A stretch of DNA of 64,000 nt. It comes from Myxococcota bacterium. GTDB taxonomy: Bacteria > Myxococcota_A > UBA9160 > UBA6930. Below the pieces are notes generated by a model, which saw nothing but the letters and a program-made list of their open reading frames with translations, had not been told where the DNA came from and did no database searches. The position numbers and the translations under genes were made by a program. Location of the stretch: NCBI GenBank assembly GCA_965223705.1, contig OZ245015.1:288001-352000 (forward strand), written 5' to 3'. Shown piece by piece: positions 1-64,000 of the stretch. Positions within the stretch are counted from its first letter, which is position 1. The number at the start of each line of letters is the position of its first letter.

Positions 1-2
1 CG

Positions 3-83
3 GGGGTGATCGTCGGTCGGGCGCTGTACACCGGCGCCGTCGATCTGCGCGAGGCGTTGGCCCTCGCCGAAGGAGGCGAATAG
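3..83 (+). CDS. hisA: HisA C-terminal end (partial)
   Basis: Frame from nt 3 reads [19 protein letters not shown]...*, the typical HisA C-terminus, and stops 2 nt before hisF. Confidence 0.85.
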
Positions 84-85
84 CC

Positions 86-925
86 GTGCTCCTGAAACGG
101 ATCATTCCGTGCCTCGACGTCGATCAGGGTCGGGTCGTGAAAGGTGTTCAGTATGTGGACCACGTCGACGCCGGAGACCCCGTCGAAGTCGCTCAGTACT
201 ACGACGAGCAAGAAGCCGACGAGATTACCTTCCTCGATATCACCGCCAGCCACGAAGAGCGGCGGATTCTCTTCGACGTCGTGTCGCGCACCGCGGAAAG
301 CGTGTTTATGCCGCTTACCGTCGGAGGCGGGGTACGCGGGCTTCAGGACATCCGCGATCTGTTGAACGCCGGCGCCGACAAGGTTTCGATCATGACGGCG
401 GCGCTCAATAACCCCGACCTCATCGATGAAGCGGCGGGCAAGATCGGCAGCGCGAATCTCGTGATCGCCATCGACGCCAAGCGGATCGACGATGCGCCCG
501 CGTTTCGCGCCCGCGAGGCAGAGCGCGGAGCCGGCTTCGCCGGCGACGGAACCCCGGCACAGTGGGAGGTCTACACCCATGGAGGCCGGAGGCCCACGGG
601 CGTCGACGCGGTTGCCTACGCCGCAGAAGCCGCCCGTCGCGGTGCGGGTGAGATCCTCTTGACGAGCATGGACCGGGACGGCACCAAGAGCGGCTACGAC
701 CTTCCCCTGGTCCGCGGTGTGGCGGATCGCGTCGGCATTCCGGTCATCGCCTCGGGCGGCGGCGGTACACCGGAGAGCCTGGCAGCGGCGCTCGATGATT
801 CCCCGGAGGGAGGTCACGCGCAAGCGGCGCTCGCGGCCTCGATCTTCCATTTTCGGGAGATCACGATCCCCGAGCTCAAACGCGAGCTCTTGGCGATGGG
901 TATTTCCGTCCGATCGCCCGATTGA
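86..925 (+). CDS. hisF: Imidazole glycerol phosphate synthase cyclase subunit
   Basis: [43 protein letters not shown] and ALAASIFHF motifs. Confidence 0.97.
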
Positions 926-1392
926 GCGGGCCCTTCGCCGCGCCTCGTTGCCCGCCTCATCCCTCCTCGGGGCGATTTTTTCCGGTCGCGGTTGCGCAAT
1001 TTTCGCGAGTGGGCTGATTCCCGCGAATGGCAGCGAAATTGCAGGGCTTTTTCGATTTCGAGAGCCGGAAGAATCGACGCACCGGCGTTGACTAAGAGCC
1101 CTTTGGCGGCGAGCCTTTCACATCGCGGCCAAGGCTGACCCCGCGTCACAAAAGTGCGTCGGACGTCGAGCCCGCGAAGAATGGCAGCCAGTCCCGTCGC
1201 GACGTCGCCGGGTGGCAGGCAGGCAAGGTCGGCAGCGAAGCGGAAGCGAGCAGGAAACTTATGCGTCACATGCATGTCCTAGAAACCACCTACTCGCTGA
1301 ACATTCGCCACGGATTCTCGCCCATGGCGTCATCAACCCTCCACAAGCGAACCCGGTTCTAGGAACCCGAGAGCCCGGAGACCCCATCACTC

Positions 1393-1590
1393 ATGCCCGT
1401 GATCAAAGTCAAAGACAACGAACCGTTCGAGATCGCGCTCAAGCGTTTCAAAAAACAGGTGGAGAAAGCCGGGATCCTGACCGAGCTCCGCCGGCGCGAG
1501 TTCTACGACAAGCCGAGCGTGCGGCGGAAGAAGAAGGCCGCTGCGGCACGCAAGCGGGCGATCAAGAAGCTCAAGCGAATGTCCCGGTAG
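1393..1590 (+). CDS. rpsU: 30S ribosomal protein S21
   Basis: [28 protein letters not shown]; lies upstream of dnaG. Confidence 0.97.
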
Positions 1591-1617
1591 CCAGGCTCCA
1601 CTGGAGGCTAAGGCGTC

Positions 1618-3432
1618 GTGGCTCGAATCCCCGAAGCGACACTGGAAGCAATCCGAGAGGCGACCGACCTGGTCGAGCTCATCGGGCGCTATGTATCGCT
1701 TCGGAAAGCGGGTCGCTCCCACAAAGGCCTGTGCCCCTTCCATTCGGAGAAGACGCCGTCTTTCTCGGTGAACGGCGATGCGGGCTACTTCTACTGTTTT
1801 GGCTGCGGGGCAAAAGGCAACGCATTCAATTTTCTGATCCAGCACGACAATCTGACTTTCCCTGAGGCGGCAAGGGCGCTTGCCGCGCAAGCGGGGATCG
1901 AGATTCCCGAAACCGTGGAAGATCGCGCGAGCGGCGCGACGGAGCGCCTCGAAGCGGCAAACCGCATCGCCCAGGAATATTTCGTCGCCGCGCTCCGATC
2001 CGAAGCCGGCGCGGGCGCTCGTGCGTATCTTGCAAAACGCGGTTTCGACGAGGACGCGTGCGGTCAGTTTGAGCTCGGCTTCGCGCCCGATCGGTGGGAC
2101 GGGCTGACGAACGAATTACGCCGTCGAGACATCGCCGCTTCCGACGGCGAACGCGCCGGTCTGCTGAAGGAACGGCGGGGAGGCGGCCACTACGACTTGA
2201 TGCGCGGGCGAATCACGTTTCCCATCCGCGACGCGCGAGGCCGCGTCGTCGCGTTCGGCGGTCGTGCGCTCGGCGCGGATCAAGAACCGAAGTACCTGAA
2301 CTCGCCGGAAACGCCGCTCTTCCGCAAGCGCGAAGCGTTTTACGGCTTCCCTTCGGCGCTCGAAGCCATTCGTAAAGACGGTCGCGCCGTGGTGGTCGAG
2401 GGTTACTTCGATCGCCTCGCCCTGGCGCGTGCAGGCGTGGCATCGGGTCTCGCGACGTGCGGTACCGCGCTCTCGGAAGGGCACGCGCGCAACCTCCGCC
2501 GCCGCACGCGCGAAGTCACGCTGCTGTTCGACGGAGACAGCGCGGGGCAGCGCGCGGCACTCCGCAGCATGGAAGTCCTGGTGCCCGCAGGTCTTCGCGT
2601 GCGAGCCGCCGCGTTGCCCGAAGGTTGCGATCCCGACGACTATCTTGCCGCCAACGGACCGGAAGCCCTCGCGAAGCTCGTCAACGAGGCGCCGCCGGCC
2701 ATGGATCTCGCGATCGACCGCGCGGTCGCAAACGGTTGCGTGACACCGTGGCAGCAGGCGGACGCGGTGGCGAGCGTGGCTCCGCTGCTGGCTTTGGTCC
2801 GCGATCCGGTCGAACGCGGCGCTTACGTTCGGAAGCTCGCACTGGCGACGGGCGGCGACAGCCGCGACGTCGAACACGCCGTTCGAGCGGCGGCGCGGGG
2901 CGAGGCTCCCGAACAGGCGATCGCACCGCAGCTTCCTCGAATGACCGAACCGCGCGAGCGTTGTCTCGCAGAGGCGGTGCGGATCGCATTGCGGTTCCCG
3001 GAGCACGCCGAGAAGTTGCGCACCCTGTTTGCGGACTGCACGCCCGAAGCGCCTTGGCCGAGCTTGCTCGACGCCGCTCTCGATGCGGGGGCGGCAGGGG
3101 ATCCGCTCGCCGCCATCGACGCGGTCCCCGAGGCCTTGCAGGGGTTGATGGCACACCTGGCGGAGCAATCGAAAGCGCTGCCTGCCGATCGGGCGGATCG
3201 CATGGTCGCAGACGCGTGCATTTGGCTTCGTCGCGATTTTGCGAAGCGCGAAGCCCGAGCGACCACCACATCCATGCGCCGCGGAGACCACGATCCCGCG
3301 GCGTTTTTGCGCGAGAAGCAAAAGCAGCTCGAAGCCCGGCGCGCCCTGACCGGTGTTCCGGATCTTCCACGACCCGAAGCGGCTCGGGCGGGGTTATCCC
3401 CGACCGAGTCACACGCGAATGCTTACGACTGA
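1618..3432 (+). CDS. dnaG: DNA primase
   Basis: Zn finger [11 protein letters not shown]...[16 protein letters not shown], and TOPRIM motifs VVEGYFD and LFDGDSAG. Confidence 0.97.
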
Positions 3433-3451
3433 GGAACGAGGAGACCCCCAC

Positions 3452-5233
<1,782 letters not shown>

Positions 5234-5243
5234 GGGTCCCGGC

Positions 5244-5338
5244 CGCGGCTGAGCCGCGTCCACCCCGCTTCGCTCGCGTCCTTCGCAGGGGAACCCTGCG
5301 AAGGCGCTCGCTGCGCGCTCTCTCGTGCTTCGCACGAG
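5244..5338. repeat. Cluster of GC-rich palindromes (REP-like element or bidirectional terminator)
   Basis: Perfect 11-bp hairpin CCTTCGCAGGG-GAA-CCCTGCGAAGG (5280-5304), CTCGTGC-TTC-GCACGAG (5322-5338) and CGCGGCT-G-AGCCGCG (5244-5258), all between convergent genes. Confidence 0.55.
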
Positions 5339-5406
5339 CTCGCTTGCGGGCGTCGTTGCGAAATGAGCTGGGCCACGGCCCGGCCTCGATCTACCGTGCA
5401 GCGGAC

Positions 5407-6564
5407 CTAGTGGTGGAAGAGGCGCAACTTCGTGTGCACCATCGCGATGCCGTACTCGCGGCACGCTCCTTCGATCTCGCCGTCGCGCGTCGATCCGCCG
5501 GGCTGTGCGATGAAGCGGACGCCGTGTTTCTGCGCGTGATCGATGTTGTCCCGGAAGGGGATGAAGCCATCGGAAATGAGGCTCACGCCGTCGAGCTTTT
5601 TCTGCCATTCGGAGCGCTCTCCGTCGGTGAGCGGCACGACTCGACCTTCGACGACGTCGGCCAGCGCCGCTTCTTCGAAGCGCGTGAGATCGCCTTCGAT
5701 GAAGCGGACGCGCCAGTTGATGCGATCCTGTTTCTTGACGCCCTTCTTGAAGGCCAAGCCCAAGACTTTGGGGTGACGGCCCATGTGCCAGGTATCGGCT
5801 TTCGCACCAGCGAGCTTCGTGCAGTCGACGCGGGATTGTTGTCCCGCACCGATACCGATCATCTGGCCGTCGAGGGCGTAGCCCACGGAATTCGATTGCG
5901 TGTACTTGAGGGCCACCATGCCGAGCAGGAGGTCGCGCTTTGCAGCGTCCGTGAGTTCGCCGCAGACCACGCTTTCGAGATCGCGGGCAGCGATCGCATA
6001 GGCGTTGCGGTCTTGCGTGAATGTCATGCCGAAGATCTCGCGTCGCTCCCGGGCCGGCGCCACGAAGTCGGGATCTGCGCGCAGCACGACAAAGCCGCCG
6101 CCCTTCTTGGCCTTGAGAATCTCAAGCGCCGCGGGCTCATAGGACGGTGCGATGATGCCGTCGGAGATCACGCCTTTTAGAAACAGCGCGGTCGCTTCGT
6201 CGATGGTTTCGGAAATCGCCGCGAAATCACCGAAGGAGCACTTCGGATCGGCGCCTCGCGCGCGGACGTAGGCGAGCGCCGCCGGGGTCAACTCCTTGCC
6301 CTGCACCTCGTAGGCGTGCGCCAGATCTTCGGGAAGCGCCGCCGCTACAGCGGCTCCGGCGGGTGAGACGTGCTTGAACGAAGCCGCCGAAGCGAGCCCG
6401 GTCGCCTCGCGTGCTTCTCGCACCAATTGCCACGCGTTCACCGCGTCGAGAAAGTTGATGTACGAAGGATTGCCGTTCAGCACTTCCACCGGTGCCGTCG
6501 CCGGATCGATCGGCTCGAGCGACGCAAAGCTCTGATGGGGGTTGCATCCATACTTCAGTTGCAT
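5407..6564 (-). CDS. purH: Stand-alone AICAR transformylase (PurH C-terminal domain only)
   Basis: LKYGCNPHQ, SFKHVSPAGAA, YTQSNSV, IGAGQQSRVDCT, SDGFIPFRD, QPGGS, RLFHH. No N-terminal IMP cyclohydrolase domain. Confidence 0.88.
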   Translation of the reverse strand: MQLKYGCNPHQSFASLEPIDPATAPVEVLNGNPSYINFLDAVNAWQLVREAREATGLASAASFKHVSPAGAAVAAALPEDLAHAYEVQGKELTPAALAYVRARGADPKCSFGDFAAISETIDEATALFLKGVISDGIIAPSYEPAALEILKAKKGGGFVVLRADPDFVAPARERREIFGMTFTQDRNAYAIAARDLESVVCGELTDAAKRDLLLGMVALKYTQSNSVGYALDGQMIGIGAGQQSRVDCTKLAGAKADTWHMGRHPKVLGLAFKKGVKKQDRINWRVRFIEGDLTRFEEAALADVVEGRVVPLTDGERSEWQKKLDGVSLISDGFIPFRDNIDHAQKHGVRFIAQPGGSTRDGEIEGACREYGIAMVHTKLRLFHH

Positions 6565-6573
6565 GTCGGTGAC

Positions 6574-7938
6574 CTACGTTTTCGGAGTGGAGCGCGCGAT
6601 CCAGGCGGAGTAATCCGCATCGTAGCCCACCGCCCGTTGACGCTCGGTGACGCGTTCGAACAACGCTTCGGACGCAGCTTTCGACGGAGGGGCGGCGCGG
6701 TCGAGTTGAGCCATGACTTGCGCGGCAGTGTCCGACGCGAGTTGAACTTCTCCGCCCGGAATTGGACTTGGAGGAACGCCTTCGCGAAGCCCGAGGTAGC
6801 GCTCCAGAGCCTCTTCGCTCACCAGTCGCGCGTGCTTCCTCGAAGCCACGATGTTGCCCTGGCCCGTCACGGTATTGCCGACGGAGAAAATCCGCGGGTG
6901 TTGCGCGAAGCGCCCGTGGTCGCGGACGGAAAACGCGAAGAGTTCGCCCGCCATTGGCAACCCGGCGATCGGTTCCGGAATGCTGCCGATCGAACTCACG
7001 ACGTAGGGACCGCGGCGTTCGAACGTTTCTTCCGTGAGGACCGTCGTCTCGCCTTCGGCCCGGGTGCGGCGCAGGCGCAGGCCGGCGACGCGGCCGTGCT
7101 CGATCAGCAGGCCATCGGGAACGGCGAAGGGTTCGAAACGGAAGCGGTATTTGTCCATCGCCTTCTCGAGAGCGCGCACGCGGGACTGCTTCACTTTCGC
7201 GATGCGGTCGGCATCGGCACCCGGCGGAATCGAAACCAGCGACGTGTCTTCGGCGCCGCGGCGGAAGAAGAGGGTGCAGCCTTCGAGCCCCAGTTCTTCG
7301 AAGGACAGGCTGTGCGCTTCGAGACTGCGCGGTATGCCCTTGGTTTCGAGCTCGATCAGGGGGATATCGATCCCGCGATCGGCGAGCGCACGGCGCGTGG
7401 TTTCCAGCATGAGCACCTTCACCACGTCGATCGAGGCCAGGCCGCCGCCGACGACGAGGACGCCGTCTTTCATGGGGTACTGAAGCGGCCCGCAGGCTTC
7501 CTCGGCGTGGTTGAAGGCGATGATGAACGGGTTTTGATAGACGAGTCCCCGTCCAATCCACGCGTCCGCACCCGGGACCGGGAAGCGGCGGTCGCGCCAC
7601 GCTCCGGATGCCAGCACCATGGCGGAGAATCCCCACCCGTGGATCAGCTCTTCCACGGAAACGTCGTGTCCGAGCGCGGTGCAGGGCACGAAGTGAACGT
7701 TCTCGTGACTGAGCTTCGCGTCGATCGAGGCGTATTCTTTTTCGCGCAAGGCGACGTGCCAGCGCGGCAGGCCGTCTTCGATCTTTCCGTAGGGGCGCGG
7801 GTTGCGTTCAAAGACGACGACGGTGACGCCGCTTTCCGCGAGGCGCCCCGCGACTTCGGCGCCGGCGGTCGCGCCACCGACGACGGCGACCGCGTGACGC
7901 GTTTGCGCCGACGAACTCTCTCGGGGGGTGCTGGCCAC
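6574..7938 (-). CDS. FAD/NAD(P)-dependent oxidoreductase, ferredoxin-NADP+ reductase-like
   Basis: VAVVGGATAGAEVA...VVVFE, PYGKIEDGLP and a second Rossmann motif VVGGGLASIDV. GTG 7938 chosen as start. Confidence 0.65.
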   Translation of the reverse strand: MASTPRESSSAQTRHAVAVVGGATAGAEVAGRLAESGVTVVVFERNPRPYGKIEDGLPRWHVALREKEYASIDAKLSHENVHFVPCTALGHDVSVEELIHGWGFSAMVLASGAWRDRRFPVPGADAWIGRGLVYQNPFIIAFNHAEEACGPLQYPMKDGVLVVGGGLASIDVVKVLMLETTRRALADRGIDIPLIELETKGIPRSLEAHSLSFEELGLEGCTLFFRRGAEDTSLVSIPPGADADRIAKVKQSRVRALEKAMDKYRFRFEPFAVPDGLLIEHGRVAGLRLRRTRAEGETTVLTEETFERRGPYVVSSIGSIPEPIAGLPMAGELFAFSVRDHGRFAQHPRIFSVGNTVTGQGNIVASRKHARLVSEEALERYLGLREGVPPSPIPGGEVQLASDTAAQVMAQLDRAAPPSKAASEALFERVTERQRAVGYDADYSAWIARSTPKT

Positions 7939-8048
7939 GCGCCGAGCATAGACGGAAAGCCGGCGACTTCCCAACGGGTTTCGCGCCCTTAGGCCCTCGC
8001 ACGTCGCCATTCGCGTGCCTTCCAGCGGTCCATTACCCTGACCCGCCC

Positions 8049-9158
8049 TTGGCGTATCGCATCCCCACGCGCGTTGTCCCCAGTGCCGCACTTTCGCGCC
8101 AGAAGCCGGAAGCCGTCCGGCGCATGTTCGACAAGCTTCTCGCGGAAGGCGTGCCCATGCGCGTCGCTGGGCGTTCCGGGTCTCGGCCGAAGCGTCTGCT
8201 CACCATGGGCTATGGACCCCGCGCGACGTTCGAGTTGTTCGACACCCAGTTCTTCTTGTCGGCTCCGTTCCAGAACGATGACATCCGGTTCTTCGTCGCC
8301 TACCTCATGCAGCCCCATCCGAAGACCGAGCGCCGTGAGATCTACGGCCGCCTCTTCTACAAAGATGTTTCTTTGGTTTGGCGGTCGGCTTCACATTTCG
8401 TGCGGTCCGATCGAGAGAATTGGATCGGCAAAGGCGACGTCGTGACCGTCCGGCGCGATGGGTTCGAGATCGAGGAGTCCGCCGAAGAAACGACGGATCT
8501 ACCGTTCGAGATTCAAAGCGCGCTCGAGTCGGCGTTGCGTCGCAGCGAGAAGATCGCCCGGGATGAACGCGCCGTGGCATTGATCCTCCGTCAGGGGCCC
8601 GACCATCGCATCCGCGCGTACGATGATTTCTTGGGGCCTCGCCGGCGCGCCGCGTCGAATCCCCGCAACCGCGTGAACGGTGGCCGACCGATCGCCCGGT
8701 TTCGTCGCGCGAGGGACCCGAGCTCGCTCGTCTTTGCGCCGGGGTTTGAGCCGAACCTTCGGGGGGGAGTCTTGGAAGTCGCGCGGATGCGCTCCCGCCT
8801 GTACGGCGGCATGGTTCGGCGCTACCGGGTCGTGTCGTCCAACGAGAAAGTGCAGTTCCTGTTTTTCTCCGCGCCGCGCCACGTCTGGCTGGGGCATCCG
8901 CAGGCGACGACGACGGAGCTCATGAGCTACGGCGTCCGCACCATCGACGTTCACGCCGACGAGAGGCTCTCGATTCCGGGCTACGAATATCACTTCCTCG
9001 ACGACGCCGAGGACCCGCCCGAGTTCGTCAGCCAGATCCCCGAGGGATTTGCAGGGTCGCCGAGCCCGGTCGATCCTTCCCGTGCCGACGCATCGCCCTG
9101 GAACGACCGTATGCCCATCGTTCGGGCGTTTCGCCGGGACGTGCTACGCCAGTCGTGA
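8049..9158 (+). CDS. Hypothetical protein
   Basis: 369-aa ORF with protein-like composition, divergent from the oxidoreductase. No motif recognised and start uncertain. Confidence 0.7.
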   Translation: MAYRIPTRVVPSAALSRQKPEAVRRMFDKLLAEGVPMRVAGRSGSRPKRLLTMGYGPRATFELFDTQFFLSAPFQNDDIRFFVAYLMQPHPKTERREIYGRLFYKDVSLVWRSASHFVRSDRENWIGKGDVVTVRRDGFEIEESAEETTDLPFEIQSALESALRRSEKIARDERAVALILRQGPDHRIRAYDDFLGPRRRAASNPRNRVNGGRPIARFRRARDPSSLVFAPGFEPNLRGGVLEVARMRSRLYGGMVRRYRVVSSNEKVQFLFFSAPRHVWLGHPQATTTELMSYGVRTIDVHADERLSIPGYEYHFLDDAEDPPEFVSQIPEGFAGSPSPVDPSRADASPWNDRMPIVRAFRRDVLRQS

Positions 9159-9185
9159 TACAACGAAATCCGGAGGTGCCGATCC

Positions 9186-9587
9186 ATGAGCGCGGAAGCT
9201 GTCGTAAAAGAATGGTTCGACCGCATTTCGAAAGGCGACGGTCCTGGAGCGATGGAGCTCTTCGACCCCGACGTCGAATACACGCTGCGCGGAACGACCC
9301 CCGTGTCGGGCACGTACCGCGGTCTGGCTTCCGTGGTCGATGACTTCCTGGTCCCCTGGCGGAAGCAGATCGATGGCGAACTCGTGATCGACGTGGACGA
9401 AATCATCAGCCAGGGCGACCGCGTTGTGGTGCTCTCGCGCGGCCGGGCGAAAACGATCTTCGGCCACGATTACATCAACGATTACTGCTTCGTGTTCCGC
9501 GTGAAAGACGACCGCATCACCCACGTCGACGAGTATCTCGACACGGCGCTCGTCGAAACCGCTGCCTACGACAAGAAGCTCTCCTAG
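9186..9587 (+). CDS. NTF2/SnoaL-like (ketosteroid isomerase-like) protein
   Basis: SGTYRG, GDRVVV, YINDYCFVFRVKDDRITHVDEYLDT. Confidence 0.85.
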   Translation: MSAEAVVKEWFDRISKGDGPGAMELFDPDVEYTLRGTTPVSGTYRGLASVVDDFLVPWRKQIDGELVIDVDEIISQGDRVVVLSRGRAKTIFGHDYINDYCFVFRVKDDRITHVDEYLDTALVETAAYDKKLS

Positions 9588-9595
9588 AGGAACCC

Positions 9596-10684
9596 ATGAA
9601 CGTTCACTACCTGACTTTCTTCAACAATTTCCGCGATCACATGAAGGACGATGAGTTCTACAAGAATGAGATCGCTGTCAGCAAACTCGCAGAGCCCCTG
9701 GGCTTCGACACGCTGTTCTGCGTCGAGCACCACTTCAACGGCTATTCCATGGCACCCGACAACTTTCAGTATCTGGGTTACATGGCGGGCCAGACGTCGC
9801 GCATCAAGCTCGGCACCATGGGGGTCATCCTGCCCTGGAACGATCCGCTTCGCGTCGCCGAGCGCGCCATCGTGCTCGATCACTTGTCGGAAGGCCGCGC
9901 GGTCCTCGGCATGGCGCGCGGTTTGGCCAAGCGGGAATACAACGCTTTCCAGGTGGAGCTCGAGGAATCACGCGATCGTTTCGACGAGTCGGCGCGGATG
10001 ATTTCCAACGCGCTCGAGACCGGTGTCATCGAAGGCTCCGGCCCCTACTACCGCCAGCCGGCGACTCCGCTTCGCCCCGGCCCGCGCGAGAGCTTCGCGG
10101 GGCGGAAGTACATGGTGGCCATGTCGCCCGATACGGTGCCCATTTGTGCCGAGGTCGGTGCCGTCCAGGCCATGTTCGCCTACAAGCCCTGGGAAGAAAC
10201 GCTCCCGGATATCGAGAACTACCGCTCGCTCTTCAGGCAACATCACGACGCGCCGCCTCCGCCCACGATGACCGCCGATCTCATTTACTGTGCCGAGAGT
10301 GACGATCAGGCGGAAGAGGGCGCGCAAAACTACGTCGCGAAGTATTTCGAGAGCTTCGCCGAACACTACGAGATCTTCGGCGAGCACCTGACCAACTCGA
10401 AGAGTTATTCCCACTACAGCGGTGCGGGCGAAGCTCTCAAAGAGTTCGGCTACGACGAGATGGTCAAGGCCTTCGTCGCTGCGAACGTCTGGGGAACGCC
10501 GCAACAAATTCTCGAGAAGTACGAAGCGCGCAAGGCGATCATCGGCGACCTGCAGGCCTGCGCCGTCCTCAACTTTTCAGGAATGAGCTTCGACACCGCG
10601 CGCGACAGCATGACGCTCTTTGCGAAAGAGGTCGCGCCGGAGCTCCGGAGCTGGGAGTCGGGTCAGGCCGAAAGGGCGGCGTAG
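9596..10684 (+). CDS. Luciferase-like (LLM class) flavin-dependent monooxygenase
   Basis: AEPLGFDTLFCVEHHF, TSRIKLGT, DPLRVAE...LDHLSEGR. Confidence 0.9.
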   Translation: MNVHYLTFFNNFRDHMKDDEFYKNEIAVSKLAEPLGFDTLFCVEHHFNGYSMAPDNFQYLGYMAGQTSRIKLGTMGVILPWNDPLRVAERAIVLDHLSEGRAVLGMARGLAKREYNAFQVELEESRDRFDESARMISNALETGVIEGSGPYYRQPATPLRPGPRESFAGRKYMVAMSPDTVPICAEVGAVQAMFAYKPWEETLPDIENYRSLFRQHHDAPPPPTMTADLIYCAESDDQAEEGAQNYVAKYFESFAEHYEIFGEHLTNSKSYSHYSGAGEALKEFGYDEMVKAFVAANVWGTPQQILEKYEARKAIIGDLQACAVLNFSGMSFDTARDSMTLFAKEVAPELRSWESGQAERAA

Positions 10685-11037
10685 AGAAGAACGCCGCCGA
10701 GCGCGATCGCGATGAGCATCCAGCCGTGAAGTGCGGCGGCCGGGAGATCCATCCACCAGGCGAGGAGCCGCTCCATCCGCCGCTGGCCGATCGCCGCGCC
10801 GACGAGTCCGGCAAAGATCGTCACGATCCCGAGCACCAGCACAAACCCGGGCCAGCGCGTCGCTTCGGAAGCCCAGATGAGAGCGCCGCCCATCGCGAGC
10901 CTGAAGGCGAGTGCCGCGTAGAACCAGCGCGTCATCACCGCGTGCTCGGCGACGGCGAGTAGGCTCTTGCGATCGAAGAAGCCGAAGATTCCCGCGAAGA
11001 CGAGCAGCAGACCGATGAGCGCGACGACGCCCCTCAC
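10663..11037 (-). CDS. Small membrane protein
   Basis: About four hydrophobic segments; last gene of the minus-strand hydrolase operon. Confidence 0.65.
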   Translation of the reverse strand: MRGVVALIGLLLVFAGIFGFFDRKSLLAVAEHAVMTRWFYAALAFRLAMGGALIWASEATRWPGFVLVLGIVTIFAGLVGAAIGQRRMERLLAWWMDLPAAALHGWMLIAIALGGVLLYAALSA

Positions 11038-11067
11038 TGGACCATCGCGATGAGCATGGCGTTCATC

Positions 11068-11793
11068 CTACATCAAATTTCTCCACAGGATCGACAAGCC
11101 CGAGGCGAGAAGCGCCACGTAGACAAAGCCCACAAAACGGCGCGCGTCGATCACGTGGAGAGCGCGTTTGCCCAGAACGTTGCCGACCAGCGCGCCGCAA
11201 CCGACGACGGCGCCGGTGATCCACACCTCGGGCGACAGCAGCCCGAACCCGAGGAACGCCACGAGCTTCGCGACTTGCATGAAGAGGGTGCTCGCGGCCT
11301 TGGTTCCGATCATCGCTTGCGTAACGATGCCCGAACTCACGTAGAGGGGATTCATCAGCGGGCCGGAAGCACCGACCACGGTCGAGAGCGTCGCCGTCAC
11401 GAAAGACGCGGCGCCGAACACGAGGGGTCGCGGCTCGGCGAATCGCAGGGAGCCGCCGGAGAAATGGTGAATCGACAACACGACGAGGAAGCCGCCGACG
11501 AGAATCCCCAAGGCCCGCGCGTCGATTCCGTGCAACAGCGACGCACCGAGGGCCGCTCCCAGAATGAGTCCGGGAACGTTCGCGAACCAAATGCGTCGGT
11601 GGATCGCTTCGCGATACAGCGCCGTGCGCTGAACGCTCGAAATCACCGACGCGATAGCGATGACCACCGGCAGTTCTTTGGGTTCGAGAAAGGGTCGGGC
11701 CGCGGGGAGAAACAGGATGGCTCCTCCGCCGGCGGCGATCGAACTCAGAAACCAACACGCGATTCCCAAGGCGAGGAGGATCGCGAGCGCCAA
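11068..11793 (-). CDS. TauE/SafE (TSUP) family transporter
   Basis: AAGGGAILFLP and GASGPLMNP motifs with multiple TM helices. TTG start lies 2 nt after the upstream gene's stop. Confidence 0.8.
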   Translation of the reverse strand: MALAILLALGIACWFLSSIAAGGGAILFLPAARPFLEPKELPVVIAIASVISSVQRTALYREAIHRRIWFANVPGLILGAALGASLLHGIDARALGILVGGFLVVLSIHHFSGGSLRFAEPRPLVFGAASFVTATLSTVVGASGPLMNPLYVSSGIVTQAMIGTKAASTLFMQVAKLVAFLGFGLLSPEVWITGAVVGCGALVGNVLGKRALHVIDARRFVGFVYVALLASGLSILWRNLM

Positions 11794-11795
11794 GT

Positions 11796-13184
11796 TCAGA
11801 GGCCCCGGTGCCGCCCGCGAAGGAGGAGTTCGCCGCGTCCGGGGTCGGATACGACGTCGCGCCCGCGCGTGGCGACCTTGCCTCGAAGCAGTGTCACCGC
11901 GGGCCATCCCGTGACGCGAAAGCCGTCATAGGGCGAGAAGTCCGAACGGCTGTGCATGCTGTTGCCGTCGATCGTGCGGGTCTCGGTCGGATCCCACAGC
12001 ACGAGATCGGCGTCGGAGCCGACCGCGAGGCTCCCTTTGCGCGGGTAGAGGCCGAATAGCTTCGCCGGATTCGTCGACGTCACAGCGACGAACTGCTCCC
12101 AGCTGATGCGCCCCGTCTTCACACCGGCCGAGTGCAGCATCGGGAGACACGTCTCGAGATCGGCTACGCCCTGCCGCAGCTCCATCGCGGTCTGCTCCGG
12201 ATCGAGCTTGTCCTCGAGCATCCAGGGGGCGTGGTCGGTGGCGAGCGTGTCGACGTCTCCGAAACGGAGGCCGTTCCAGAGGCGCTCGACGTCGCCGGCC
12301 TCGCGCAGCGGCGGTGCGCCCGCGTACTTTGCGCCGTCGGGTTCATCGAAGCGCTCGCGAGTCAAGTGCAGATAGAGCGGTCGCGTTTCAACGTAGACGG
12401 GGACGCCTCGAGCGCGCCCTTCGAGGCATGCACTCAGGGCGCGGGCGCTCGCGAGGTGTACCACGTAGATCGGGCAGCCTGTGGTTTCCGCGAAGCCGAC
12501 CGCGCGTACCGTCGCCACCGTTTCGGCGTGGACCGGCCTCGCCTCGGGGTAATGGCTCGGCGCGGTTCGGCCCGCCTCGCGCAGGAGGTTGCAGCAGCAG
12601 GCGATGATGGCGGCGTCTTCGCAGTGGAGGAGCGCGATGCCACCCGCGCGTTCCGTCCGGCGCAGGGCCTCGACGAAGCGATCGACGTGCCTGTCGAAGC
12701 GGTGAAAGGAGAGAAAGATCTTGATCGACGTGTGCCCCGCGCGATGGAGATCGTCGATCGCCGCGAGGTTCTCGTCGTCGGGCTCCATCAGCACCGGGTG
12801 AAGGAAGTAATCGGCCCGGGCCAAGGGGCGCGCTTCGGCGGCGTCTACCGCCACGGCGTCCGCCATTGTCGCGCCCGGATCGGGAAAGCTGATGTTGCCG
12901 ACGCTGGTCACGCCGCCGGCCAATGCGGCCGCGGTGCCGGAATCGAAATCGTCCACCCAACGCCAACCGCCAGGTTCGCGCGTGGGGGGCGTCAAGTGGA
13001 CGTGGGGATCGACGCCGCCCGGCGTGATGACGAGGCCCGTCGCGTCGATGGTTTCGCTCGCGCGCCGGAGGCTCGCGTCACCGGGCTTCGCGAGAAGTGC
13101 GATGCGGCCCCCTTCGATCCCGATATCGACGGTCGCCGTTCCGCCGGCGGTCACGGCGACCCCGCCGCGGATCGCGAGATCCAT
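11796..13184 (-). CDS. Dihydropyrimidinase/hydantoinase-family amidohydrolase
   Basis: PGGVDPHVHL, SIKIF (carbamylated Lys position), LHCED, VVHLAS, ATDHAP, STNPAKLFGLYPRKG. Confidence 0.88.
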   Translation of the reverse strand: MDLAIRGGVAVTAGGTATVDIGIEGGRIALLAKPGDASLRRASETIDATGLVITPGGVDPHVHLTPPTREPGGWRWVDDFDSGTAAALAGGVTSVGNISFPDPGATMADAVAVDAAEARPLARADYFLHPVLMEPDDENLAAIDDLHRAGHTSIKIFLSFHRFDRHVDRFVEALRRTERAGGIALLHCEDAAIIACCCNLLREAGRTAPSHYPEARPVHAETVATVRAVGFAETTGCPIYVVHLASARALSACLEGRARGVPVYVETRPLYLHLTRERFDEPDGAKYAGAPPLREAGDVERLWNGLRFGDVDTLATDHAPWMLEDKLDPEQTAMELRQGVADLETCLPMLHSAGVKTGRISWEQFVAVTSTNPAKLFGLYPRKGSLAVGSDADLVLWDPTETRTIDGNSMHSRSDFSPYDGFRVTGWPAVTLLRGKVATRGRDVVSDPGRGELLLRGRHRGL

Positions 13185-13193
13185 CGCGGCTAG

Positions 13194-14918
13194 CTAGGCG
13201 CTGCGCACGACGCCACCGGGGCGGGCCCCCGTCGTTTGCCCGTGCTCTTGCACCGCTTGCCCTGAGACGTACGTCGCGACGTAACCCTTCGCGGTTTGCA
13301 TCAAGCGCGGCATACCGGCCGGGAGATCGGCGATGACGTGCGGGTGATCGACGTGAAGCGCATCGAAATCGATCAAGTTGATGTCGGCCTTCGCGCCCGC
13401 AACGAGGGTCCCTCGATCGTTCAAGCCGAAGAGCTTCGCGTTGTCGCTCGTCAGCTTCTTGACCACGAACTCGAGCGGCATGTGGTACGGGTGATCGGCG
13501 TCGAAGTCGCGCACCCAGTGCGTCAGCATGTAGGTGTGGATGCTCGCGTCGATGACCTGTCGCACGTGGGCGCCGGCATCGGATAAGCCCAAAACGGCAA
13601 TGTCGTCGCGGATCATTTCCGCCATCGCGTCGGAATTGCCTTCGACGTAGTTCACGACGGAATACATCAAGAACGTGTCGCCGTCGTTCGCGAGCATCAT
13701 GTCGTACGCGACCTCCCGCGGATCGCGGTTCTCGCGCGCCGCGATCTTCGCCACGGAATCGTTCGTGTCCGGCGTGTACGAGAGCTTCTCGCCCATCAGG
13801 TACGTGCTCTCCCACACCGTCGGGCTGTTGTAGATCAGCGACATGCCGGTGGTGTTGGGATCTTTTTCGGAGAGCAGGGTTCGCTTGAGTTCCGGATCGC
13901 GCAGCCGCGCGATTTTTCCCGAGAGGGGAAGACCTTTCAGCGGCGCGAAGCTCGGTAGATACTCGAACGGATTGTCGCCTTGGAAGCTGAACAGGATCGA
14001 GGGCGGGCGCGCGGCCACTTGCGGAACGAGCGTTACGCCGTCGGCCCGCGCCGTGCGACAGATCTCGAGCTGCTCGCGCCACTGGCTCGAATCGAGTCCG
14101 TGCTGAAGCAGCAGGAAGACCAACGGCACGCCGGTCGCGCGCGCAATGCGCTCCATGAGCCGCGTCTCTTCGAGAAGCGCGTCCGATTCGCCCGCGATGC
14201 CGTTCGGCACCATCTCGAAGACGCCGCGGCCCGAGTCTTTGACCGCTTGTGCGAGCCCGATCAGCTCGTCTTCGCTCGCGTACGTGCCCGGTACCGGCTC
14301 GCCGTCGATCCCACAATGAATAAGGGTTCGAGAGGACGAGAAGCCAAGCGCCCCGGCGTTCATCGAGTCGCGAACCACGCCCGCCATCTTCGCGATGTCA
14401 GCCGGCGTCGCTTCTTCGTTGCGAGCACCGCGATCGCCCATCACGTAGGCGCGAACGGCGCCGTGGGCGATCATCGCGCCCACATCGAGTGTGCGCGGCA
14501 GGCGTCCGAGGGAGTCCAAGTACTCGCCGAAGCTCTCCCAATCCCAGGGCATGCCTTCCGCCAGGGCCTTGCCGGGGATGTCTTCCACGCCTTCCATCAG
14601 GCCGATCAACCATTCGTGCCGATCCGGGGTCGCCGGGGCGAAGCCGACTCCGCAGTTGCCCATGACGACCGTCGAAACGCCGTGCCAGACCGAAGGCGCC
14701 ATATCGGCGTCCCAGGTCGCTTGGCCGTCGTAGTGGGTGTGGATGTCGACCCATCCCGGTGTCACCAGCAGACCGTCCGCATCGATGGTTTGCCGCGCAT
14801 CGCCCAGATCGCGGCCGATCGCTGCGATTTTGCCGTCGGCGACGGCGACGTCCGCTGTGCTCGGGGGGGCGCCGGTGCCATCGACCACGGTTCCAGCGCG
14901 CAAGATGAGATCGTGCAT
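13194..14918 (-). CDS. N-acyl-D-amino-acid deacylase-family amidohydrolase
   Basis: PGWVDIHTHYDGQ, VVMGNCGVGFAP, LSDAGAHV. ATG 14918 preceded by GGAGG. Confidence 0.88.
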   Translation of the reverse strand: MHDLILRAGTVVDGTGAPPSTADVAVADGKIAAIGRDLGDARQTIDADGLLVTPGWVDIHTHYDGQATWDADMAPSVWHGVSTVVMGNCGVGFAPATPDRHEWLIGLMEGVEDIPGKALAEGMPWDWESFGEYLDSLGRLPRTLDVGAMIAHGAVRAYVMGDRGARNEEATPADIAKMAGVVRDSMNAGALGFSSSRTLIHCGIDGEPVPGTYASEDELIGLAQAVKDSGRGVFEMVPNGIAGESDALLEETRLMERIARATGVPLVFLLLQHGLDSSQWREQLEICRTARADGVTLVPQVAARPPSILFSFQGDNPFEYLPSFAPLKGLPLSGKIARLRDPELKRTLLSEKDPNTTGMSLIYNSPTVWESTYLMGEKLSYTPDTNDSVAKIAARENRDPREVAYDMMLANDGDTFLMYSVVNYVEGNSDAMAEMIRDDIAVLGLSDAGAHVRQVIDASIHTYMLTHWVRDFDADHPYHMPLEFVVKKLTSDNAKLFGLNDRGTLVAGAKADINLIDFDALHVDHPHVIADLPAGMPRLMQTAKGYVATYVSGQAVQEHGQTTGARPGGVVRSA

Positions 14919-14965
14919 AATGGCCTCCCTGGGAACGTCCCCAGGGTACCGCACGGAGGCTCCTC

Positions 14966-15496
14966 GTGGTCACACTCGCGGTCTGGATCTTCATCGCCGC
15001 CTCGTTGATCGGCGTCTTCGACATCATCTACTTCCATTTGTTGAAGTACCGCCTCTACGCGCACGAAGACTCGCGGGTAGAACATTGGGCCCACACCGTG
15101 CGGATGTTCTGGCAGGTTCCGCTCGTCTATCTCGTGTTTGCCCGAAACGTCGGCGGCGAGCTTCTTTGGCTGGCGGTCGCCGTGGTGGCGATCGACATCG
15201 CGATCGAGGCCTGGGACCTCGTCGTCGAGCACGGAAGCCGCGAAAGTCTCGGTGGGCTCGGCCGCGCCGAGTACCTGATCCACATGTATTCGACGATGGG
15301 CCGCGCGGCGAGCTTCGCGCTGATCTTCGGCGCGAAACCGTTGGGCGGTTGGACCTCGATCGCGCCTCACACGCTCCCGACGGACTATCCGGTCATCGCG
15401 TCGGTCGCCGCCGGGCTCTTTATTCCGTCGGCCTTCGCGATCGCCCTGATCCACGTGTGGCTCTTGCAACCCCGCTACCGCGAGGTGACGTCATGA
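14966..15496 (+). CDS. Uncharacterised membrane protein
   Basis: TM helices carrying D/H/E residues (FDIIYFH, EHWAH, EYLIH); GGAGG RBS. Confidence 0.7.
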   Translation: MVTLAVWIFIAASLIGVFDIIYFHLLKYRLYAHEDSRVEHWAHTVRMFWQVPLVYLVFARNVGGELLWLAVAVVAIDIAIEAWDLVVEHGSRESLGGLGRAEYLIHMYSTMGRAASFALIFGAKPLGGWTSIAPHTLPTDYPVIASVAAGLFIPSAFAIALIHVWLLQPRYREVTS

Positions 15497-15533
15497 CCAC
15501 CGACGTCGATGCGCGAGTTCTTTCGGGACTCGT

Positions 15534-16646
15534 TCAGCCCGTTTCGGGCTCGTGTTGGAACTGTGCGTAGATCTCCAAGAGCCCGGGGATCATCGCGACG
15601 CCCCAGGCTCCGAGGGCGAGCAGAACCCAATGCGTCGGTAGCAGCGCGAACGCCGCAACCCACGCAGCGACGAAGAGCGCGACCCGTCGCATCATCTTCC
15701 CGGAGTTCGCCGACGGCCTGTCGCCCGGCCGCCCGAGCGGGAACGCTTTCGGTCGCAAGAACCAGCCGTGCGCGAGCAGGAGAAGCAAGAAGTGCGGCCA
15801 GGAAAGCTCGTTTCCCGAGAGGACCGGGTTTTCGTCGAGCGGCGATTCGGCACCGTCGGCGAGACGCGCCTGCAATGCTTCCCAGGTGTACGTCGGGTCC
15901 GGTCGACCGCCCGCGCCGGACATGTTGTCGCGCGTCGGTCGGCAACGCCATCGGTAGAGGGGGCGGCCATCTTTCGCGAGGCCGAGGACCGCCGGTTGGT
16001 AGTAGCCCTTCGGATGACTCGCCCACGGACGGGAGCGCAAGTGCCCGTAGTTCTCGTTCGCGTAGATTTCGACGAGGCCCCGCTCGCGGCATATCTCGAG
16101 AATCTCGTGATGCGGGTCGCCGACGGCCGGGAAGCCGAATTCCCAGTCTTCCTCGGCTTCCGTCGCCAGATGCTGTGGTTCGCTCGTGATGGCGAAGACT
16201 TCGCCGCCCGCTTCGCGGATCTTGTCGACGACTCCGGACTTTCGGTAGCTCCGCAACTCGAAGCGACACGGAGGTCACCAGCGACCTCGGTAGAAGAGAA
16301 GGAGAATGAAGTTGTAGCGCTCGAGCTGAGCGTCGATCCACGTATGGCGGACACCCCGCGGAGGATCGAGTAGGGCGGGGATGGTTTCCGTCGGGTCCGC
16401 CTGAACAGCTTCCACTGAGAAGCCCGACCCGTTCGGCGTAACGCAAACTTGCTCGCGCAGGCACTGTTCGCCTTCGCAGAGGATCACACCGAATTCTCGC
16501 GGCTCACCCGGCGCGGCGGAAAGTGCGGTGGCCGTGTCGACGACGCCCGTCAGTCGAAACGCCGTGCCGCGCGTATCGTTCAACCACTGAACCGCGGCAG
16601 AAGCCGCCGGTTCGAGTGCTTTCGGGATTCCCTCGGGCTCGCCCAT
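15534..16646 (-). CDS. Predicted selenoprotein: AhpC/TSA-like redoxin with UxxC, extra N-terminal domain and C-terminal TM helices (370 aa; TGA at 16277-16275)
   Basis: ORFs 16275-16646 and 15534-16256 are in the same frame, separated only by TGA. They join as LLFYRGRW-U-PPCRFEL, followed by GGEVFAITSE, FPAVGDP and QPAVL. Confidence 0.85.
16239..16263 (-). promoter_or_regulatory. Candidate bacterial SECIS for the TGA at 16277
   Basis: mRNA +12 to +36 after UGA: lower stem UUCG/CGAA, AC bulge, upper stem AGUU/AGCU, apical loop GCGG. Confidence 0.55.
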
Positions 16647-16682
16647 CGGACGAAGATACCAGATGCCTCGGTCACCAGAGTT

Positions 16683-17237
16683 CTAGTGGTGCTCTTGTAA
16701 GAACTTTGCGATGGCGCGTCCCGCCGCCAAGGCCGCGCGCTCCTCCGGGTCTTCCCAGGTCTTCTTGATGTTGCTGTTCCATCCGACGGGTCCGCCAGCC
16801 TCGAAGCTTTGGGTGTGGACGGAGCTCGCGGTCGCTTGGAACTTGCCCAGGATTTTGTCGCCGCTGGGATCTCGCAAAACGCAGTGCACTTCGATTTCCG
16901 CTTCGCCTCCCGCGCCGAGAATGCGCCGGGTCCGGTTCGCCGGAACGAAACGCGGGATACGAAGCTCGAGAAGAAGCGCGCCATCGCGCGCCTTGCCGTC
17001 CGTTTCGACGAGCGAGAACTCGCCTGTGGGATCGAGGGTTTTCTTTGTGGCCGAAGCGACCGCGACGGCGCGGCTGCGCTTCTCTTCTGCGCGGTCCATG
17101 ACGCGAAACACGAGCTTGTCGTAGTCCGCGACCGACGGATCGAGCGGCGCCGCGGATTCGAGCTTGCTCGGGGAGATGCAGCCCGTGAGAGCCGCGGCGC
17201 TCAGCAACGAAAACGCGAGAAAGAGACGGCGGTGCAT
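16683..17237 (-). CDS. Lipoprotein (DUF4410-like)
   Basis: MHRRLFLAFSLLSAAALTG-C lipobox, RRILGAGG motif and AAGGAG RBS. Confidence 0.7.
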   Translation of the reverse strand: MHRRLFLAFSLLSAAALTGCISPSKLESAAPLDPSVADYDKLVFRVMDRAEEKRSRAVAVASATKKTLDPTGEFSLVETDGKARDGALLLELRIPRFVPANRTRRILGAGGEAEIEVHCVLRDPSGDKILGKFQATASSVHTQSFEAGGPVGWNSNIKKTWEDPEERAALAAGRAIAKFLQEHH

Positions 17238-17480
17238 CAAGGCTCCTTGCAGGGAGGATGTCCGATCCTTCGGAGAGGGCCACGAACCCCTTGAGTAAGG
17301 CGACGATCTGCTGCCATCTCTCGTATTGGGTGGGTTTTCGCCCCAAGAGCCGGCAAGTTCATCATCGGCGGACCTTCTTCTTGCTGGGGCTCGCAGGCTT
17401 GAGCCACGCCGGTCGCCGGCGACCGCGCCTGAGTTGAAGAAGGTCCGCCCGAACACTACGCCCGGGCGGACCTCTCCTCG

Positions 17481-18509
17481 CTAGGGCAACGAGTCGCAGC
17501 GCGCGTCGACGTTGCAGGCGACCAATCGGTTGGTCTCTCCATCCTCAGGCTTGATCTCGAAGAACGGACCCAGGTGCTTTGCGTAGAACTTGTACTCGAA
17601 GCCGTCGGGCTCGAGCGGCGTGAAGTCTCGCGTGACGAGACAATCACCGGCGCTGCACAAGTGCTCGGCGAGTGCCGGGTCCATGAACTCGTCGAGCTCC
17701 GGGTTCTCACCGTAGCGATAGGTCGTCGTGATGACGGTGGCCAGATCCTCCGCGTTGCTCGCGGACCACTCCTGCCGGTAGGTCATCCCCGGTCGCGGAT
17801 CGGCCGGGACCAAGATCCCCGGTGCATCTCCGTCCCGGTCGGCCTTGAACGAACCGTCGATCGCGATGAGTTCCGCCTCCATCGGTTGATCGCCTTCGAA
17901 GAACTCGAAGTCTTCGACCGCCTCCCCGCAGTAGTAGAGCGAGCCGTCGCGATGTAGAGCGAACCAGTCGTCGGTGTCTTCGCCTCCGTCCTCCTTCGTG
18001 ACGAGGTCGTTTACAACGACGCAGGTCACATCGTCGATCAATTTCGTCTTCTCCGTCACGACCACCCGATTGCTCTCGTCCTCGGTCTCAAATTCCCAGA
18101 AGAAACCCGTGGCGATAGGGAAGTACGGGTTTTGCCGCGACGGATTGTCAAAGTTGGTGATGAAGTCTTCGGGCTCGAACTCCGGGTCGTAGCGCCCCTC
18201 CCCGACCAGATCACAGACATCGAGGCGCGCCCGCCATTGGCTTCGACACAGCGTCGTCGCTTCGGAACGTTCCGCGCGGGCCTCCCTGACGCATTCGCGT
18301 CGCTCGCGGCGTTCCGACTCTTGGAGGCAGATGGCCTTGCCGACGAACGCGTCATCTCGAATTTCGTGCAGGCACGCGGCGTATTGGAGAAGGGCCGTGC
18401 GCGAGCAGACGGGTGGCCCCGCACTGCTCGAGGACGGGTAGGCGAGGAGTGCAGCAGCGGCGAAGAGACCCCATGTCGGGATCGTTCCAACGGATTTCTG
18501 AAAACTCAT
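17481..18509 (-). CDS. Uncharacterised secreted protein with Cys-rich N-terminal region
   Basis: Signal peptide, several Cys, then an acidic domain (NPYFP, EDTDDWFA, YRQEW). AAGGAGG RBS. Confidence 0.75.
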   Translation of the reverse strand: MSFQKSVGTIPTWGLFAAAALLAYPSSSSAGPPVCSRTALLQYAACLHEIRDDAFVGKAICLQESERRERRECVREARAERSEATTLCRSQWRARLDVCDLVGEGRYDPEFEPEDFITNFDNPSRQNPYFPIATGFFWEFETEDESNRVVVTEKTKLIDDVTCVVVNDLVTKEDGGEDTDDWFALHRDGSLYYCGEAVEDFEFFEGDQPMEAELIAIDGSFKADRDGDAPGILVPADPRPGMTYRQEWSASNAEDLATVITTTYRYGENPELDEFMDPALAEHLCSAGDCLVTRDFTPLEPDGFEYKFYAKHLGPFFEIKPEDGETNRLVACNVDARCDSLP

Positions 18510-18632
18510 GATCGATTCCTCCTTGGCGGGCCACTCGGGCCCTGTCCCGCCGAGGTTCCGACGTAGAGCGAGCCGGGACATCGACCGTCCCGCGTAGGTG
18601 GATCGTCGCTTTGTGGTACGCGGCCTCTCGCG

Positions 18633-19247
18633 TTACGCGTCTTCGCGGCGCGCAGCGGAATCGTGCGCTTGGGGAGGAAGGAGATCTTCGAGGAAGAAGG
18701 CGCAGAATGCACTTCGGCCGGGCAGGTTCGATTTTTGGTAGGCCATCCGAGCCTGGTGTCGCACCGTCGCTTCACTGGTCCCGCGGAGGTTGGCGATTTC
18801 CCCATGGGAGAAGCCTTTCAACATCAACAAGCCCACCTCCCGCTCGGCTTGGGTGAGCTTCCAAGCCTCGAACTGCTTCGCGATTTCCTCCCCCAGGCCT
18901 GAGAGGTAGCTCTGCGCACGATCGCGCCAGGCGGCGCCCTCCGCGCGAGCGATTTGCAAATCGCGGGTTATGGCGATCTTTTCCTCCCTTTCTTGCTGAA
19001 AGCGGCCCGTCAAGAGCGTCACCCCCACCGCAGAGGCGACAATGAGCGCCGTTTGCAACGCGTCGCCGAGGAAATCACCGAGCTCGATCGGCTCGTCTTC
19101 GGTGACGAATTCGACTCCCATCAACAGCAGGAAGGCCCCAATCCCGATCGCGGCCCAGCGTATTCGAATCGCTCGCTCGTCCATTTCAGTGACTCCAACT
19201 CCGGTCCAGGTCCCCAAGGGGTCGCGCAGGGCGGGGCGTACGTCCAT
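18633..19247 (-). CDS. Membrane-anchored LuxR-family HTH regulator
   Basis: Two TM helices plus WKLTQAEREVGLLMLKGFSHGEIANLRGTSEATVRHQ. Start may be the later ATG (MDERA). Confidence 0.85.
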   Translation of the reverse strand: MDVRPALRDPLGTWTGVGVTEMDERAIRIRWAAIGIGAFLLLMGVEFVTEDEPIELGDFLGDALQTALIVASAVGVTLLTGRFQQEREEKIAITRDLQIARAEGAAWRDRAQSYLSGLGEEIAKQFEAWKLTQAEREVGLLMLKGFSHGEIANLRGTSEATVRHQARMAYQKSNLPGRSAFCAFFLEDLLPPQAHDSAARREDA

Positions 19248-19285
19248 GCGACAAATCGCGTACTCAGCCCGCTGACGACGACGGC

Positions 19286-20719
19286 TCAGAATGCCACGGT
19301 CATGCCCACGAAAGCGCCGATCGCCCAGCGTCCCCGACGCTCACCAAACGCGCGGCCCGCTCGGAACAGGGAAGCGGACAGCTCGAACTGAGCGCGCGGG
19401 TGATCCTCCAATGCGACGATCAGGTCGAGCGCTTGACCCACGTCGCGCGATCGACCCGAGAAGGCCGTCTCAATATTCGCCTCCCGAAGCTCGTCGCGCC
19501 GGTGCACCAGGCGGTAGTGGTGGTACGCGAGATCCACAGAGCTGGCTTCCCCGAGGGACGCGCCCAAGCCGAGGGTCAAGATGCGTAGGTTCGCGAGCTC
19601 GGGATCGAGGAGGCGTCCGTACAGGGCGAACCGTTGGACGCCGCCAAAGCCCATTTCATTGGCGTGGAGGCTCGTCTGCCGGAAGCTCCGATCCGTGCGG
19701 TCGTCTTCCGCAGAGCCCGAGCCCTGCGCCCATCCGAGGCTGATTCGAGGTTGCGCGCGCAGCGGCAGAAACCAGGTGACGCCCAGGTCGAGGCCCCAAC
19801 CCGAGACGTCTCGGCGCGATACCGAGCTGACCTCCCCCCCACCTTGGGGGCGGGGCTCAAACTCGATCAGGCGCTCGTGACCGCGCACGATCGATAGGTC
19901 TGCCCAATAGCCGAGTTGCCCGCCCCACCCGAGTTCGAGCCCGCCGATCAAGCGGGGCCCGAGCCATAAGAGGGAAGCATCGACCTCGTCGAGCCTTCGC
20001 GCCCGCGCGACTTCGCCGACGCGGCGGTTACCGGATCGGTCCGCATCGGCGACGAGAAAAAACTCGAACGCGTGCGCTTCGTGCCAATCGAGCGTCGCTT
20101 CGACGAGGAGCCGTACGCGCCCCTCTTCTTCGGGATCGATCAAACGGTTGTCGACCTCGGCGGCCGCGAGCTCGTGTGCGAAGGCCACTGAGATCTCGAA
20201 AGGGTCGCGCTCGTACGTCAGACGAATGGCGTCGAGATCTTCGTCCCACCACCAGCTGCGATCGTCTTGGAATTCGAGGCGTCCGACCTCGACGTGGAAC
20301 CCCTCCCAGAAGAGATTCTCCCGGATCACCCACATCTCGCCGCGTTCGATGAAGCTGTCGGAGAGGCGATCGTTTGTCTCGCTGAGCAGGTCTTCCCGCA
20401 TGCCCAACCGCACTTGGGCAAAGAAGGACCAGCCTCCGACCGCAGCGTAGAACGCCTCGAGTTCGAGCTCGTGCTCGAGCAGAACGCGATCCTCGTCCGA
20501 GCGGCCGACGACCGCTTCGAGTGTCTCGAGCGTAATCTCATATTGGCCGGTGAGGGCTACCTCGCCGCCAAGAAGAGGAACCTTGTACGGCTCCTCGACC
20601 CGATTCTCGTCCTCGCGTTCCGTCAGACGTTCGCGGAGGTCCTGAGCCGCTACGCACGGGAGCGCCCACAGCCAGCCTGCGGCAATGGTGAGAACGGCCG
20701 CGTACGACAAATCGCGCAT
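19286..20719 (-). CDS. Alginate-export (AlgE-like) outer-membrane beta-barrel
   Basis: Signal peptide, GRLEFQDDRSWWWDEDLDAIR, FRQTSLHANE, LDPELANL and C-terminal Phe. Confidence 0.75.
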   Translation of the reverse strand: MRDLSYAAVLTIAAGWLWALPCVAAQDLRERLTEREDENRVEEPYKVPLLGGEVALTGQYEITLETLEAVVGRSDEDRVLLEHELELEAFYAAVGGWSFFAQVRLGMREDLLSETNDRLSDSFIERGEMWVIRENLFWEGFHVEVGRLEFQDDRSWWWDEDLDAIRLTYERDPFEISVAFAHELAAAEVDNRLIDPEEEGRVRLLVEATLDWHEAHAFEFFLVADADRSGNRRVGEVARARRLDEVDASLLWLGPRLIGGLELGWGGQLGYWADLSIVRGHERLIEFEPRPQGGGEVSSVSRRDVSGWGLDLGVTWFLPLRAQPRISLGWAQGSGSAEDDRTDRSFRQTSLHANEMGFGGVQRFALYGRLLDPELANLRILTLGLGASLGEASSVDLAYHHYRLVHRRDELREANIETAFSGRSRDVGQALDLIVALEDHPRAQFELSASLFRAGRAFGERRGRWAIGAFVGMTVAF

Positions 20720-20771
20720 GGAGCCCCCCGCCCGAGAAAATACGCTAGCGGCCGTTCGTTTAGGGGCCGGC

Positions 20772-21542
20772 ATGAACATCGGTTTGTTTTGTGAGGGGCG
20801 GTGGAAGCAAGCGCAGCGGAACTGGCACAAAGCGCGGGCGCGGCGTTGGGCCCACCGGGCGGTCCGGGACGGGCTTTTTCAGGGTATCGAGGCCGGTAAG
20901 ATCCGCGAGATCGCCGAAAACTATGGGAACCACCCCTATCTGAAGTACAACGATCGGCTGCACCATACGTACCTGCGGACGGCCGAACGTATCTTCGCGC
21001 TCGGGCTTCATCGCGAACGGAAGCTCTCCGTACTCGATGTAGGAACCGGGTTTGGTCTGTTTCCGTACGCCGCCCGAGAGCTCGGTCACGCGGTGCTCGG
21101 TCTCGACCGACGGGACCCCTTTTTCGATGCGGTTTCCTCCGTCGTCGGGATCGACCGGGTGGTGCACGAAATCGCTCCGTTCCGGCCCTTGCCGCTCCTG
21201 CCCGGAGCGCCGTTCGACCTGGTGACGGCATTTGCCACATGTTTTGACGCAGCCGACCGAGCCGGTCAGTGGCGAGTGGCGGAATGGGATTTCTTCTTGA
21301 GAGATCTCACCCGACAAATGGCATCGGGTAGCCGCCTCTACCTCAAGTTCAATCAGTATCGCGGCGGGGGCGCTCGCCCGGGATCGGACGCGCGCGCGCT
21401 TCCCGACGCGCTCATGCGCTACTTCGAAGGACTGGGTGGCAGGTTCCGCAAACGAGCGATGGATCTCCGATCCGCGCCCGAAGCGTTGGCTTCCCATGTG
21501 CCATCAGCGTGTTCCGAACAAACGATCTCCCATATTACCTAG
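20772..21542 (+). CDS. Class I SAM-dependent methyltransferase
   Basis: VLDVGTGFG, VLGLD, FDLVTA. Confidence 0.75.
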   Translation: MNIGLFCEGRWKQAQRNWHKARARRWAHRAVRDGLFQGIEAGKIREIAENYGNHPYLKYNDRLHHTYLRTAERIFALGLHRERKLSVLDVGTGFGLFPYAARELGHAVLGLDRRDPFFDAVSSVVGIDRVVHEIAPFRPLPLLPGAPFDLVTAFATCFDAADRAGQWRVAEWDFFLRDLTRQMASGSRLYLKFNQYRGGGARPGSDARALPDALMRYFEGLGGRFRKRAMDLRSAPEALASHVPSACSEQTISHIT

Positions 21543-21545
21543 TCC

Positions 21546-22763
21546 CTAGCGGGCGGCATGGAATCCCCGCTCGAGGATCGCCCCGGCTATGACGCGATTG
21601 CCTTCGCCTCGAACGTGGCACGGGTCGTGGTACAGCCGCTCCGGCACACCGGCGAACACGTCGCGCAGGTCGACAACGTCATTGTGCTGACGCGCAAGCC
21701 TCTCGATGTGTGGGCGAACCGCGAGCGTCAGCTCCTTCACCGGCTGCGCCAACCACGGATGATCGAGTAGGCGTTTCTCCTCGGGCGTCAACGGCTTCGG
21801 ATCGCCGAACAACTGGGGCTGCCAATAGAAGCGGCTCTCGAAACCGTATCCGTCCCCGAGCGCGCGCACCGTGCGAATTACTTGCGAGTACGTCTCGACA
21901 ACGGAGCGAGCCATGTCTTCGACAGCGATCGCCGGGGCGACAGGGGACCGCCAACGCGTGAGGAGCTTCAGGAGCTCGGTGTTTCCGATCGCGGCAGCGA
22001 CGGATGAATCCCGGGAGATCCCCCCGAAGTTCTCGGGAACACCCGTGCGTCCCGTCGCGTAGGCGGAGAAGATTTCGTTGTAGCCGTCGTAGAAAACGAC
22101 GACGTCCGGCACGTTGCCTCGTCGCAACTCGAGTGTGAGCTCGATCAGGTTCTGGGTCGAGACCCACGCGCGCTGTGCGAAGTTCGTCACCCGAACGGGC
22201 TGATCCGTATCGGAGGACAACGTTTGCAGATAAGCCGGGATGGTTTCGGCGTCGGTCGCTCCCTCGCCCCACATCGCCGAGCCGCCGAACGCAAACACAC
22301 GGACAGGAGTCGTCCGGCCGTCGGGCGACGGCGGAGGGGTCAGCCGCAACCCGTCTTCGCCGATGGTGACGGCTTCCCCTGCGTACGGTCGACCTCGCCA
22401 ACCGACGTAGAATGCCTCCGTGACCCCTGTGAGTGAGCCTTCTTCCTGGACCGCGTCGTACTCCGGCATGTCGTCGGTCCACAGCAAGCGGTTCGCGACT
22501 ACCGCACCGAACTCGAGGCCCGCGAGGAGAAGGAGTGTGTTCGCAACGAGGACGGCGGCGGCGACATAGAGGCGAACAAAGCGTTGTTTCAGCAGGCCCA
22601 CCGCCAATGTAAAGGCGCCGAGCACAGCGAGTAGAATCCGCGCCTTACTCAGCGGGTCGTGTGTCAGGCCGAGAGCGTTCGAGAAGAGAGCCACGGCCAG
22701 CATCGCGAAACCGACGACAGTCGCGAAGAAAGCCAACCGGTCCGGGAGCTTTTGTTGGGGCAT
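21546..22763 (-). CDS. Membrane-anchored SGNH/GDSL hydrolase-family protein
   Basis: Three N-terminal TM helices, FGGSAMWG, FYDGYNE, DPCH...GNRVIA. Confidence 0.8.
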   Translation of the reverse strand: MPQQKLPDRLAFFATVVGFAMLAVALFSNALGLTHDPLSKARILLAVLGAFTLAVGLLKQRFVRLYVAAAVLVANTLLLLAGLEFGAVVANRLLWTDDMPEYDAVQEEGSLTGVTEAFYVGWRGRPYAGEAVTIGEDGLRLTPPPSPDGRTTPVRVFAFGGSAMWGEGATDAETIPAYLQTLSSDTDQPVRVTNFAQRAWVSTQNLIELTLELRRGNVPDVVVFYDGYNEIFSAYATGRTGVPENFGGISRDSSVAAAIGNTELLKLLTRWRSPVAPAIAVEDMARSVVETYSQVIRTVRALGDGYGFESRFYWQPQLFGDPKPLTPEEKRLLDHPWLAQPVKELTLAVRPHIERLARQHNDVVDLRDVFAGVPERLYHDPCHVRGEGNRVIAGAILERGFHAAR

Positions 22764-22817
22764 GCCGGAAGATACGCCAAGGAAACGATTCGACGCGCTC
22801 GGCGATGGTCCGGCTCT

Positions 22818-24494
22818 CTATTTCGCAGCGGGCCCAAAAGTTTCTGTGTGAATGCGATTGGCCGGTACGCCGCGCGCTTCGAGTTGCGATTCGATTGCCG
22901 CCATGAAGCCGAGCGGTCCACAGACGTAGAACTCGGCTTCGAGATTGGGGATCAAGGTTTCGAGCAGCCCCCCGTCGACGTGACCGGCACTTTGGTAGTC
23001 CCGACCCCTGAGATCCCCGGCACGGGGTTGGCTGTAGACCGCGTGTACGTTCACGGAAGGAGCGGACCTCGCGAGGCGTTCTACCTCCTCTCGCAACGCG
23101 TGGTGGTCGCCGTCGCGGGCGCCGTGCACAAACCAGACCGGTCGATCCGAGCCCCTTCGGACGAGCGCATGCAACATGCTCACAAGGGGAGTCAGGCCGA
23201 CACCCGCGCTGACGAGCGCCACAGGTCGATCGCTCGACTCGTCGAGCGTGAAGCTGCCTTTCGGTGCCGTTGCGGAGACGAATTCGCCCACTGCGAGACG
23301 GTCGTGAAGGATTCGGGAGGCGGTACCCAAGTGGTGGCGCTTCACGGTGATGCGATAGAGGGACTCTCCCGACGCATTCGACAGGGAATACGTGCGCTGG
23401 ACACGCGACTCGTGGCCTGGAACTCGAAGCTCGATCGGAAGATGCTGGCCGGGTCGATGCGCGGGGAGCGCCCCGCCGTCTCGCGCGCTGAAGACAAACG
23501 AAGCTACGTCGGCGCTCTCAGCCTGCTTTGCGACCAAGCGGAGTTCGCGCACCGCAGCGCCGGCGGTCTCAAACCGAATTGGCAGCGAGTGCTCGAGCCA
23601 GACCACTTGATCGATCTCGAGGTGGATGAGCCGTCGCGCTCCCGGGTGCTGTCGAAGTCTGTCCGATTCCCAATCGATTCGGGTGCGGCCTGTGAGTTGA
23701 AGAAGATCGCCCCGTTCGAAGTCTACGAACAGAAGGCCCGCCCGCGGGTCCATCGTCAGGTTGCCCAACGTGTTGAAGTGGTTGTTGCCCGCGTAGTCGG
23801 GGAAAACGAGCTCGGTGGGGTTCGATACGGCAACAAAGCCCGGAGTGCCACCCCGATGCGAAGCGTCCATCCCAAAGGCCGCGTTTTCGCCTTTTGCCCG
23901 GAAGCCGGTCGCGATAAAGAACGTGTCGGCTTGTTCGATGAGCTCGCGGTGTCGGTCGGAAAGGCTCGGCGTTCGCGTTACAGCGGTCTCCTCTCCCCCC
24001 GCTGAAGCGCGCTTCCACCGCCGCTCGGTGATGTATTGCGGACAGTTGCCGAACGACTGTTCGACCGAGAGCGCAAGTCCGCCGCCTCCGCGTTCCGACA
24101 CACGCCCGTTGACCCGGTTGCGACGCCGGGTGTCGAGTTCGATCCCGAGGATCCCGACGTCACTGCCGCACGCCAACGCGCCGGCCAACGCATCGCCAGA
24201 GGAAGGTAGGGCGGCGATCTCCAGCGTGCGCGGATCGGGAGAGGAAGCGACGCCGGGTTCCCCAGAGACAAGCGTGGCCCACGGACGCCCGGCGGAATCG
24301 CGGGCGGCGAGGACAAGGAAAGGAAGCTGCGCGTAGAACGCCCGGTGTTCATCCGGTAGGAAAGGCCGCACGATTCGCTGCGCCCAAGGCTCGATCTCCT
24401 CGCGCACGCCGAGCTTCGTCTGGACGTGCTGTTCGCCCGCGTGAAAAGGTGAAGTCGCGGAATGCGCTAACCGCTCGTCGCGCCGAATCGCCAT
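22818..24494 (-). CDS. Pyridoxamine 5'-phosphate oxidase-like domains fused to an FAD/NAD-binding (FNR-type) reductase
   Basis: SPFHAGEQ, RRRNRVNG, NCPQYI, DASHRGG, PDYAGN, then RTYSLS, AGVGLTP, YVCGP, ETFG. Confidence 0.85.
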   Translation of the reverse strand: MAIRRDERLAHSATSPFHAGEQHVQTKLGVREEIEPWAQRIVRPFLPDEHRAFYAQLPFLVLAARDSAGRPWATLVSGEPGVASSPDPRTLEIAALPSSGDALAGALACGSDVGILGIELDTRRRNRVNGRVSERGGGGLALSVEQSFGNCPQYITERRWKRASAGGEETAVTRTPSLSDRHRELIEQADTFFIATGFRAKGENAAFGMDASHRGGTPGFVAVSNPTELVFPDYAGNNHFNTLGNLTMDPRAGLLFVDFERGDLLQLTGRTRIDWESDRLRQHPGARRLIHLEIDQVVWLEHSLPIRFETAGAAVRELRLVAKQAESADVASFVFSARDGGALPAHRPGQHLPIELRVPGHESRVQRTYSLSNASGESLYRITVKRHHLGTASRILHDRLAVGEFVSATAPKGSFTLDESSDRPVALVSAGVGLTPLVSMLHALVRRGSDRPVWFVHGARDGDHHALREEVERLARSAPSVNVHAVYSQPRAGDLRGRDYQSAGHVDGGLLETLIPNLEAEFYVCGPLGFMAAIESQLEARGVPANRIHTETFGPAAK

Positions 24495-24590
24495 GGTGAC
24501 GCCTCTCTCGGCTATGGTACGAAAAGGATGGGTGCCAGGTTTCGCACCCACGAACCGACCCTGCGGTATGGTCAATTTGAGACGCATCGC

Positions 24591-24663
24591 GGGCCCTTAG
24601 CTCAGTGGTTAGAGCAACCGGCTCATAACCGGACGGTCCCTGGTTCGAGTCCAGGAGGGCCCA
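24591..24663 (+). tRNA. ileX: tRNA-Ile2 (CAU anticodon, lysidine-modified type)
   Basis: Acceptor stem GGGCCCT/AGGGCCC, D arm GCTCAGTGGTTAGAGC, anticodon loop CTCATAA, T loop TTCGAGT. Resembles the ileX type; followed by CCG rather than CCA. Confidence 0.9.
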
Positions 24664-24685
24664 CCGCTAACGGACTGATCCTTCC

Positions 24686-25147
24686 TTACTCGTTGCGTGA
24701 GGCGACGCGCCAGTAGCGCATCGGAGGACCTTCGCCGGGTTGGCGGGGCGGGAACTCGTACTTTTCCGCGTAAGCGGCCCGGAGCGCGGCGATCGTCGCT
24801 TCGTCGTCGAGTGGCGCGAGGGTCGCCTCGTAGACCTTGTCGTCGATTCCGAGTCTCACGTCCGGTTCGGTCGCGACCCAACCCGGCCAGTTCTTCTCGT
24901 CGGGATCTCGCGCTGCGACGTAGAGCACACCGTCGACGGCGACACACCAAATCGTGACGGAATGCGCCAGCAGGTAGGGGGTCGCGACTTCGATTGCGAT
25001 CTCGCGGTGCGCGTCGGTGAAGCTCCAGTCGCTCGGAAAGTCGGCGGACTCACCCGAGAGCCAGAGCCCCGGGCGGCGGTCGTCCGGTGGGATGCAGCCG
25101 AGTGCAAAGGCTGCGACGGCGATGAGCAGGATGGCTGAGCGGAACAT
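24686..25147 (-). CDS. Lipoprotein with split-barrel (DUF2255/PPOX-like) domain
   Basis: FALG-C lipobox, PGLWLSG, SVTIWCV, AYAEKY. Confidence 0.65.
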   Translation of the reverse strand: MFRSAILLIAVAAFALGCIPPDDRRPGLWLSGESADFPSDWSFTDAHREIAIEVATPYLLAHSVTIWCVAVDGVLYVAARDPDEKNWPGWVATEPDVRLGIDDKVYEATLAPLDDEATIAALRAAYAEKYEFPPRQPGEGPPMRYWRVASRNE

Positions 25148-25321
25148 GCGTCCTCCGGTCCCTCTCTATTGTACGCCGTTGGTAAAGTTGTCATCGATTT
25201 TAAGATCCCCGAGCACCGAAACGAGGCTGGTCTCGAGATGGGCTGACCATACGCAATCGAGCGACGCGTTGGGTGTAAGCTTTCGACTGCAACTACGGTT
25301 GCCTAGCCCGCGGGAGGCCCG

Positions 25322-26437
25322 ATGAGCACGACCAACCGAGAACTTCCCCGCGGCGTTCCGACCGACCAATCCGCGGGTGCGCCGGAAGCTCCGATCGAGC
25401 TCGGCGTCGACGCGACCCGCGATTTCACGAGGGATGCGTTTCGAGCTGGTGGCATGTCGGAAGACGATTCCGAACTCATGGCGACCAACATGCTGTGGGC
25501 GGATCTGCGGGGGATCGACACCCACGGCGTGCAGCGCGTGTCTTGGTACCTCAAGTGGTTCGAGGACGATCTCGCGAGTCCGACGGCGAGCATGGAAGTT
25601 CTTCAGGAAGGCCCCGCGTTTCTATTGGGGGATGGGCACTCGGGACTCGGCCAGGTCGTAGCGACGCGGTTCGCCGATCGTGTCATCGAGAAAGCGAAGC
25701 GCGACGGGTTGTGTCTCGGCTTGCTGCGCAACTCGAACGATTGGGGCTGCGGCGCTTGGTATCCGTGCCGCGCCGTCGACGCGGGGCTCCTCGGGCTCGC
25801 CATGACGACTTCGGTTCCCACGCTTGCGCCGTGGGGGAGTCGGCGTCGGCTCTTCGGCAACAACCCGATCGCGTGCGCATTTCCGCGCCGCCCTCCGGAG
25901 CGCCCGATCGTCTACGACGCGGCGCTCACGCCGGTGGCTTTGGGCAAAGTGTTGCGAGCGAGCGCCGAGGGGAAGGAGATCCCTCTCGACTGGGGCTTTC
26001 GAGACCACGCGGGCGAACCGACGCGCGATCCCGGCGAGGCGATCGCTGGAATCATTCCCGCGATCGGCAACTACAAAGGCACCGGCCTGGCGCTAGTCAC
26101 GAACGTCCTGGCGGGCGTGCTCTCCGGGAGCGCACACAGCAAGGACGTCGATGTGGGCAAGCGCGGGCAATTCTTCCTCTTCATCGATCCGGGGCGTGTC
26201 GGCGAGCTCGCGCACTACGAAACGGCGATCGAAGAGCTCGTCTCGCAGATGCGCTCGGCTGGGCGCGGAGAGGACGTGCTCGCAGGGCAGGAGGTCTTGC
26301 TCCCCGGGGAGCCCGAGTGGAGAAACTACGACGCCCGCACGTCGGCGGGCCGAGTCGTCTATCCTGCATCGGTCGTTCAGAGTCTTGACCGGGTCGCTGC
26401 GCGGCTCGAGATCGAACCGGTGCGAAAGCGAGTATGA
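25322..26437 (+). CDS. Ldh_2 family (type 2 malate/L-lactate dehydrogenase-like) oxidoreductase
   Basis: ADLRGIDTHG, FGNNPIA, YKGTGLA, LPGEPE. Confidence 0.88.
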   Translation: MSTTNRELPRGVPTDQSAGAPEAPIELGVDATRDFTRDAFRAGGMSEDDSELMATNMLWADLRGIDTHGVQRVSWYLKWFEDDLASPTASMEVLQEGPAFLLGDGHSGLGQVVATRFADRVIEKAKRDGLCLGLLRNSNDWGCGAWYPCRAVDAGLLGLAMTTSVPTLAPWGSRRRLFGNNPIACAFPRRPPERPIVYDAALTPVALGKVLRASAEGKEIPLDWGFRDHAGEPTRDPGEAIAGIIPAIGNYKGTGLALVTNVLAGVLSGSAHSKDVDVGKRGQFFLFIDPGRVGELAHYETAIEELVSQMRSAGRGEDVLAGQEVLLPGEPEWRNYDARTSAGRVVYPASVVQSLDRVAARLEIEPVRKRV

Positions 26438-27579
26438 CCATGCGGTACTTCTCTTTTGATTCTCACGTCGTCGAAGCGCGGGAAGTCTTCGAAGGGCTCG
26501 AAGGCCAGTTCGGCCATCGTGCACCGCGCATCGAGCGCGATTGGAAGGGTCGACCCGGCGATTGGGTCGTGCTGCCGAGCGGGCCGCCGATCCCGGTAGG
26601 GCGCCTCGGTATCGCGGGCAACCGACTCGACGACCCGAAGACCACCGAACGCATCGCGCTCGGCTATTCGGGGCTCAACCCCGGCGTACGCGATCCGCAC
26701 AAGCGACTCGACGAGCAAGAGCAAGACGGGATCGTCGGCGAAGTGATGTACCCGAGCATCAATATGTTTACGTTCGCGATCCCCGATCGCGACGTCGCGA
26801 AGACCGTCTTTGAACGGCACAACGATTGGATTGTCGACTACTGCTCGCCGGACCGCGACCGTTTGATCGGAATCGGCTGCCTGCCGATCCCGGACGTCGA
26901 CGCGGCGCTCGCGGAAATGACCCGGGCTGCGGATCGGGGCGTGCGCGGCTTTGCGATACCGGCCCACGTCTCGCCGGACAAGCCGTATTGCCATCCCGAC
27001 TACGATCGGTTCTGGGCGGCCGCGCAAGATTTCGGTGTGCCGCTGACGATGCACATCTTTACGGGTACTTCCCTCGACGGTGGGATGCCGCCGCATTGGG
27101 GGTTACCTGCGACCACGATCAAGGGCTACACGCTGTCGATGACGTCTGCGATCAACACCCTGATCGATCTCACGTGTGGCGGCGTGTGCGAGCGCTTTCC
27201 GAAACTGAAACTCGTCTTTAGCGAATACGAGATCGGGTGGGTCGCTCACGTCCTGCAGCGCCTCGATCACGCATACTACCGCGCGCCGGAATACGCCGCG
27301 GAAGGCTTGTCGCTCAAGCCGTCGGAATACTTCCGGCGCCAGATGTACGTGACCTTCGAAGACGATGAGATCGGGATCCTCACGCGACATCACATCGGCG
27401 TCGATCGCATGCTCTGGGGCAACGACTACCCGCACCACGACGCCATCTGGCCGCACTCGATGGAGACGCTCGACCGAATCCTGACGGACGTGTCGGAAGA
27501 GGAGCGCGTCAAGCTCTGCTGGTCGAACGGACTGGAGCTCTACGGGATCGACCCGGCGAAGCTTCCGCAGCCGAGTTGA
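26434..27579 (+). CDS. Amidohydrolase (Amidohydro_2 family)
   Basis: DSHVVE, EVMYPS, HNDWI, PLTMH, ERFPKL, WGNDYPH. Confidence 0.88.
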   Translation: MTMRYFSFDSHVVEAREVFEGLEGQFGHRAPRIERDWKGRPGDWVVLPSGPPIPVGRLGIAGNRLDDPKTTERIALGYSGLNPGVRDPHKRLDEQEQDGIVGEVMYPSINMFTFAIPDRDVAKTVFERHNDWIVDYCSPDRDRLIGIGCLPIPDVDAALAEMTRAADRGVRGFAIPAHVSPDKPYCHPDYDRFWAAAQDFGVPLTMHIFTGTSLDGGMPPHWGLPATTIKGYTLSMTSAINTLIDLTCGGVCERFPKLKLVFSEYEIGWVAHVLQRLDHAYYRAPEYAAEGLSLKPSEYFRRQMYVTFEDDEIGILTRHHIGVDRMLWGNDYPHHDAIWPHSMETLDRILTDVSEEERVKLCWSNGLELYGIDPAKLPQPS

Positions 27580-28550
27580 GCGTGTACGGGCTCACGCTCG
27601 CTCTCCTTCTGGCGAGCCAATCGGCTTTTGCCGACGCCGACCGCCACCGGGTCGAGACTCTCGAAGTCACGATTCTCTCGACCATGCTGGCGGATTCCCG
27701 CGGCCTGGGAGAATGGGGATTTGCAGCCATCGTCGAGGCGGACGGGTTTCCCGTTCTCTACGACACCGGCTACCGCGAAAAAACCGTGCTCGACAACGCT
27801 GCCGAACTCGGCGTCGAGCTTTCCTCGGTCGAGCACGTCGTGCTGAGTCACAACCACGGCGATCACACGGGAGGACTTCTCACCTTGCGTCGGGAGTTAC
27901 GCGCTGAGAATCCCGCGGCGCTTTCGATCGCTCACGTCGGCGCGGGGCTGTTCGCACCGCGGCGGTTCCCGCCGCGCTTGGCGGAGATCGGTTTTCACTT
28001 CCCGGATATGAACGATGTCCGGGACCAGTACGAAGCCCAGGGCGGCGAAGTGCACGTCCACAGCCAACCGGTGGAACTCGCTCCCGGGGTGTGGCTGACG
28101 GGGCCGGTCCCGCGCGAGCATGAAGAACGAAACTGGTCGCCGGGCGTGCGCGTCGAGAAGGAAGGGAGCTTCCACCCGGACGAAGTTCTCGAAGACTCGG
28201 CTCTCGCGATCGCGACGGAAAAGGGCCTGGTCGTGATCACGGGTTGTGGGCACGCTGGCGTGATCAACATCTTGGACTACGCGCGGAAAATCACCGGCGA
28301 AGCCACCGTCCACGCGGTCATCGGCGGGCTTCACTTGTTCGCGGCGGACGACACGACACTCGATTGGACGGCTGAGAACCTCAAGCGCAACGGGGTGCAG
28401 AGTCTGACCGGTGCTCATTGCACCGGTCTCCACGCACTCTACCGATTGCGCGACCGGCTGGGGCTTCCGCGCAGTCAAGCGGTGGTCGGCGTCGTCGGAG
28501 GGCGCTTCACGTTGGCGGAAGGGATCGATCCGCTGCGCGTCGCGCGCTGA
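27576..28550 (+). CDS. MBL-fold metallo-hydrolase (COG1237-like) with signal peptide
   Basis: EWGF, YDTG, LSHNHGDHTGG, TGCGHAG, GGLHL, AHCTG. Confidence 0.85.
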   Translation: MSVYGLTLALLLASQSAFADADRHRVETLEVTILSTMLADSRGLGEWGFAAIVEADGFPVLYDTGYREKTVLDNAAELGVELSSVEHVVLSHNHGDHTGGLLTLRRELRAENPAALSIAHVGAGLFAPRRFPPRLAEIGFHFPDMNDVRDQYEAQGGEVHVHSQPVELAPGVWLTGPVPREHEERNWSPGVRVEKEGSFHPDEVLEDSALAIATEKGLVVITGCGHAGVINILDYARKITGEATVHAVIGGLHLFAADDTTLDWTAENLKRNGVQSLTGAHCTGLHALYRLRDRLGLPRSQAVVGVVGGRFTLAEGIDPLRVAR

Positions 28551-28561
28551 CCCGCGGAGCG

Positions 28562-29035
28562 CTAGGCGCGCACTCTCTCACCGAGGATCGCCTGAAACAC
28601 CTTGAGGGTCTTGCGCTGCGGATAGTCGTCGAGAATCTGGCGAGCGAAGCGCGCGAGGCCCGGACGCTGGCGAAGCATCACGACGGCATCCTGGCACATC
28701 AGGTCGAATGTGTGTCGGTTCAGCAGGCCGAGGTCGAACGCGTTCTCGGCGCCCTGCCAGGTGTTCATCAGCGACGCCGCGTAGGCTGCCGCCTGCTCCT
28801 CCTCGGCGCGATTGAGGTTCGTCGTGGTTCGGAGCTTCGCGAGAAGCTCCGCGTGCTCGGGGTTCGCGAGGACGATCTCGTGATTGCGGTTGAAGTTCAC
28901 GACGGTCATCAACATCAAGTTCGCCGCCGCTTGCTTGGTGCTTTGGCGCACCTGCACCGCCAAGTAGAGGAGCGTCGCGACTACGGCGACGCCACCCACC
29001 AGCTCGCCGAGTGCGCCCAATTCCATGAGATTCAT
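28562..29035 (-). CDS. Hypothetical protein with N-terminal TM helix
   Basis: MNLMELGALGELVGGVAVVATLLYLAVQVRQS start preceded by a GGAGG RBS. Confidence 0.75.
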   Translation of the reverse strand: MNLMELGALGELVGGVAVVATLLYLAVQVRQSTKQAAANLMLMTVVNFNRNHEIVLANPEHAELLAKLRTTTNLNRAEEEQAAAYAASLMNTWQGAENAFDLGLLNRHTFDLMCQDAVVMLRQRPGLARFARQILDDYPQRKTLKVFQAILGERVRA

Positions 29036-29074
29036 GCTGTCCTCCGTCGATTCGTAGCCTGATCCTCGCACGCT

Positions 29075-31426
29075 ATGATCCCGCCGCAAATCATGGAAAC
29101 CGCCAAAGCTTCTCATTCCCGCGCGGATCGCGCTGTGGTCGCGTACGCCGAAGCCATCCTGCGCTGGCGCTGGCTCGTCATGGCGCTGGCCCTCGGAGTG
29201 GCCGCTTGCGCAGGCTATGGCGCGCGTTACGCCGTCGTCGTCTCGGACTACCGGTACGAGTTCACCGAAGGAAACCCCCAGCTGGTCGCGTTCGAAACGA
29301 TGGAACGCGTGTACGGCAAGAACGATACGGTGATCTTCTTCGTCGTGCCGGAAACCGGCGACGTGTTCAACCGGGAGACGCTGTCGGCGATCTATTGGTT
29401 GACCGAGGAAGCCTGGCAGCTTCCGTATTCGCGTCGCGTGGACTCCCTCGCGAACTATCAGCACACCGAAGCAGACGGCGATGACCTCGAAGTGATGGAT
29501 CTCATCGAGGATCCCGACGAGCTCGATTCCGCGGCGTTGGCGCGTCTACGCGATATCGCACTCTCCGAGCCCCAGCTCCGGGGTAGAGTCGTTCCCGCCG
29601 ACGGCTCGGGCACCTCGGTCGCTGTCACCATCCACTTCCCCGACGAAGGAAGCGGCCACGAACTCGCGCTCGCTTCGGAGGCGAGGAAGCTCGTCGCTCG
29701 AGCCGAGGAGCGGTTCCCCGGCCATCGCGTCGCATTGTCGGGTTTGGTTCCGTTTTCGGCCGCGTACGAAGAAGCGAGTCGCCACGACCTGGTGACGCTC
29801 GTGCCGCTGATGTACGCGGTGCTCGTCATCACGCTCTTCTTGTTCCTGCGATCGACCTGGGGAACCGTCGGGACCCTCATCGTCGCGGCGCTCTCAGCGA
29901 TCAGCGGTATGGGCTTGGGCTTTTGGGCCGGGATCCCGTTCACTCAGGGCGCTGCCGTCGCCCCGACCATTATTCTGACGATCGCGATCGCCGACGGCGT
30001 CCACATCCTCGTCACGTTCGTCAAGGAGCGTCGCAGCGGGCAGGATCATCACGCGGCTCTCGTCGAGAGCCTCCGCGTGAACTGGCAGCCCGTGTTCTTG
30101 ACGAGCCTCACCACGGTGATCGGCTTCTTGAGCCTGAACGCGAGCGATAGCAGCTGGTTCCGCGACCTCGGAAACTTCACGGCCCTGGGCGTGTGCGCCG
30201 CGTGGTTCTTCTCGGTCACGTTCTTGCCGGCGTTCGTGTCGCTCGTGCCGTATCCAATCCACGCCGAGCGACACGTCGGTGGGCTCTCGATGGAGCGCTA
30301 CGCGAACTGGATGATCGGGCATCGGCGGCCCATTCTCGGCGCGATGGTCATCCTTTTGGTCGTGATGGCTGTCCTGATACCGCGAATCGAGCTGAACGAC
30401 ACGTTCACCAGCATGTTCGACGAAGACGTGCCGTTTCGGCAGGACCTCGAGTTCATGTCCGAGCGCCTCCCCGGTATCTACATGTTCCAGTACTCGCTCG
30501 CTGCGGACGGATCCGATGAGATCAATGAACCGGTCTATTGGGAGCAACTCGAAACGTTCGTCGATTGGTTGCGCGCACAACCCGAAGTGACGCACGTGCA
30601 GATTCTCTCGGACACCATGAAGCGTCTCAACCGCAACATGCACGGTGATGATCCCAGTGCCTATCACCTCCCGACGGAGCGGGATCGCTCTGCGCAGTAT
30701 CTTCTGCTCTACGAGATGTCACTGCCCTACGGGCTCGACCTCAACAACCAGATCAACGTCGACAAGTCCGCCACGAAAGTGACGGTGACGATCCATTCGC
30801 TGTCGTCGAAGGAGATGCGCGAGTTCGACTACCGCATTCAAGCGTGGCTTCGTGAGAACGCGCCGCCGGCGATGCACGTCGCCGGGGCGAGCCCGACGTT
30901 GATGTTCGCGCACATGTCCGAGCGCAACGTGCAGGCCATGATCCGCGGCACGGCACTGGCGCTCGTGCTGATTTCCGCCATGTTGGCGATCTCGCTTCGG
31001 AGCGCGAAGCTTGGCTTGCTGAGCCTCATTCCGAACGTCGGCCCAACGGTGATCGCTTTCGGCGTCTGGGCGCTTCTCATCGGCCAAGCGGGGTTCTCGG
31101 TCTCGATGGTCTCCGCGTGCAGTCTCGGAATTATCGTCGATGCCACCGTGCACTTTCTGAGCAAATACCTGCGCGCGCGGCGGGAGCGGGCGGCGAACGC
31201 CGAAGAGGCGGTGCGCTACGCCATCTCGACCGTCGGCGCAGCGCTGTGGATCACGTTTCTGGTGCTCATTGTCGGCTTTGCGGTTCTCAGCCTGTCACCG
31301 ATCGAGACGAACTCGCTCTTCGGTTTGATGATTGCGATTACGATCGGCGCCGCTCTGCTGACTTCGTTCTTGCTGTTGCCGACGCTGTTGATCCAGATCG
31401 AGGGCGAGGAAGGCCGCCTGGTCTAG
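29075..31426 (+). CDS. MMPL/RND-family transporter
   Basis: Two repeats of TM + periplasmic domain + 5 TM; IAIADGVH, LTSLTT, GIIVDATVHF. Confidence 0.9.
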   Translation: MIPPQIMETAKASHSRADRAVVAYAEAILRWRWLVMALALGVAACAGYGARYAVVVSDYRYEFTEGNPQLVAFETMERVYGKNDTVIFFVVPETGDVFNRETLSAIYWLTEEAWQLPYSRRVDSLANYQHTEADGDDLEVMDLIEDPDELDSAALARLRDIALSEPQLRGRVVPADGSGTSVAVTIHFPDEGSGHELALASEARKLVARAEERFPGHRVALSGLVPFSAAYEEASRHDLVTLVPLMYAVLVITLFLFLRSTWGTVGTLIVAALSAISGMGLGFWAGIPFTQGAAVAPTIILTIAIADGVHILVTFVKERRSGQDHHAALVESLRVNWQPVFLTSLTTVIGFLSLNASDSSWFRDLGNFTALGVCAAWFFSVTFLPAFVSLVPYPIHAERHVGGLSMERYANWMIGHRRPILGAMVILLVVMAVLIPRIELNDTFTSMFDEDVPFRQDLEFMSERLPGIYMFQYSLAADGSDEINEPVYWEQLETFVDWLRAQPEVTHVQILSDTMKRLNRNMHGDDPSAYHLPTERDRSAQYLLLYEMSLPYGLDLNNQINVDKSATKVTVTIHSLSSKEMREFDYRIQAWLRENAPPAMHVAGASPTLMFAHMSERNVQAMIRGTALALVLISAMLAISLRSAKLGLLSLIPNVGPTVIAFGVWALLIGQAGFSVSMVSACSLGIIVDATVHFLSKYLRARRERAANAEEAVRYAISTVGAALWITFLVLIVGFAVLSLSPIETNSLFGLMIAITIGAALLTSFLLLPTLLIQIEGEEGRLV

Positions 31427-31434
31427 TGATGGGC

Positions 31435-33342
31435 TTACGATGAGCTCCCGAGAGACTCGCGCAATTCCTCGAGCTCGCTCCACCGCTCGTAAGCGGCTTC
31501 GAGCTCGGCGGCTAGAGCCGTGACCCGATCGTGCACCTGCGCCTGGTCCTCGGCGCTGCCCTCGTAGAAGGAAGGTTCGCTCAACCGGGCGACGAGTTCT
31601 CGGTGTTCGGCCTCTAGCCTTTCGATGCGTTCGGGAAGCTGCTCGAGTTCACGCGCGGCCTTGAATCCGAGCTTCGTGGGTTTGCTCGCCTTCTTCGTCG
31701 GTTCTTTCGGCGTGCGCGCGGTGGGATCCGCAGCGGCGACCGCTTCCACCGGGCGCGTACGCAACCAATCGGAGTAGCCGCCGACGTATTCCCGCACCCG
31801 GCCCTCCCCCTCGAACACGAGCGTCGAAGTCACCACGTTGTCGAGAAACGCCCGGTCGTGGGAGACGAGAAGGACCGTTCCGCTGTACTCGGCGAGGAGT
31901 TCTTCAAGAAGTTCGAGGGTTTCCAGATCGAGATCGTTTGTCGGCTCGTCGAGTACGAGCAGGTTCGCGGGTTTCGCGAAGAGCTGGGCGAGGAGAACCC
32001 GATTCTGCTCACCGCCGGAGAGTGCCTTCACTGGGGTGCGAGCCCGCTCTGGACTGAAGAGAAAATCCTGCAGGTAGCCGATGACGTGTCGCCGCGCGCC
32101 GCCGATCTCGATGAACTCGGCACCCCCGGCGATGTTGTCCGCGACCGAGCGTTCGAAGTCCAACGAAGCGCGCAGTTGATCGTAATAGGCGACCTCGAGC
32201 TTTGTGCCGAGATGAATGTCGCCGGAACTGGGTTCGAGCTGCCCTAGAAGTAAACGCAAGAGCGTGGTCTTTCCGACGCCGTTCGGTCCGACCAGCCCGA
32301 CGCGGTCGCCGCGCATGATGCGCATCGAAAAATCCCGGACGACCGGTGGTTCGCCTTCCCCCCATGAGAAAGAGACGCTTCGAGCATCGGCCACGAGCTT
32401 GCCCGATGTGCGTCCCTCGTCGAGGGAGAGGCGAACGTCACCCTCGACTTCGCGGCGGCGCTTTCGCTCTTCCCGCAGTTTGAGGAGTGCGCGCACACGC
32501 CCCTCGTTGCGGGTCCGCCTCGCTTTGATGCCCTGTCGGATCCACGCTTCTTCCTGTGCGAGCTTCTTGTCGAACACGGCGGCGTGACGCGCTTCTTCCG
32601 CCAACGCCGCGGCTTTCTTTTTCAGGTAAGCCTCATAGTCGCCCGGCCACGAAGTGAGCACGCCGCGATCGAGCTCGACGATGCGTGTCGCCAAGCGCTT
32701 GAGAAGCGCTCGGTCATGGGTGACGAAGAGCACGCCGCCGCGCAGGGTCAGCAGCTGCTCTTCCAGCCACTGGATGACCTCGATGTCGAGGTGGTTCGTC
32801 GGTTCGTCGAGCAGCAAGAGATCGGGTTCGCGGACCAACGCCTGGGCGAGAGAGACGCGTCGTCGCCAACCCCCCGACAGCTCCGCAACACGTGTGTCGG
32901 CGGGGAGCTCGAGCCTCGCAATCATCTGATCGACGCGCTGGTTGCGGCTCCAACCGTTACAGGCATCGATCTCGTGCTGGAGACGCTCGAGCTCTTTCAT
33001 CGCCGAAGCGTCGTCCGTTACCGCCAGGGATACGCGGTGAAACTCCGCGAGCAACTGGCCGATGTCGGCCAACCCCGCCGCGACGACGTCGAACACCGTG
33101 GCGGCAGCGTCCGCCGGGAGCTCCTGCGCGAGGCGTGCGACGACGAGCTCAGGCTGGCGCCACACCTCGCCGGCATCGGGCTGCACCGATCCGTCGACGA
33201 GTTTGAGGAGGGTCGATTTGCCCGCGCCATTGCGTCCGATCAGGCAGACCCGCTCGCCCGCGTCGACCTGGAACTCGACTTCGTGGAGGAGGGGATGTTG
33301 CCCGAAAGAGATCGAGACGCGGTCGAAACTGACGAGGGGCAT
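31435..33342 (-). CDS. uup: ABC-F ATPase, Uup type
   Basis: Two ABC domains (GRNGAGKST, LSGG, LDEPTN), linker WIRQGIKARRTRNEGRVR and C-terminal coiled coil. Confidence 0.9.
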   Translation of the reverse strand: MPLVSFDRVSISFGQHPLLHEVEFQVDAGERVCLIGRNGAGKSTLLKLVDGSVQPDAGEVWRQPELVVARLAQELPADAAATVFDVVAAGLADIGQLLAEFHRVSLAVTDDASAMKELERLQHEIDACNGWSRNQRVDQMIARLELPADTRVAELSGGWRRRVSLAQALVREPDLLLLDEPTNHLDIEVIQWLEEQLLTLRGGVLFVTHDRALLKRLATRIVELDRGVLTSWPGDYEAYLKKKAAALAEEARHAAVFDKKLAQEEAWIRQGIKARRTRNEGRVRALLKLREERKRRREVEGDVRLSLDEGRTSGKLVADARSVSFSWGEGEPPVVRDFSMRIMRGDRVGLVGPNGVGKTTLLRLLLGQLEPSSGDIHLGTKLEVAYYDQLRASLDFERSVADNIAGGAEFIEIGGARRHVIGYLQDFLFSPERARTPVKALSGGEQNRVLLAQLFAKPANLLVLDEPTNDLDLETLELLEELLAEYSGTVLLVSHDRAFLDNVVTSTLVFEGEGRVREYVGGYSDWLRTRPVEAVAAADPTARTPKEPTKKASKPTKLGFKAARELEQLPERIERLEAEHRELVARLSEPSFYEGSAEDQAQVHDRVTALAAELEAAYERWSELEELRESLGSSS

Positions 33343-33357
33343 CGGTTCTGCGGGCGG

Positions 33358-34428
33358 TCAGTCCGAACCGGGTACTTCGCAGGCTTGATCGAGATCGATC
33401 TCGACGGTCACCGCGCGGTTGCGATGAGGCCCGGCACACCACGTCGGAATGGCTACGGAATAGAGCCCGCCGCCCCCCGCGACAGCAACCAGGACGTCGT
33501 CGGGTGAGTGGAAGCACCGAACGACGTCGCGGACCTTGCCGATGCCGATCGCTCCCGTGCGCGCGAGGTCTTCGGCGGTGTTCTCGGCCCGCTCGTAGAT
33601 CGCCTGCGCAACGGATTCACGCGTCAAACCGACGCTCGCAAGCACGTTCGCATGCGAGGGGTTGAGCAGGACCATCGCCGCACCGCCTGAAAGCGCGGCG
33701 TTGTTCGTAGCGGCGTTTGCGAACGCACCGGCGAGAGACGTGAGGAACCGGTCGGCGCTCTCCGAGTCCCCGTGCTCGAGCACTCCGATGACGGAGTGAG
33801 GCGCTTCACCGCCCATCACGGTGACGGTCGACTGTTCTGCGCTGAAACCCCGCGCGACGTGAAACGGTGGAAAAGGGCTTTCTTCCTCGGCTTCCGCCAA
33901 GCAGTACGTGAACTTTCCCGGGTGACCCAGCAGCGCCATATCCGACGTGCCGGGCCGACCGCCCCCGATGTTGATCATCGCAAGTCGTAACGCCCGGCCG
34001 ATCGAGGCGTTGGCACGGTGGCCTGGACCGAGCGCGCCGTAGCCCGACGCGATCCCGCCGCACCACGAACGCGCGGGGCCGTTCACCAGGATAAAGGGCG
34101 CCGTGTCGTGGGTGGTGGCCTGCATTTCCGTCAAATCGAACTCGGGGTCCATGATGGCGCGCGCGGCGGCGAGAACGACCGGCATATGATCCGGCGTGCA
34201 ACCTGCCATCACCGCGGCGATCGCTAATTTTTCGACGCTGCAGGCGCCGAGCGCGGGGCCCATCTCGCCGAGTACAAGGTCGCCATCGAGGAGACTTGCG
34301 AGGATCATGCGCTCGACCCGCGCTTCGGTCGGGATCACGACCGGCAGCCCGTCGGTGCAGGCCATCTCGTGCAGTTCCTCGAGAGCAGACGCCTCGTCGA
34401 CGGCCTTGCGCCGCGCGCTCGCAATCAC
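33358..34428 (-). CDS. Uncharacterised protein of the family that accompanies UGSC proteins
   Basis: TDGLPVVIPT, AIAAVMAGC, QATT, GPGHRANASIGRALRL, VAGGGG. Start overlaps the UGSC stop (GTGA). Confidence 0.8.
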   Translation of the reverse strand: MIASARRKAVDEASALEELHEMACTDGLPVVIPTEARVERMILASLLDGDLVLGEMGPALGACSVEKLAIAAVMAGCTPDHMPVVLAAARAIMDPEFDLTEMQATTHDTAPFILVNGPARSWCGGIASGYGALGPGHRANASIGRALRLAMINIGGGRPGTSDMALLGHPGKFTYCLAEAEEESPFPPFHVARGFSAEQSTVTVMGGEAPHSVIGVLEHGDSESADRFLTSLAGAFANAATNNAALSGGAAMVLLNPSHANVLASVGLTRESVAQAIYERAENTAEDLARTGAIGIGKVRDVVRCFHSPDDVLVAVAGGGGLYSVAIPTWCAGPHRNRAVTVEIDLDQACEVPGSD

Positions 34429-34955
34429 GACGTCCCCTGAAACGCAGCGAGGATCTCGGGCTGGATGTCGCGCGCCACGCGCGTGTGCGCTTCGGCGCCG
34501 GTTCCGGCGACGGGATGGGGCAAACGGATGCGCGGGATGGCCGGCATGCCGACGGACCGCGCGATGAAGTTGCCCTGTTCGAGAAAATCGTCGGTGACCA
34601 GGGTGACCGCGGGAATGCCGCGGCGGGCGAGCTTGATGCCGTCACGCACGGTGCCGGTGGTGCAGCCGCCTCAGTGTCCGTAGGCGGCGACTACCGCCTG
34701 ACATTCCTTGACGATCTCTTCGAGCATGTTGTCGCGAACGACGATGGACGCATCGCCTTTGTCGTAGCGGTAGAAACGGATCTCGGGGTTCGCCTGACCG
34801 AGTGCCTCGGCCACGCGATCGAGAAAGTTCACGGAATCCGGGAAACCATTCGCCAAGAGACCGATATCCACGGGGCCCCGGGTGACGTCGATCCGGAGCG
34901 CGTAGGGCTCGATGGGAGCGCTCGGTTCGGCACGAGGGTCGAGAAATTCAATCAT
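34425..34955 (-). CDS. Predicted UGSC-family selenoprotein (176 aa; TGA at 34673-34671 = codon 95)
   Basis: MIEFLDP...IGLLANG...VVAAYGH-U-GGCTTGTVRDGIKLARRGIPAV...LPHP reads in one frame across the TGA. Confidence 0.88.
34635..34655 (-). promoter_or_regulatory. Candidate bacterial SECIS for the TGA at 34673
   Basis: mRNA +20 to +32 forms CCGU-[GCGUG]-ACGG; the loop starts with G at +24. The stem is short. Confidence 0.4.
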
Positions 34956-34984
34956 CGGTGCGCCTCCTCGCGGAGAGCATACCA

Positions 34985-35830
34985 CTAGGTTTCGACGACG
35001 AGCTTTCCGAGAGGGGCGCCGCAGTGCTTGCAGTAGCGGGCGTCGTTTTCGTGCCCTTCGGTCAGGCACTCGAAACACCGCCTCGCGGTGGCTCGGTGAG
35101 CCGCTGCGGCGGTCTCGACGATCTCGGCGGTGACGATCCCCGTCGGCACCGCGATGATGCTGTAGCCCAGGATCATCACGACGGTGGCCAGCGTCTTGCC
35201 GGGCACGGTTTGGGGCGCGAGGTCGCCATAGCCGACCGTCGTCATCGTCACCACCGCCCAATAGACCGAGGTGGGGATACTTGTAAAACCGTGCTCCTCG
35301 CCCTCGATGATGTACATCGCGGTGCCGAGAATCGTGACCAAGATCGTGATGGTGCCGAGAAACACGCCGACTTTGTGGCGGCTGTCCGCCAGGGCGCGGC
35401 GTAGAATGCTCGCCTCGCCCAGGAACTGCGCGAGCTTGAACACGCGAAAAATGCGCAGCAACCGAAGCGCGCGGATCACCAACAGGTGTTCCGCCCCGGG
35501 GACGAACAGGCTCAAGTAGGTCGGGAGGATCGCGATGAGATCTACGATTCCGAAGAAGCTTCGCGCGTAGCGAACCGGGAACGGGACACAGATCAAACGA
35601 ACGACGTATTCGATGGTGAAGAGGACCGTGAAGGTCCACTCGGCGATATCGAGTGCGCGCCCGTAGTTTTGGCGGATTGAAGCCACACTCTCGAGCATGA
35701 CCGCCAGGACGCTGGCCGAGATCGCGAGGAGGAGCGCAACATCGAACGCTTTTCCGGCCGGCGTGTCGGTGCCGAAAATGATGACCTGGGCCGCTTCGCG
35801 CCAGGAAGCGCCGTCCTTCGCTTCACTCAC
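34985..35830 (-). CDS. Voltage-gated potassium channel (6TM)
   Basis: S4 segment RALRLLRIFRVFK, filter TMTTVGYGD, C-terminal CxxC...CxxC. Confidence 0.92.
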   Translation of the reverse strand: MSEAKDGASWREAAQVIIFGTDTPAGKAFDVALLLAISASVLAVMLESVASIRQNYGRALDIAEWTFTVLFTIEYVVRLICVPFPVRYARSFFGIVDLIAILPTYLSLFVPGAEHLLVIRALRLLRIFRVFKLAQFLGEASILRRALADSRHKVGVFLGTITILVTILGTAMYIIEGEEHGFTSIPTSVYWAVVTMTTVGYGDLAPQTVPGKTLATVVMILGYSIIAVPTGIVTAEIVETAAAAHRATARRCFECLTEGHENDARYCKHCGAPLGKLVVET

Positions 35831-35940
35831 CCGTCAGCTCGCGACGGCACCGTGGGTGCGCTTGTTGATGCGTCTCTTCCACGCGGACACTCCTGGCTGG
35901 AATCCGGAGTGTAGCGACCGAATTCCAGCCAGGGGTGACT

Positions 35941-36393
35941 TCAGGGCGCGAGTGTACTCGTCTCTATCGGCCGATCCGGTTCGGGAAGCCGGACGGTGAC
36001 GTCCGGTCGGTCGGCCGAAACGAGGGCTTCGAACGAGTCCCCTGGGTCCACGACGTCTACGCGCACGTAGTGTTTGTGCCCTTTTCCGAGGGTGTCGAAA
36101 ACTCTTAGTTCGACCCGCAGTTCCTGACCGGTTGCCCGCTGAAAGCGAGCGACGTACTCGCCGGGGAGGGTCCTTGGCGGGCCCGTCTTCACGAGAGGAC
36201 GACCGTCGATGGTCAATCGGATCGGCTCGGCGCCGAGATCCGCCGCGGCGTCGCGGTGATCGCCCGCGTCGATCCGGAAGACCACATCAATCGTCTCCGA
36301 CCGGACCACGACGTGCGAGTCGCTGAAACCCGGGTCGTGGGCTTGGGAAGCTCCGGTCAGCAGGAGCAGAATGAGCAGGGTTCGCAGTGTCAT
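35941..36393 (-). CDS. Secreted protein resembling the soluble N-terminal part of HupE/UreJ-type proteins
   Basis: Signal peptide ending SQA-HDPGFS, GHKHY motif; directly downstream of the DUF4331 gene. Confidence 0.5.
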   Translation of the reverse strand: MTLRTLLILLLLTGASQAHDPGFSDSHVVVRSETIDVVFRIDAGDHRDAAADLGAEPIRLTIDGRPLVKTGPPRTLPGEYVARFQRATGQELRVELRVFDTLGKGHKHYVRVDVVDPGDSFEALVSADRPDVTVRLPEPDRPIETSTLAP

Positions 36394-36407
36394 CGAACGC
36401 CCCCGAG

Positions 36408-37865
36408 CTAGTTGTGGTGACCGTGGTTGCGGCCGTTCAAGGGTGTCGCACCGTAGGGAAACACCTTGTTGTACGCGATGTCGTTCTCACTGACGTTGTC
36501 GATGCCGTCGGCGACGACCAGTTCGGCACCCGGATCCGCGAGGTCGTTGATGACGGCCGTGACGCCGATGTCGACCACGTCATCCCCAAAACGCCGGCCA
36601 TTGGGCCATCCACCGGCGACGGGTCCACCGGTCAAGCGACTCATCAGCGTGTCGCCTCCGAAGACGCTCAAGCGAGAGAAGCCCGGGTCGTCGGGATTGG
36701 TCGGGTGGTTCGGTCCCCCGCCTGCGAGGCGCGCCGCCGGCGTCGAAAGATCGATTCGAATCACGTCCGGGATGAAGATCCCGGCCAGGTCCTCTCTGCC
36801 GTTCTCGGGAGCGACCGGCGCCTGGAAGACCAGTGCGTTCACGAGGCGGGCCAACTCGGGTTCAGTGGCGTACTTCTTGAACAGGCTGCGATCGAAACGC
36901 GGAGACGTTCGGTTGTAACGGTCTTTGTCCTCCAGCGCGACGAAGCCCTCGTTGAAGAGCGGGTTCCCCTGGCGACCGACCTGGACCCAACGCGCGCGAT
37001 GGTGGCGGTGACGCAGCACGCTTTCCGTCTTGCGACTCGTCGTGGCGTGGATGCCCACCACCTGCATGTCCCCGCCGATCTCTCGGATCGGGATGTCGAG
37101 AGCGATCATGTGAACGTTGAAGCCGCCTTGGCTGTCGAAGCGATCCTCGCGCGTCCGGAGCGACAGCGCGTCGAACACGGCCTGGATATCGGCATAGAAT
37201 CCGTCGTCACGCTGACCCGCAAACGCGACGTAACCGTCCGCCAAGTGGGCAATCGATTGCTGCGTGTACCGGTCGAGCTGGCCGTCGCGGCCGACACCGT
37301 CCTTGGCAGGCGATTCACCGTTGTCCCCGCGATTGTAGAATGGCGTCACGAGGCCCTGGTTGTTGGGCGGAACGATCCCCGTGCCGAGGAGCGACACGTG
37401 TTCCTTGCCCGACAAGCCGCGGCGAACGACCCGACTCACGGTGTAACGCTGCACCATGTTTTGGCCGTCGTCGCCGACGTCTCGGATGACTCCCTGGAAC
37501 GCTTGCAGAATCGTGCGCTGGTTCCGGAACTCGGTGTCGAACTCGAAGCGGTAGGTGATGTCCGTTCCGCCGCGCTCGACGCGTCGCCCTTTCGAGAGAT
37601 GGATCTCGTAGCGGACCCGATCGTCGAACCGGTAGTTGTTCGGACCGATTCCGGGCTCTTCGAAGGGATAGACCGCGAGGGCGGTGGATAGATATTTCTC
37701 GCCGTCTCGCTCTGAAACGAACGCATAGACGTCCGTGGTATTAGCCGCATCATCGAGTGTCAGCAGCGGGGCATCCATATGGCTCGAAGCGTTGGCGACG
37801 GGTGCCAGAAAAACCAGCAGAGCGGTGGCAAGCCACGCAAAGCCAGCCGGTCGTCGTGTTCTCAT
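36408..37865 (-). CDS. DUF4331 family secreted protein
   Basis: ASSHMDAP...DVYAF, FAGQRDDGF, QVGRQGNP, GWPNGRRFGDDVVD, FPY. Confidence 0.88.
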   Translation of the reverse strand: MRTRRPAGFAWLATALLVFLAPVANASSHMDAPLLTLDDAANTTDVYAFVSERDGEKYLSTALAVYPFEEPGIGPNNYRFDDRVRYEIHLSKGRRVERGGTDITYRFEFDTEFRNQRTILQAFQGVIRDVGDDGQNMVQRYTVSRVVRRGLSGKEHVSLLGTGIVPPNNQGLVTPFYNRGDNGESPAKDGVGRDGQLDRYTQQSIAHLADGYVAFAGQRDDGFYADIQAVFDALSLRTREDRFDSQGGFNVHMIALDIPIREIGGDMQVVGIHATTSRKTESVLRHRHHRARWVQVGRQGNPLFNEGFVALEDKDRYNRTSPRFDRSLFKKYATEPELARLVNALVFQAPVAPENGREDLAGIFIPDVIRIDLSTPAARLAGGGPNHPTNPDDPGFSRLSVFGGDTLMSRLTGGPVAGGWPNGRRFGDDVVDIGVTAVINDLADPGAELVVADGIDNVSENDIAYNKVFPYGATPLNGRNHGHHN

Positions 37866-37866
37866 T

Positions 37867-39126
37867 TCATGATCTCCTGTTTAGTGTTCGTAAGGCATCT
37901 CGTAGCAAGCGCTGCTCTGAGGGGAGGAGCGCGAACGATCCACGCTCCGCGACAGAGAGCCAGCGCTCAGCGTCGTCGTGCGATGACATGCGAAGGGCCG
38001 TAACGCCGGCGCGGAGAGCGATCGCCGGGTCGGTGGCGCCGCTCGCCATGGCTTCCTGTGCATAGGCGAGTGCTGCGTGCGAGTTTCCGCCTAGCGCCCA
38101 GCCCATGGCGTCGAGTGAGTGCGCGTCGCGCCTCGCTCGAAGCTCGGTCTTCGCGAGAGAAATCGCGCGCGCGCGATCGATTCCCGCGGAAGCGAGAAAG
38201 ATCGCGAGAGATCGCGCGTCGTAGCGCTCCCCGTGTGTTACGAGAAGCGCGCGCGTCTCCTCCGCTTCACCCGCGAAGCCGAGTTCGGTCTGCGCTTCGA
38301 GGAGCATCCGCAACGCCGTCGGTGATGCACTGTCTCGAACCGGGAGGAGCCGATCGCGCACTCGCTGAAACGCGCCGTTCGCGAGATCGGCCCGGGCGCG
38401 GGCGCGCAGCGCGGGCCGACTTGTCGGATCGATTCTTTCGGCGCGCTCGGCAGCGAGGCGAGTCGACGTGAGGTCGCCTTCTTCAAGGGAGAGACGCGCG
38501 CGCTCTGACCACGCCCAGGCGAGCTGCGCGGGTCGTCGCTCGGGTATTCCGCGGATCGCTGTGTCGAGCGCTGCGATGGCACCCGGTCGATCACCGCTGC
38601 GGGAACGAAGCGTCGCAACGCGCAGGTACGCACGCGCATCGGGACGCAGATCGAGCATGCGTTGATACGCATCCGCCGCGACGTCGAGTTCACCGAGGTC
38701 GAGTGCGACGTCGCCCAAGAGGCCGAAGTCGTCCGGGGATCCGCGACGCCGCGCGACGCGCTCAGCGACAATCCGCGCTTCGCGAAAGCGATGCAATCCG
38801 TGAAGTGCACGGCCGCGCAGGAGATCGGCGGCGTTTTCGTCGCCGATGCGGTCGGCGATCAGGTCGCCACACAGCGAGGCGAGTCGGAAAGAGCCCGGGT
38901 CTTCGGAACCCCCGGCGCGCTCGAGATAGAGCCAGCCCAGGGTTTCGAGCCCGCGAAGCGTCGGACCGGTTTCGCGTAGGCGATTCTTGACCTGACGGAG
39001 CTCGATGCTCTCTCGGTTCGCATCGGTTTCCTGCGCCAGAACGACGCGGAACGGATCCGGCCCCGCCGAATGCGCGCTACTCCCACAGCCGAGACTCCAG
39101 ACAAAGAGCCAAATCCACCGCTTCAT
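37867..39126 (-). CDS. TPR-repeat lipoprotein (DUF4331 partner)
   Basis: Lipobox-like SLGC; repeated helical motifs (HRFREA, LLGDVALDLGELDVAADAYQRMLDLRP). Confidence 0.8.
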   Translation of the reverse strand: MKRWIWLFVWSLGCGSSAHSAGPDPFRVVLAQETDANRESIELRQVKNRLRETGPTLRGLETLGWLYLERAGGSEDPGSFRLASLCGDLIADRIGDENAADLLRGRALHGLHRFREARIVAERVARRRGSPDDFGLLGDVALDLGELDVAADAYQRMLDLRPDARAYLRVATLRSRSGDRPGAIAALDTAIRGIPERRPAQLAWAWSERARLSLEEGDLTSTRLAAERAERIDPTSRPALRARARADLANGAFQRVRDRLLPVRDSASPTALRMLLEAQTELGFAGEAEETRALLVTHGERYDARSLAIFLASAGIDRARAISLAKTELRARRDAHSLDAMGWALGGNSHAALAYAQEAMASGATDPAIALRAGVTALRMSSHDDAERWLSVAERGSFALLPSEQRLLRDALRTLNRRS

Positions 39127-39142
39127 CTCGTCCCTCCGCGGA

Positions 39143-39171
39143 GACTACGGGCCGGGCCCCGGTTCAGTTCG
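39143..39171 (-). promoter_or_regulatory. Putative ECF-sigma promoter of the TPR-DUF4331 operon
   Basis: CGAACtgaaccggggcccggccCGTAgtc (CGAAC-N17-CGTA). Confidence 0.7.
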
Positions 39172-39204
39172 GTACCCGCTCGAAAAACTCCCGGCGGGCG
39201 CGGT

Positions 39205-39230
39205 CGAACCGAAACCTCGCCTCGCCCGTA
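39205..39230 (+). promoter_or_regulatory. Putative autoregulatory ECF-sigma promoter
   Basis: CGAACcgaaacctcgcctcgccCGTA (CGAAC-N17-CGTA), upstream of the sigma gene. Confidence 0.7.
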
Positions 39231-39298
39231 TTTCCCGGAAACCAGCCGGTGTATCGTGGGGGTCCGAGCCGATTCGCTCCGGCTCGAACGAGGCCACG

Positions 39299-39865
39299 GT
39301 GGCAGAAGCGGAACGGGTCGAAATCGCGGACGAGGCGCTCATTCGCGCGGTTGCGGGCGGCGACCACGACGCGTTGGCCACGCTCTACGATCGGCACGTC
39401 GGGGTGATGATGGCGGTGGCGGTACGCATCCTGAAGAACCGCGCAGATGCGGAAGATCTCCTGCACGACGTTTTCGTCGAGTCCTGGGAGAAGGCCGCCA
39501 ATTTCGATCGCCACCGAGGCACCGTGCGCAGCTGGCTGTTGATCCGGGTGCGCAGCCGCGCCATCGATCGACTGCGTTCGCTCGCAGTCGCCAAGCAGCA
39601 CGCCGTGATCGAGAAAGACAACGTCACACCGGTATTGCCGGAATGGGAAGCGGCGGATCGCGAACGAGCGGAGCGAGCTTTGAGGCAGCTCCCCGACGAA
39701 CAGCGGATCCTCGTCGAGCTGTCCTATTTCGAGGGATTGACCTATCGCGAAATGGCCGCGCGTTGCGAGATCCCGATCGGGACGGTGCGTTCCCGAATCG
39801 CGGCAGCGATGAAGAAGTTGCGCAACGATCTTCCGGCGGAACCTCTGGAGGACGCCCAGACGTGA
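39299..39865 (+). CDS. ECF sigma factor (SigK-like)
   Basis: ALATLYDRH, DAEDLLHDVF, RSRAIDRLR, LSYFEGLTYREMA, PIGTVRSRI. GTG 39299 chosen as start. Confidence 0.92.
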   Translation: MAEAERVEIADEALIRAVAGGDHDALATLYDRHVGVMMAVAVRILKNRADAEDLLHDVFVESWEKAANFDRHRGTVRSWLLIRVRSRAIDRLRSLAVAKQHAVIEKDNVTPVLPEWEAADRERAERALRQLPDEQRILVELSYFEGLTYREMAARCEIPIGTVRSRIAAAMKKLRNDLPAEPLEDAQT

Positions 39866-40440
39866 GTGAGCCGCGCGACAGCGATCGCCTCGGTCCGGAT
39901 CTTCTCGACGAACCGCTTGAAAGCGCCGAGCACCCGTCGGAAGGGCTCCGCCGGTCGATCCTCGAAACGGTGCGTCCGGAGACGCGGTTCCGCGGGTTCG
40001 CGGACCGCATAGCGTCTTTCCTCGACCTCGATGCGAGCGCAGCTCGAGAAATTCTTCGCGAAGCCGCGGAGGCCACGAGCGCCGACTGGCGCGAAGCCAT
40101 GCACGGAGTTCGCTTGTTCGACTTCGTGGGAGGCGAGCGCGTTCGCGAAGCGCACTGCGGTTTGGTCCGCGTCGCCCCCGATGTGGCGTTCCCGCGCCAC
40201 GATCACACCGGAGATGAATGGACGTTCGTGCTCCAAGGAGAGGCCGTCGAAGAGGGAACGGGCCGCGTCTTCCGACCTGGCGACCTTCTGCACAGCGAGC
40301 AGGGAACGAGTCACGCTTTTCATTCCGTCGGTCGAGAGCCCTTCGTGTTTGTCGTCGTGCTCGAGGGTCCTGTGAAAGTTCACAAGGGCAACTACCTCAT
40401 GAACGAGGCCCGCCGCATTCTGCGACGGGCCCGTTCCTGA
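39862..40440 (+). CDS. ChrR-like cupin-domain anti-sigma factor
   Basis: GTGA overlap with the sigma stop; cupin motifs FPRHDHTGDEWTFVLQG and PGD...SHAF. Confidence 0.8.
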   Translation: MSEPRDSDRLGPDLLDEPLESAEHPSEGLRRSILETVRPETRFRGFADRIASFLDLDASAAREILREAAEATSADWREAMHGVRLFDFVGGERVREAHCGLVRVAPDVAFPRHDHTGDEWTFVLQGEAVEEGTGRVFRPGDLLHSEQGTSHAFHSVGREPFVFVVVLEGPVKVHKGNYLMNEARRILRRARS

Positions 40441-40466
40441 ACCACCAGAACCGAATCGCGAGTGCG

Positions 40467-40874
40467 CTACAGCACGCGTAGCGTGCCCCGCGTCGCCATT
40501 CTTGCGGGCTGCGCTTGGAGACTCCCGGGACTGAGCCACACTTCGTAGGTGTACTCACCGCGATCGAGCGCACAGGCGCTCAGCGTGTCGTTGGGGCGAA
40601 GCACCGGTGACTCGAGACGTCCGGCCTCGCGCCGAAACATCTGGCCGGCGCACTGGATTTCGTCGGCTTCATCGCCGGCGATGACGATGCGCGCAATTTT
40701 CGTGGAATCGTTGAGCCAGCTCACCGTGCCGCCTTCGGGAATCTCCCGGGCCTCCGGCGCGGGGATCGCCCCTTGGATGCGGATGAGGTGCGCCATTCCG
40801 TTCGTCGTCGCGTGTGCGAAGGACGCGCTCGCGAGCACGGCCAAAGCGGCGAAAAGAGTCTTCTTCACAATCAA
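40467..40874 (-). CDS. Small secreted cupredoxin-like protein
   Basis: Signal peptide, GGTVSWLN, GEYTYEV, GTLRV. Type-1 copper ligand set not evident. Confidence 0.55.
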   Translation of the reverse strand: MIVKKTLFAALAVLASASFAHATTNGMAHLIRIQGAIPAPEAREIPEGGTVSWLNDSTKIARIVIAGDEADEIQCAGQMFRREAGRLESPVLRPNDTLSACALDRGEYTYEVWLSPGSLQAQPARMATRGTLRVL

Positions 40875-40914
40875 TCCTCCTTTGGGTTGGACGTTCTCGC
40901 CCGGGTTGTGCGGT

Positions 40915-40943
40915 GTCTACGGGCGAGGGCACGATTCGGTTCG
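40915..40943 (-). promoter_or_regulatory. Putative ECF-sigma promoter of the cupredoxin-like gene
   Basis: CGAACcgaatcgtgccctcgccCGTAgac; 22 of 29 nt identical to the copy at 39143-39171. Confidence 0.7.
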
Positions 40944-40986
40944 ATGAGCCCAAGCCGGGCGCCCATTCGGCCGATACGCTCCCCGT

Positions 40987-42483
40987 ATGTCGACCGCCAG
41001 CAGCCTTCATGAACTGACGACCCTGGTGCGCTCCTATCACTCGCTGATCGTGATCGAGTCAGACGAGGAGGAGCGCGCACGCCATCTCGTCGGCGCCGCG
41101 GCGAACGTCTTGGGGGTTTCGTGTTTCGAGTGGTCTGTGGCCCAAGGTCTCCACCTGGCCGTGGGTGCGGAGCCTACGGGGCGCGGTATCACGAACACAC
41201 ATGAGGCAGCCGGGGTGCTCCGTCACTTGCTGACCCTCGAGCGCGATGCGGTGTTTCTCCTCAAAGACTTCGCCGTCCATCTCGAAGATCCGGTGGTCTC
41301 CCGACTGCTTCGCGAAGTATGTCAACGGTTCAGTCGTACGCAGTCTGCGGTGGTGTTGACCGGGAGCTCGGTGACATTGCCGAAACAGCTCGAAGCACAC
41401 ACGGCGTATCTACCCTTCGATCTGCCGACCCGGGAAGAGCTACGAGCCGCCGTGACGAGTCTCGGCGATTCGCTCCTTCGACATTCGGATGTGCGCTTGC
41501 GTCTCGAACGAGAGGAACTCGATCGCTTGGTCGACGCACTGCGCGGTCTGACACTCAACCAAGCCCGCCAGGCGGTGGCCTTCGCCGCGCTCGAGGACGG
41601 CGAGCTCAACGCTTCCGATATCGTCTCGGTGGTCGATCGGAAAGCGCGGCTCATTCAGGACAGCGGTGTCCTCGAATATTTTCCAGCGGACGACAATGAG
41701 TTCGAACTCGGTGGCTTTGAAAAACTCGGAGCCTGGTTGCAACGCGCCGAGCAGGGTTTCAGCGAGAAGGCGGCGGCTCTCAACCTGTCGCCACCGCGCG
41801 GCGTTCTGATGGTAGGCGTTCAGGGATGCGGAAAGTCCCTCGCGGCGAAATCGATCGCCAAGCGCTGGAGGCAGCCCCTGCTGAAGCTCGACGCCGGTCG
41901 ACTCTACGACCGATACGTCGGTGAGTCCGAGAAGAACCTTCGCCGCGCGCTCTCACTGGCGGAAGCGATGGCGCCGGCCGTCCTCTGGATCGATGAAATC
42001 GAGAAAGCCTTCGGCACAGGTGACGAAGGAATGGACGGGGGGCTCAGCCGTCGCGTGCAGGGTCATCTTCTCACGTGGTTGCAGGAACGGCGAGCCGCGG
42101 TCTTCGTCGTGGCGACGGCGAACGACGTGTTCTCGCTGCCTCCTGAACTCATTCGCCGCGGTCGCTTCGACGAGATCTTCTTCGTCGATTTGCCGAAACC
42201 GAAAGAGCGTCAGACGATTTTCGAGATCCATTTGCGGTTGCGACGACAAGATCCGGAGGCCTTCAATGTGGGGGCGCTGGTTGTGGCGAGCGAGGGGATG
42301 AGCGGTGCGGAGATTGAACAGGCCGTCGTAGCCTCGCTGTATCGCGCCCTTCACGAAGACGTGCCGCTCTCCGACGAATTGTTGTTGCGGGAGCTCGATG
42401 CGACGGTTCCACTTTCCCAGAGTCGGCGTGAAGACATCGCGCGTCTGCGGACGCTCGCCGAGCGGTTCAGCCCGGCGAGCTAA
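40987..42483 (+). CDS. Ycf46-like AAA+ ATPase
   Basis: [41 protein letters not shown]. Confidence 0.88.
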
Positions 42484-43481
42484 GCGGCCTCGAAGGTCGA
42501 CCAGCACCCCGTTGCTTCAAGCCGGGGTCGGATCGCCGCCACGGCGTCAGCGGGTAAGGCAGCGAAGGCTTCGCGAAGCCACTGCAAACACTTGACCTGA
42601 TAGCGGAACGACGGCTGTTCGTAGTCGTGATCGAGGAGGCGTACTCGAACCATCGGCTTGCCATTGGCGATAGCGGCGGCGTTTGCACGAAGAAACGGGA
42701 GGTAGGTATCCCCCGCGATGCGGAGGAGATCGTCGATCGCCGCGACCGGCGTGTCGCTCCAGGTGCCGTCAACACCCGAGAGATCGTCGACCCGCCGCAC
42801 CCAATACTCGGTGAACGGCGCTTTCCCGCGCATCACCGAGAGGGCGGTCGGGTCGGTGGCCAACGTCTTCAGCTGGCCATAGAGCCCAAAATCGGCGAGG
42901 GATGGGCGGGAGCCGAAGAGGAAGCACTCGTTGCCGACAAAGCCTTCCATTGCGGCCAGTAGTCGCCGATAGCTCGCTTCGATGATCGGACCATTGTTCG
43001 GGGTGCACCCGACGAGAGGCATGCGCTCGACTTGACGCTTCCGAAACGTCGCGGCCGCTTGCTCGACCTTCGAGGTCTCGTCGGGTTCCGACGTGTCGCT
43101 CATCACCCATCGCGATGCGAACAGGCCGTCGGTCTCGTAGGCAAAGCGCTGGTAGAACAGCGCCTTGGTCAGCCACTCGTCCGCCATGTCTTCGATGATC
43201 CGGGCTAAGAACGCATGTCCGGGATCGTCGGGAAGAATCGAACGCTCGCTCGGACGATCCTTTTCGATTTCCAGAAGGATCGGTGTGCTGTCCGCCATGT
43301 AGTCTCCGTTCGGGAGCTGCACCACGGGCATGACGGCCGGACGCACGTGCCGCGTCTCTTCGAACATCTGTGGAAACCGGCAGATCCACCGATGGGGGAG
43401 GCGTCGGTAGCGCAGTACCGCGCGAATTTTCACCGTGTAAGGAGAGGATTCAATTCCGATCAGTCGGTAACCGTCCGGCAT
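42480..43481 (-). CDS. Glutathione S-transferase-family protein
   Basis: SPYTVKIRAVLRY, MPVV, DSTPI, EDMADEW, FLFGSRPSLADFGLYGQL. Confidence 0.85.
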   Translation of the reverse strand: MPDGYRLIGIESSPYTVKIRAVLRYRRLPHRWICRFPQMFEETRHVRPAVMPVVQLPNGDYMADSTPILLEIEKDRPSERSILPDDPGHAFLARIIEDMADEWLTKALFYQRFAYETDGLFASRWVMSDTSEPDETSKVEQAAATFRKRQVERMPLVGCTPNNGPIIEASYRRLLAAMEGFVGNECFLFGSRPSLADFGLYGQLKTLATDPTALSVMRGKAPFTEYWVRRVDDLSGVDGTWSDTPVAAIDDLLRIAGDTYLPFLRANAAAIANGKPMVRVRLLDHDYEQPSFRYQVKCLQWLREAFAALPADAVAAIRPRLEATGCWSTFEAA

Positions 43482-43521
43482 CCCGTCTATAGTACGGAAC
43501 CCGAGGAGCACCGCCCGAGCG

Positions 43522-44628
43522 ATGGAAGCACGCGCTGTCACGTCACGCCGTTTCGAAGGAGAGAACCGATTCAAACTCGGCCTTTTTTCTTACAACAACT
43601 ACGGTGGGTTGACGAACACTCTCGCACCTGAACGATGGCAAGCAACGTGGCCGAATATGGTCGAGCTCTCAAAACGGGCGGAGGCCGCCGGTCTCGAGTT
43701 CTTGTTGCCTCTGGCGGGTTGGCTCGACCACGACGGCGATGCGGAGACCGATGGACATTTTCACGAGACCCTGACCTGGGCCGCTGGGCTTCTCGCGGAG
43801 ACGGAACGGATTCACGTGTTCGCGACAATCCACGTCCCGTTTCTCCATCCGGTGTTCGCCGCGAAACAGGCGACGACCTGCGACCACATCGGAAACGGAC
43901 GACTCGGTCTCAACCTTGTGGCCGGCTACAACATCGACGAGTTCGCCATGTTCGGCATCCCGTACCGGGAGCACGACGATCGCTACGCGTATCTCGAGGA
44001 ATGGCTCGCCCTTGTGACGCGCCTATGGGCGGAAGACGAGCCGTTTGATTTTGCGGGGCGATTCTTTGATCTGAAACAAGTCTGGGGTCAGCCGAAGCCC
44101 GTTGGCCCCGATCGACCGATGGTCGTGAGCGCGGGTTCCTCGCCCACCGGAAGGGGCTTTGCGCTTCGTAATGCCGACGCGCTCTTCATGGTGATCCCCG
44201 ACATCAAAACGCTTGCGAATGAACTGGCCGTCGTGCGCCGGTCGATGGGCGAGCGAAAGATCAGAATTTTCGCGAGCGGTCACGTGTTCTGCCGCCGGAC
44301 GAAGAGCGAGACCAAGGACTACTACGACTACTTGGTTCACGAACAGGGGGATTGGTCGGCCGGTCGCTACCTCTTGAAGTCCTACGAGGAGATCAAATCC
44401 GTTCCCGCCGAGGTGTTGGCGCAACCGCAGTTTATCGAGCGTTTGATGAGCGGGTACGGAACGTTTCCCGTGGTAGGTGATCCGGATGAGGTCGTCGCGA
44501 CTTTCAAGCGGATTCATGACGCGGGGATCGACGGAATGGCTATCGCTTTGCCGTCTTACCTGGACGACTTCGACATCATCCGCGACGAGGTGCTGCCCCG
44601 CATGGTCCATGCGGGCTTGCGCGGCTAG
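43522..44628 (+). CDS. LLM class flavin-dependent monooxygenase
   Basis: FKLGLFS, AEAAGLEFLLP, TIHVPFLHP, DHIGNGRLGLNLVAG, AGSSPTGRGFA. Confidence 0.88.
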   Translation: MEARAVTSRRFEGENRFKLGLFSYNNYGGLTNTLAPERWQATWPNMVELSKRAEAAGLEFLLPLAGWLDHDGDAETDGHFHETLTWAAGLLAETERIHVFATIHVPFLHPVFAAKQATTCDHIGNGRLGLNLVAGYNIDEFAMFGIPYREHDDRYAYLEEWLALVTRLWAEDEPFDFAGRFFDLKQVWGQPKPVGPDRPMVVSAGSSPTGRGFALRNADALFMVIPDIKTLANELAVVRRSMGERKIRIFASGHVFCRRTKSETKDYYDYLVHEQGDWSAGRYLLKSYEEIKSVPAEVLAQPQFIERLMSGYGTFPVVGDPDEVVATFKRIHDAGIDGMAIALPSYLDDFDIIRDEVLPRMVHAGLRG

Positions 44629-45581
44629 CCCGTGCCTTCGATCACACGCTGCCAGCGCGTGACAAACTCGTCGAGCGAGAAGCGCTCGCGCGCGACGTCG
44701 CGTCCCGCCGCACCGATGTGGCGCGCGTATTCGCGGTCCTCGAGCAGCCGACGCGTTCCCTCTTGGAGAGCCTCGGGATCGTCGGAGACTACACCCGACA
44801 CGCCGTCTTCGATTGGGCAGCTCGGGTTCGCGTTCGACACGACGGGAAGGCCGGTCGCCATGGCCTCGAGCGACGCCAGGTTGTAGCCATCTTCCAGTCC
44901 GGCGCGCGCCGTGTGAACGAAGAAGCGGTGATGTCGCAGCAGCTCGCGCAGGTGATTCCAATTCTCGGCGGGCGCCACCCCGGCGAGGTCTGGATTCTCT
45001 CCGACGAGACGGCACGGGTGGTCCGCGTCGAAGACGCGTTCGTGCAGCGGCCAATCGAGGTAGGCGGACTTTGCCGTCACGTGGTTCGCGACCCGCAGGC
45101 CTTCGGCGATGTCCCCCTCCCACGGACCGTACGATGCGACATCGACGGCACCGCGGATCACCGTCGCGGGCAAACCCCAGCTCTCGGCTTTCATCTCGGA
45201 AATCATCACCAACGTCGTCTCGGTCAGTTCGAGATAGCGGCGCACGGTTTCCCGTAGCGCCTCCGGAGACACCGACGCGCCTTCCTGCTCGATGCGGCCG
45301 GTGAGGGAGCTATGCAACACGAGGATTCGCCTACGCGAGGCGACATCCTTTGCGGCGAGCAAATCCGAGAGCGTGTGGCCGATGACGCAGTCGTAGGACG
45401 TGCCCCCCCTCGACAAGTCGGCGATCGAGACCACGCGCACGTTCTCGGGGAGTGGACGCATGCGCGCGTCCCACCCCGCGAAGTGGTGGCCTGGGAGATC
45501 GCAGACGACATCCATCGGGTAGCCCGTCTGTGCCAGGTTGTGGATGTACGCCTCGTGAGAGTTGAAGGTCAGAACCCGCAT
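44625..45581 (-). CDS. GT-B fold (family 4-like) glycosyltransferase
   Basis: LEAMATGLPVVS, IEDGVSG, GAAGRDVARERFS. Confidence 0.85.
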   Translation of the reverse strand: MRVLTFNSHEAYIHNLAQTGYPMDVVCDLPGHHFAGWDARMRPLPENVRVVSIADLSRGGTSYDCVIGHTLSDLLAAKDVASRRRILVLHSSLTGRIEQEGASVSPEALRETVRRYLELTETTLVMISEMKAESWGLPATVIRGAVDVASYGPWEGDIAEGLRVANHVTAKSAYLDWPLHERVFDADHPCRLVGENPDLAGVAPAENWNHLRELLRHHRFFVHTARAGLEDGYNLASLEAMATGLPVVSNANPSCPIEDGVSGVVSDDPEALQEGTRRLLEDREYARHIGAAGRDVARERFSLDEFVTRWQRVIEGTG

Positions 45582-45664
45582 CGATGCCTTTTTCGCGCGC
45601 AGGGCCGCCGAGCGTCGGGGTTTCTATACTCGGAGCATCCTATCGACTTCCGAGGAGGTGAGCG

Positions 45665-46291
45665 ATGAGCGAACTCGACATCTACGACAAGCAGGGCTTC
45701 GGGCACAGCTCCGGGCTCGGAACGCGTCCGGCGCTACTCATCGTCGATTTCGTCAACGGTTTTACGGACCCCGGGGCTTTCGGTGGCGGAAACATCGCAG
45801 AGGCAATCGCGGCGACGCGGGGGCTTCTCGCGGCCGCCCGAGAACACGGCGTCCCGGTCGTCTTCACTCGGGTGGTGTATGCCGACGACGGTTCCGATCT
45901 CGGCGTGTTCGCGACGAAGGCCGTCTCACTCGGGACCCTCACGGAGCACGCACCTCCCGCCCAGATTGTCGATGAGCTCAAGCCCGAGCCGGGGGAGTAC
46001 ATCGTCCGAAAGACCCAGCCTTCGGCATTCTTCGGAACCGAGCTCGCACCGTGGTTGATCGGTCGTGCGGTCGACACGGTCATCGTCACGGGCTGTACCA
46101 CCTCGGGTTGCGTTCGCGCCTCGGTGGTCGATTCGATGAGCCATAATTTCCGGACCGTTGTCGCGCAAGACGGTGTCGGCGATCGCGCGATCGGGCCGCA
46201 CGAAGCCAACTTGTTCGATATGGAACAGAAGTACGCCGACCTCATGACCTGTGACGAACTGATTCGTTACTTCGAGAAGCTCGCGTCTTGA
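45665..46291 (+). CDS. Isochorismatase-family cysteine hydrolase (N-carbamoylsarcosine/maleamate amidase-like)
   Basis: LLIVDF, KTQPSAFFGT, GCTTSGCVRASVVD. Confidence 0.88.
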   Translation: MSELDIYDKQGFGHSSGLGTRPALLIVDFVNGFTDPGAFGGGNIAEAIAATRGLLAAAREHGVPVVFTRVVYADDGSDLGVFATKAVSLGTLTEHAPPAQIVDELKPEPGEYIVRKTQPSAFFGTELAPWLIGRAVDTVIVTGCTTSGCVRASVVDSMSHNFRTVVAQDGVGDRAIGPHEANLFDMEQKYADLMTCDELIRYFEKLAS

Positions 46292-46740
46292 AGCACGTCA
46301 TCTGGGCGGTCCTTTTTGCGCTCGGTTGTAGCGGCACTGAAGCGGGTCCTGAAGAGCGCATTCGCGAGGTTCTGGCCGCCGTAGAGCACGCGGCCGAGGT
46401 GGGCGATGTGTCGGAGATCAAGCGGCACGTCGCCGAGGCGTACGCGGACGATCGCGGCAACGACCGGCGCGCGATTGTTCGCTACGTCCAGTTTCACCTG
46501 TTGCGCAACGAGCGCCGCCATCTGCTGACGCGCATCGCTTCTCTAGAAGTTGCAGGCCCCGCACAAGCGCACGCGGTGGTTCACGCCGGGCTCCTCGGGA
46601 GGCCAGCGGAGAACCTCGAAGAGCTCAGTGCCATGCGCGCCGATCTCTACACCTTCGATTTCGACTTTGTCCTGGAGTCGGGAGCTTGGCGGGTGGCCCG
46701 CGCCGACTGGAAGCGCGCCGCGCCCACCGACCTCTTTTGA
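46288..46740 (+). CDS. Lipoprotein, NTF2-like
   Basis: FALG-C lipobox, YADDRG, WRVARADW. TTGA overlap with upstream stop. Confidence 0.7.
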   Translation: MKHVIWAVLFALGCSGTEAGPEERIREVLAAVEHAAEVGDVSEIKRHVAEAYADDRGNDRRAIVRYVQFHLLRNERRHLLTRIASLEVAGPAQAHAVVHAGLLGRPAENLEELSAMRADLYTFDFDFVLESGAWRVARADWKRAAPTDLF

Positions 46741-46745
46741 GTGAT

Positions 46746-47546
46746 ATGAACGAGGAGGCAACGCTGATGACGTATGGCGAGGCGACGATGGAGGCGCGTT
46801 CTCCGAACGTGGTTCCGGGCGGCGATTGGCGCATTTGGTTCGGACTGGGCTCGACGTTCTTCTGGGTAGGCCTCGGCATGCTCTATATCGAAAGCAACCT
46901 CGGCTGGGCGTCCTTCGCGACGCAACCGGCGGAGGTCGTCGGATCGTTTCTCGAAGGCGCCTTCGCACCCCTGGCGTTTCTCTGGCTCGTCATCGGATTC
47001 TTTCTCCAGCAGCGCGAGCTGCGCGAGAACAGTCGCGCGATTCGTCTGCAGTACAACGAGCTCCGCCGCACCGCGGAAAGCGCCGAAGCACAGTCGCGCG
47101 CCCTCGAAGCGAACGCCCGCCACCAACAGCGAGAGACTTTCCTGTTGATCAGCGATCGCGTTCACCGACAACTCGGCGCCGTCACCGGTTTGCTCTGGAC
47201 CTCGAGCCAAGCTTCAGGCGACGACCAAGACGCTCCTGAAGAGCTCGTCAACGACCTGTGGGGGCGTCTCGGTGCAGGCGATCCGGAAGCGTTTGCCCGA
47301 CAGCTTTTGGGCCTCTACTACCGCGGCCAGAGCGACGGGCGCGACATGTCGCATCTCTTCTACGGGACTGAAACGAGGACGCGCCACGTCCGCGTGTTTC
47401 GACGCGTCTTCAGGCGTCTTCTCAAAGCCGCAAAGGAATGCGACGGAGAGGACGGCATGATTGTCGAGTCGCTGGTCGGCAGCCCGCACGGCTTGCTCTA
47501 CCGTGTGATCGACGAAGTGCGGGCCACGGGACCCAACGAAGCGTAA
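46746..47546 (+). CDS. Uncharacterised membrane protein
   Basis: Two TM helices, GSFLEGAFAPLAFLWLVIGFFLQQREL, then a coiled coil. Confidence 0.75.
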   Translation: MNEEATLMTYGEATMEARSPNVVPGGDWRIWFGLGSTFFWVGLGMLYIESNLGWASFATQPAEVVGSFLEGAFAPLAFLWLVIGFFLQQRELRENSRAIRLQYNELRRTAESAEAQSRALEANARHQQRETFLLISDRVHRQLGAVTGLLWTSSQASGDDQDAPEELVNDLWGRLGAGDPEAFARQLLGLYYRGQSDGRDMSHLFYGTETRTRHVRVFRRVFRRLLKAAKECDGEDGMIVESLVGSPHGLLYRVIDEVRATGPNEA

Positions 47547-47556
47547 GCAGGGAAAC

Positions 47557-49143
47557 ATGACGGCAAAGATCACGTTTCACGGGGCCGCAGGTACGGTCAC
47601 GGGCTCCTCCTACCGGATCGAACACGATTCCGGGACGTTTATGGTCGATTGCGGCATGTTCCAAGGGAACCGCTCGGTTCGCGATCTCAACTACCGCGAC
47701 TTTCCGTTCGATCCCGAGCGGCTCGACTATCTGATTGTCACGCACGCGCACATCGACCATGCGGGGTTGATCCCCAAATTGGTGGCGAAGGGCTTCGACG
47801 CACCCATTTTCGCCACCGCGCCGACGAAAGATTTGTTGAGCTACATGCTGCCCGATTCGGCGAAGATTCAGGAATCCGAGGCCGAACGGAAAAACCGCCG
47901 GAACCTCCGAGAGGGCAAGCCGCGAATCACACCCGCCTATACGAGTGATCACGCACGGGCTGCCCTCCGAAAGATCAAGGTCCGATCCTACAACGGCTGG
48001 TTCTCGCCGGGCCCAGGCGTTCGGGCGCGCTTCTGGAACGCGGGCCATATCTTGGGCTCGGCGTCGGTCGAACTCGAGATCCGAGACGCCGATCACCCGA
48101 AGCGGCCCCTGCGGATGCTGTTCTCCGGCGACCTGGGTCCGGATGAAAAGATGTTCCATCCGGACCCCGACGCACCGAAGGGTTTCGACTACGTCCTGTG
48201 TGAGTCGACGTACGGCGGGGTCGATCGACCCGACTTGACGCTCGAGGAACGCGCCGGAAATCTCGGTCGCGAGATTCGCATGGCGATGGAACGCGGCGGC
48301 AATCTCATCATCCCGTCCTTCGCGGTCGAACGCAGCCAGGAGCTTCTACACGATATCGGTCTATTGATGGTACGCGGGGAGATTCCAGACGTCCCGGTCT
48401 ACTTGGACAGCCCGCTCGCACGAAAAGTCACGAACGTCTTCATCAAACACGCCGAAACCCTCGACGATCTCGGAATCGACGCCAAGGAACTCTTTCAGCA
48501 TCCGCAACTCAAGATCGTCCAGTCTGTCGCGCAATCGAAGCAGATCAAGGACGTCGAGGGCGGCGCGATCATCCTTTCAGCGTCCGGCATGTGCGACGCC
48601 GGTCGCATCAAGCACCATCTTCGCAACAACCTCTGGCGTCGCGAAGCCACGCTGTTGTTCGTCGGCTACCAGGCGCCGGGGACGTTGGGCCACATCTTGC
48701 GTGGTGGGGCGAAGGTTGTGCGCATCCACGGCAGGACCGTCGAAGTGAACGCCGTCATCCGAGAGATCGGCAACTATTCCGCTCACGCCGATTCGAAGGA
48801 GCTCGTCGCTTGGGTCCAAGAGAGAATGCCGGCGACCGGCGGGATCTTTCTGACGCACGGCGAGGAATCGCGCCGGAAAGAACTCCGTCAAGAGCTCATT
48901 CGGGTCGGCCTGCCGCCCGAGAAAGTATTCCTCCCCGCGCTCGACGAGTCGTTCTCCTTGGCCATTGATTCGACGGTGCGAGAAGAGCCTGCCGCGCAGC
49001 GCATCGCACCGAGCGAGCTCGAACGCGATTGGTACAACGACTACGCAGCGCTGATTCTCGAACTGGGCAGGCGGCTCGAAGCGACCTCGGATTCCGCAGA
49101 GCGACGAGCGCTTCTGGGCCGCATTCGGGACGCTCTCGACTAG
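47557..49143 (+). CDS. Beta-CASP MBL-fold nuclease (YSH1-like)
   Basis: GAAGTVTGS, DCGMFQG, THAHIDH, AGHILGS, SGDLG, ESTYG, SGMCDAGRI, YSAHAD. Confidence 0.92.
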   Translation: MTAKITFHGAAGTVTGSSYRIEHDSGTFMVDCGMFQGNRSVRDLNYRDFPFDPERLDYLIVTHAHIDHAGLIPKLVAKGFDAPIFATAPTKDLLSYMLPDSAKIQESEAERKNRRNLREGKPRITPAYTSDHARAALRKIKVRSYNGWFSPGPGVRARFWNAGHILGSASVELEIRDADHPKRPLRMLFSGDLGPDEKMFHPDPDAPKGFDYVLCESTYGGVDRPDLTLEERAGNLGREIRMAMERGGNLIIPSFAVERSQELLHDIGLLMVRGEIPDVPVYLDSPLARKVTNVFIKHAETLDDLGIDAKELFQHPQLKIVQSVAQSKQIKDVEGGAIILSASGMCDAGRIKHHLRNNLWRREATLLFVGYQAPGTLGHILRGGAKVVRIHGRTVEVNAVIREIGNYSAHADSKELVAWVQERMPATGGIFLTHGEESRRKELRQELIRVGLPPEKVFLPALDESFSLAIDSTVREEPAAQRIAPSELERDWYNDYAALILELGRRLEATSDSAERRALLGRIRDALD

Positions 49144-49152
49144 AATGGTTCC

Positions 49153-50166
49153 ATGGCGACGGATTCCCCCTACGTACTGGTCGAGAGCGACGAGCATCCC
49201 CATCCGCCCTCGGCGGAGCCGCACTTCAACGAGAGTGTCTATACGAACGCGTTCGACCATCGGCAACGTTTTGGAGGCTGGTTCCGCCTCGGCAACCGCG
49301 CGAACGAGGGCTACGCGGAATTGTCGGTGTGCCTCTACTTGCCCGACGGTCGCATCGCGTGCCAATTCGCGAAACCTCCCATCGAAGACAACCAGGCGTT
49401 TCAAGCAGGCGGTATGGATTACCGCGTCGTCGAGCCTCTTCGCGAAATCGAAGTGTCTTATTCGGGAGAGGTGCTGCTTCTCGAAGACCCGAATCTTCTG
49501 CGGGTTCCGAGAGAAATGTTCGCCAAGGCCGAGCGAGCTGCCTGTTCTTTCCGGCTGCGGCATCGCGGTTGCTCTCCGGTGAACGGGGGGTTGCCCCGGA
49601 GTCCCGATCAGCAGACCATGTTCGGAAGAGATTTTTCGCTCGGGCACTTCAATCAGCACACGGTCGTCTCGGGCGAAATTGCGATCGGTCGCGACACGCT
49701 TGCGCTGGACGGGTTCGGCTGGCGAGATCACTCCTGGGGTCCGCGGCTTTGGCAGAATATTCTCTTCGATCGCGGCTTCTACGTGAGCTTCGGTGACGAT
49801 CGCGGCTTCACGCTGCTCAAGATCGCGAACCGCGATGGCGAGGTCCGGCGAGCGGGCGTTCTGTTCGTCGACGGCCGCTACGAAGCGGTGACCGATCTCG
49901 ACGTCTTGACGACCTGGGACGCCGATCGCGATCCGACGGCCGTGACGCTCACCGCGCGTACGGCGTCCTGGTCGGCCGTTATCGAAGGCACGGTCATCCA
50001 GACGGCGCCTCTCCGGAATCGTCGGACGCTAGACGGCGAGGAGATTGTCTCGAGAATCGCGGAGGCGTTTACCGAATTTCGCTGGGACGGTCGCATCGGT
50101 TTCGGCATGACCGAGTACGTCGAGCGGCTCGGCCCGGACGGGATCCCGGTCGGTTTTCCGGGCTAG
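49153..50166 (+). CDS. Uncharacterised beta-rich protein (CrtC/tocopherol-cyclase-like fold suspected), paralog 1
   Basis: FNESVY, RLGNRANEG, HFNQH, GWRDHSWGPR, GMTEY. Confidence 0.75.
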   Translation: MATDSPYVLVESDEHPHPPSAEPHFNESVYTNAFDHRQRFGGWFRLGNRANEGYAELSVCLYLPDGRIACQFAKPPIEDNQAFQAGGMDYRVVEPLREIEVSYSGEVLLLEDPNLLRVPREMFAKAERAACSFRLRHRGCSPVNGGLPRSPDQQTMFGRDFSLGHFNQHTVVSGEIAIGRDTLALDGFGWRDHSWGPRLWQNILFDRGFYVSFGDDRGFTLLKIANRDGEVRRAGVLFVDGRYEAVTDLDVLTTWDADRDPTAVTLTARTASWSAVIEGTVIQTAPLRNRRTLDGEEIVSRIAEAFTEFRWDGRIGFGMTEYVERLGPDGIPVGFPG

Positions 50167-50178
50167 AAAAGGAATCCC

Positions 50179-51180
50179 ATGGCTCAGTTCACGATGACCC
50201 CCGAGGACGAATACAACCACCCACCGACGGCAGACGAGAACTTCAACGAAAGTGTGTACGTCAACGGATTCGATCCCAGTTCGCGAATGGGCGGGTGGTT
50301 GCGACTCGGCAATCGCCCAAATGAGGGCCACGCCGAACTTCAGGTGTGCTTGTACCTGCCCGACGGTCGCATCGCGTGCCAGTTCGAGCGCCCTCGAATC
50401 GAGGCCAACGATCGCTTTGCGGCGGCGGGTATGCGCTACGAAGTCGCCGAGCCGCTGCGCGCCGTCTCGATGCACTATGACGGAGAGCTCATGGTGCTGA
50501 CGGATCCCGAGCTATTGCGCGATCCGCGTCGATTGTTCCAGGAAGCGACGCGGGTGCCCGGCCGGGTCGCTTTCGAATTGCGCGGTGTGTCCCCGATCCA
50601 CGGAGGCGAGCCTACGTCACCCGACCAGCAGACGATGTATGGGCGGGATTTTTCGTACGGGCACTTCAATCAACACACCGAGACGAAAGGCGAGATCAAG
50701 GTTGGCGACGAGCAGTTCTCTTTCGACTCGTTCGGTTGGCGCGACCACTCTTGGGGGCCGCGCTACTGGACGAACATCTACTTTTATCGGCTGCTGATCG
50801 CGAATTTCGGACGTGACCGCGGGCTGATGCTCCTCAAGATCACAGGCCGCGACAACGTGACGCGTCGCGAGGGAGTGCTGCTCTTCGACGGAGACTACGA
50901 AGAAATCACGGATCTCGATCTCGTGACGGAGTGGAGCGAAGCGAAAGACCCGGTGGCGATGGAACTCGGTGTCCGAACCGAGAAGCGGGCGGTTCGGTTG
51001 ACCGGGCGCGTCGCGACTCTCGCGCCGCTCCGCAACCGTCGCCGCGTGGGCGACGAGATCCTTCAGTCGCGGATCGCGGAAGGACTGACCGAGTGGACCT
51101 GGGACGACCGAACTGGAATCGGCGTGACGGAATACATCGAGATCCTCGAGAACGGGGAGCCCGTCGGTTACCCGTTGTGA
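50179..51180 (+). CDS. Uncharacterised beta-rich protein, paralog 2
   Basis: Same motifs as the upstream gene over its whole length. Confidence 0.75.
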   Translation: MAQFTMTPEDEYNHPPTADENFNESVYVNGFDPSSRMGGWLRLGNRPNEGHAELQVCLYLPDGRIACQFERPRIEANDRFAAAGMRYEVAEPLRAVSMHYDGELMVLTDPELLRDPRRLFQEATRVPGRVAFELRGVSPIHGGEPTSPDQQTMYGRDFSYGHFNQHTETKGEIKVGDEQFSFDSFGWRDHSWGPRYWTNIYFYRLLIANFGRDRGLMLLKITGRDNVTRREGVLLFDGDYEEITDLDLVTEWSEAKDPVAMELGVRTEKRAVRLTGRVATLAPLRNRRRVGDEILQSRIAEGLTEWTWDDRTGIGVTEYIEILENGEPVGYPL

Positions 51181-51187
51181 GCGAAGG

Positions 51188-51637
51188 CTAGGGCGTTCGG
51201 ACCGTTACGTCGGTGCGAATCGAGTTCGCGATGAAGCATTCCTTGTGAGAAAGCTCGTGAAGCCTCTCGAGATCGGCAGACGTGGGCTGCTTTTCGCCGC
51301 TCCACTCGATCTCCGGACGTAGCTCGATCCGGGTAAGCGCCAACCGCCCGTCCTCGTTTTTTTCGAGATGGCCCTGCGCGTGGTCGACGTATGTTTCTAC
51401 GACGAATCGTTTCCGCGCTGCGAGCGCCAGGAACGTCAGCATGTGGCATGCCGAAACGGAAGCGACGAAGGCCTCTTCTGGATCGACCCGATCGGCATCG
51501 CCTCGGTACGCCGGAGCCGCGGAAGCCGGTACCGCGATGTCGCCCTCGAACTCCCATTCGTGAGCGCGGTTATACGAGTCGTACGTGAAATCGTCCGATG
51601 TCTTCTGCCAGCGCACCGTCGCTTCGTGTACCGACAT
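51188..51637 (-). CDS. OsmC/Ohr family protein
   Basis: YNRAHEW, DPEEAFVASVSACHML, HKECFIANS. TGATG overlap with upstream gene. Confidence 0.9.
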   Translation of the reverse strand: MSVHEATVRWQKTSDDFTYDSYNRAHEWEFEGDIAVPASAAPAYRGDADRVDPEEAFVASVSACHMLTFLALAARKRFVVETYVDHAQGHLEKNEDGRLALTRIELRPEIEWSGEKQPTSADLERLHELSHKECFIANSIRTDVTVRTP

Positions 51638-52719
51638 CACAAGCCTCGCTCGGCGAGCACGGTATCGAGTTGGCTCCGCGTCGCTCCGTAAAAGTGTTCG
51701 AGAGTCTTCGTGCGCTTGAAGAAGATATGGGGATCGTATTCCCAGGTGAACCCGACGCCGCCGTGCATCTGGATCGCCTCTCCGCACACCTCTCGGGCGG
51801 CGCGGCCGGCGTAGGCCTTGGCGGTTGCAGCGAGTAGCGCCGCCTCGCTCGGATTGTGGTCGAGGGCCCAAGCCGTTCGATAGACGGTGGCACGGGTGCT
51901 TTCGACCCGCAGCAGCATATCCGCGGCGCGGTGCTGCAGGCCCTGGAAGCTACCCAGGGGCGCCCCGAACGCTTCTCGCTCCTTCAAGTAGTCGAGCGTG
52001 ATTTCGAATGCGCGCTCCATCCCGCCGAGAAGCCACGCAGCGGCGCCAAAGGAACCGAAGAGCGCACCGGCTGCGAGAAGTTCTTCCGATGCGACTCCCT
52101 CCGCGAGAAGTATGCCCGGCTCGTCGAACGTTACGGTCCCAAACCGTTGTGCGTGGTCGACGGTTGGCGTCGCCTCGAAGGACCAACCGCTCGCGGGCCT
52201 CGGGACGAGCGCGAGCCCTTCGTGCGTCGTCACGAGGAGCGCGTCCGCGTCGGCCGCGAAGGGCACGTAGCGCTTCGTTCCTCGGACATGTCCGTTTTCA
52301 AAGCGCGTTTCCGGAGGTGCATCGCCCTCGCCCGACGGATCTTCCGCAGAGGCCAGGGTCACGTGCTTCTCGCCCGAGACGAGACCGTCCCGCCAAGAGA
52401 TGGCTTCCGGGTTCGAGCAGCGCCTGATCAGCTCCAACGCCTGCATACGAGGGAGCGCTGGACCGGGGAGCGCGACGCGACCCATCTCCTCCAGCACCAC
52501 GGCCAACGCGATGTGACCCATATCCGCGCCGCCTTCTTTTTCGGGCAGCCACACACCCAAGTAGCCGAGCTCCGCCAGGTCGGCATAGAGCTTCGGCGGA
52601 TAGCCTTCTGGGCTTTCCTCCATGATCGGCCGCGTGATCTCGAGCGATGCTTCCTTCTCGAGGAATTCGCGCACACTCTGCTTGACCAAGCCGTGTTCTT
52701 CGCTGAGTTCGAAACGCAT
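51637..52719 (-). CDS. Acyl-CoA dehydrogenase-like protein (shorter subunit)
   Basis: LEEMGR, REAFGAPLGSFQGLQH, QMHGGVGFTWE. Confidence 0.88.
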   Translation of the reverse strand: MRFELSEEHGLVKQSVREFLEKEASLEITRPIMEESPEGYPPKLYADLAELGYLGVWLPEKEGGADMGHIALAVVLEEMGRVALPGPALPRMQALELIRRCSNPEAISWRDGLVSGEKHVTLASAEDPSGEGDAPPETRFENGHVRGTKRYVPFAADADALLVTTHEGLALVPRPASGWSFEATPTVDHAQRFGTVTFDEPGILLAEGVASEELLAAGALFGSFGAAAWLLGGMERAFEITLDYLKEREAFGAPLGSFQGLQHRAADMLLRVESTRATVYRTAWALDHNPSEAALLAATAKAYAGRAAREVCGEAIQMHGGVGFTWEYDPHIFFKRTKTLEHFYGATRSQLDTVLAERGL

Positions 52720-52728
52720 AGCCTCTCC

Positions 52729-53904
52729 TTATCGAACCGGCAGCCGAAGGGCGCGTTTCGCAATGATGTTTCGTTGGATCTCAGAAGAGCCCGAGTAGAT
52801 CGTGCCCGCGCGACTCCAGAGGAGCTCGTAACTCCAATCCATTTCCGGACGCGCGCCGGGCGCGTTGCCACTGAGTTGGGCTTCTGCTCCCAGCAGTTCG
52901 ACCGCTGTATCAGCTTGGCGTTTCGCGTATTCGGACCACACGAGCTTCTCGATAGAAGATTCCGGGCCCGGAACGTCGCCCGATGACAGTGTCGCGAGAC
53001 TTCGCAAGCCGTTGGAACGCATGACTTCGTTCTCCACCAGGAGCCACGCGAGTTTTTCCCTCACATCGCGGTTCCCGAGCTGCTCGCGCTCCCTCAGGCC
53101 GTTGATGAGATCGCCGAGATAACGGTCGTTCTTCGCAGGATCGGCCAGCGAAGTGGAACCGCGCTCGTAAGACAAGACCGTCATGGCGATCTTCCAGCCC
53201 TCACCGATGTTTCCGACGATGTGCTCGCGCCTTGCCAGCGCGCCGTCGAAAAATACTTCTCCGAATTCGGCATCTCCCGTGATCTGTCGCAACGAGCGAA
53301 CTTCGACGCCTTCTTCGTCGAGCGGCATCAGGAAGAAAGTGATGCCTCCGTAGCGATCGTCGGGGTCGGTGCGCGCCAAGACGAAGATCCAATCGGCCCA
53401 GGGGCCAAATGTCGTCCAGACCTTTTGGCCCGTGATCCGGTAGTCCTCACCGTCCGGTTCCGCCCGCGTTCGGAGGCTCGCGAGGTCGCTTCCGGCGCTG
53501 GGCTCGCTAAACCCCTGGCACCAAAGCTCGTCGGCGGACAGCATCTTCGGGATGAACCGGCGTCGCTGTTCTTCACTGCCGTGGTGGATCAGGGCGGGCC
53601 CGAGCAGGGCCAGGCCGAGAAAGTTGGGGATCGGCGGCGCATCCGCTCGTTGCATCTCTTCCTGGAAGATCGCCTTTTCGACCACCGTGGCTCCCCGCCC
53701 GCCCCACTCGGTCGGCCAATCCATTCCCAAATATCCGGCCTCGTGCAGCTTGCGCTGAAACGCACGCCGAATTTGGACGAGCTCGTCCGCGCCATGTCTC
53801 GGGTCGGCGATTTCTCGTGAGAAAGGGCGCTCGACTTCCCGCGCCAACCACTCCCGAAGTTCGCTTCGGAAACGCTCGTGGTCGTCGGTGAAAGCTAGAT
53901 CCAT
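52729..53904 (-). CDS. Acyl-CoA dehydrogenase
   Basis: WCQGFSEPSAGSDLASL, GQKVWT, LSYERG, IYSGSSEIQRNII. Confidence 0.92.
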   Translation of the reverse strand: MDLAFTDDHERFRSELREWLAREVERPFSREIADPRHGADELVQIRRAFQRKLHEAGYLGMDWPTEWGGRGATVVEKAIFQEEMQRADAPPIPNFLGLALLGPALIHHGSEEQRRRFIPKMLSADELWCQGFSEPSAGSDLASLRTRAEPDGEDYRITGQKVWTTFGPWADWIFVLARTDPDDRYGGITFFLMPLDEEGVEVRSLRQITGDAEFGEVFFDGALARREHIVGNIGEGWKIAMTVLSYERGSTSLADPAKNDRYLGDLINGLREREQLGNRDVREKLAWLLVENEVMRSNGLRSLATLSSGDVPGPESSIEKLVWSEYAKRQADTAVELLGAEAQLSGNAPGARPEMDWSYELLWSRAGTIYSGSSEIQRNIIAKRALRLPVR

Positions 53905-53957
53905 GGCGTTCTCCCTCGGTTCGAAGCCGATCGGAAGCGTGCCATACTTTTCGCCCT

Positions 53958-54734
53958 ATGCCCTTACTCGAGGAAACAGAGCCCCGCGCACAGGCGGTCG
54001 TCAACGAGAACGGAACGTCGCCGTTTTTCCTCACGTGCGATCACGCAAGCGCCCGGATCCCCCGATCCCTGGGAGATCTCGGGGTTTCCGCCGAGAACCG
54101 CCAGCGCCACATCGCCTGGGACATCGGTGCCGCCGGCGTGGCACGCGAACTTTCGCGACTTCTCGACGCGACCCTCGTGCTGCAGAACTACTCGCGGCTC
54201 GTGATCGACTGCAATCGACCTTTCGAGAACCCGGCATCGATTCCGATCGAGAGCGAGGGGGTCGAGATTCCGGGCAATCGCGATGTCACCGAAGGCGACC
54301 GCTTCGCTCGGCAGTCGGAGATTTTCGATCCGTACCATCGGGAGATCCGCGAGTGTCTCGACCGGCGAGAGCGGGTTGGGAAGCCGACGACCTTCGTCGC
54401 GATCCACAGCTTTACGCCTGTCTACCACGGCGTCCCCCGGCCGTGGGACGTCAGCGTTTTGTACCACCGGGAGCGGCGCCTCTCTCGCTTCGTTCTGGAC
54501 AAGCTCGGGGCAGATCCCGAGCTCTGCGTCGGCGACAACCAACCCTACCAAGTCACCGATACCAGCGATTTTGGCATTCCCGTCCACGCGGAGAGGCGCG
54601 GCCTCGCCTGCGCGCTGATCGAGTTTCGGCAGGATCTCGTCGAAGCTCCCGACGGACAGCGCGCCTGGGCGCATCGCCTTGCCGCCTGCCTCGGCGCTTC
54701 TCCGGAGTTCGAGTCGCTACCGCCCGCCGGTTAG
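53958..54734 (+). CDS. N-formylglutamate amidohydrolase family
   Basis: CDHAS, HIAWDIGA, SRLVIDCNR, IHSFTP, GDNQPY, IEFRQD. Confidence 0.9.
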   Translation: MPLLEETEPRAQAVVNENGTSPFFLTCDHASARIPRSLGDLGVSAENRQRHIAWDIGAAGVARELSRLLDATLVLQNYSRLVIDCNRPFENPASIPIESEGVEIPGNRDVTEGDRFARQSEIFDPYHREIRECLDRRERVGKPTTFVAIHSFTPVYHGVPRPWDVSVLYHRERRLSRFVLDKLGADPELCVGDNQPYQVTDTSDFGIPVHAERRGLACALIEFRQDLVEAPDGQRAWAHRLAACLGASPEFESLPPAG

Positions 54735-56060
54735 GTTGGACACGCTGAAGAGCCGACGCACCTGCGACGGCTTGACTTTCGGGACCTCGACTTCGTCCGC
54801 CCAAACGAGGCTGCCGTTCTCCTTGGCAAGGTTGATCGCGACGCCGCTCTGCCAGTGGGCGACGGTCTGCGCCGGCGACGGTTCGCTGTCGACATCGTCG
54901 CCCGGCCAGCGATAGGTCGAGTAGAGGATCTTGAACAGGTTGTCTTCGCGGTCGAAGATGAGCGCCATCGGAATGTTGAAATTCTCGCGGTCGACGAACA
55001 TCAGCTTTCGGCCGTAGGGGTGCTCAGGCAGGGTGGAGCGCTGTTCCACCACATAGCAGTCCCGGAGCTGCCAGCGGTCTTTCGGGATCCAACTTCCCGG
55101 CCCGTAGAACTTCGCGTGCTCGCCCTTTGAATCCGCGACGTGAAGCACGCGTTTGCGCCCGTGATACGACCACTCGTAGTCGAGCACCCGGCCCGAGAAA
55201 CCTTCGAAATCGTCGAGCGTAAACTCTGATCCGACGAAACTGTCCGCCCGTTCTTTCGGCGACAGGCGTCGCACGCGCCGCTCCGTCGGAAGGTACGAGT
55301 TCACCTGATCTTCTTCGAATGCGTCGAGCGGCCGCTCGATGACGAACGTGCTGCCCCGCATCTCAAAAGGATGTGTGAAGGTGATGAGTTCCTTGTAGTG
55401 GAGCGTGTCGGACCCGTCGACGTCGAGAGCAAAATCCTGACCGTCGAGCATCGCGAGTTTGCTCAAATAGACCCGCTGATACCGCTCGATCAGGTGGCGT
55501 TCGACGAGACCGCCGCCGACCAGTGCGCGATCGACGTCCGTGTTTCGCCCCTGGCGTTCTCCGGGCTTCAGATAGACCAAGTGGATCGAGTCCGACGCGT
55601 AGCCGTAGTATTGCCACCGATAGACGCGATTCCACGCCACCATGTACGCCGCGTCTTCGGGAGGCGCCTCGAGAATCCTGTCGTGGGAGAACGGCTGTCC
55701 CGAAACGTAGTGACCGAGGCTTCGGTCCTCGCGGAGCACCGTCTGCTCGCCGTACTGGATGCTGGCATCGCGATACGCCGCGTGTGGGCTGAAGGACTGC
55801 GTTTCCTGAATCTCGGCTTCAAACTCGGGAAATTCGAGTTGAGAAAGGAAGCCCGGGGGCATCCAGGGAGCGAGCCGCTCGAGGTTCGAGCTCGCGACGA
55901 CGGTTCCTTCGGAAAGGTTCACTTCCGCGTTTCGATGCTCATCCAGCCAGGCGAGAATCTCAGACCACGTCGGCGCGGCGTCCGCGCTCGTCGCGAGGGC
56001 CACATAAAAAAGCCCCGCGAGGGGCCACCAGCGTCGACTCAAATGTTCATTCCCCGCCAC
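54717..56060 (-). CDS. DUF1329-family secreted protein (LolA-like C-terminal domain)
   Basis: Signal peptide, GQPF, VAWN, YLPTERRVRR, DDFEGFSG, HPYGRK. Confidence 0.75.
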   Translation of the reverse strand: MAGNEHLSRRWWPLAGLFYVALATSADAAPTWSEILAWLDEHRNAEVNLSEGTVVASSNLERLAPWMPPGFLSQLEFPEFEAEIQETQSFSPHAAYRDASIQYGEQTVLREDRSLGHYVSGQPFSHDRILEAPPEDAAYMVAWNRVYRWQYYGYASDSIHLVYLKPGERQGRNTDVDRALVGGGLVERHLIERYQRVYLSKLAMLDGQDFALDVDGSDTLHYKELITFTHPFEMRGSTFVIERPLDAFEEDQVNSYLPTERRVRRLSPKERADSFVGSEFTLDDFEGFSGRVLDYEWSYHGRKRVLHVADSKGEHAKFYGPGSWIPKDRWQLRDCYVVEQRSTLPEHPYGRKLMFVDRENFNIPMALIFDREDNLFKILYSTYRWPGDDVDSEPSPAQTVAHWQSGVAINLAKENGSLVWADEVEVPKVKPSQVRRLFSVSNLTGGR

Positions 56061-56401
56061 GCGCGTTCGTCAGGCAAAGCTTCGAGCGTCTCCGTCAACT
56101 GATCGATCAAGCCACCGCACACGACTTCGCAGAGCTCGACCACCGTCGCGTCGACTATACGGTAAAAACCGCGGTTGCCCTCGGAGCGACGGGAAACGAT
56201 CCCTTCTCGGCGGAGGATCGCGAGTTGACGCGAAACCGTCGGTTGGTCGAATTCGGCCGCGTCGGCCAGATCGCCGACCGACATCTCTCCGTCCATCAGC
56301 AGATTGAGCAGCTTGAGTCGCGACGGATCGCCCAGACAGCGAAAGCGAGCTGCGACGATCTTCAGCGCTTCCTCGGTCAAACGTTGAGACTTGCGAGCCA
56401 T
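56039..56401 (-). CDS. ArsR/SmtB-family repressor, probable persulfide/redox sensor
   Basis: FRCLGDPSRLKLL, QPTVSRQLAILR, C-terminal LCEVVC. Divergent from sqr. Confidence 0.9.
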   Translation of the reverse strand: MARKSQRLTEEALKIVAARFRCLGDPSRLKLLNLLMDGEMSVGDLADAAEFDQPTVSRQLAILRREGIVSRRSEGNRGFYRIVDATVVELCEVVCGGLIDQLTETLEALPDERAWRGMNI

Positions 56402-56408
56402 CTAGCAT

Positions 56409-56462
56409 ACGTATACTGACAAAAATCATATATAGCAATATGCGAATATATTCATATAATAG
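56409..56462. promoter_or_regulatory. AT-rich divergent promoter/ArsR operator
   Basis: Strikingly AT-rich island, perfect TATAAT at 56455-56460, imperfect palindrome ATATGCGAATATATTCATAT. Confidence 0.7.
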
Positions 56463-56488
56463 GCGCAATCACTTGAGGAGGGTCTCAG

Positions 56489-57679
56489 ATGACGCATCAC
56501 GTCCTGATCGTTGGCGGCGGGAGCGCGGGTATCACCACGGCGGCGCTGCTCCGGAGAAAAGGCATTACCGAAATTTCGGTGCTCGAGCCGTCCAGCTCCC
56601 ATTACTACCAGCCCGCTTGGACCCTTGTTGGAGGTGGAGTGATTGCCCGGGAGAAAACCGTCCGGCCGACGGCCAGCGTCATGCCCTCCGGTGTGCGCTG
56701 GATCCAAGACCGCGCGAAGAGCTTTGATCCTGTCGCGAATCGACTCGACACGGAACACAACGGTTCGTTGACCTACGACTTTCTCGTGGTCGCGCCGGGA
56801 CTGCAGCTCGATTGGGATGCCATACCGGGCCTGCGCGAAGGTCTCGAAACACCGCATGTGTCGAGTATCTACAGCTTCGAGGGTGCGACGAAGACCTGGG
56901 AGATGCTCGAGCGCACCAAGAGCGGGGACGCGGTCTTCACCTGCCCGCCCATGCCGATCAAGTGCGCGGGCGCGCCTCAGAAGATCGCGTATCTCATGGC
57001 GGATCACTTGCGTCGCAAGGGGCTCAAGGGTGGCTGTCGCGTTCGCTATGCGACGGCGTTGCCCGTGATCTTCGGCGTCAAGGAATACGCCGACCTCTTG
57101 ATCGACATCGCCGCGCGCGCGGACGTCGACGTGCTCTATCAGCATCAGCTCAGCGCGATCGATGCGGCGGCACGGGAAGCGAGCTTCACCGTGACGCGCG
57201 GGGAAGAGAAGATCACGGAGCGGCTTCCCTACGCGGCGCTTCACGTCACCCCGCCCCAAAGCGCCCCGGACTTCATCAAGCAGAGCCCCCTCGCAGGAGA
57301 GAGCCCGGCCGGGTGGATGGCCGTCGACAAGCACACGCTGCGGCACGTCCGTTACGAAAACGTCTTCGGGCTCGGCGATGTCACCGACACGCCGAACGCC
57401 AAAACCGGAGCGGCGATCCGGCATCAAGCACCGGTTCTTGTCGACAACTTGTGTGCGCAAATGGAAGGCCGCTCGTTGCCCGCGTCGTACGGCGGCTACG
57501 GGGCCTGTCCCCTCGTTACGGCCTACGGGAAGATGCTCCTCGCCGAGTTTGACTACACCGGCAAGCCGACTCCGACGCTGCCCATCGACACAATGCGCGA
57601 GCGCTATTCGATGTGGCTACTGAAACGCTACGGGCTGCCCTGGTTCTATTGGAACCGCATGCTGCGCGGTCACTGTTAA
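56489..57679 (+). CDS. sqr: Sulfide:quinone oxidoreductase (type II-like)
   Basis: VGGGSAG, HYYQPAWTLVGGG, IKCAGAPQK, HVTPPQ, LGD, KTGAA, YGACPLVT, LAEFDY. Confidence 0.88.
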   Translation: MTHHVLIVGGGSAGITTAALLRRKGITEISVLEPSSSHYYQPAWTLVGGGVIAREKTVRPTASVMPSGVRWIQDRAKSFDPVANRLDTEHNGSLTYDFLVVAPGLQLDWDAIPGLREGLETPHVSSIYSFEGATKTWEMLERTKSGDAVFTCPPMPIKCAGAPQKIAYLMADHLRRKGLKGGCRVRYATALPVIFGVKEYADLLIDIAARADVDVLYQHQLSAIDAAAREASFTVTRGEEKITERLPYAALHVTPPQSAPDFIKQSPLAGESPAGWMAVDKHTLRHVRYENVFGLGDVTDTPNAKTGAAIRHQAPVLVDNLCAQMEGRSLPASYGGYGACPLVTAYGKMLLAEFDYTGKPTPTLPIDTMRERYSMWLLKRYGLPWFYWNRMLRGHC

Positions 57680-57688
57680 GGAGATCCG

Positions 57689-58105
57689 ATGACGAACTTT
57701 ACCCCCGTCTCCGCATTGCTCGGAGGTTTGATGATCGGTGCCGCGGCAGCGGGCCTCTTGATGTTGCACGGGCGCATCGCCGGAATCAGCGGAATTCTGG
57801 GCGGTGCCCTGACTGGGGACGACCGCGGTTTCCGCTGGGCGTTCTTGGTCGGCTTGCCCCTCGGCGCCGTCCTCGTGTCCGCCCTGCAGGGCGGCGTCAC
57901 GGTCCAGGTCGAAGGCTCTACCGCACTTCTCGTTACGGCGGGACTCCTGGTCGGTGTCGGAACCCAACTCGGGAGCGGATGCACCAGCGGCCACGGCGTC
58001 TGTGGTCTGGCGCGGCGTTCGCCCCGATCACTCATCGCGACCGTCACGTTCATGGGGGTCGCGGCCCTCGTCGTCTACCTCATGCATGTCATCGGAGTTC
58101 GCTGA
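57689..58105 (+). CDS. YeeE/YedE family sulfur-compound transporter subunit
   Basis: GRIAGISG, GSGCTSGHGVCG. Confidence 0.9.
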   Translation: MTNFTPVSALLGGLMIGAAAAGLLMLHGRIAGISGILGGALTGDDRGFRWAFLVGLPLGAVLVSALQGGVTVQVEGSTALLVTAGLLVGVGTQLGSGCTSGHGVCGLARRSPRSLIATVTFMGVAALVVYLMHVIGVR

Positions 58106-58548
58106 TGGTTCGTCTTGTTGCGGCCTTGTGCTTGGGAGTTCTGTTTGGTGTCGGCTTGACGGTTTCGCAGATGGTCAATCCGGCGAAGGTGATCGGTTTC
58201 CTCGACGTGACCGGAAACTGGGATCCGAGTCTGGCTTTCGTCATGGGCGGAGCTTTGATGGTGACGATCCCCATGTTCGCTCTGGCAAAAAAGCGAGAGG
58301 GGCCGCTTCTCGCGCAGCGGTTCCAGTGGCCGAGCCGAACCGACATCGACCCCCGCCTGATCGGCGGGGCGGCAGCGTTCGGAATCGGTTGGGGGCTCGC
58401 TGGGTTTTGCCCCGGACCGGCTCTGGCATCGCTCGGTTTAGGTGAGACGGCGGCGTACCCGTTCGTGATCGCGATGCTCGCCGGAACCTGGCTGGCACGT
58501 GCTGCCTTGTCGGGGGGAACGTTCGCGCAACCACAGGAGTCACGATGA
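58105..58548 (+). CDS. YeeE/YedE family subunit 2
   Basis: MVNPAKVIGFLD, WDPSLAFVM, FGIGWGLAGFCPGP. TGATG overlap with upstream gene. Confidence 0.9.
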   Translation: MVRLVAALCLGVLFGVGLTVSQMVNPAKVIGFLDVTGNWDPSLAFVMGGALMVTIPMFALAKKREGPLLAQRFQWPSRTDIDPRLIGGAAAFGIGWGLAGFCPGPALASLGLGETAAYPFVIAMLAGTWLARAALSGGTFAQPQESR

Positions 58549-59333
58549 TCTTTCGGCAGCTGTACGACCCCGAGACGTCGACGTACACGTACTTACTCGC
58601 GGACGAAGCGAGTCGCGAGGCCGTGCTCATCGATACGGTCCGAGAGCAGTTCGATCGCGACACCCGTCTCCTGAAAGAGCTCGACCTCAAACTCACGTAC
58701 ACACTCGAAACCCACGTGCATGCCGACCACGTGACCGCGTCCGGTCGTCTTCGCGAAGCGTTGGGATCGAAAGTGACGGTCTCTGCGCGTTCTCAGGTCG
58801 AGAACGCCGATTTGATGCTCGAAGATGGGACGAGCGTTGGGTTCGGCAGCTACACGCTGACCGCCCGTGCAACACCCGGTCACACCGCGGGATGCATGAC
58901 CTTCGTTTGTCAAGAAGCGGGAATGGCGTTTACCGGCGACGCGCTTCTGATCCGAGGGTGCGGAAGAACCGATTTCCAAGAAGGCGATCCCCGAACACTG
59001 TACCGCTCGGTCCACGACGTCATTTTCTCTCTTCCCGAGGACACGCTTCTCTACCCTGGCCACGACTATCAGGGACGAATGGTTTCGACGGTGCGCGAAG
59101 AGCGGCGTTTCAACGCGCGCCTCGGCTCGGGTAAGAGCGAAGGCGACTTCGTCGAGATCATGAACGGGTTGAATCTCGCCTATCCGAAACGGATCGACGA
59201 AGCGGTTCCGGCCAACCTTGTGTCCGGGCTATTGCCGCCGCGGGAGACGCCGGAAGACACGTCGGTGGCCGGCGTGATGGAGAAACTGGGCCGCCAAGAC
59301 GCCTACGTGTTTTCTCAAGGTGCGGGCATCTAG
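58545..59333 (+). CDS. pdo: Persulfide dioxygenase (ETHE1-like)
   Basis: FRQLYD..TSTYTYLL, ETHVHADHVT, TPGHT, TGDALLIRGCGRTDFQ, YPGHDY, VPAN. Confidence 0.88.
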   Translation: MIFRQLYDPETSTYTYLLADEASREAVLIDTVREQFDRDTRLLKELDLKLTYTLETHVHADHVTASGRLREALGSKVTVSARSQVENADLMLEDGTSVGFGSYTLTARATPGHTAGCMTFVCQEAGMAFTGDALLIRGCGRTDFQEGDPRTLYRSVHDVIFSLPEDTLLYPGHDYQGRMVSTVREERRFNARLGSGKSEGDFVEIMNGLNLAYPKRIDEAVPANLVSGLLPPRETPEDTSVAGVMEKLGRQDAYVFSQGAGI

Positions 59334-60943
59334 TGACCAACTTCGGTTTCGTCATCGACAATCGCTCCTGTATCGGATGCCACGCTTGTTCGACGGCTTG
59401 CAAGAGTGAAAACGAGGTCCCTCTGGGTGTCTATCGCACGTGGGTCAAGTCCACGGAGACGGGCGCGTGGCCGGATACCCAGCGTCATTTCCAGGTCACC
59501 CGCTGCAACCATTGTGCGAATCCGCCGTGTGTGAGGATCTGCCCGACCCAGGCGATGTATCAGCGCGACGATGGCATCGTCGAGTTTGACAATGACATGT
59601 GCATCGGTTGCAAGGCTTGCTTGCAAGCGTGTCCTTACGACGCGATTCACATCGATCCCGAGACGAATACGGCGGCGAAGTGTCACTACTGCTCGCATCG
59701 GACCGACCGCGGTCTCGAGCCGGCGTGCGTCGTGGTCTGTCCGACCCACGCGATCTTGGCAGGCGACATGGACGACCCGGAATCCGAAATCAGTCGCACG
59801 CTCGCCCGCGAGAAAGTGTCCGTGCGCAAGCCCGAACAAGGGACCGCGCCAAAGCTCTTCTACATCGACGGCGCGGCGGTCAATCTCGTACCGACGGCAG
59901 CCGAAACCTCCTCGACCTTCGTTTGGGCCGATGTGACAGAGCCGCGAGGATCGGGAGAGGAGCACGCTTCGCCTTCCGCGCCGCAGCGGAATCGCCGCGG
60001 AAAAGAGCTGCGGGCCCCCGACCCGCAAGGGCTTCCCCGCGGTGGTCCGATTCAGATCGGCGGCGGTCGCATGGCGGACCATATGGTTCAGGTGGGCTAC
60101 AACGCGCAGCACCGCGTGCCGTGGCACTGGCCCGTTCCCGCGTATCTCGTGACGAAGGCGATCGGCGCCGGCGTCTTTGCCGTCGCGGCCGTCCTGTGGC
60201 TCCTGGGCTATCCGGTCAACCCGTCGACGGCACTCGGGGTCTCTGCGGTCTCGGTTCTCGCGCTACTCGCGACCACGGCGCTTCTCGTGTTCGATCTCGA
60301 ACGGCCGGAACGCTTCCTGTTCGTGGTGCTGCGCGGCCAGTACCGCTCGTGGCTCGCGCGCGGGAGTCTCTGCCTCATCGGGTTCTCAACCCTCGCTGGG
60401 CTGTGGTTTCTCGCCGAGCTCGCCGATGTATCGGTCGTCCGGTCCGCACTGTGGATCGCAGGGCTTCCGTTCGCGCTACTGACGGCGGTGTACACCGCGT
60501 TCTTGTTCGGCCAGGCGGAAGGCCGAGATCTATGGCAAAGCCCGTTGCTCCCCTTCCACATGGCGCTCCAGTCGGTCATGGTGGGCGGAGCGACGCTGCT
60601 GCTCGTTGCGACGGCAACCGGCTCGCCGGCGAGTGTTGTCGAGGCGGCGCGAGCCGTTTTCGCGGGCGCACTTCTCGGAAATCTCGCGATCACTCTGTTT
60701 TGCGAGTTCGGCATGTCTCACGCGAGCGAAGTTGCCGCGCGAGCGGCTCACGAGATGTCTCGCGGAGAGTTCTCGCGTTGGTTTTGGCTGGGCGGCGTCG
60801 TCGTCGGTCATGCGGTCCCGCTCTTTCTCCTCGCGTTCAGTTCGAGCGTGAGCGACTTCGGAGCCGGCTTCGCGACGATCGCGGGCCTCTACGCGTACGA
60901 ATACGCCTTGGTCATGGCGCCCCAACACGTTCCGAACTCCTAG
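59333..60943 (+). CDS. Fused 4x[4Fe-4S] NrfC/PsrB-like domain and NrfD/PsrC-like membrane anchor
   Basis: Four Cys clusters (CIGCHACSTAC, CNHCANPPCVRIC, CIGCKACLQAC, KCHYC..ACVVVC), then W..PVPAYL, DLERPERF, SWLARG, YTAFLF and TM helices. Confidence 0.9.
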   Translation: MTNFGFVIDNRSCIGCHACSTACKSENEVPLGVYRTWVKSTETGAWPDTQRHFQVTRCNHCANPPCVRICPTQAMYQRDDGIVEFDNDMCIGCKACLQACPYDAIHIDPETNTAAKCHYCSHRTDRGLEPACVVVCPTHAILAGDMDDPESEISRTLAREKVSVRKPEQGTAPKLFYIDGAAVNLVPTAAETSSTFVWADVTEPRGSGEEHASPSAPQRNRRGKELRAPDPQGLPRGGPIQIGGGRMADHMVQVGYNAQHRVPWHWPVPAYLVTKAIGAGVFAVAAVLWLLGYPVNPSTALGVSAVSVLALLATTALLVFDLERPERFLFVVLRGQYRSWLARGSLCLIGFSTLAGLWFLAELADVSVVRSALWIAGLPFALLTAVYTAFLFGQAEGRDLWQSPLLPFHMALQSVMVGGATLLLVATATGSPASVVEAARAVFAGALLGNLAITLFCEFGMSHASEVAARAAHEMSRGEFSRWFWLGGVVVGHAVPLFLLAFSSSVSDFGAGFATIAGLYAYEYALVMAPQHVPNS

Positions 60944-60949
60944 GAGGGA

Positions 60950-63934
60950 CTGCCCATCTCATCCCATGCCGACACGCGGACCTTTCTGGCCCGACTGAAG
61001 CAACTGGGCTTCCCGGTCGCGAAGCCGACAGCTCGCACCGAGGCCCCCGAGTTTTCAGAAAGCGAAACGGAGCCCCAGGATCTCCTCGAGGTCAAGCACC
61101 CCGATGGGCGGATGAGTCAGTATCCCCCGGCCGACCGATGGGAAGACTGGACGGAGTGGGACGCACGCGCTTGGCCGCGGAAGAAGGCGCGCCGCTACAC
61201 ACTCGTTCCCACGATTTGTTTCAACTGCGAGAGCGCGTGCGGGTTGCTCGCCTACGTCGACCGTGAGACGTTCGAGGTCAAGCGCTTCGAAGGAAACCCA
61301 GCGCACCCGGGGAGCCGCGGTCGCAACTGCGCGAAAGGCCCGGCCACTCACAATCAAATCTACGATCCCGAGCGGATCCTCTACCCGCTGAAGCGCGTCG
61401 GCGCGCGCGGCGAGGGCCGTTGGAAGCGTGTCAGTTGGGGCGAGGTGCTCGACGACCTCTCTGCCCGCATGCGCGCGAGTCGCGAGCGACGGCGCGATGG
61501 CATCGTCTATCACGTGGGTCGCCCGGGCGAGGATCACTACGTCAACCGTGTGATCCAGTCGTGGGGCGTCGACGGTCACAACAGCCACACCAACATCTGC
61601 TCAGCGGGAGCCCGCGCGGGCTACGCGTTTTGGGCTGGTGCGGATCGCCCGAGTCCCGACCACAGTCGCGCCCGAGCCATTCTGCTGATCTCGTCCCACC
61701 TCGAGGCGGGGCACTATTTCAACCCCCACGCGCAGCGGATCATCGAGGGAAAGCACCGCGGTGCGAAGGTCATCACCCTCGACCCGCGTCTGTCGAATAC
61801 CGCGGCGCGCAGCGACGTCTGGTTGCCGACGTGGCCCGGAAGCGAAGTGTCGGTCCTCTTGGCGTTCGCAAACCACCTGATTCAAACCGGGCGCTACGAC
61901 CGCGAGTTCGTTCGGCGATGGGTCAACTGGGAGACGTTTCTCAAAGCGGCTCCGTCCATTCTCCCACCCGGTGAGGCTCGATCGGTCGCAGAAGAAGCGA
62001 ACCGGCGCGAAGAAGGTCTCGAGTTCTCGGACTTCGACCGTCTGCTGAAGTCGCTCTACGGCGAGTTCACCTTCGAACGAGCGGCCCGCGAGGCGGAAGT
62101 CCCGCAGGAACGAATCGAAGAAGCGGCCGAGATCATCGCCAACGCCGGGGACCGATTGGCAGCCCACACCTGGCGCGCCGCCACGATGGGGAACCGCGGG
62201 GGCTGGCAAGTCGCGCGTACGATCTTCTTCTTGAACGTACTGACGGGGTCCGTCGGGACCGAGGGTGGCACGGCGCTCAACAGCTGGAACAAGTTCGTTC
62301 CGAAGGCGCATTCGCAGCCCGATCCGCTGACGTCCTGGAACGAGCTTCACCTTCCCCACGAGTGGCCGCTCGCGATGTACGAGATGTCGTTCCTTCTGCC
62401 GCACTTTCTGGAGGAAGGCCGGGGGGATATCGACGTGTACTTTACGCGCGTCTACAACCCCATGTGGATCAACCCAGACGGTTTTATGTGGCTCGATGCG
62501 CTTCGCGACGAGGAGAAGATCAAGTTCCACGTCGCCCTGACACCGACGTGGAACGAGAGCGCCTGGTTCGCCGACTACGTCCTTCCCATGGGTCATGGCT
62601 CCGAACGTCACGATCTGATGAGTCAGGAAACTCACCAGAGCTCGTGGATCGGCTTCCGCCAACCCGTACGACGCGTCGCCATGGAGCGAATGGGTCGAAC
62701 GGTCGAGCGCACGTACGAAGCCAATCCCGGCGAGGTGTGGGAGGAAGCGGAGTTCTGGATCGATTTGAGTTGGAAGATCGACCCCGACGGTGCCCTCGGA
62801 ATTCGCAAACACTTCGAAAGTCCGAACCGGCCGGGCGAAGCGATCTCAATCGACGAGTACTTCGGCTGGATCTTCGAGAACAGCGTCCCGGGACTTCCCG
62901 AACGCGCGCGCGAAGAAGGGCTCTCGCCGCTTTCGTATATGAAGAAGTACGGCGCTTTCGAAATCTCGCGCGACGAATTCACTCCGTTCGATCGGCGGGT
63001 CGAGCTACCCGCGGGCCATGTCGTGGAATCGGATGGTGTGGTCAAGGACGAGAACGGAGCCACGCTCGGCGTCATGGTGGACGGAACCTGTCGTACGGGT
63101 TTCGCGACGCCGAGCCGGAGGCTCGAGTTCTTCAGTCCGACTCTCGCAGAGTGGGGTTGGAACGAGCGTGACTACGTCATTCCGTGGCCACTCGAGAGTC
63201 ACGTCGGGCCACGGGCGATCGATCGCGCGCGTGGCGAAATGCTCCTCCTGCCGACGTTTCGCTTGCCCACGCTCATTCATACGCGGAGCGCCAACGCGAA
63301 GTGGCTCTACGAGATCAGCCACAAGAACCCGGTTTGGATGCACCCGGACGACGCTGCGCGGGTGGGCGTCGAGACCGGTGACCTCGTGCGCATCGAAACG
63401 GAGATCGGTTGGTTCGTCGATCGCGTGTGGGTGACTCAAGGGATCAAGCCGGGAATCCTCGCGATGAGCCATCACCTCGGCCGTTGGCGTCTCGCCGCGT
63501 CGTCCGGTGTAAGCCAGGGTATGTCGAACCTGGTGACGCTCACCGGGGAAGGGGAGGGCCCGCACGAGCTTCGCGTCGTTCACGGAGCGCGCGCGTTCGA
63601 ATCGACGGATCCCGATACGAGTCGCATTTGGTGGGAAGACGTCGGCGTGCATCAAAACCTCACCCACGCAGTCCACCCCGATCCGATTTCCGGAGCCCAC
63701 TGCTGGCATCAGAAAGTGTTGTCCGTGCGGCGCGCACGAGAAGGCGAACGGCATGGCGATGTCTTCGTCGATACCCGCAAGTCGATGGAGGTCTACCGCG
63801 AGTGGCGCGCACTCTCCCGTTCTGCGGTCGATCACAGTCCCGACGGCACGCGCCGCCCCTACTGGTTGAACCGGCCGCTCAAGCCTACGCGCGAGACGTA
63901 CCGGCTTCCCGAGTTTCCGTGGGGGCGCTCGTGA
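60950..63934 (+). CDS. Mo-bisPGD oxidoreductase catalytic subunit (Psr/Phs/Ttr/Soe-related superfamily)
   Basis: CFNCESACG..NCAKG [4Fe-4S] motif, RILYPLKR, HTNICS (Cys ligand), DPRLS, ADYVLP, HTRS, MHPDDA. Start uncertain: first ATG is 61112, but the frame is open from 60944. Confidence 0.88.
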   Translation: MPISSHADTRTFLARLKQLGFPVAKPTARTEAPEFSESETEPQDLLEVKHPDGRMSQYPPADRWEDWTEWDARAWPRKKARRYTLVPTICFNCESACGLLAYVDRETFEVKRFEGNPAHPGSRGRNCAKGPATHNQIYDPERILYPLKRVGARGEGRWKRVSWGEVLDDLSARMRASRERRRDGIVYHVGRPGEDHYVNRVIQSWGVDGHNSHTNICSAGARAGYAFWAGADRPSPDHSRARAILLISSHLEAGHYFNPHAQRIIEGKHRGAKVITLDPRLSNTAARSDVWLPTWPGSEVSVLLAFANHLIQTGRYDREFVRRWVNWETFLKAAPSILPPGEARSVAEEANRREEGLEFSDFDRLLKSLYGEFTFERAAREAEVPQERIEEAAEIIANAGDRLAAHTWRAATMGNRGGWQVARTIFFLNVLTGSVGTEGGTALNSWNKFVPKAHSQPDPLTSWNELHLPHEWPLAMYEMSFLLPHFLEEGRGDIDVYFTRVYNPMWINPDGFMWLDALRDEEKIKFHVALTPTWNESAWFADYVLPMGHGSERHDLMSQETHQSSWIGFRQPVRRVAMERMGRTVERTYEANPGEVWEEAEFWIDLSWKIDPDGALGIRKHFESPNRPGEAISIDEYFGWIFENSVPGLPERAREEGLSPLSYMKKYGAFEISRDEFTPFDRRVELPAGHVVESDGVVKDENGATLGVMVDGTCRTGFATPSRRLEFFSPTLAEWGWNERDYVIPWPLESHVGPRAIDRARGEMLLLPTFRLPTLIHTRSANAKWLYEISHKNPVWMHPDDAARVGVETGDLVRIETEIGWFVDRVWVTQGIKPGILAMSHHLGRWRLAASSGVSQGMSNLVTLTGEGEGPHELRVVHGARAFESTDPDTSRIWWEDVGVHQNLTHAVHPDPISGAHCWHQKVLSVRRAREGERHGDVFVDTRKSMEVYREWRALSRSAVDHSPDGTRRPYWLNRPLKPTRETYRLPEFPWGRS

Positions 63935-64000
63935 CCTTGCGGGCCGCTTACGGACTGCTGGCCGAGCTACTCGAGTGGGGCCCCGTCCCGCGCCTTCGAC
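63931..64000 (+). CDS. Probable TorD/DmsD-family chaperone (5' fragment)
   Basis: GTGA overlap with the Mo enzyme stop; MTLRAAYGLLAELL resembles TorD-family N-termini. Only 23 codons visible. Confidence 0.45.
   Translation, partial: MTLRAAYGLLAELLEWGPVPRLR

Follow-up and report, generated by a model that had tools for sequence, protein, structure and literature searches.

A predicted membrane-anchored, peroxiredoxin-like selenoprotein with a putative cystatin-fold domain in a Myxococcota genome

As candidate selenoenzymes, peroxiredoxin-like (Prx-like) proteins in which selenocysteine (Sec, U) opens a UxxC motif belong to an enzyme class that has been predicted for twenty years. Members of the subfamily treated here are already deposited: a supplement to the 2005 Sargasso Sea survey contains, in the part covered here, AACY01098150, entered with U as 'Prx-like' and carrying the same motif (PMC1088965), and in Dataset S1 of the 2008 GOS study at least five reads with U under the heading 'Prx-like 1' are recognisable by eye as belonging to the subfamily (Zhang and Gladyshev, PMC2398784). 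These are JCVI_READ_1056998, which has the N-terminal domain, 1092258038443, which has the C-terminal helices, and 3057796, 1091121311012 and 1091140598399. The heading shares UPPC and pfam00578 with the protein described below, and lumps its subfamily with 225 varied UxxC sequences; the 'Prx-like 1' proteins in the covered part of that dataset are mostly short and single-domain, whereas the protein described here is built of three parts, and the fusion section and Figure S1 of the same paper describe neither its N-terminal domain nor its membrane hairpin. A 2026 prokaryotic catalogue includes in its Table 1 a Prx-like UxxC/UxxU thiol:disulfide oxidoreductase (PF00578) 'predicted with high confidence', which has domain and motif in common with our protein, and no entry of the present architecture was found in the sections covered (PMC13188914). 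The main text of BSepDB gave no keyword match, and its database and supplements may list the family (PMC13326102). In the part of the source covered (PMC12938796), PGFS is a Prx-like enzyme whose CxxC serves to reduce an endoperoxide, and deiodinases are described as membrane-bound Prx-like selenoenzymes in the covered part of another (PMC11592359).

An earlier note on the window (the whole stretch of 64,000 nucleotides analysed here, from a Myxococcota genome) had proposed, from the letters alone, that two adjoining open reading frames hide a single selenoprotein gene of unrecognised architecture. By examining the reading frame, its homologs, the RNA hairpin that follows the TGA and the predicted structure of the product, we conclude that the two apparent genes are very likely one gene, whose internal TGA would be read as Sec. 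To the whole explanation, in which this one selenoprotein gene would encode a cytoplasm-facing, membrane-anchored oxidoreductase cycling at U124-C127, we give a probability of about 0.8. The novelty is modest: the family itself is not new, given the 2005 and 2008 'Prx-like' deposits, while no description of the cystatin-fold domain, or of an architecture in these three parts, turned up in the literature searched. Outside subscription journals, a literature search for cystatin together with selenoprotein and thioredoxin fold in bacteria found nothing.

One reading frame across an internal TGA

The gene runs in one frame of 370 codons on the minus strand, from 16646 to 15534 (Table 1), and translates into 123 residues ahead of an in-frame TGA and 246 residues beyond it, up to a closing TGA; the sole internal TGA is codon 124 (16277-16275). 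The translation confirms that two ORFs share a frame and are joined by one TGA, with the junction LLFYRGRW-TGA-PPCRFELR beginning exactly as first noted (LLFYRGRW-TGA-PPC). The ATG start fits the homologs, most of which start 118-135 codons ahead of the TGA. Placement of the TGA at an AhpC/TSA redox motif, with the thioredoxin fold continuing downstream, is likewise borne out, as the Pfam AhpC-TSA model (PF00578) spans it (residues 112-183, E 1.4e-8, 35.2 bits against a cut-off of 26) and the predicted fold covers residues 98-266. Contigs of three public runs, from one study that is possibly the source of this DNA, cover codon 124 with zero differing letters.

Table 1. Positions in the window of the selenoprotein gene, its parts and neighbouring features
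Feature	Position	Strand	Basis
Whole coding sequence, 370 aa, Sec at 124	15534..16646	-	ATG start, TGA stop; translated frame
N-terminal domain (about residues 1-83), helix on four-stranded sheet, predicted cystatin fold	16398..16646	-	AlphaFold2, structural match and profile search
Invariant Cys57 and Cys62, facing strands of predicted beta-hairpin	16461..16478	-	47/47 complete loci
Peroxiredoxin-like thioredoxin-fold domain (about residues 98-266), with family-specific insertion ending HPKGY	15849..16355	-	PF00578; structural matches; profile match
In-frame TGA, presumed Sec124, first position of U-P-P-C	16275..16277	-	TGA 52/53, TGT 1/53 loci
Cys127, putative resolving cysteine	16266..16268	-	47/47 loci
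Hairpin of bacterial SECIS type, upper stem of 6 bp, loop AGUUG at the apex (16258-16254), 16 nt after UGA	16243..16270	-	fold -10.7 kcal/mol; covariation
Invariant Pro218, thioredoxin cis-Pro position	15993..15995	-	47/47 loci; TxxU peroxiredoxins of the same genome have Arg here
Short helix of hydrophobic residues (283-293) that may lie in the membrane	15768..15800	-	AlphaFold2; F286, G294, F296 invariant
C-terminal hydrophobic helical hairpin (315-363), hinge invariant Pro337, probable anchor	15558..15704	-	helices H315-335, H338-363
DUF4410-like ORF	16683-17456	-	E 2e-4; selenoprotein gene follows after 36 nt, same strand
Hydrophobic 176-aa ORF, convergent	14966-15496	+	no Pfam match
Amidohydrolase	13194-14954	-	
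tRNA-Met	24591-24665	+	

The family is filed nearly everywhere as two hypothetical proteins, a systematic annotation error that the present reading corrects. As the earlier note had foreseen of annotation pipelines, 118 of the 120 best database matches begin after the Sec codon, at positions 131-153 (the other two are Cys forms), and nine of nine matches to the first ORF stop at the Trp just before the TGA. The accompanying remark that the downstream ORF lacks a convincing start holds only in part: a TTG at 16256 is callable and is used by databases (P0002, 240 aa), but it sits within the SECIS hairpin, past the active site.

Across 53 distinct family loci, the window's included, codon 124 is TGA in 52 and TGT in one, with both sides of it conserved; in this set duplicates were merged and four loci lacking coverage of the codon were dropped (L040, L079 and L080, which are partial, and L054, which has an assembly gap there). 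A first set of 32 loci, of which 31 cover the codon, had TGA in 31/31, 22 of them being this family and the rest small paralogs. Mean identity among family loci is 35% in the N-terminal domain, 54% in the catalytic part and 40% in the C-terminal part.

Bacterial SECIS elements, in the description covered here, have a loop of 3-9 nt with a G in its first two positions, an upper stem of 4-16 bp, a spacing of 16-37 nt and a folding energy of at most -7.5 kcal/mol (PMC13188914); the hairpin that follows codon 124, with a 5-nt loop AGUUG, 6 bp, 16 nt and -10.7 kcal/mol, agrees with that description on all four counts. Its folding energy by itself is ordinary (z -0.92, and z 0.25 for an 81-nt stretch). 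Among 22 aligned loci the stem is paired in 99.4% of 176 cells, two pairs are altered on both sides in 19 cells, and 0/500 shuffles reach the observed pairing, a figure that is no probability, and counts that overstate the statistics, since the loci are related and not independent; all slid controls lie far lower. The compensatory changes shift the protein in step (F/S, R/G, L/G and S/S-G pairs); in this unusually clean SECIS, the identity of two residues of the protein is visibly set by the pairing of the stem. Codon choice is skewed as well: the Leu codon of the loop is TTG or TTA in 53/53 loci, whereas these two account for 8% of the Leu codons in the rest of these genes, and the codon of Cys127 is TGT in 47/53, against 26% elsewhere. 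At the level of sequence, the covariation pattern matches the prediction of Sec recoding.

The single Cys (TGT) locus, L084 (G420:C321, protein P0043), has a mismatch in its 6-bp core stem, as no other locus does; its genome retains selA, and on the tree it is placed within a TGA clade, beside L029. We read it as a case in which Sec has naturally reverted to Cys and the SECIS is decaying, and a hairpin that breaks in a lineage reverted to Cys offers a ready test case for SECIS models.

A search of the window's genome (G000) for selA/selB/selC/selD found them all, with selA, selB and selD above curated cut-offs and a tRNA-Sec of anticodon UCA. TGA conservation, SECIS and sel genes together support the reading as a UxxC redoxin selenoprotein, and none of the circumstances named beforehand as contrary to it (Cys in all homologs with a unique TGA, unlinked halves, no Sec machinery) holds. 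Counted by eye, selA is present in 63 of 65 family-bearing genomes, but with 200 of the 225 genomes of the class having it, its presence does not set the family-bearing ones apart; the two family-bearing genomes from which it is absent, G008 and G428, are 85% and 88% complete.

Three-part architecture of the product

The AlphaFold2 model, built on a 22-row alignment, has a mean pLDDT of 83. Residues 98-266 find their best structural matches among peroxiredoxins, including BcpB (Z 13.5, rmsd 2.7, 137 aligned), which score slightly above human PGFS/PRXL2B (Z 12.3, rmsd 2.7, 126 aligned, residues 98-263 only), and a shared fold shows no substrate. The profile match to 11 small YRGxWUPxC Prx-like redoxins is 99.5%, and 22/22 family rows match AhpC-TSA (pfam00578), so that with its UxxC the protein falls under the definition of Prx-like 1, or Prx-like thiol:disulfide oxidoreductase.

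Two neighbouring assignments were considered and rejected. Despite the structural likeness to BCP/PrxQ, AhpE and AhpC, the protein is not a true peroxiredoxin, because Sec stands first in its motif (YRGRWUPPC, with no PxxxT/SxxC(U) motif) and Pro218 occupies the position of the catalytic Arg; in an alignment with paralogs of the same genome, Pro218 falls opposite the Arg of TxxU/TxxC proteins, which we take from their motifs to be peroxiredoxins, and opposite the Pro of thiol-disulfide oxidoreductases. The SelL-related model NF040769 gave 12.4 bits against a curated cut-off of 120; it is the best NCBIfam hit (E 4.9e-6, best of 22 rows), and no model of that collection reaches its cut-off. PRXL2B/PGFS (FAM213B, prostamide-prostaglandin F synthase) resembles the protein in its fold, which is Prx-like, in its CxxC with a conserved Arg directly ahead of the motif, and in having Pro in the place of the cis-Pro; it differs in having Cys instead of Sec and in an identity of 12%.

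The C-terminal hydrophobic anchor proposed in the earlier note finds support: the model has helices 283-293, 315-335 and 338-363 in this part, the last two forming the hairpin, and hydropathy peaks at 1.7-2.4 in 22/22 rows. Charges are nearly absent inside the hairpin, the mean number of K+R being 5.2 before it, 0.3 within and 2.1 after. Inspection by eye shows no signal peptide, and there are basic residues on either side of the hairpin, so both ends of the protein appear to be cytoplasmic; given its moderate hydropathy and short helices, the hairpin might be re-entrant and not cross the membrane. The protein is likely, as judged from its sequence, a membrane-anchored, cytoplasm-facing selenol/thiol oxidoreductase.

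For the N-terminal domain, which had been flagged as of unrecognised kind, structure prediction suggests a candidate kinship. Folded alone it reaches an AlphaFold2 pLDDT of 84, with one helix over a four-stranded sheet, and a wide structural search with residues 8-83 places tarocystatin on top (Z 9.3, rmsd 2.5, 73 aligned), cystatin-superfamily folds occupying most of the top 20 rows (Z 9.3, 8.8 and 8.3 for phytocystatins, latexin and cathelin), a match by one method whose Z is only moderately over background. Foldseek returned nothing at E 0.001 or better, with cystatins recurring among its weak rows. The fold predicted for the domain is that of cystatins, with the topology of the cystatin superfamily at an identity of 10-19%; no link to cystatins at the sequence level emerged from Pfam, PDB profile search or protein profile search. 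Pfam has no family for it, the PDB profile search gave two matches, of E 0.4 and 0.8 only, and the ESM Atlas gave three unnamed clusters of 122-123 aa (0.78-0.81). A profile of the domain searched against 1.84 billion proteins yielded 171 matches; of 150 listed, 30 end at FYRGxW, one reads through with Cys and 119 are without the motif. Those of 100-500 residues that were looked at are, few exceptions aside, fragments, frameshifts or chimeras of the family, with no convincing case of a second architecture among the matches listed, and by this sequence survey the domain appears family-specific, found only here.

The C-x4-C-x5-C pattern pointed out earlier is present in this sequence, but its third Cys (position 68) occurs in only 1/22 aligned rows and is no family feature; invariant are Cys57 and Cys62, on predicted strands E50-58 and E61-72, spaced by x4 in 39 and by x8 in 8 of the 47 loci used for residue conservation (6/53 being omitted as incomplete or broken). 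The linker to the catalytic domain (residues 86-93) has a pLDDT under 50.

Candidate mechanism and alternative readings

We hypothesize that U124-C127 alternates, as the enzyme turns over, from a free selenol/thiol pair to a selenium-sulfur bond and back. The starting point is read from the sequence: one frame with a conserved TGA, a covarying hairpin and complete Sec machinery; SelB almost certainly binds the hairpin, and Sec would be inserted. The predicted thioredoxin fold would set UPPC where the first helix begins and would give Pro218 the place of the cis-Pro. The selenolate of U124 would then, with high probability, attack an oxidised substrate, Cys127 resolving the adduct to a selenenylsulfide that a cytoplasmic reductant would restore, and the C-terminal hairpin probably tethers the enzyme to the cytoplasmic membrane at its inner face. 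Our tentative candidate for the substrate, by analogy with PRXL2B/PGFS, is a membrane-associated peroxide of hydrophobic character, either a hydroperoxide or an endoperoxide; it is favoured over a protein disulfide, which we think unlikely, because of the anchor and the PGFS likeness. The Cys57-Cys62 pair might hand electrons to the active site, a doubtful step suggested by the invariance of the pair in a seemingly cytoplasmic domain; alternatively, the N-terminal domain would bind substrate or partner. The N-terminal domain of DsbD, which exchanges with its own thioredoxin domain, offers an analogy for such a relay, and if the pair were redox-active, a cystatin fold would be used in electron transfer, of which we found no description. 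That the whole makes up a distinct, unnamed selenoenzyme subfamily, its cystatin fold serving as an internal relay that re-reduces U124-C127 while the enzyme clears lipid peroxides of the inner membrane, is an argument by analogy that we consider rather improbable in this full form.

The nearest alternatives keep the selenoprotein and change its partner or the role of its N-terminal part. In one of them the protein would act, as reductase or isomerase, on the disulfides of a specific partner protein in the membrane, in the manner of TlpA/ResA, with the cystatin-fold domain selecting that partner. UxxC with Pro at the cis-Pro position is the signature of thiol-disulfide exchange, structural matches to ResA/TlpA reach Z 9-11 with a weak profile match in 15/22 rows (best E 7e-4), and cystatin folds often bind proteins; against this, peroxiredoxin-type structures score higher (Z 13.5), no partner gene is conserved among the 53 loci, and ResA/TlpA are anchored at the N-terminus and face outward, whereas the anchor here is C-terminal, all of which leaves the disulfide reductase an unlikely reading. 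It is easier to credit, if still short of probable, that Cys57-Cys62 forms a structural disulfide or a metal site, the catalytic domain working alone and the protein perhaps facing the periplasm. Both Cys lie on facing strands of a predicted hairpin, the usual site of structural disulfides, and the N-terminal domain is attached by a low-confidence linker; but no signal peptide is visible, the charge pattern suggests that both ends are cytoplasmic, and a purely structural disulfide is unlikely in the cytoplasm.

Other readings depart further from the oxidoreductase that we favour. A deiodinase-like reductive dehalogenase of halogenated aromatics would likewise be a Prx-like selenoenzyme of the membrane-bound kind, as deiodinases are in the covered part of PMC11592359; U-P-P is common to both, and T4_deiodinase is the label of the top ESM Atlas neighbours (score 0.84), no more than a lead. 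Yet the profile-profile match to 14 bacterial deiodinase-like proteins is 5.3%, against the 99.5% for the Prx-like redoxins, PF00837 is matched by 0/22 members at E 0.1, the S-x-T-U and E-x-H relay residues given in the literature covered are missing (RGxWU here, with Gln at position 158 in 43/47 and His in 3/47), so we hold this reading to be highly improbable. The 50 structural matches listed include no deiodinase, which says little either way. Cystatins fill the top structural ranks for the N-terminal domain, which might suggest a working cysteine-protease inhibitor; the inhibitory first hairpin loop of cystatins is QxVxG in the part of the source covered (PMC2784779), but 0/47 members have it and that loop bears a variable insertion, making inhibition still less credible. 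The least credible reading of all takes the TGA as a true stop, the locus then encoding a pair of distinct proteins or being a pseudogene or the result of faulty sequencing. Databases do keep the halves apart, and L028 (G043), L075 (G310) and L081 (G164), which are pseudogenes or assembly errors, have extra stops or a break downstream of the Sec codon; but a stop would sever the fold at its active site just ahead of a covarying SECIS, the codon is TGA across a bacterial class and never TAA or TAG, and the Cys homologs P0043 and P0216 read through at codon 124.

Distribution and genomic context

Matches occur in 26 of the 61 related genomes searched. The family is present in 65/225 genomes of the bacterial class and in 22/301 genomes drawn from the phylum, all 22 of them inside the same class; those relatives that bear a name come from MAGs of Myxococcota and Myxococcales and from marine Gammaproteobacteria. 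The genomes G141, G411, G414, G443 and G454 carry three or four divergent copies each. In a FastTree built from the C-terminal part and rooted at the midpoint, the gene described here falls, with support of 0.98, among sequences of Gammaproteobacteria and a few of Myxococcota (L053, L064, P0056, P0067, P0079 and P0147 were compared with it), apart from the homologs in its own family, to which it is only 40-50% identical; the placement may reflect transfer or old paralogy. P0005, P0123 and P0124, which cluster with P0122 (Gammaproteobacteria), read through with Cys at 124, lose Cys127 to an apparent short frameshift after it and are without the C-terminal hairpin, while their close kin P0122 and P0125 terminate at the Trp preceding the codon; judging by sequence, the former are possibly a decaying allele.

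No conserved neighbour points to substrate or reductant, the largest cluster shared among flanks (mostly of 1.5 kb) comprising 3/53 loci. The promoter scan gave 0 sites, and four terminator-like sites were observed against 2.5 expected. Elsewhere in the genome, the selD match (L018, G000:C1:22501-23403) has no TGA inside and lies within a 736-aa open frame, with selB about 2.3 kb after it; such a frame would be consistent with an Ndh-SelD fusion of Cys type, as reported in the covered part of PMC2398784.

Deiodinase-like selenoproteins (L125-L139) were found in 10/31 related genomes, 14 of 15 matches having an in-frame TGA in GSYTUPPF, and none was found in G000. The window's genome appears, on its sequence, to be rich in selenoproteins: nine of its 20 AhpC/TSA matches have an in-frame TGA, each at the redox motif. 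The eight further TGA-bearing genes of AhpC/TSA type, all on G000:C1 (L105, L106, L108, L111, L113, L114, L115 and L119), include one of UGC type, three peroxiredoxins with TxxU and, at 4397692-4398066, a UxxU protein in which TGA occurs twice.

Follow-up and report, generated by a model that had tools for sequence, protein, structure and literature searches.

Our analysis of a 64,000-nt stretch of DNA from a Myxococcota bacterium (the window; positions 288,001 to 352,000 of contig OZ245015.1) identified a UGSC-family selenoprotein gene whose end overlaps the gene for a 356-residue partner protein. By analogy with known enzymes, we consider it on balance probable that the two products make up a two-part selenium-dependent reductase related to selenoprotein B of the glycine and proline reductases. 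This reading is supported by a match of the UGSC family to GrdB and PrdB that places selenocysteine on selenocysteine (U on U), by the near-constant adjacency of the partner, and by fusions of UGSC with the partner. A preliminary description of the region, made from the sequence alone, had recognized the UGSC selenoprotein and suggested a selenoprotein-rich organism, both of which held up, and the selenocysteine (Sec) machinery proved complete; its thioredoxin-like label was not supported, it gave the motif variant more weight than we would, and it missed the partner gene at 34428-33358.

The UGSC gene lies on the reverse strand (34425..34955), encoding 176 aa from an ATG at 34955 to a TGA stop at 34427-34425. 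A Shine-Dalgarno-like GAGGAGG, read from the sequence, occupies 34963..34969 with a 7-nt spacer to the ATG; a search of 31300-36500 turned up no sigma-70-like promoter. Translation runs ...AAYGH-TGA-GGCTTGTVRDGIKLARRGIP... across the sole internal TGA (34671..34673), which is codon 95, the predicted selenocysteine and the first residue of a U-G-G-C motif at 34662..34673. In the mechanical ORF list, residues 1 to 94 are joined to a 322-aa shadow frame (34671..35639) that overlies the K+ channel gene at 34985..35830. The start codon, ribosome binding site, read-through frame, motif and faulty fusion had all been described beforehand, and each is confirmed in the sequence. The proposed family membership likewise stood up to an HMM comparison across the junction: the read-through product matched the Pfam UGSC profile PF24696 at 144.6 bits (gathering cut-off 25) over residues 4-173, covering the full profile (2-171 of 172), and the halves before and after the TGA fell in register on profile positions 2-92 and 94-171. 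When contig C1 was scanned by codon usage, this TGA ranked first of 278 TGA codons with coding-like flanks. The gene thus shares with the UGSC family (PF24696; NF041046; the family as presented in PMC2398784) a full-length profile match, Sec or Cys at the same site, a UxxC arrangement and linkage to the 'Unknown_1' protein. It differs in its motif, which keeps the U, G and C of the name-giving U/C-G-S-C but has Gly (codon 34667-34665) in place of Ser, in a score of 106.8 bits against the NCBIfam equivalog NF041046, under the curated cut-off of 125, and in its approximately 25% identity to the two other UGSC copies in the genome.

The UGA at codon 95 is almost certainly read as selenocysteine, judging from comparative sequence evidence. 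Of 38 GTDB loci, 37 reach the Sec site, and every one of these carries TGA. Among 111 protein homologues, from a search limited to lengths 96-308, the site is CGSC in 19 and WGSC in one, is uncovered in six, and lies immediately beyond the end of the other 85. Gene finders evidently truncate the family at the UGA, so calling 34955–34425 as one gene is an annotation fix. The Cys/Sec pairs that the preliminary description had proposed to look for are therefore present, in 19 homologues, and the gene shows the pattern by which bacterial selenoproteins are recognized: an in-frame UGA that lines up with a Cys of homologues and is flanked by conserved coding sequence. The assembly (95% complete, two contigs) also encodes a tRNA-Sec (RF01852, 78.2 bits) and SelA, SelB and SelD (TIGR00474, TIGR00475 and TIGR00476, all above cut-off); absence of the tRNA or of SelB had been named beforehand as grounds for abandoning the selenoprotein call. 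There is a very slight chance that the TGA is instead a nonsense mutation or an assembly error and the locus a pseudogene or split gene. Such a reading can appeal to the case being one of sequence, but it would have to accommodate a TGA that all 37 relatives keep and that Cys replaces in homologues, frozen synonymous sites 3' of the TGA, and the complete Sec machinery. The SelD gene (G000:C1:22501-23403) lies inside a 736-aa open frame, an apparent fusion to a putative N-terminal oxidoreductase domain that resembles the Ndh-SelD fusions noted in the relevant part of PMC2398784.

Those frozen synonymous sites lie in codons 100-104, an unbroken run of five fourfold-degenerate codons whose third bases never vary among 40 loci spanning 46-76% GC. 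By comparison, at 147 other fourfold sites in the UGSC gene and its partner the commonest base has a mean frequency of 0.53 and a maximum of 0.82. Synonymous constraint here is clear, the exact hairpin structure less so, and the frozen block likely marks a predicted SECIS element. The candidate upper hairpin (34639..34657, reverse strand) comprises six pairs and a 5-nt loop with G as its second base, 20 nt past the UGA. This geometry fits the bacterial consensus as stated in PMC13188914: a loop of 3-9 nt, a stem of 4-16 bp, G in the first two loop positions, and a distance of 16-37 nt from the UGA. In the alignment 99% of the hairpin cells are paired, and the only covariation is a C-G to U-A change that two sister sequences share and that counts as one event. 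The hairpin is not more stable than shuffled sequences by minimum free energy (z +1.88), and RNAalifold predicted a different, weak structure in its place. Other UGSC subfamilies (L060-L088) carry the partner upstream and a seemingly different, longer hairpin after the UGA, suggesting that SECIS form and gene order vary among UGSC subfamilies.

A single base separates the UGGC form from the codon most common in the family. Ser occupies the variant position in all 37 close relatives, in 29 of 29 other-subfamily loci from related genomes, in all 19 Cys homologues, and in both other UGSC copies of the same genome. Contigs from three sequencing runs (X1, X2 and X3), which all stem from a single study and might themselves be where the genome came from, show no other letter at the Gly codon. 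A scan of metagenome contigs that targeted UGGC only, and so yields no UGGC:UGSC ratio, recovered three further loci (L089, L090 and L091), 45-66% identical, intact, each followed by the partner and with a conserved hairpin. A quick tree needs at least two changes, and one origin is still compatible with it. The variant is thus real, rare, recurrent and, on the sequences compared, probably tolerated; tolerance is supported both by these three intact loci and by the equivalent position in GrdB/PrdB-like proteins, which may be T, V, D, F or M. An explanation of the Ser to Gly change through a longer lower SECIS stem was not supported: 25 of 34 sequences do not form the pair in question, and shuffled sequences do as well as the structure taken as a whole. 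In the literature searched, which did not extend to subscription papers, UGGC is unmentioned in connection with selenocysteine or selenoproteins.

The change could matter since Ser is otherwise invariant, and this copy might be a real selenoprotein gene whose activity UGGC has impaired or whose specificity it has shifted. We regard this as highly improbable. Invariance of Ser in all other relatives examined speaks for it, as do the two further UGSC loci in the genome, which could cover the function; the three other intact UGGC loci with partner and hairpin, their minimum of two changes (a single origin being possible), and the intact remainder of the gene all argue the other way. We view the change as probably near-neutral, most likely leaving the proposed UGSC chemistry intact. 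The variant is in itself minor, and the main interest lies in the partner gene and the GrdB/PrdB link.

The partner gene (33358..34428, reverse strand; 'Unknown_1'/DGLP family) begins with a GTG that overlaps the UGSC stop as GTGA. Neither Pfam nor NCBIfam gave a match to its product. Its family numbers 4,487 representatives at 50% identity. Of 38 loci, 36 have it 3' of UGSC and two stop at a contig edge, and it is the only widely shared neighbor of UGSC. It also adjoins all three UGSC copies of this genome and all three other UGGC loci. Among other-subfamily UGSC loci of related genomes, the partner lies within 1.5 kb in 21 of 29, and none was found in the fetched 1.5-kb flanks of the other eight. 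A UGSC-like segment is fused to the partner in 40 of 150 partner representatives, at either end. When 36 long representatives were chosen by length, the additional segment was UGSC in 20, redoxin in three, Pyr_redox_2 in one and CoA-transferase III in one, with nothing matched in 11. The connection is not new: Fig. S1A of Zhang and Gladyshev 2008 (PMC2398784) already shows a UGSC/Unknown_1 fusion, which put the link on record in that year. By eye, the Unknown_1 alignment block in that figure, including two marine gammaproteobacterial rows, corresponds to our partner from residue ~69. The arrangement here differs in that UGSC and partner are separate, the partner being stand-alone and translationally coupled.

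Other neighbors offer no clue to a substrate, for none but the partner is conserved: the K+ channel, ABC-F and other window genes do not recur beside the pair, and there is no conserved neighbor of the GrdA/GrdC or PrdA kind, with which selenoprotein B carries out the reductive cleavage of an amino-acid C-N bond. The partner itself has conserved Cys77 and Cys176, as well as conserved His and acidic residues; D26, T106, N140 and E179 are among its conserved positions. Its model is confident (pLDDT 95.8), but fold searches turned up nothing clear (Foldseek best E 2.7e-4, TM 0.28, rmsd 14.7; VIA-align best Z 3.6), and a PDB sequence search with the partner profile gave no hit; such poor matches do not establish a new fold. 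One partner copy elsewhere in the genome (L143:5309-6865; G000:C1:2904808-2906364), directly upstream of the third UGSC copy, carries an N-terminal redoxin-like CxxC extension that matched a small redoxin profile, with no Pfam match at 1e-5. That third UGSC copy (G000:C1:2906374-2906970; L143:6875-7471; also L011) appears frameshifted in its N-terminal half, its ATG frame differing from the frame of the UGSC motif, through either an assembly indel or a real break.

UGSC has been listed as of unknown function (in the relevant passages of PMC1976440 and PMC9312934) and labelled as having a likely Trx-like fold (in those of PMC2398784 and PMC13188914). The AlphaFold2 model of UGSC (pLDDT 94.8) instead has five alternating strands and helices, U95 being predicted at or just after the end of strand 3 and C98 within the opening turn of the helix that follows. 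Structural matches listed were flavodoxin-, receiver- and Rossmann-like, the best at Z 11.7 (rmsd 3.0, 125 aligned). UGSC is thus predicted to be a flavodoxin/Rossmann-like alpha/beta domain, a common arrangement that indicates no function. A PDB sequence search found nothing significant (best E 0.22), and matches in the ESM Atlas were to unnamed clusters, apart from one, at 0.89, of whose members 41% carry UGSC. Thioredoxin-type Pfam families gave no match. Thioredoxin-fold UxxC selenoproteins (Prx-like, Trx-like) share with UGSC the UxxC at a helix start, but differ from its predicted flavodoxin-like topology.

Profile comparisons point toward GrdB and PrdB. The GrdB model TIGR01917 matched 15 of 55 UGSC family members weakly at E≤1 (best 5.8e-4), while GrdF, GrdH and PrdB models gave weaker matches. 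When the UGSC profile was compared by hhalign with one of 17 GrdB/PrdB-like proteins, both being shallow, the probability was 86.9% (E 4.2e-6) for 64 columns in which U meets U and C meets C; a control alignment of 10 redoxin (thioredoxin-fold) sequences gave 0.15%. With the flavodoxin-like structural matches, this contrast leaves the published Trx-like label, and the preliminary description's use of it, unsupported. The likeness to GrdB, GrdF and GrdH (glycine, sarcosine and betaine reductase) and to PrdB (D-proline reductase) consists of a strand-UxxC-helix-strand arrangement and a downstream 'PHP' turn. According to the pertinent part of PMC13188914, GrdB and PrdB are Sec subunits of multi-part enzymes, as we propose for UGSC. 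The differences are also substantial: UGSC lies far under the family cut-offs (11.9 bits against the 602 needed for TIGR01917), has no match to PF07355 at E≤0.01, aligns over 64 columns only, and has a partner with no family match to reductase subunits.

In the proposed two-part reductase, the UGA would be read as Sec through the downstream SECIS. By analogy with the mechanism given for GrdB and PrdB in PMC13188914, the partner would hold a small-molecule substrate for attack by the U95 selenolate. C98 would then resolve the resulting adduct, leaving a Se-S bond, and reduction by a carrier of the thioredoxin type would reset the U95/C98 site. Hints of an electron supply come from the partner fusions to redoxin (3 of 36) and Pyr_redox_2 (1 of 36) and from the CxxC extension on one copy in the genome. 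A more specific version, in which UGSC is the selenoprotein-B-like catalytic subunit of a mobile two-gene reductase rather than a thioredoxin-type antioxidant, and the partner supplies the substrate site, is one that we put forward tentatively.

Near the literature's default of a likely Trx-like redox protein (as worded in PMC2398784 and PMC13188914), UGSC could be a general thiol-disulfide or peroxide reductase, or an electron carrier for a partner that does the chemistry itself. We think this unlikely, though deserving of serious attention. It accords with the UxxC at a helix start, with the grouping of UGSC among redox selenoproteins in the relevant part of the GOS paper (PMC2398784), and with the conserved Cys77 and Cys176 of the partner; some partners bear a redoxin in place of UGSC, so that the two may be interchangeable reductants. 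Yet neither the model nor the profile of UGSC is thioredoxin-like, and the partner copy with its own CxxC extension still keeps a UGSC neighbor. An improbable further reading is that U and C act as ligands for a metal or metalloid, which the pair would bind or detoxify with no turnover of an organic substrate. Conserved Cys, His and acidic residues in the partner would suit that role, and metal binding is discussed for other bacterial selenoproteins in the passages concerned of PMC13188914, but the conserved surroundings of the pair include no gene for metal resistance or transport, and the homology points to GrdB/PrdB.

The genome as a whole is rich in selenoproteins, as the preliminary description had supposed. 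In at least 15 genes a Pfam domain extends across an in-frame TGA: the three UGSC copies and 12 of 20 candidates hand-picked by eye from the 278 of the codon-usage scan. These 12 comprise six redoxin-type genes, five of the AhpD/CMD family (L128 and L130-L133, with CxxU across the TGA) and one rhodanese (L135; G000:C1:1887004-1887840, C-L-U-S-G across the TGA). The segment after the rhodanese domain resembles, by eye, what we take to be a nucleotide cyclase domain. Adding four PrdB-like genes and the Prx-like gene of the window gives a lower bound of about 20. The Prx-like gene (15534-16646, reverse strand; W-U-P-P-C), the first UxxC selenoprotein of the window, has its TGA among the scan candidates. 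Stand-alone PrdB/GrdB-like genes with an in-frame TGA number four or five (G000:C1:150128-150544, 2137630-2137998, 2849232-2849453 and 3212799-3213224, and L126); their motifs are UPVC, UPFC, UPDC and, in one case without the second Cys, UPLD. Of 151 genomes of the class, 96 have similar matches. Record selenoprotein counts, as given in PMC13188914, are 57-63.

A sample of 400 other genomes from the phylum contained no exact junction pattern of this UGSC subfamily, and its relatives carry the labels Actinomycetota, Pseudomonadota, Spirochaetota and Myxococcota. Absence from that sample together with a spread over four phylum labels suggests that the UGSC-partner pair may be a mobile two-gene cassette. 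Two short contigs, labelled Paraglaciecola psychrophila (L035) and a Klebsiella pneumoniae MAG (L037), group on the tree with marine gammaproteobacterial sequences and are possibly mis-binned.

The GrdB/PrdB-like site argues against the thioredoxin-like label carried in reviews. A defined two-gene unit with such an active site and two confident models offers a concrete pair for purification and assay. If the proposed selenoprotein-B-like function is correct, the pair would add a third branch to those of the glycine and proline reductases. That branch would be widespread among aquatic bacteria, and UGGC would be a variant that recurs in it and tunes it.

Follow-up and report, generated by a model that had tools for sequence, protein, structure and literature searches.

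A Mo complex of the Unk/PSRLC3 type in an sqr-pdo gene row of a Myxococcota bacterium: a predicted cytoplasm-facing sulfite:quinone oxidoreductase

The window analysed here, a stretch of 64,000 nucleotides (G000:C1:288001-352000, G000 being the host genome), carries a real and functionally coherent row of genes in which an arsR-sqr-pdo set is continued by the genes of a Mo enzyme complex. The Mo enzyme belongs to the Unk/PSRLC3-type family rather than to SoeABC, and is predicted to work in a SoeABC-like way. In our view the complex is probably, at moderate confidence, a cytoplasm-facing sulfite:quinone oxidoreductase that was added to an arsR-pdo/sqr unit. The features of the row are as follows.

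56039-56401, minus strand: arsR, an ArsR/SmtB repressor (PF01022 and NF033788, both above cut-off)
56426-56460, plus strand: AT-rich intergenic stretch (from sequence and repeats)
56489-57679, plus strand: sqr, sulfide:quinone oxidoreductase of 396 aa with Cys159 and Cys340 (PF07992)
57689-58105, plus strand: yeeE-like gene, half-size YeeE/YedE sulfur transporter subunit with GSGCTSGH (PF04143)
58105-58548, plus strand: DUF6691 YeeE-partner subunit with GFCPGP (PF20398)
58545-59333, plus strand: pdo, persulfide dioxygenase-like MBL-fold protein with HVHADH, GCGRTD and NARL (PF00753)
59333-60943, plus strand: fused B-C subunit, a 4x[4Fe-4S] domain, a linker and an eight-helix NrfD/PsrC anchor (Pfam, four Cys motifs)
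60950-63934, plus strand: Mo-bisPGD catalytic subunit with one [4Fe-4S] site, Unk/PSRLC3-type (likely CTG start; first ATG at 61112)
63931-64000, plus strand: start of torD, a TorD-family chaperone gene that runs on to G000:C1:352806 (PF02613)
G000:C1:352731-354728 (L001:10731-12728), past the window end: SulP-STAS-rhodanese gene (PF00916, PF01740, PF00581)

All genes named in the original prediction were found by profile matches at the place it had given them, the gene called a probable torD among them, and the tight packing it had described was confirmed, with gaps of 9, -1, -4, -1, 6 and -4 nt between successive genes of the row. The second of its two YeeE/YedE genes has to be renamed, as it encodes the DUF6691 partner subunit. 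The statement that no rhodanese is visible holds inside the window only; the operon runs on into the SulP-STAS-rhodanese gene, which continues the row past the window, and a rhodanese is therefore part of the row. This 665-aa ORF after torD is the last of the row, and a convergent methyltransferase gene comes next. Individual assignments differed in strength. The top NCBIfam match of sqr was an SQR model with a score under its cut-off (we take the enzyme to be of type II), the yeeE-like gene scored 28.6 bits with PF04143, whose cut-off is 27, and the pdo product, whose three motifs we presume to be those of a persulfide dioxygenase, matched the Blh model in part. The sole SQR, close PDO, NrfD, TorD and SulP matches in the host genome were those of this row; a second, distant YeeE pair was located elsewhere. 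The gene for a DUF1329/LolA-like exported protein (54717-56060, minus strand) overlaps with its start the end of arsR; in those relatives that were examined it was not linked to the module.

Operons for sulfide detoxification that combine sqr, pdo and rhodanese genes include the BigR/Blh, CstR and FisR types. The window row shares with them a repressor, SQR, PDO, rhodanese and small YeeE-type genes, and differs from them in carrying the Mo complex and SulP. The repressor gene is divergent from the row and its product contains Cys22, Cys91 and Cys95, as had been foreseen; it is likely a putative persulfide or sulfide sensor. With the BigR model NF040642 it scored 55.9 bits against a cut-off of 155 (BigR and CstR are named as regulators in the accessible part of PMC9774590). 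For the single promoter that had been proposed, a palindrome, GAATATATTC, at 56444-56453 (repeat search and eye) and a TATAAT at 56455-56460 (by eye) suggest that the AT-rich stretch is likely a putative operator and promoter; the sigma-70 promoter scan returned 0 sites. The terminator scan gave 11 terminator-like sites compared to 9.5 expected.

Gene callers that take the first ATG (61112) as the start of the catalytic subunit lose 54 residues common to relatives (window 60943-61112). Translation probably begins at CTG 60950 behind an AGGAGG; this start is preferred because the closest full-operon relative aligns from residue 3 of the longer form. No RR motif was present in either the longer or the shorter form, and a Tat-like motif was seen in none of the 120 top homologs (some database entries may begin at the internal ATG). 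The enzyme had been described as non-exported, and these results agree with that. Among the B-C ORFs, 1 of 78 matched the Tat-like pattern. Cys163 (in the 940-aa form) aligned to the ligand position of PsrA and FdhA, and the residue behind this predicted Cys ligand (HTNICS in the window) was Ser in 120 of 120 top homologs. TGA codons that suggested selenocysteine variants were flagged in two loci; they fell outside the aligned protein.

The partner subunit is a fusion of 536 aa with four Cys motifs and a PF03916 NrfD domain. Its model shows eight membrane helices and gave Foldseek matches to PsrB, PsrC and ActC, the Fe-S part being of low confidence (pLDDT <50). Among 99 loci examined, B and C formed one ORF in all 71 where both domains were seen. 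Lysine and arginine residues of the anchor loops averaged 11.2 on the N-terminal side compared to 1.4 on the other, and the same bias was observed in 78 of 78 sequences. Conversely, in two PsrC-like controls, for both of which export was assumed, the bias was reversed (7 vs 15 and 2 vs 10); a Sulfurovum anchor control had nine segments. In the accessible part of PMC8076601, PsrC is described as having its N- and C-termini on the outside, and an inverted topology is expected for SoeC. Judged from the loop charges, the anchor is predicted to be inverted, N-in and cytoplasm-facing, in 78 of 78 sequences, and from this bias together with the PsrC/SoeC topology the Fe-S domain and the quinone site are predicted to lie on the cytoplasmic side. 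The cytoplasm-facing placement claimed earlier is thus consistent with both the anchor and the Tat-less catalytic subunit.

A homolog search scored at least 7,999 candidates, all of them homologs, and the 119 matches listed next after the window's own protein were 70-85% identical to it. A quick maximum likelihood tree (LG+G4, SH-aLRT only) was built from 42 of 65 collected rows, the other 23 being redundant or partial. The window protein grouped with homologs from Rhodococcus RHA1, Thermomicrobium, Natrinema and green sulfur bacteria (SH-aLRT 95; 100 with three unlabelled relatives). In this tree, made without SreA and with ArrA reference rows that score under their curated cut-off, it stood apart from SoeA, Psr/Phs, Arr/Arx and Ttr, the placement that the suggested phylogeny of the catalytic subunit was meant to settle. 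Forcing it together with SoeA was rejected (p-AU 0.016), the SoeA rows being metagenomic ones retrieved by a motif and backed by xsc-pta-tauE context and DmsC anchors. Plasmid searches yielded no SoeA references, and two genome samples around G325, apparently of a phylum other than Pseudomonadota, gave only Psr-like and Ttr-like rows. Bacterial SreA groups with SoeA in Wells et al. 2023 (PMC10100899, as far as its accessible part goes). A related Mo operon of the order B-C-A-torD lies on a plasmid of Azoarcus KH32C (L092, 5245-10405); its enzyme is 30% identical to that of the window and belongs to a sister group, and the operon adjoins acr3 and a PhnD-like/sensor/sigma-54 regulator set.

Duval et al. 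2008 (PMC2500031, accessible sections) described an unstudied 'Unk' clade of the DMSO reductase family with a Tat-less subgroup that has B before A and a B subunit of ~60 kDa, and listed RHA1, Chloroflexus, Roseiflexus and five Chlorobi as members of Unk. The window complex has the same order, no separate C gene, a B subunit of that size, a catalytic subunit without a Tat signal and a Cys ligand. The Rhodococcus RHA1 homolog, RHA1_RS43835, belongs to the clade of the window enzyme and shares 56% identity with it across 99% of the length; from organism and architecture we infer it to be Duval's YP_709030.1. The large B was read by Duval as anchorless, whereas here it includes the fused eight-helix NrfD domain, and the accessible sections of that paper make no mention of linkage to sqr or pdo.

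PSRLC3 of green sulfur bacteria consists of two genes (PMC5473276). It counts as an alternative system of sulfite oxidation in PMC6338057 and as a sulfite oxidase by inference in PMC9324843, each according to the accessible part of the paper. Through the name link in citing papers we infer that the window enzyme is of the PSRLC3 type. Both are two-gene complexes of the same clade, and the homologs in genomes positive for dsrA and fmo are ~55% identical to the window enzyme (BLASTP) and often located beside dsr. We presume that PSRLC3 lies near dsr and is an alternative to Apr/Qmo. The window row, from Myxococcota, differs by having SQR, PDO, YeeE, TorD and SulP in place of TauE-DsrE-TusA-Dsr. 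The module can therefore hardly be called new, as had been proposed: the family was described in 2008 (Unk; PSRLC3), sulfite oxidation has been suggested for it already, and the B-C fusion is its normal form. A literature search that spanned few subscription journals found neither an assay of any Unk/PSRLC3-type member nor a description of this operon.

With SoeABC of Allochromatium vinosum and Aquifex aeolicus the window enzyme shares the cytoplasm-facing Mo/FeS/anchor design with an inverted anchor (accessible part of PMC8076601; predicted for the window complex), as well as the reaction that we propose. On the other hand, SoeABC belongs to another clade, has a local identity of 22-30%, and is encoded by three genes in the order A-B-C with a DmsC-family anchor. 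PsrABC/PhsABC, TtrBCA and ArrAB/ArxAB share with the window complex the fold, the Cys ligand and a 4x[4Fe-4S] B subunit (and, in Psr, an NrfD-type anchor), but they are exported, are ~21-30% identical and form separate clades, and the window enzyme scored far under the NCBIfam cut-offs.

The model of the catalytic subunit (pLDDT 93.5) had reductases as its nearest solved folds, ArrA (6cz7, the top Foldseek match) and PsrA (2vpw), which weakens the reading as a sulfite oxidase. A cytoplasmic quinol:thiosulfate or quinol:polysulfide reductase would return sulfide and sulfite to the pathway from sulfur or from thiosulfate, a by-product of SQR and PDO. The best sequence matches, PsrA in the PDB and PhsA in NCBIfam, point that way, both being far below the level of membership; so do a Psr-like operon that likewise sits with yeeE and rhodanese genes and the E. 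coli YeeE, a thiosulfate importer according to the accessible part of PMC9774590. We nevertheless consider such a reductase improbable: the enzyme lies outside the Psr/Phs group, the outward-facing Psr arrangement would not apply to a quinone site predicted on the cytoplasmic side (PMC8076601, accessible part), and the distribution of Apr described below would be left unexplained.

A non-sulfur substrate is still more improbable. Some databases call homologs 'formate dehydrogenase', and the taxa of 'FqoABC', a complex tentatively named by Calisto and Pereira 2021 (FqoC in Actinobacteria, Chlorobi, Chloroflexi and Deltaproteobacteria) overlap the range of the family, so that formate comes to mind, as does an oxyanion such as arsenate, given ArrA as the top fold match. 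Formate dehydrogenases have a His directly behind the Cys or Sec ligand. The alignment with FdhA places the invariant Ser at this position, against formate; the tree places the enzyme outside Arr/Arx, and there were no arsenic genes among the recurring neighbours annotated in 33 representatives, against arsenate. No characterised non-sulfur clade, which the original prediction had named as a refuting outcome, was found to hold the enzyme.

For gene context we took 80 loci of the close subfamily, the best 80 of 442 relatives in a GTDB scan. Their NCBI labels, some of which look wrong, were Myxococcota (22), Chloroflexota (18), Rhodothermota (16), Pseudomonadota (8), Bacteroidota (7) and other or none (9). 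Plasmid records contained homologs at 51-57% in Thermomicrobium, Rhodococcus RHA1 and haloarchaea. SQR was present at 12 of these best 80 loci, PDO of either type at 34, YeeE/DUF6691 at 26, SulP at 36 and TorD at 62, and TauE was absent from all 80, another difference from the BigR/CstR/FisR-type operons. SQR and PDO were both present at 9 of the best 80 loci. Sulfur markers other than SulP occurred at 49 of the best 80 loci and at 31 of the 40 with long flanks. As background, 204 windows of 22 kb from the host genome included 6 with such markers; this control is one genome, part of the queries were taken from the loci themselves, and related loci are not independent. No sulfur marker, SulP included, was found at 24 of the best 80 loci (7 of 40 with long flanks), and none at the Thermomicrobium and Natrinema loci; this weakens the sulfite-oxidase reading. 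Near the Mo complex the window ArsR had no match at any of the best 80 loci of 442, and a sigma-54 Fis-type activator was seen at 15 of them (e.g., L020:4868-5815). A Mrp/NBP35 gene occupied the usual place of torD downstream of the Mo gene in Rhodococcus (L090) and Natrinema (L091).

One related genome, G328, also has the full operon, arsR-sqr-yeeE-DUF6691-pdo-BC-A-torD-sulP-rhodanese, split over two contigs whose junction lies within A. The RpoB of G328 is 79% identical to that of the host, compared to 72% for a same-order genome; therefore, G328 is likely kin in spite of its Spirochaetales label. SulP-STAS and rhodanese are one ORF in the host and two separate genes in G328. A frameshift artefact was rejected as the cause, since a short-read contig showed no indel (the run may be the source sample). 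A purine-rich stretch and an ATG persist ahead of the rhodanese part, which may therefore also be made on its own.

The Mo enzyme was detected in 38 of 301 Myxococcota genomes, the host included, and in 40 of the 251 genomes sampled from the phylum of G324, but in none of the 40 nearest relatives searched, and its distribution is therefore patchy. Among nearer relatives, 10 of 40 had a close PDO and 2 of 40 an SQR without the Mo enzyme. The enzyme is therefore not obligatory for PDO and SQR, which again weakens the sulfite-oxidase reading. In 5 of the 10 pdo loci an ArsR 55-65% identical to that of the window was divergent from pdo; thus the Mo complex seems to have been added to an older arsR-pdo unit.

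In 16 Bacteroidota_A-type regions from the 40 positive genomes of the G324 phylum, we found DsrE in 15, TusA in 13, TauE in 13, DsrAB in 6 and sHdr/LbpA in 2; TorD had no match in any of the 16. The linkage to sulfur genes that had been expected in relatives thus extends across phyla, with partners that vary with lineage: PDO/SQR, DsrE-TusA-TauE-DsrAB or sHdr/LbpA. All three systems, PDO/SQR, DsrE-TusA-Dsr and sHdr/LbpA, give cytoplasmic sulfite. The adjoining TauE, a sulfite exporter, weakens the sulfite-oxidase reading. The same Mo complex lies within sHdr/LbpA/DsrE clusters at L019 (labelled Myxococcales) and at L164 and L179 (phylum of G324).

Sulfur carriers were among the most constant neighbours, with rhodanese domains at 33 of the best 80 loci of 442 (PDO-rhodanese fusions counted), the frequent DsrE and TusA just given, and dsrE-tusA directly upstream of the Mo complex in Rhodococcus RHA1. 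One could thus think of a Mo enzyme that oxidises carrier-bound sulfur (persulfide or S-sulfonate on rhodanese, TusA, DsrE or glutathione) without O2 and so replaces PDO. We regard this as unlikely, if less so than the reductase: PDO is kept beside the Mo enzyme at 34 of the best 80 loci, and the sulfite step is favoured by the near-exclusion between the Mo enzyme and AprA.

This near-exclusion was observed in the 39 dsrA-positive genomes of the G324-phylum sample, all of which had FMO. The Mo enzyme was found in 25 of them, in 24 without AprA; 10 had AprA only, 1 had both and 4 had neither. Fisher's test gave p 1.5e-5, uncorrected for kinship. On the fmo tree there were four Apr-only lineages, and of 6 independent pairs a mean of 3.8 were for the exclusion and 0.6 against (median p 0.375). 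The pattern favours, without proving it, the same job for the Mo enzyme as for APS reductase; after correction for kinship the exclusion is not significant, which weakens the sulfite-oxidase reading. The four genomes with neither enzyme (G417, G537, G557 and G569) may be incomplete assemblies or have a third sulfite route. In the host genome there was no match for SoeA, AprA or SoxB. A SoxC-type sulfite dehydrogenase with a Tat-like N-terminus (G000:C1:3419154-3420428, L392:4155-5426; above the TIGR04555 cut-off) is encoded there, followed by a CxxCH cytochrome c gene. It would be periplasmic and could oxidise sulfite outside the cytoplasm, and its presence counts against the sulfite-oxidase reading.

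Overall, the quinone-linked sulfur role first suggested is supported by the sulfur genes that recur beside the Mo enzyme across phyla and by the near-exclusion with AprA. For the preferred sulfite:quinone oxidoreductase we envisage that SQR would convert sulfide to persulfide and reduce quinone, the rhodanese and the YeeE/DUF6691 pair would move sulfane sulfur, and PDO would form sulfite from persulfide and O2. The catalytic subunit would then oxidise sulfite to sulfate at the Cys-ligated Mo centre. Five [4Fe-4S] clusters would carry the electrons to the quinone site at the cytoplasmic face of the fused NrfD anchor. TorD would serve maturation of the Mo enzyme, and SulP would export sulfate or thiosulfate.

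Both the family and the hypothesis go back to 2008, which limits the value of the locus; it adds context, not proof. Unk/PSRLC3 is the standing candidate for sulfite oxidation in Apr-less green sulfur bacteria and in SQR/PDO heterotrophs, and the compact operon of SQR, PDO, rhodanese and Mo complex yields a clear prediction, with Rhodococcus jostii RHA1, Roseithermus sacchariphilus and Thermomicrobium roseum as cultured carriers of the enzyme. We tentatively suggest, with rather less confidence than for the function of the complex itself, that Unk/PSRLC3 may be a second, independently evolved cytoplasmic sulfite:quinone oxidoreductase. It would be the sulfite sink shared by Myxococcota, Rhodothermota, Chloroflexota, Actinobacteria, haloarchaea and the majority of green sulfur bacteria, and in operons like this one would let heterotrophs without Sox, Dsr or Soe fully oxidise sulfide in one regulated unit. 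If true, the path from sulfide to sulfate would be complete in one row, with electrons reaching the quinone pool at both ends, and these enzymes, which are often automatically named 'formate dehydrogenase', would be overlooked by marker sets built on soeA, aprA or sorA as signs of sulfite oxidation.
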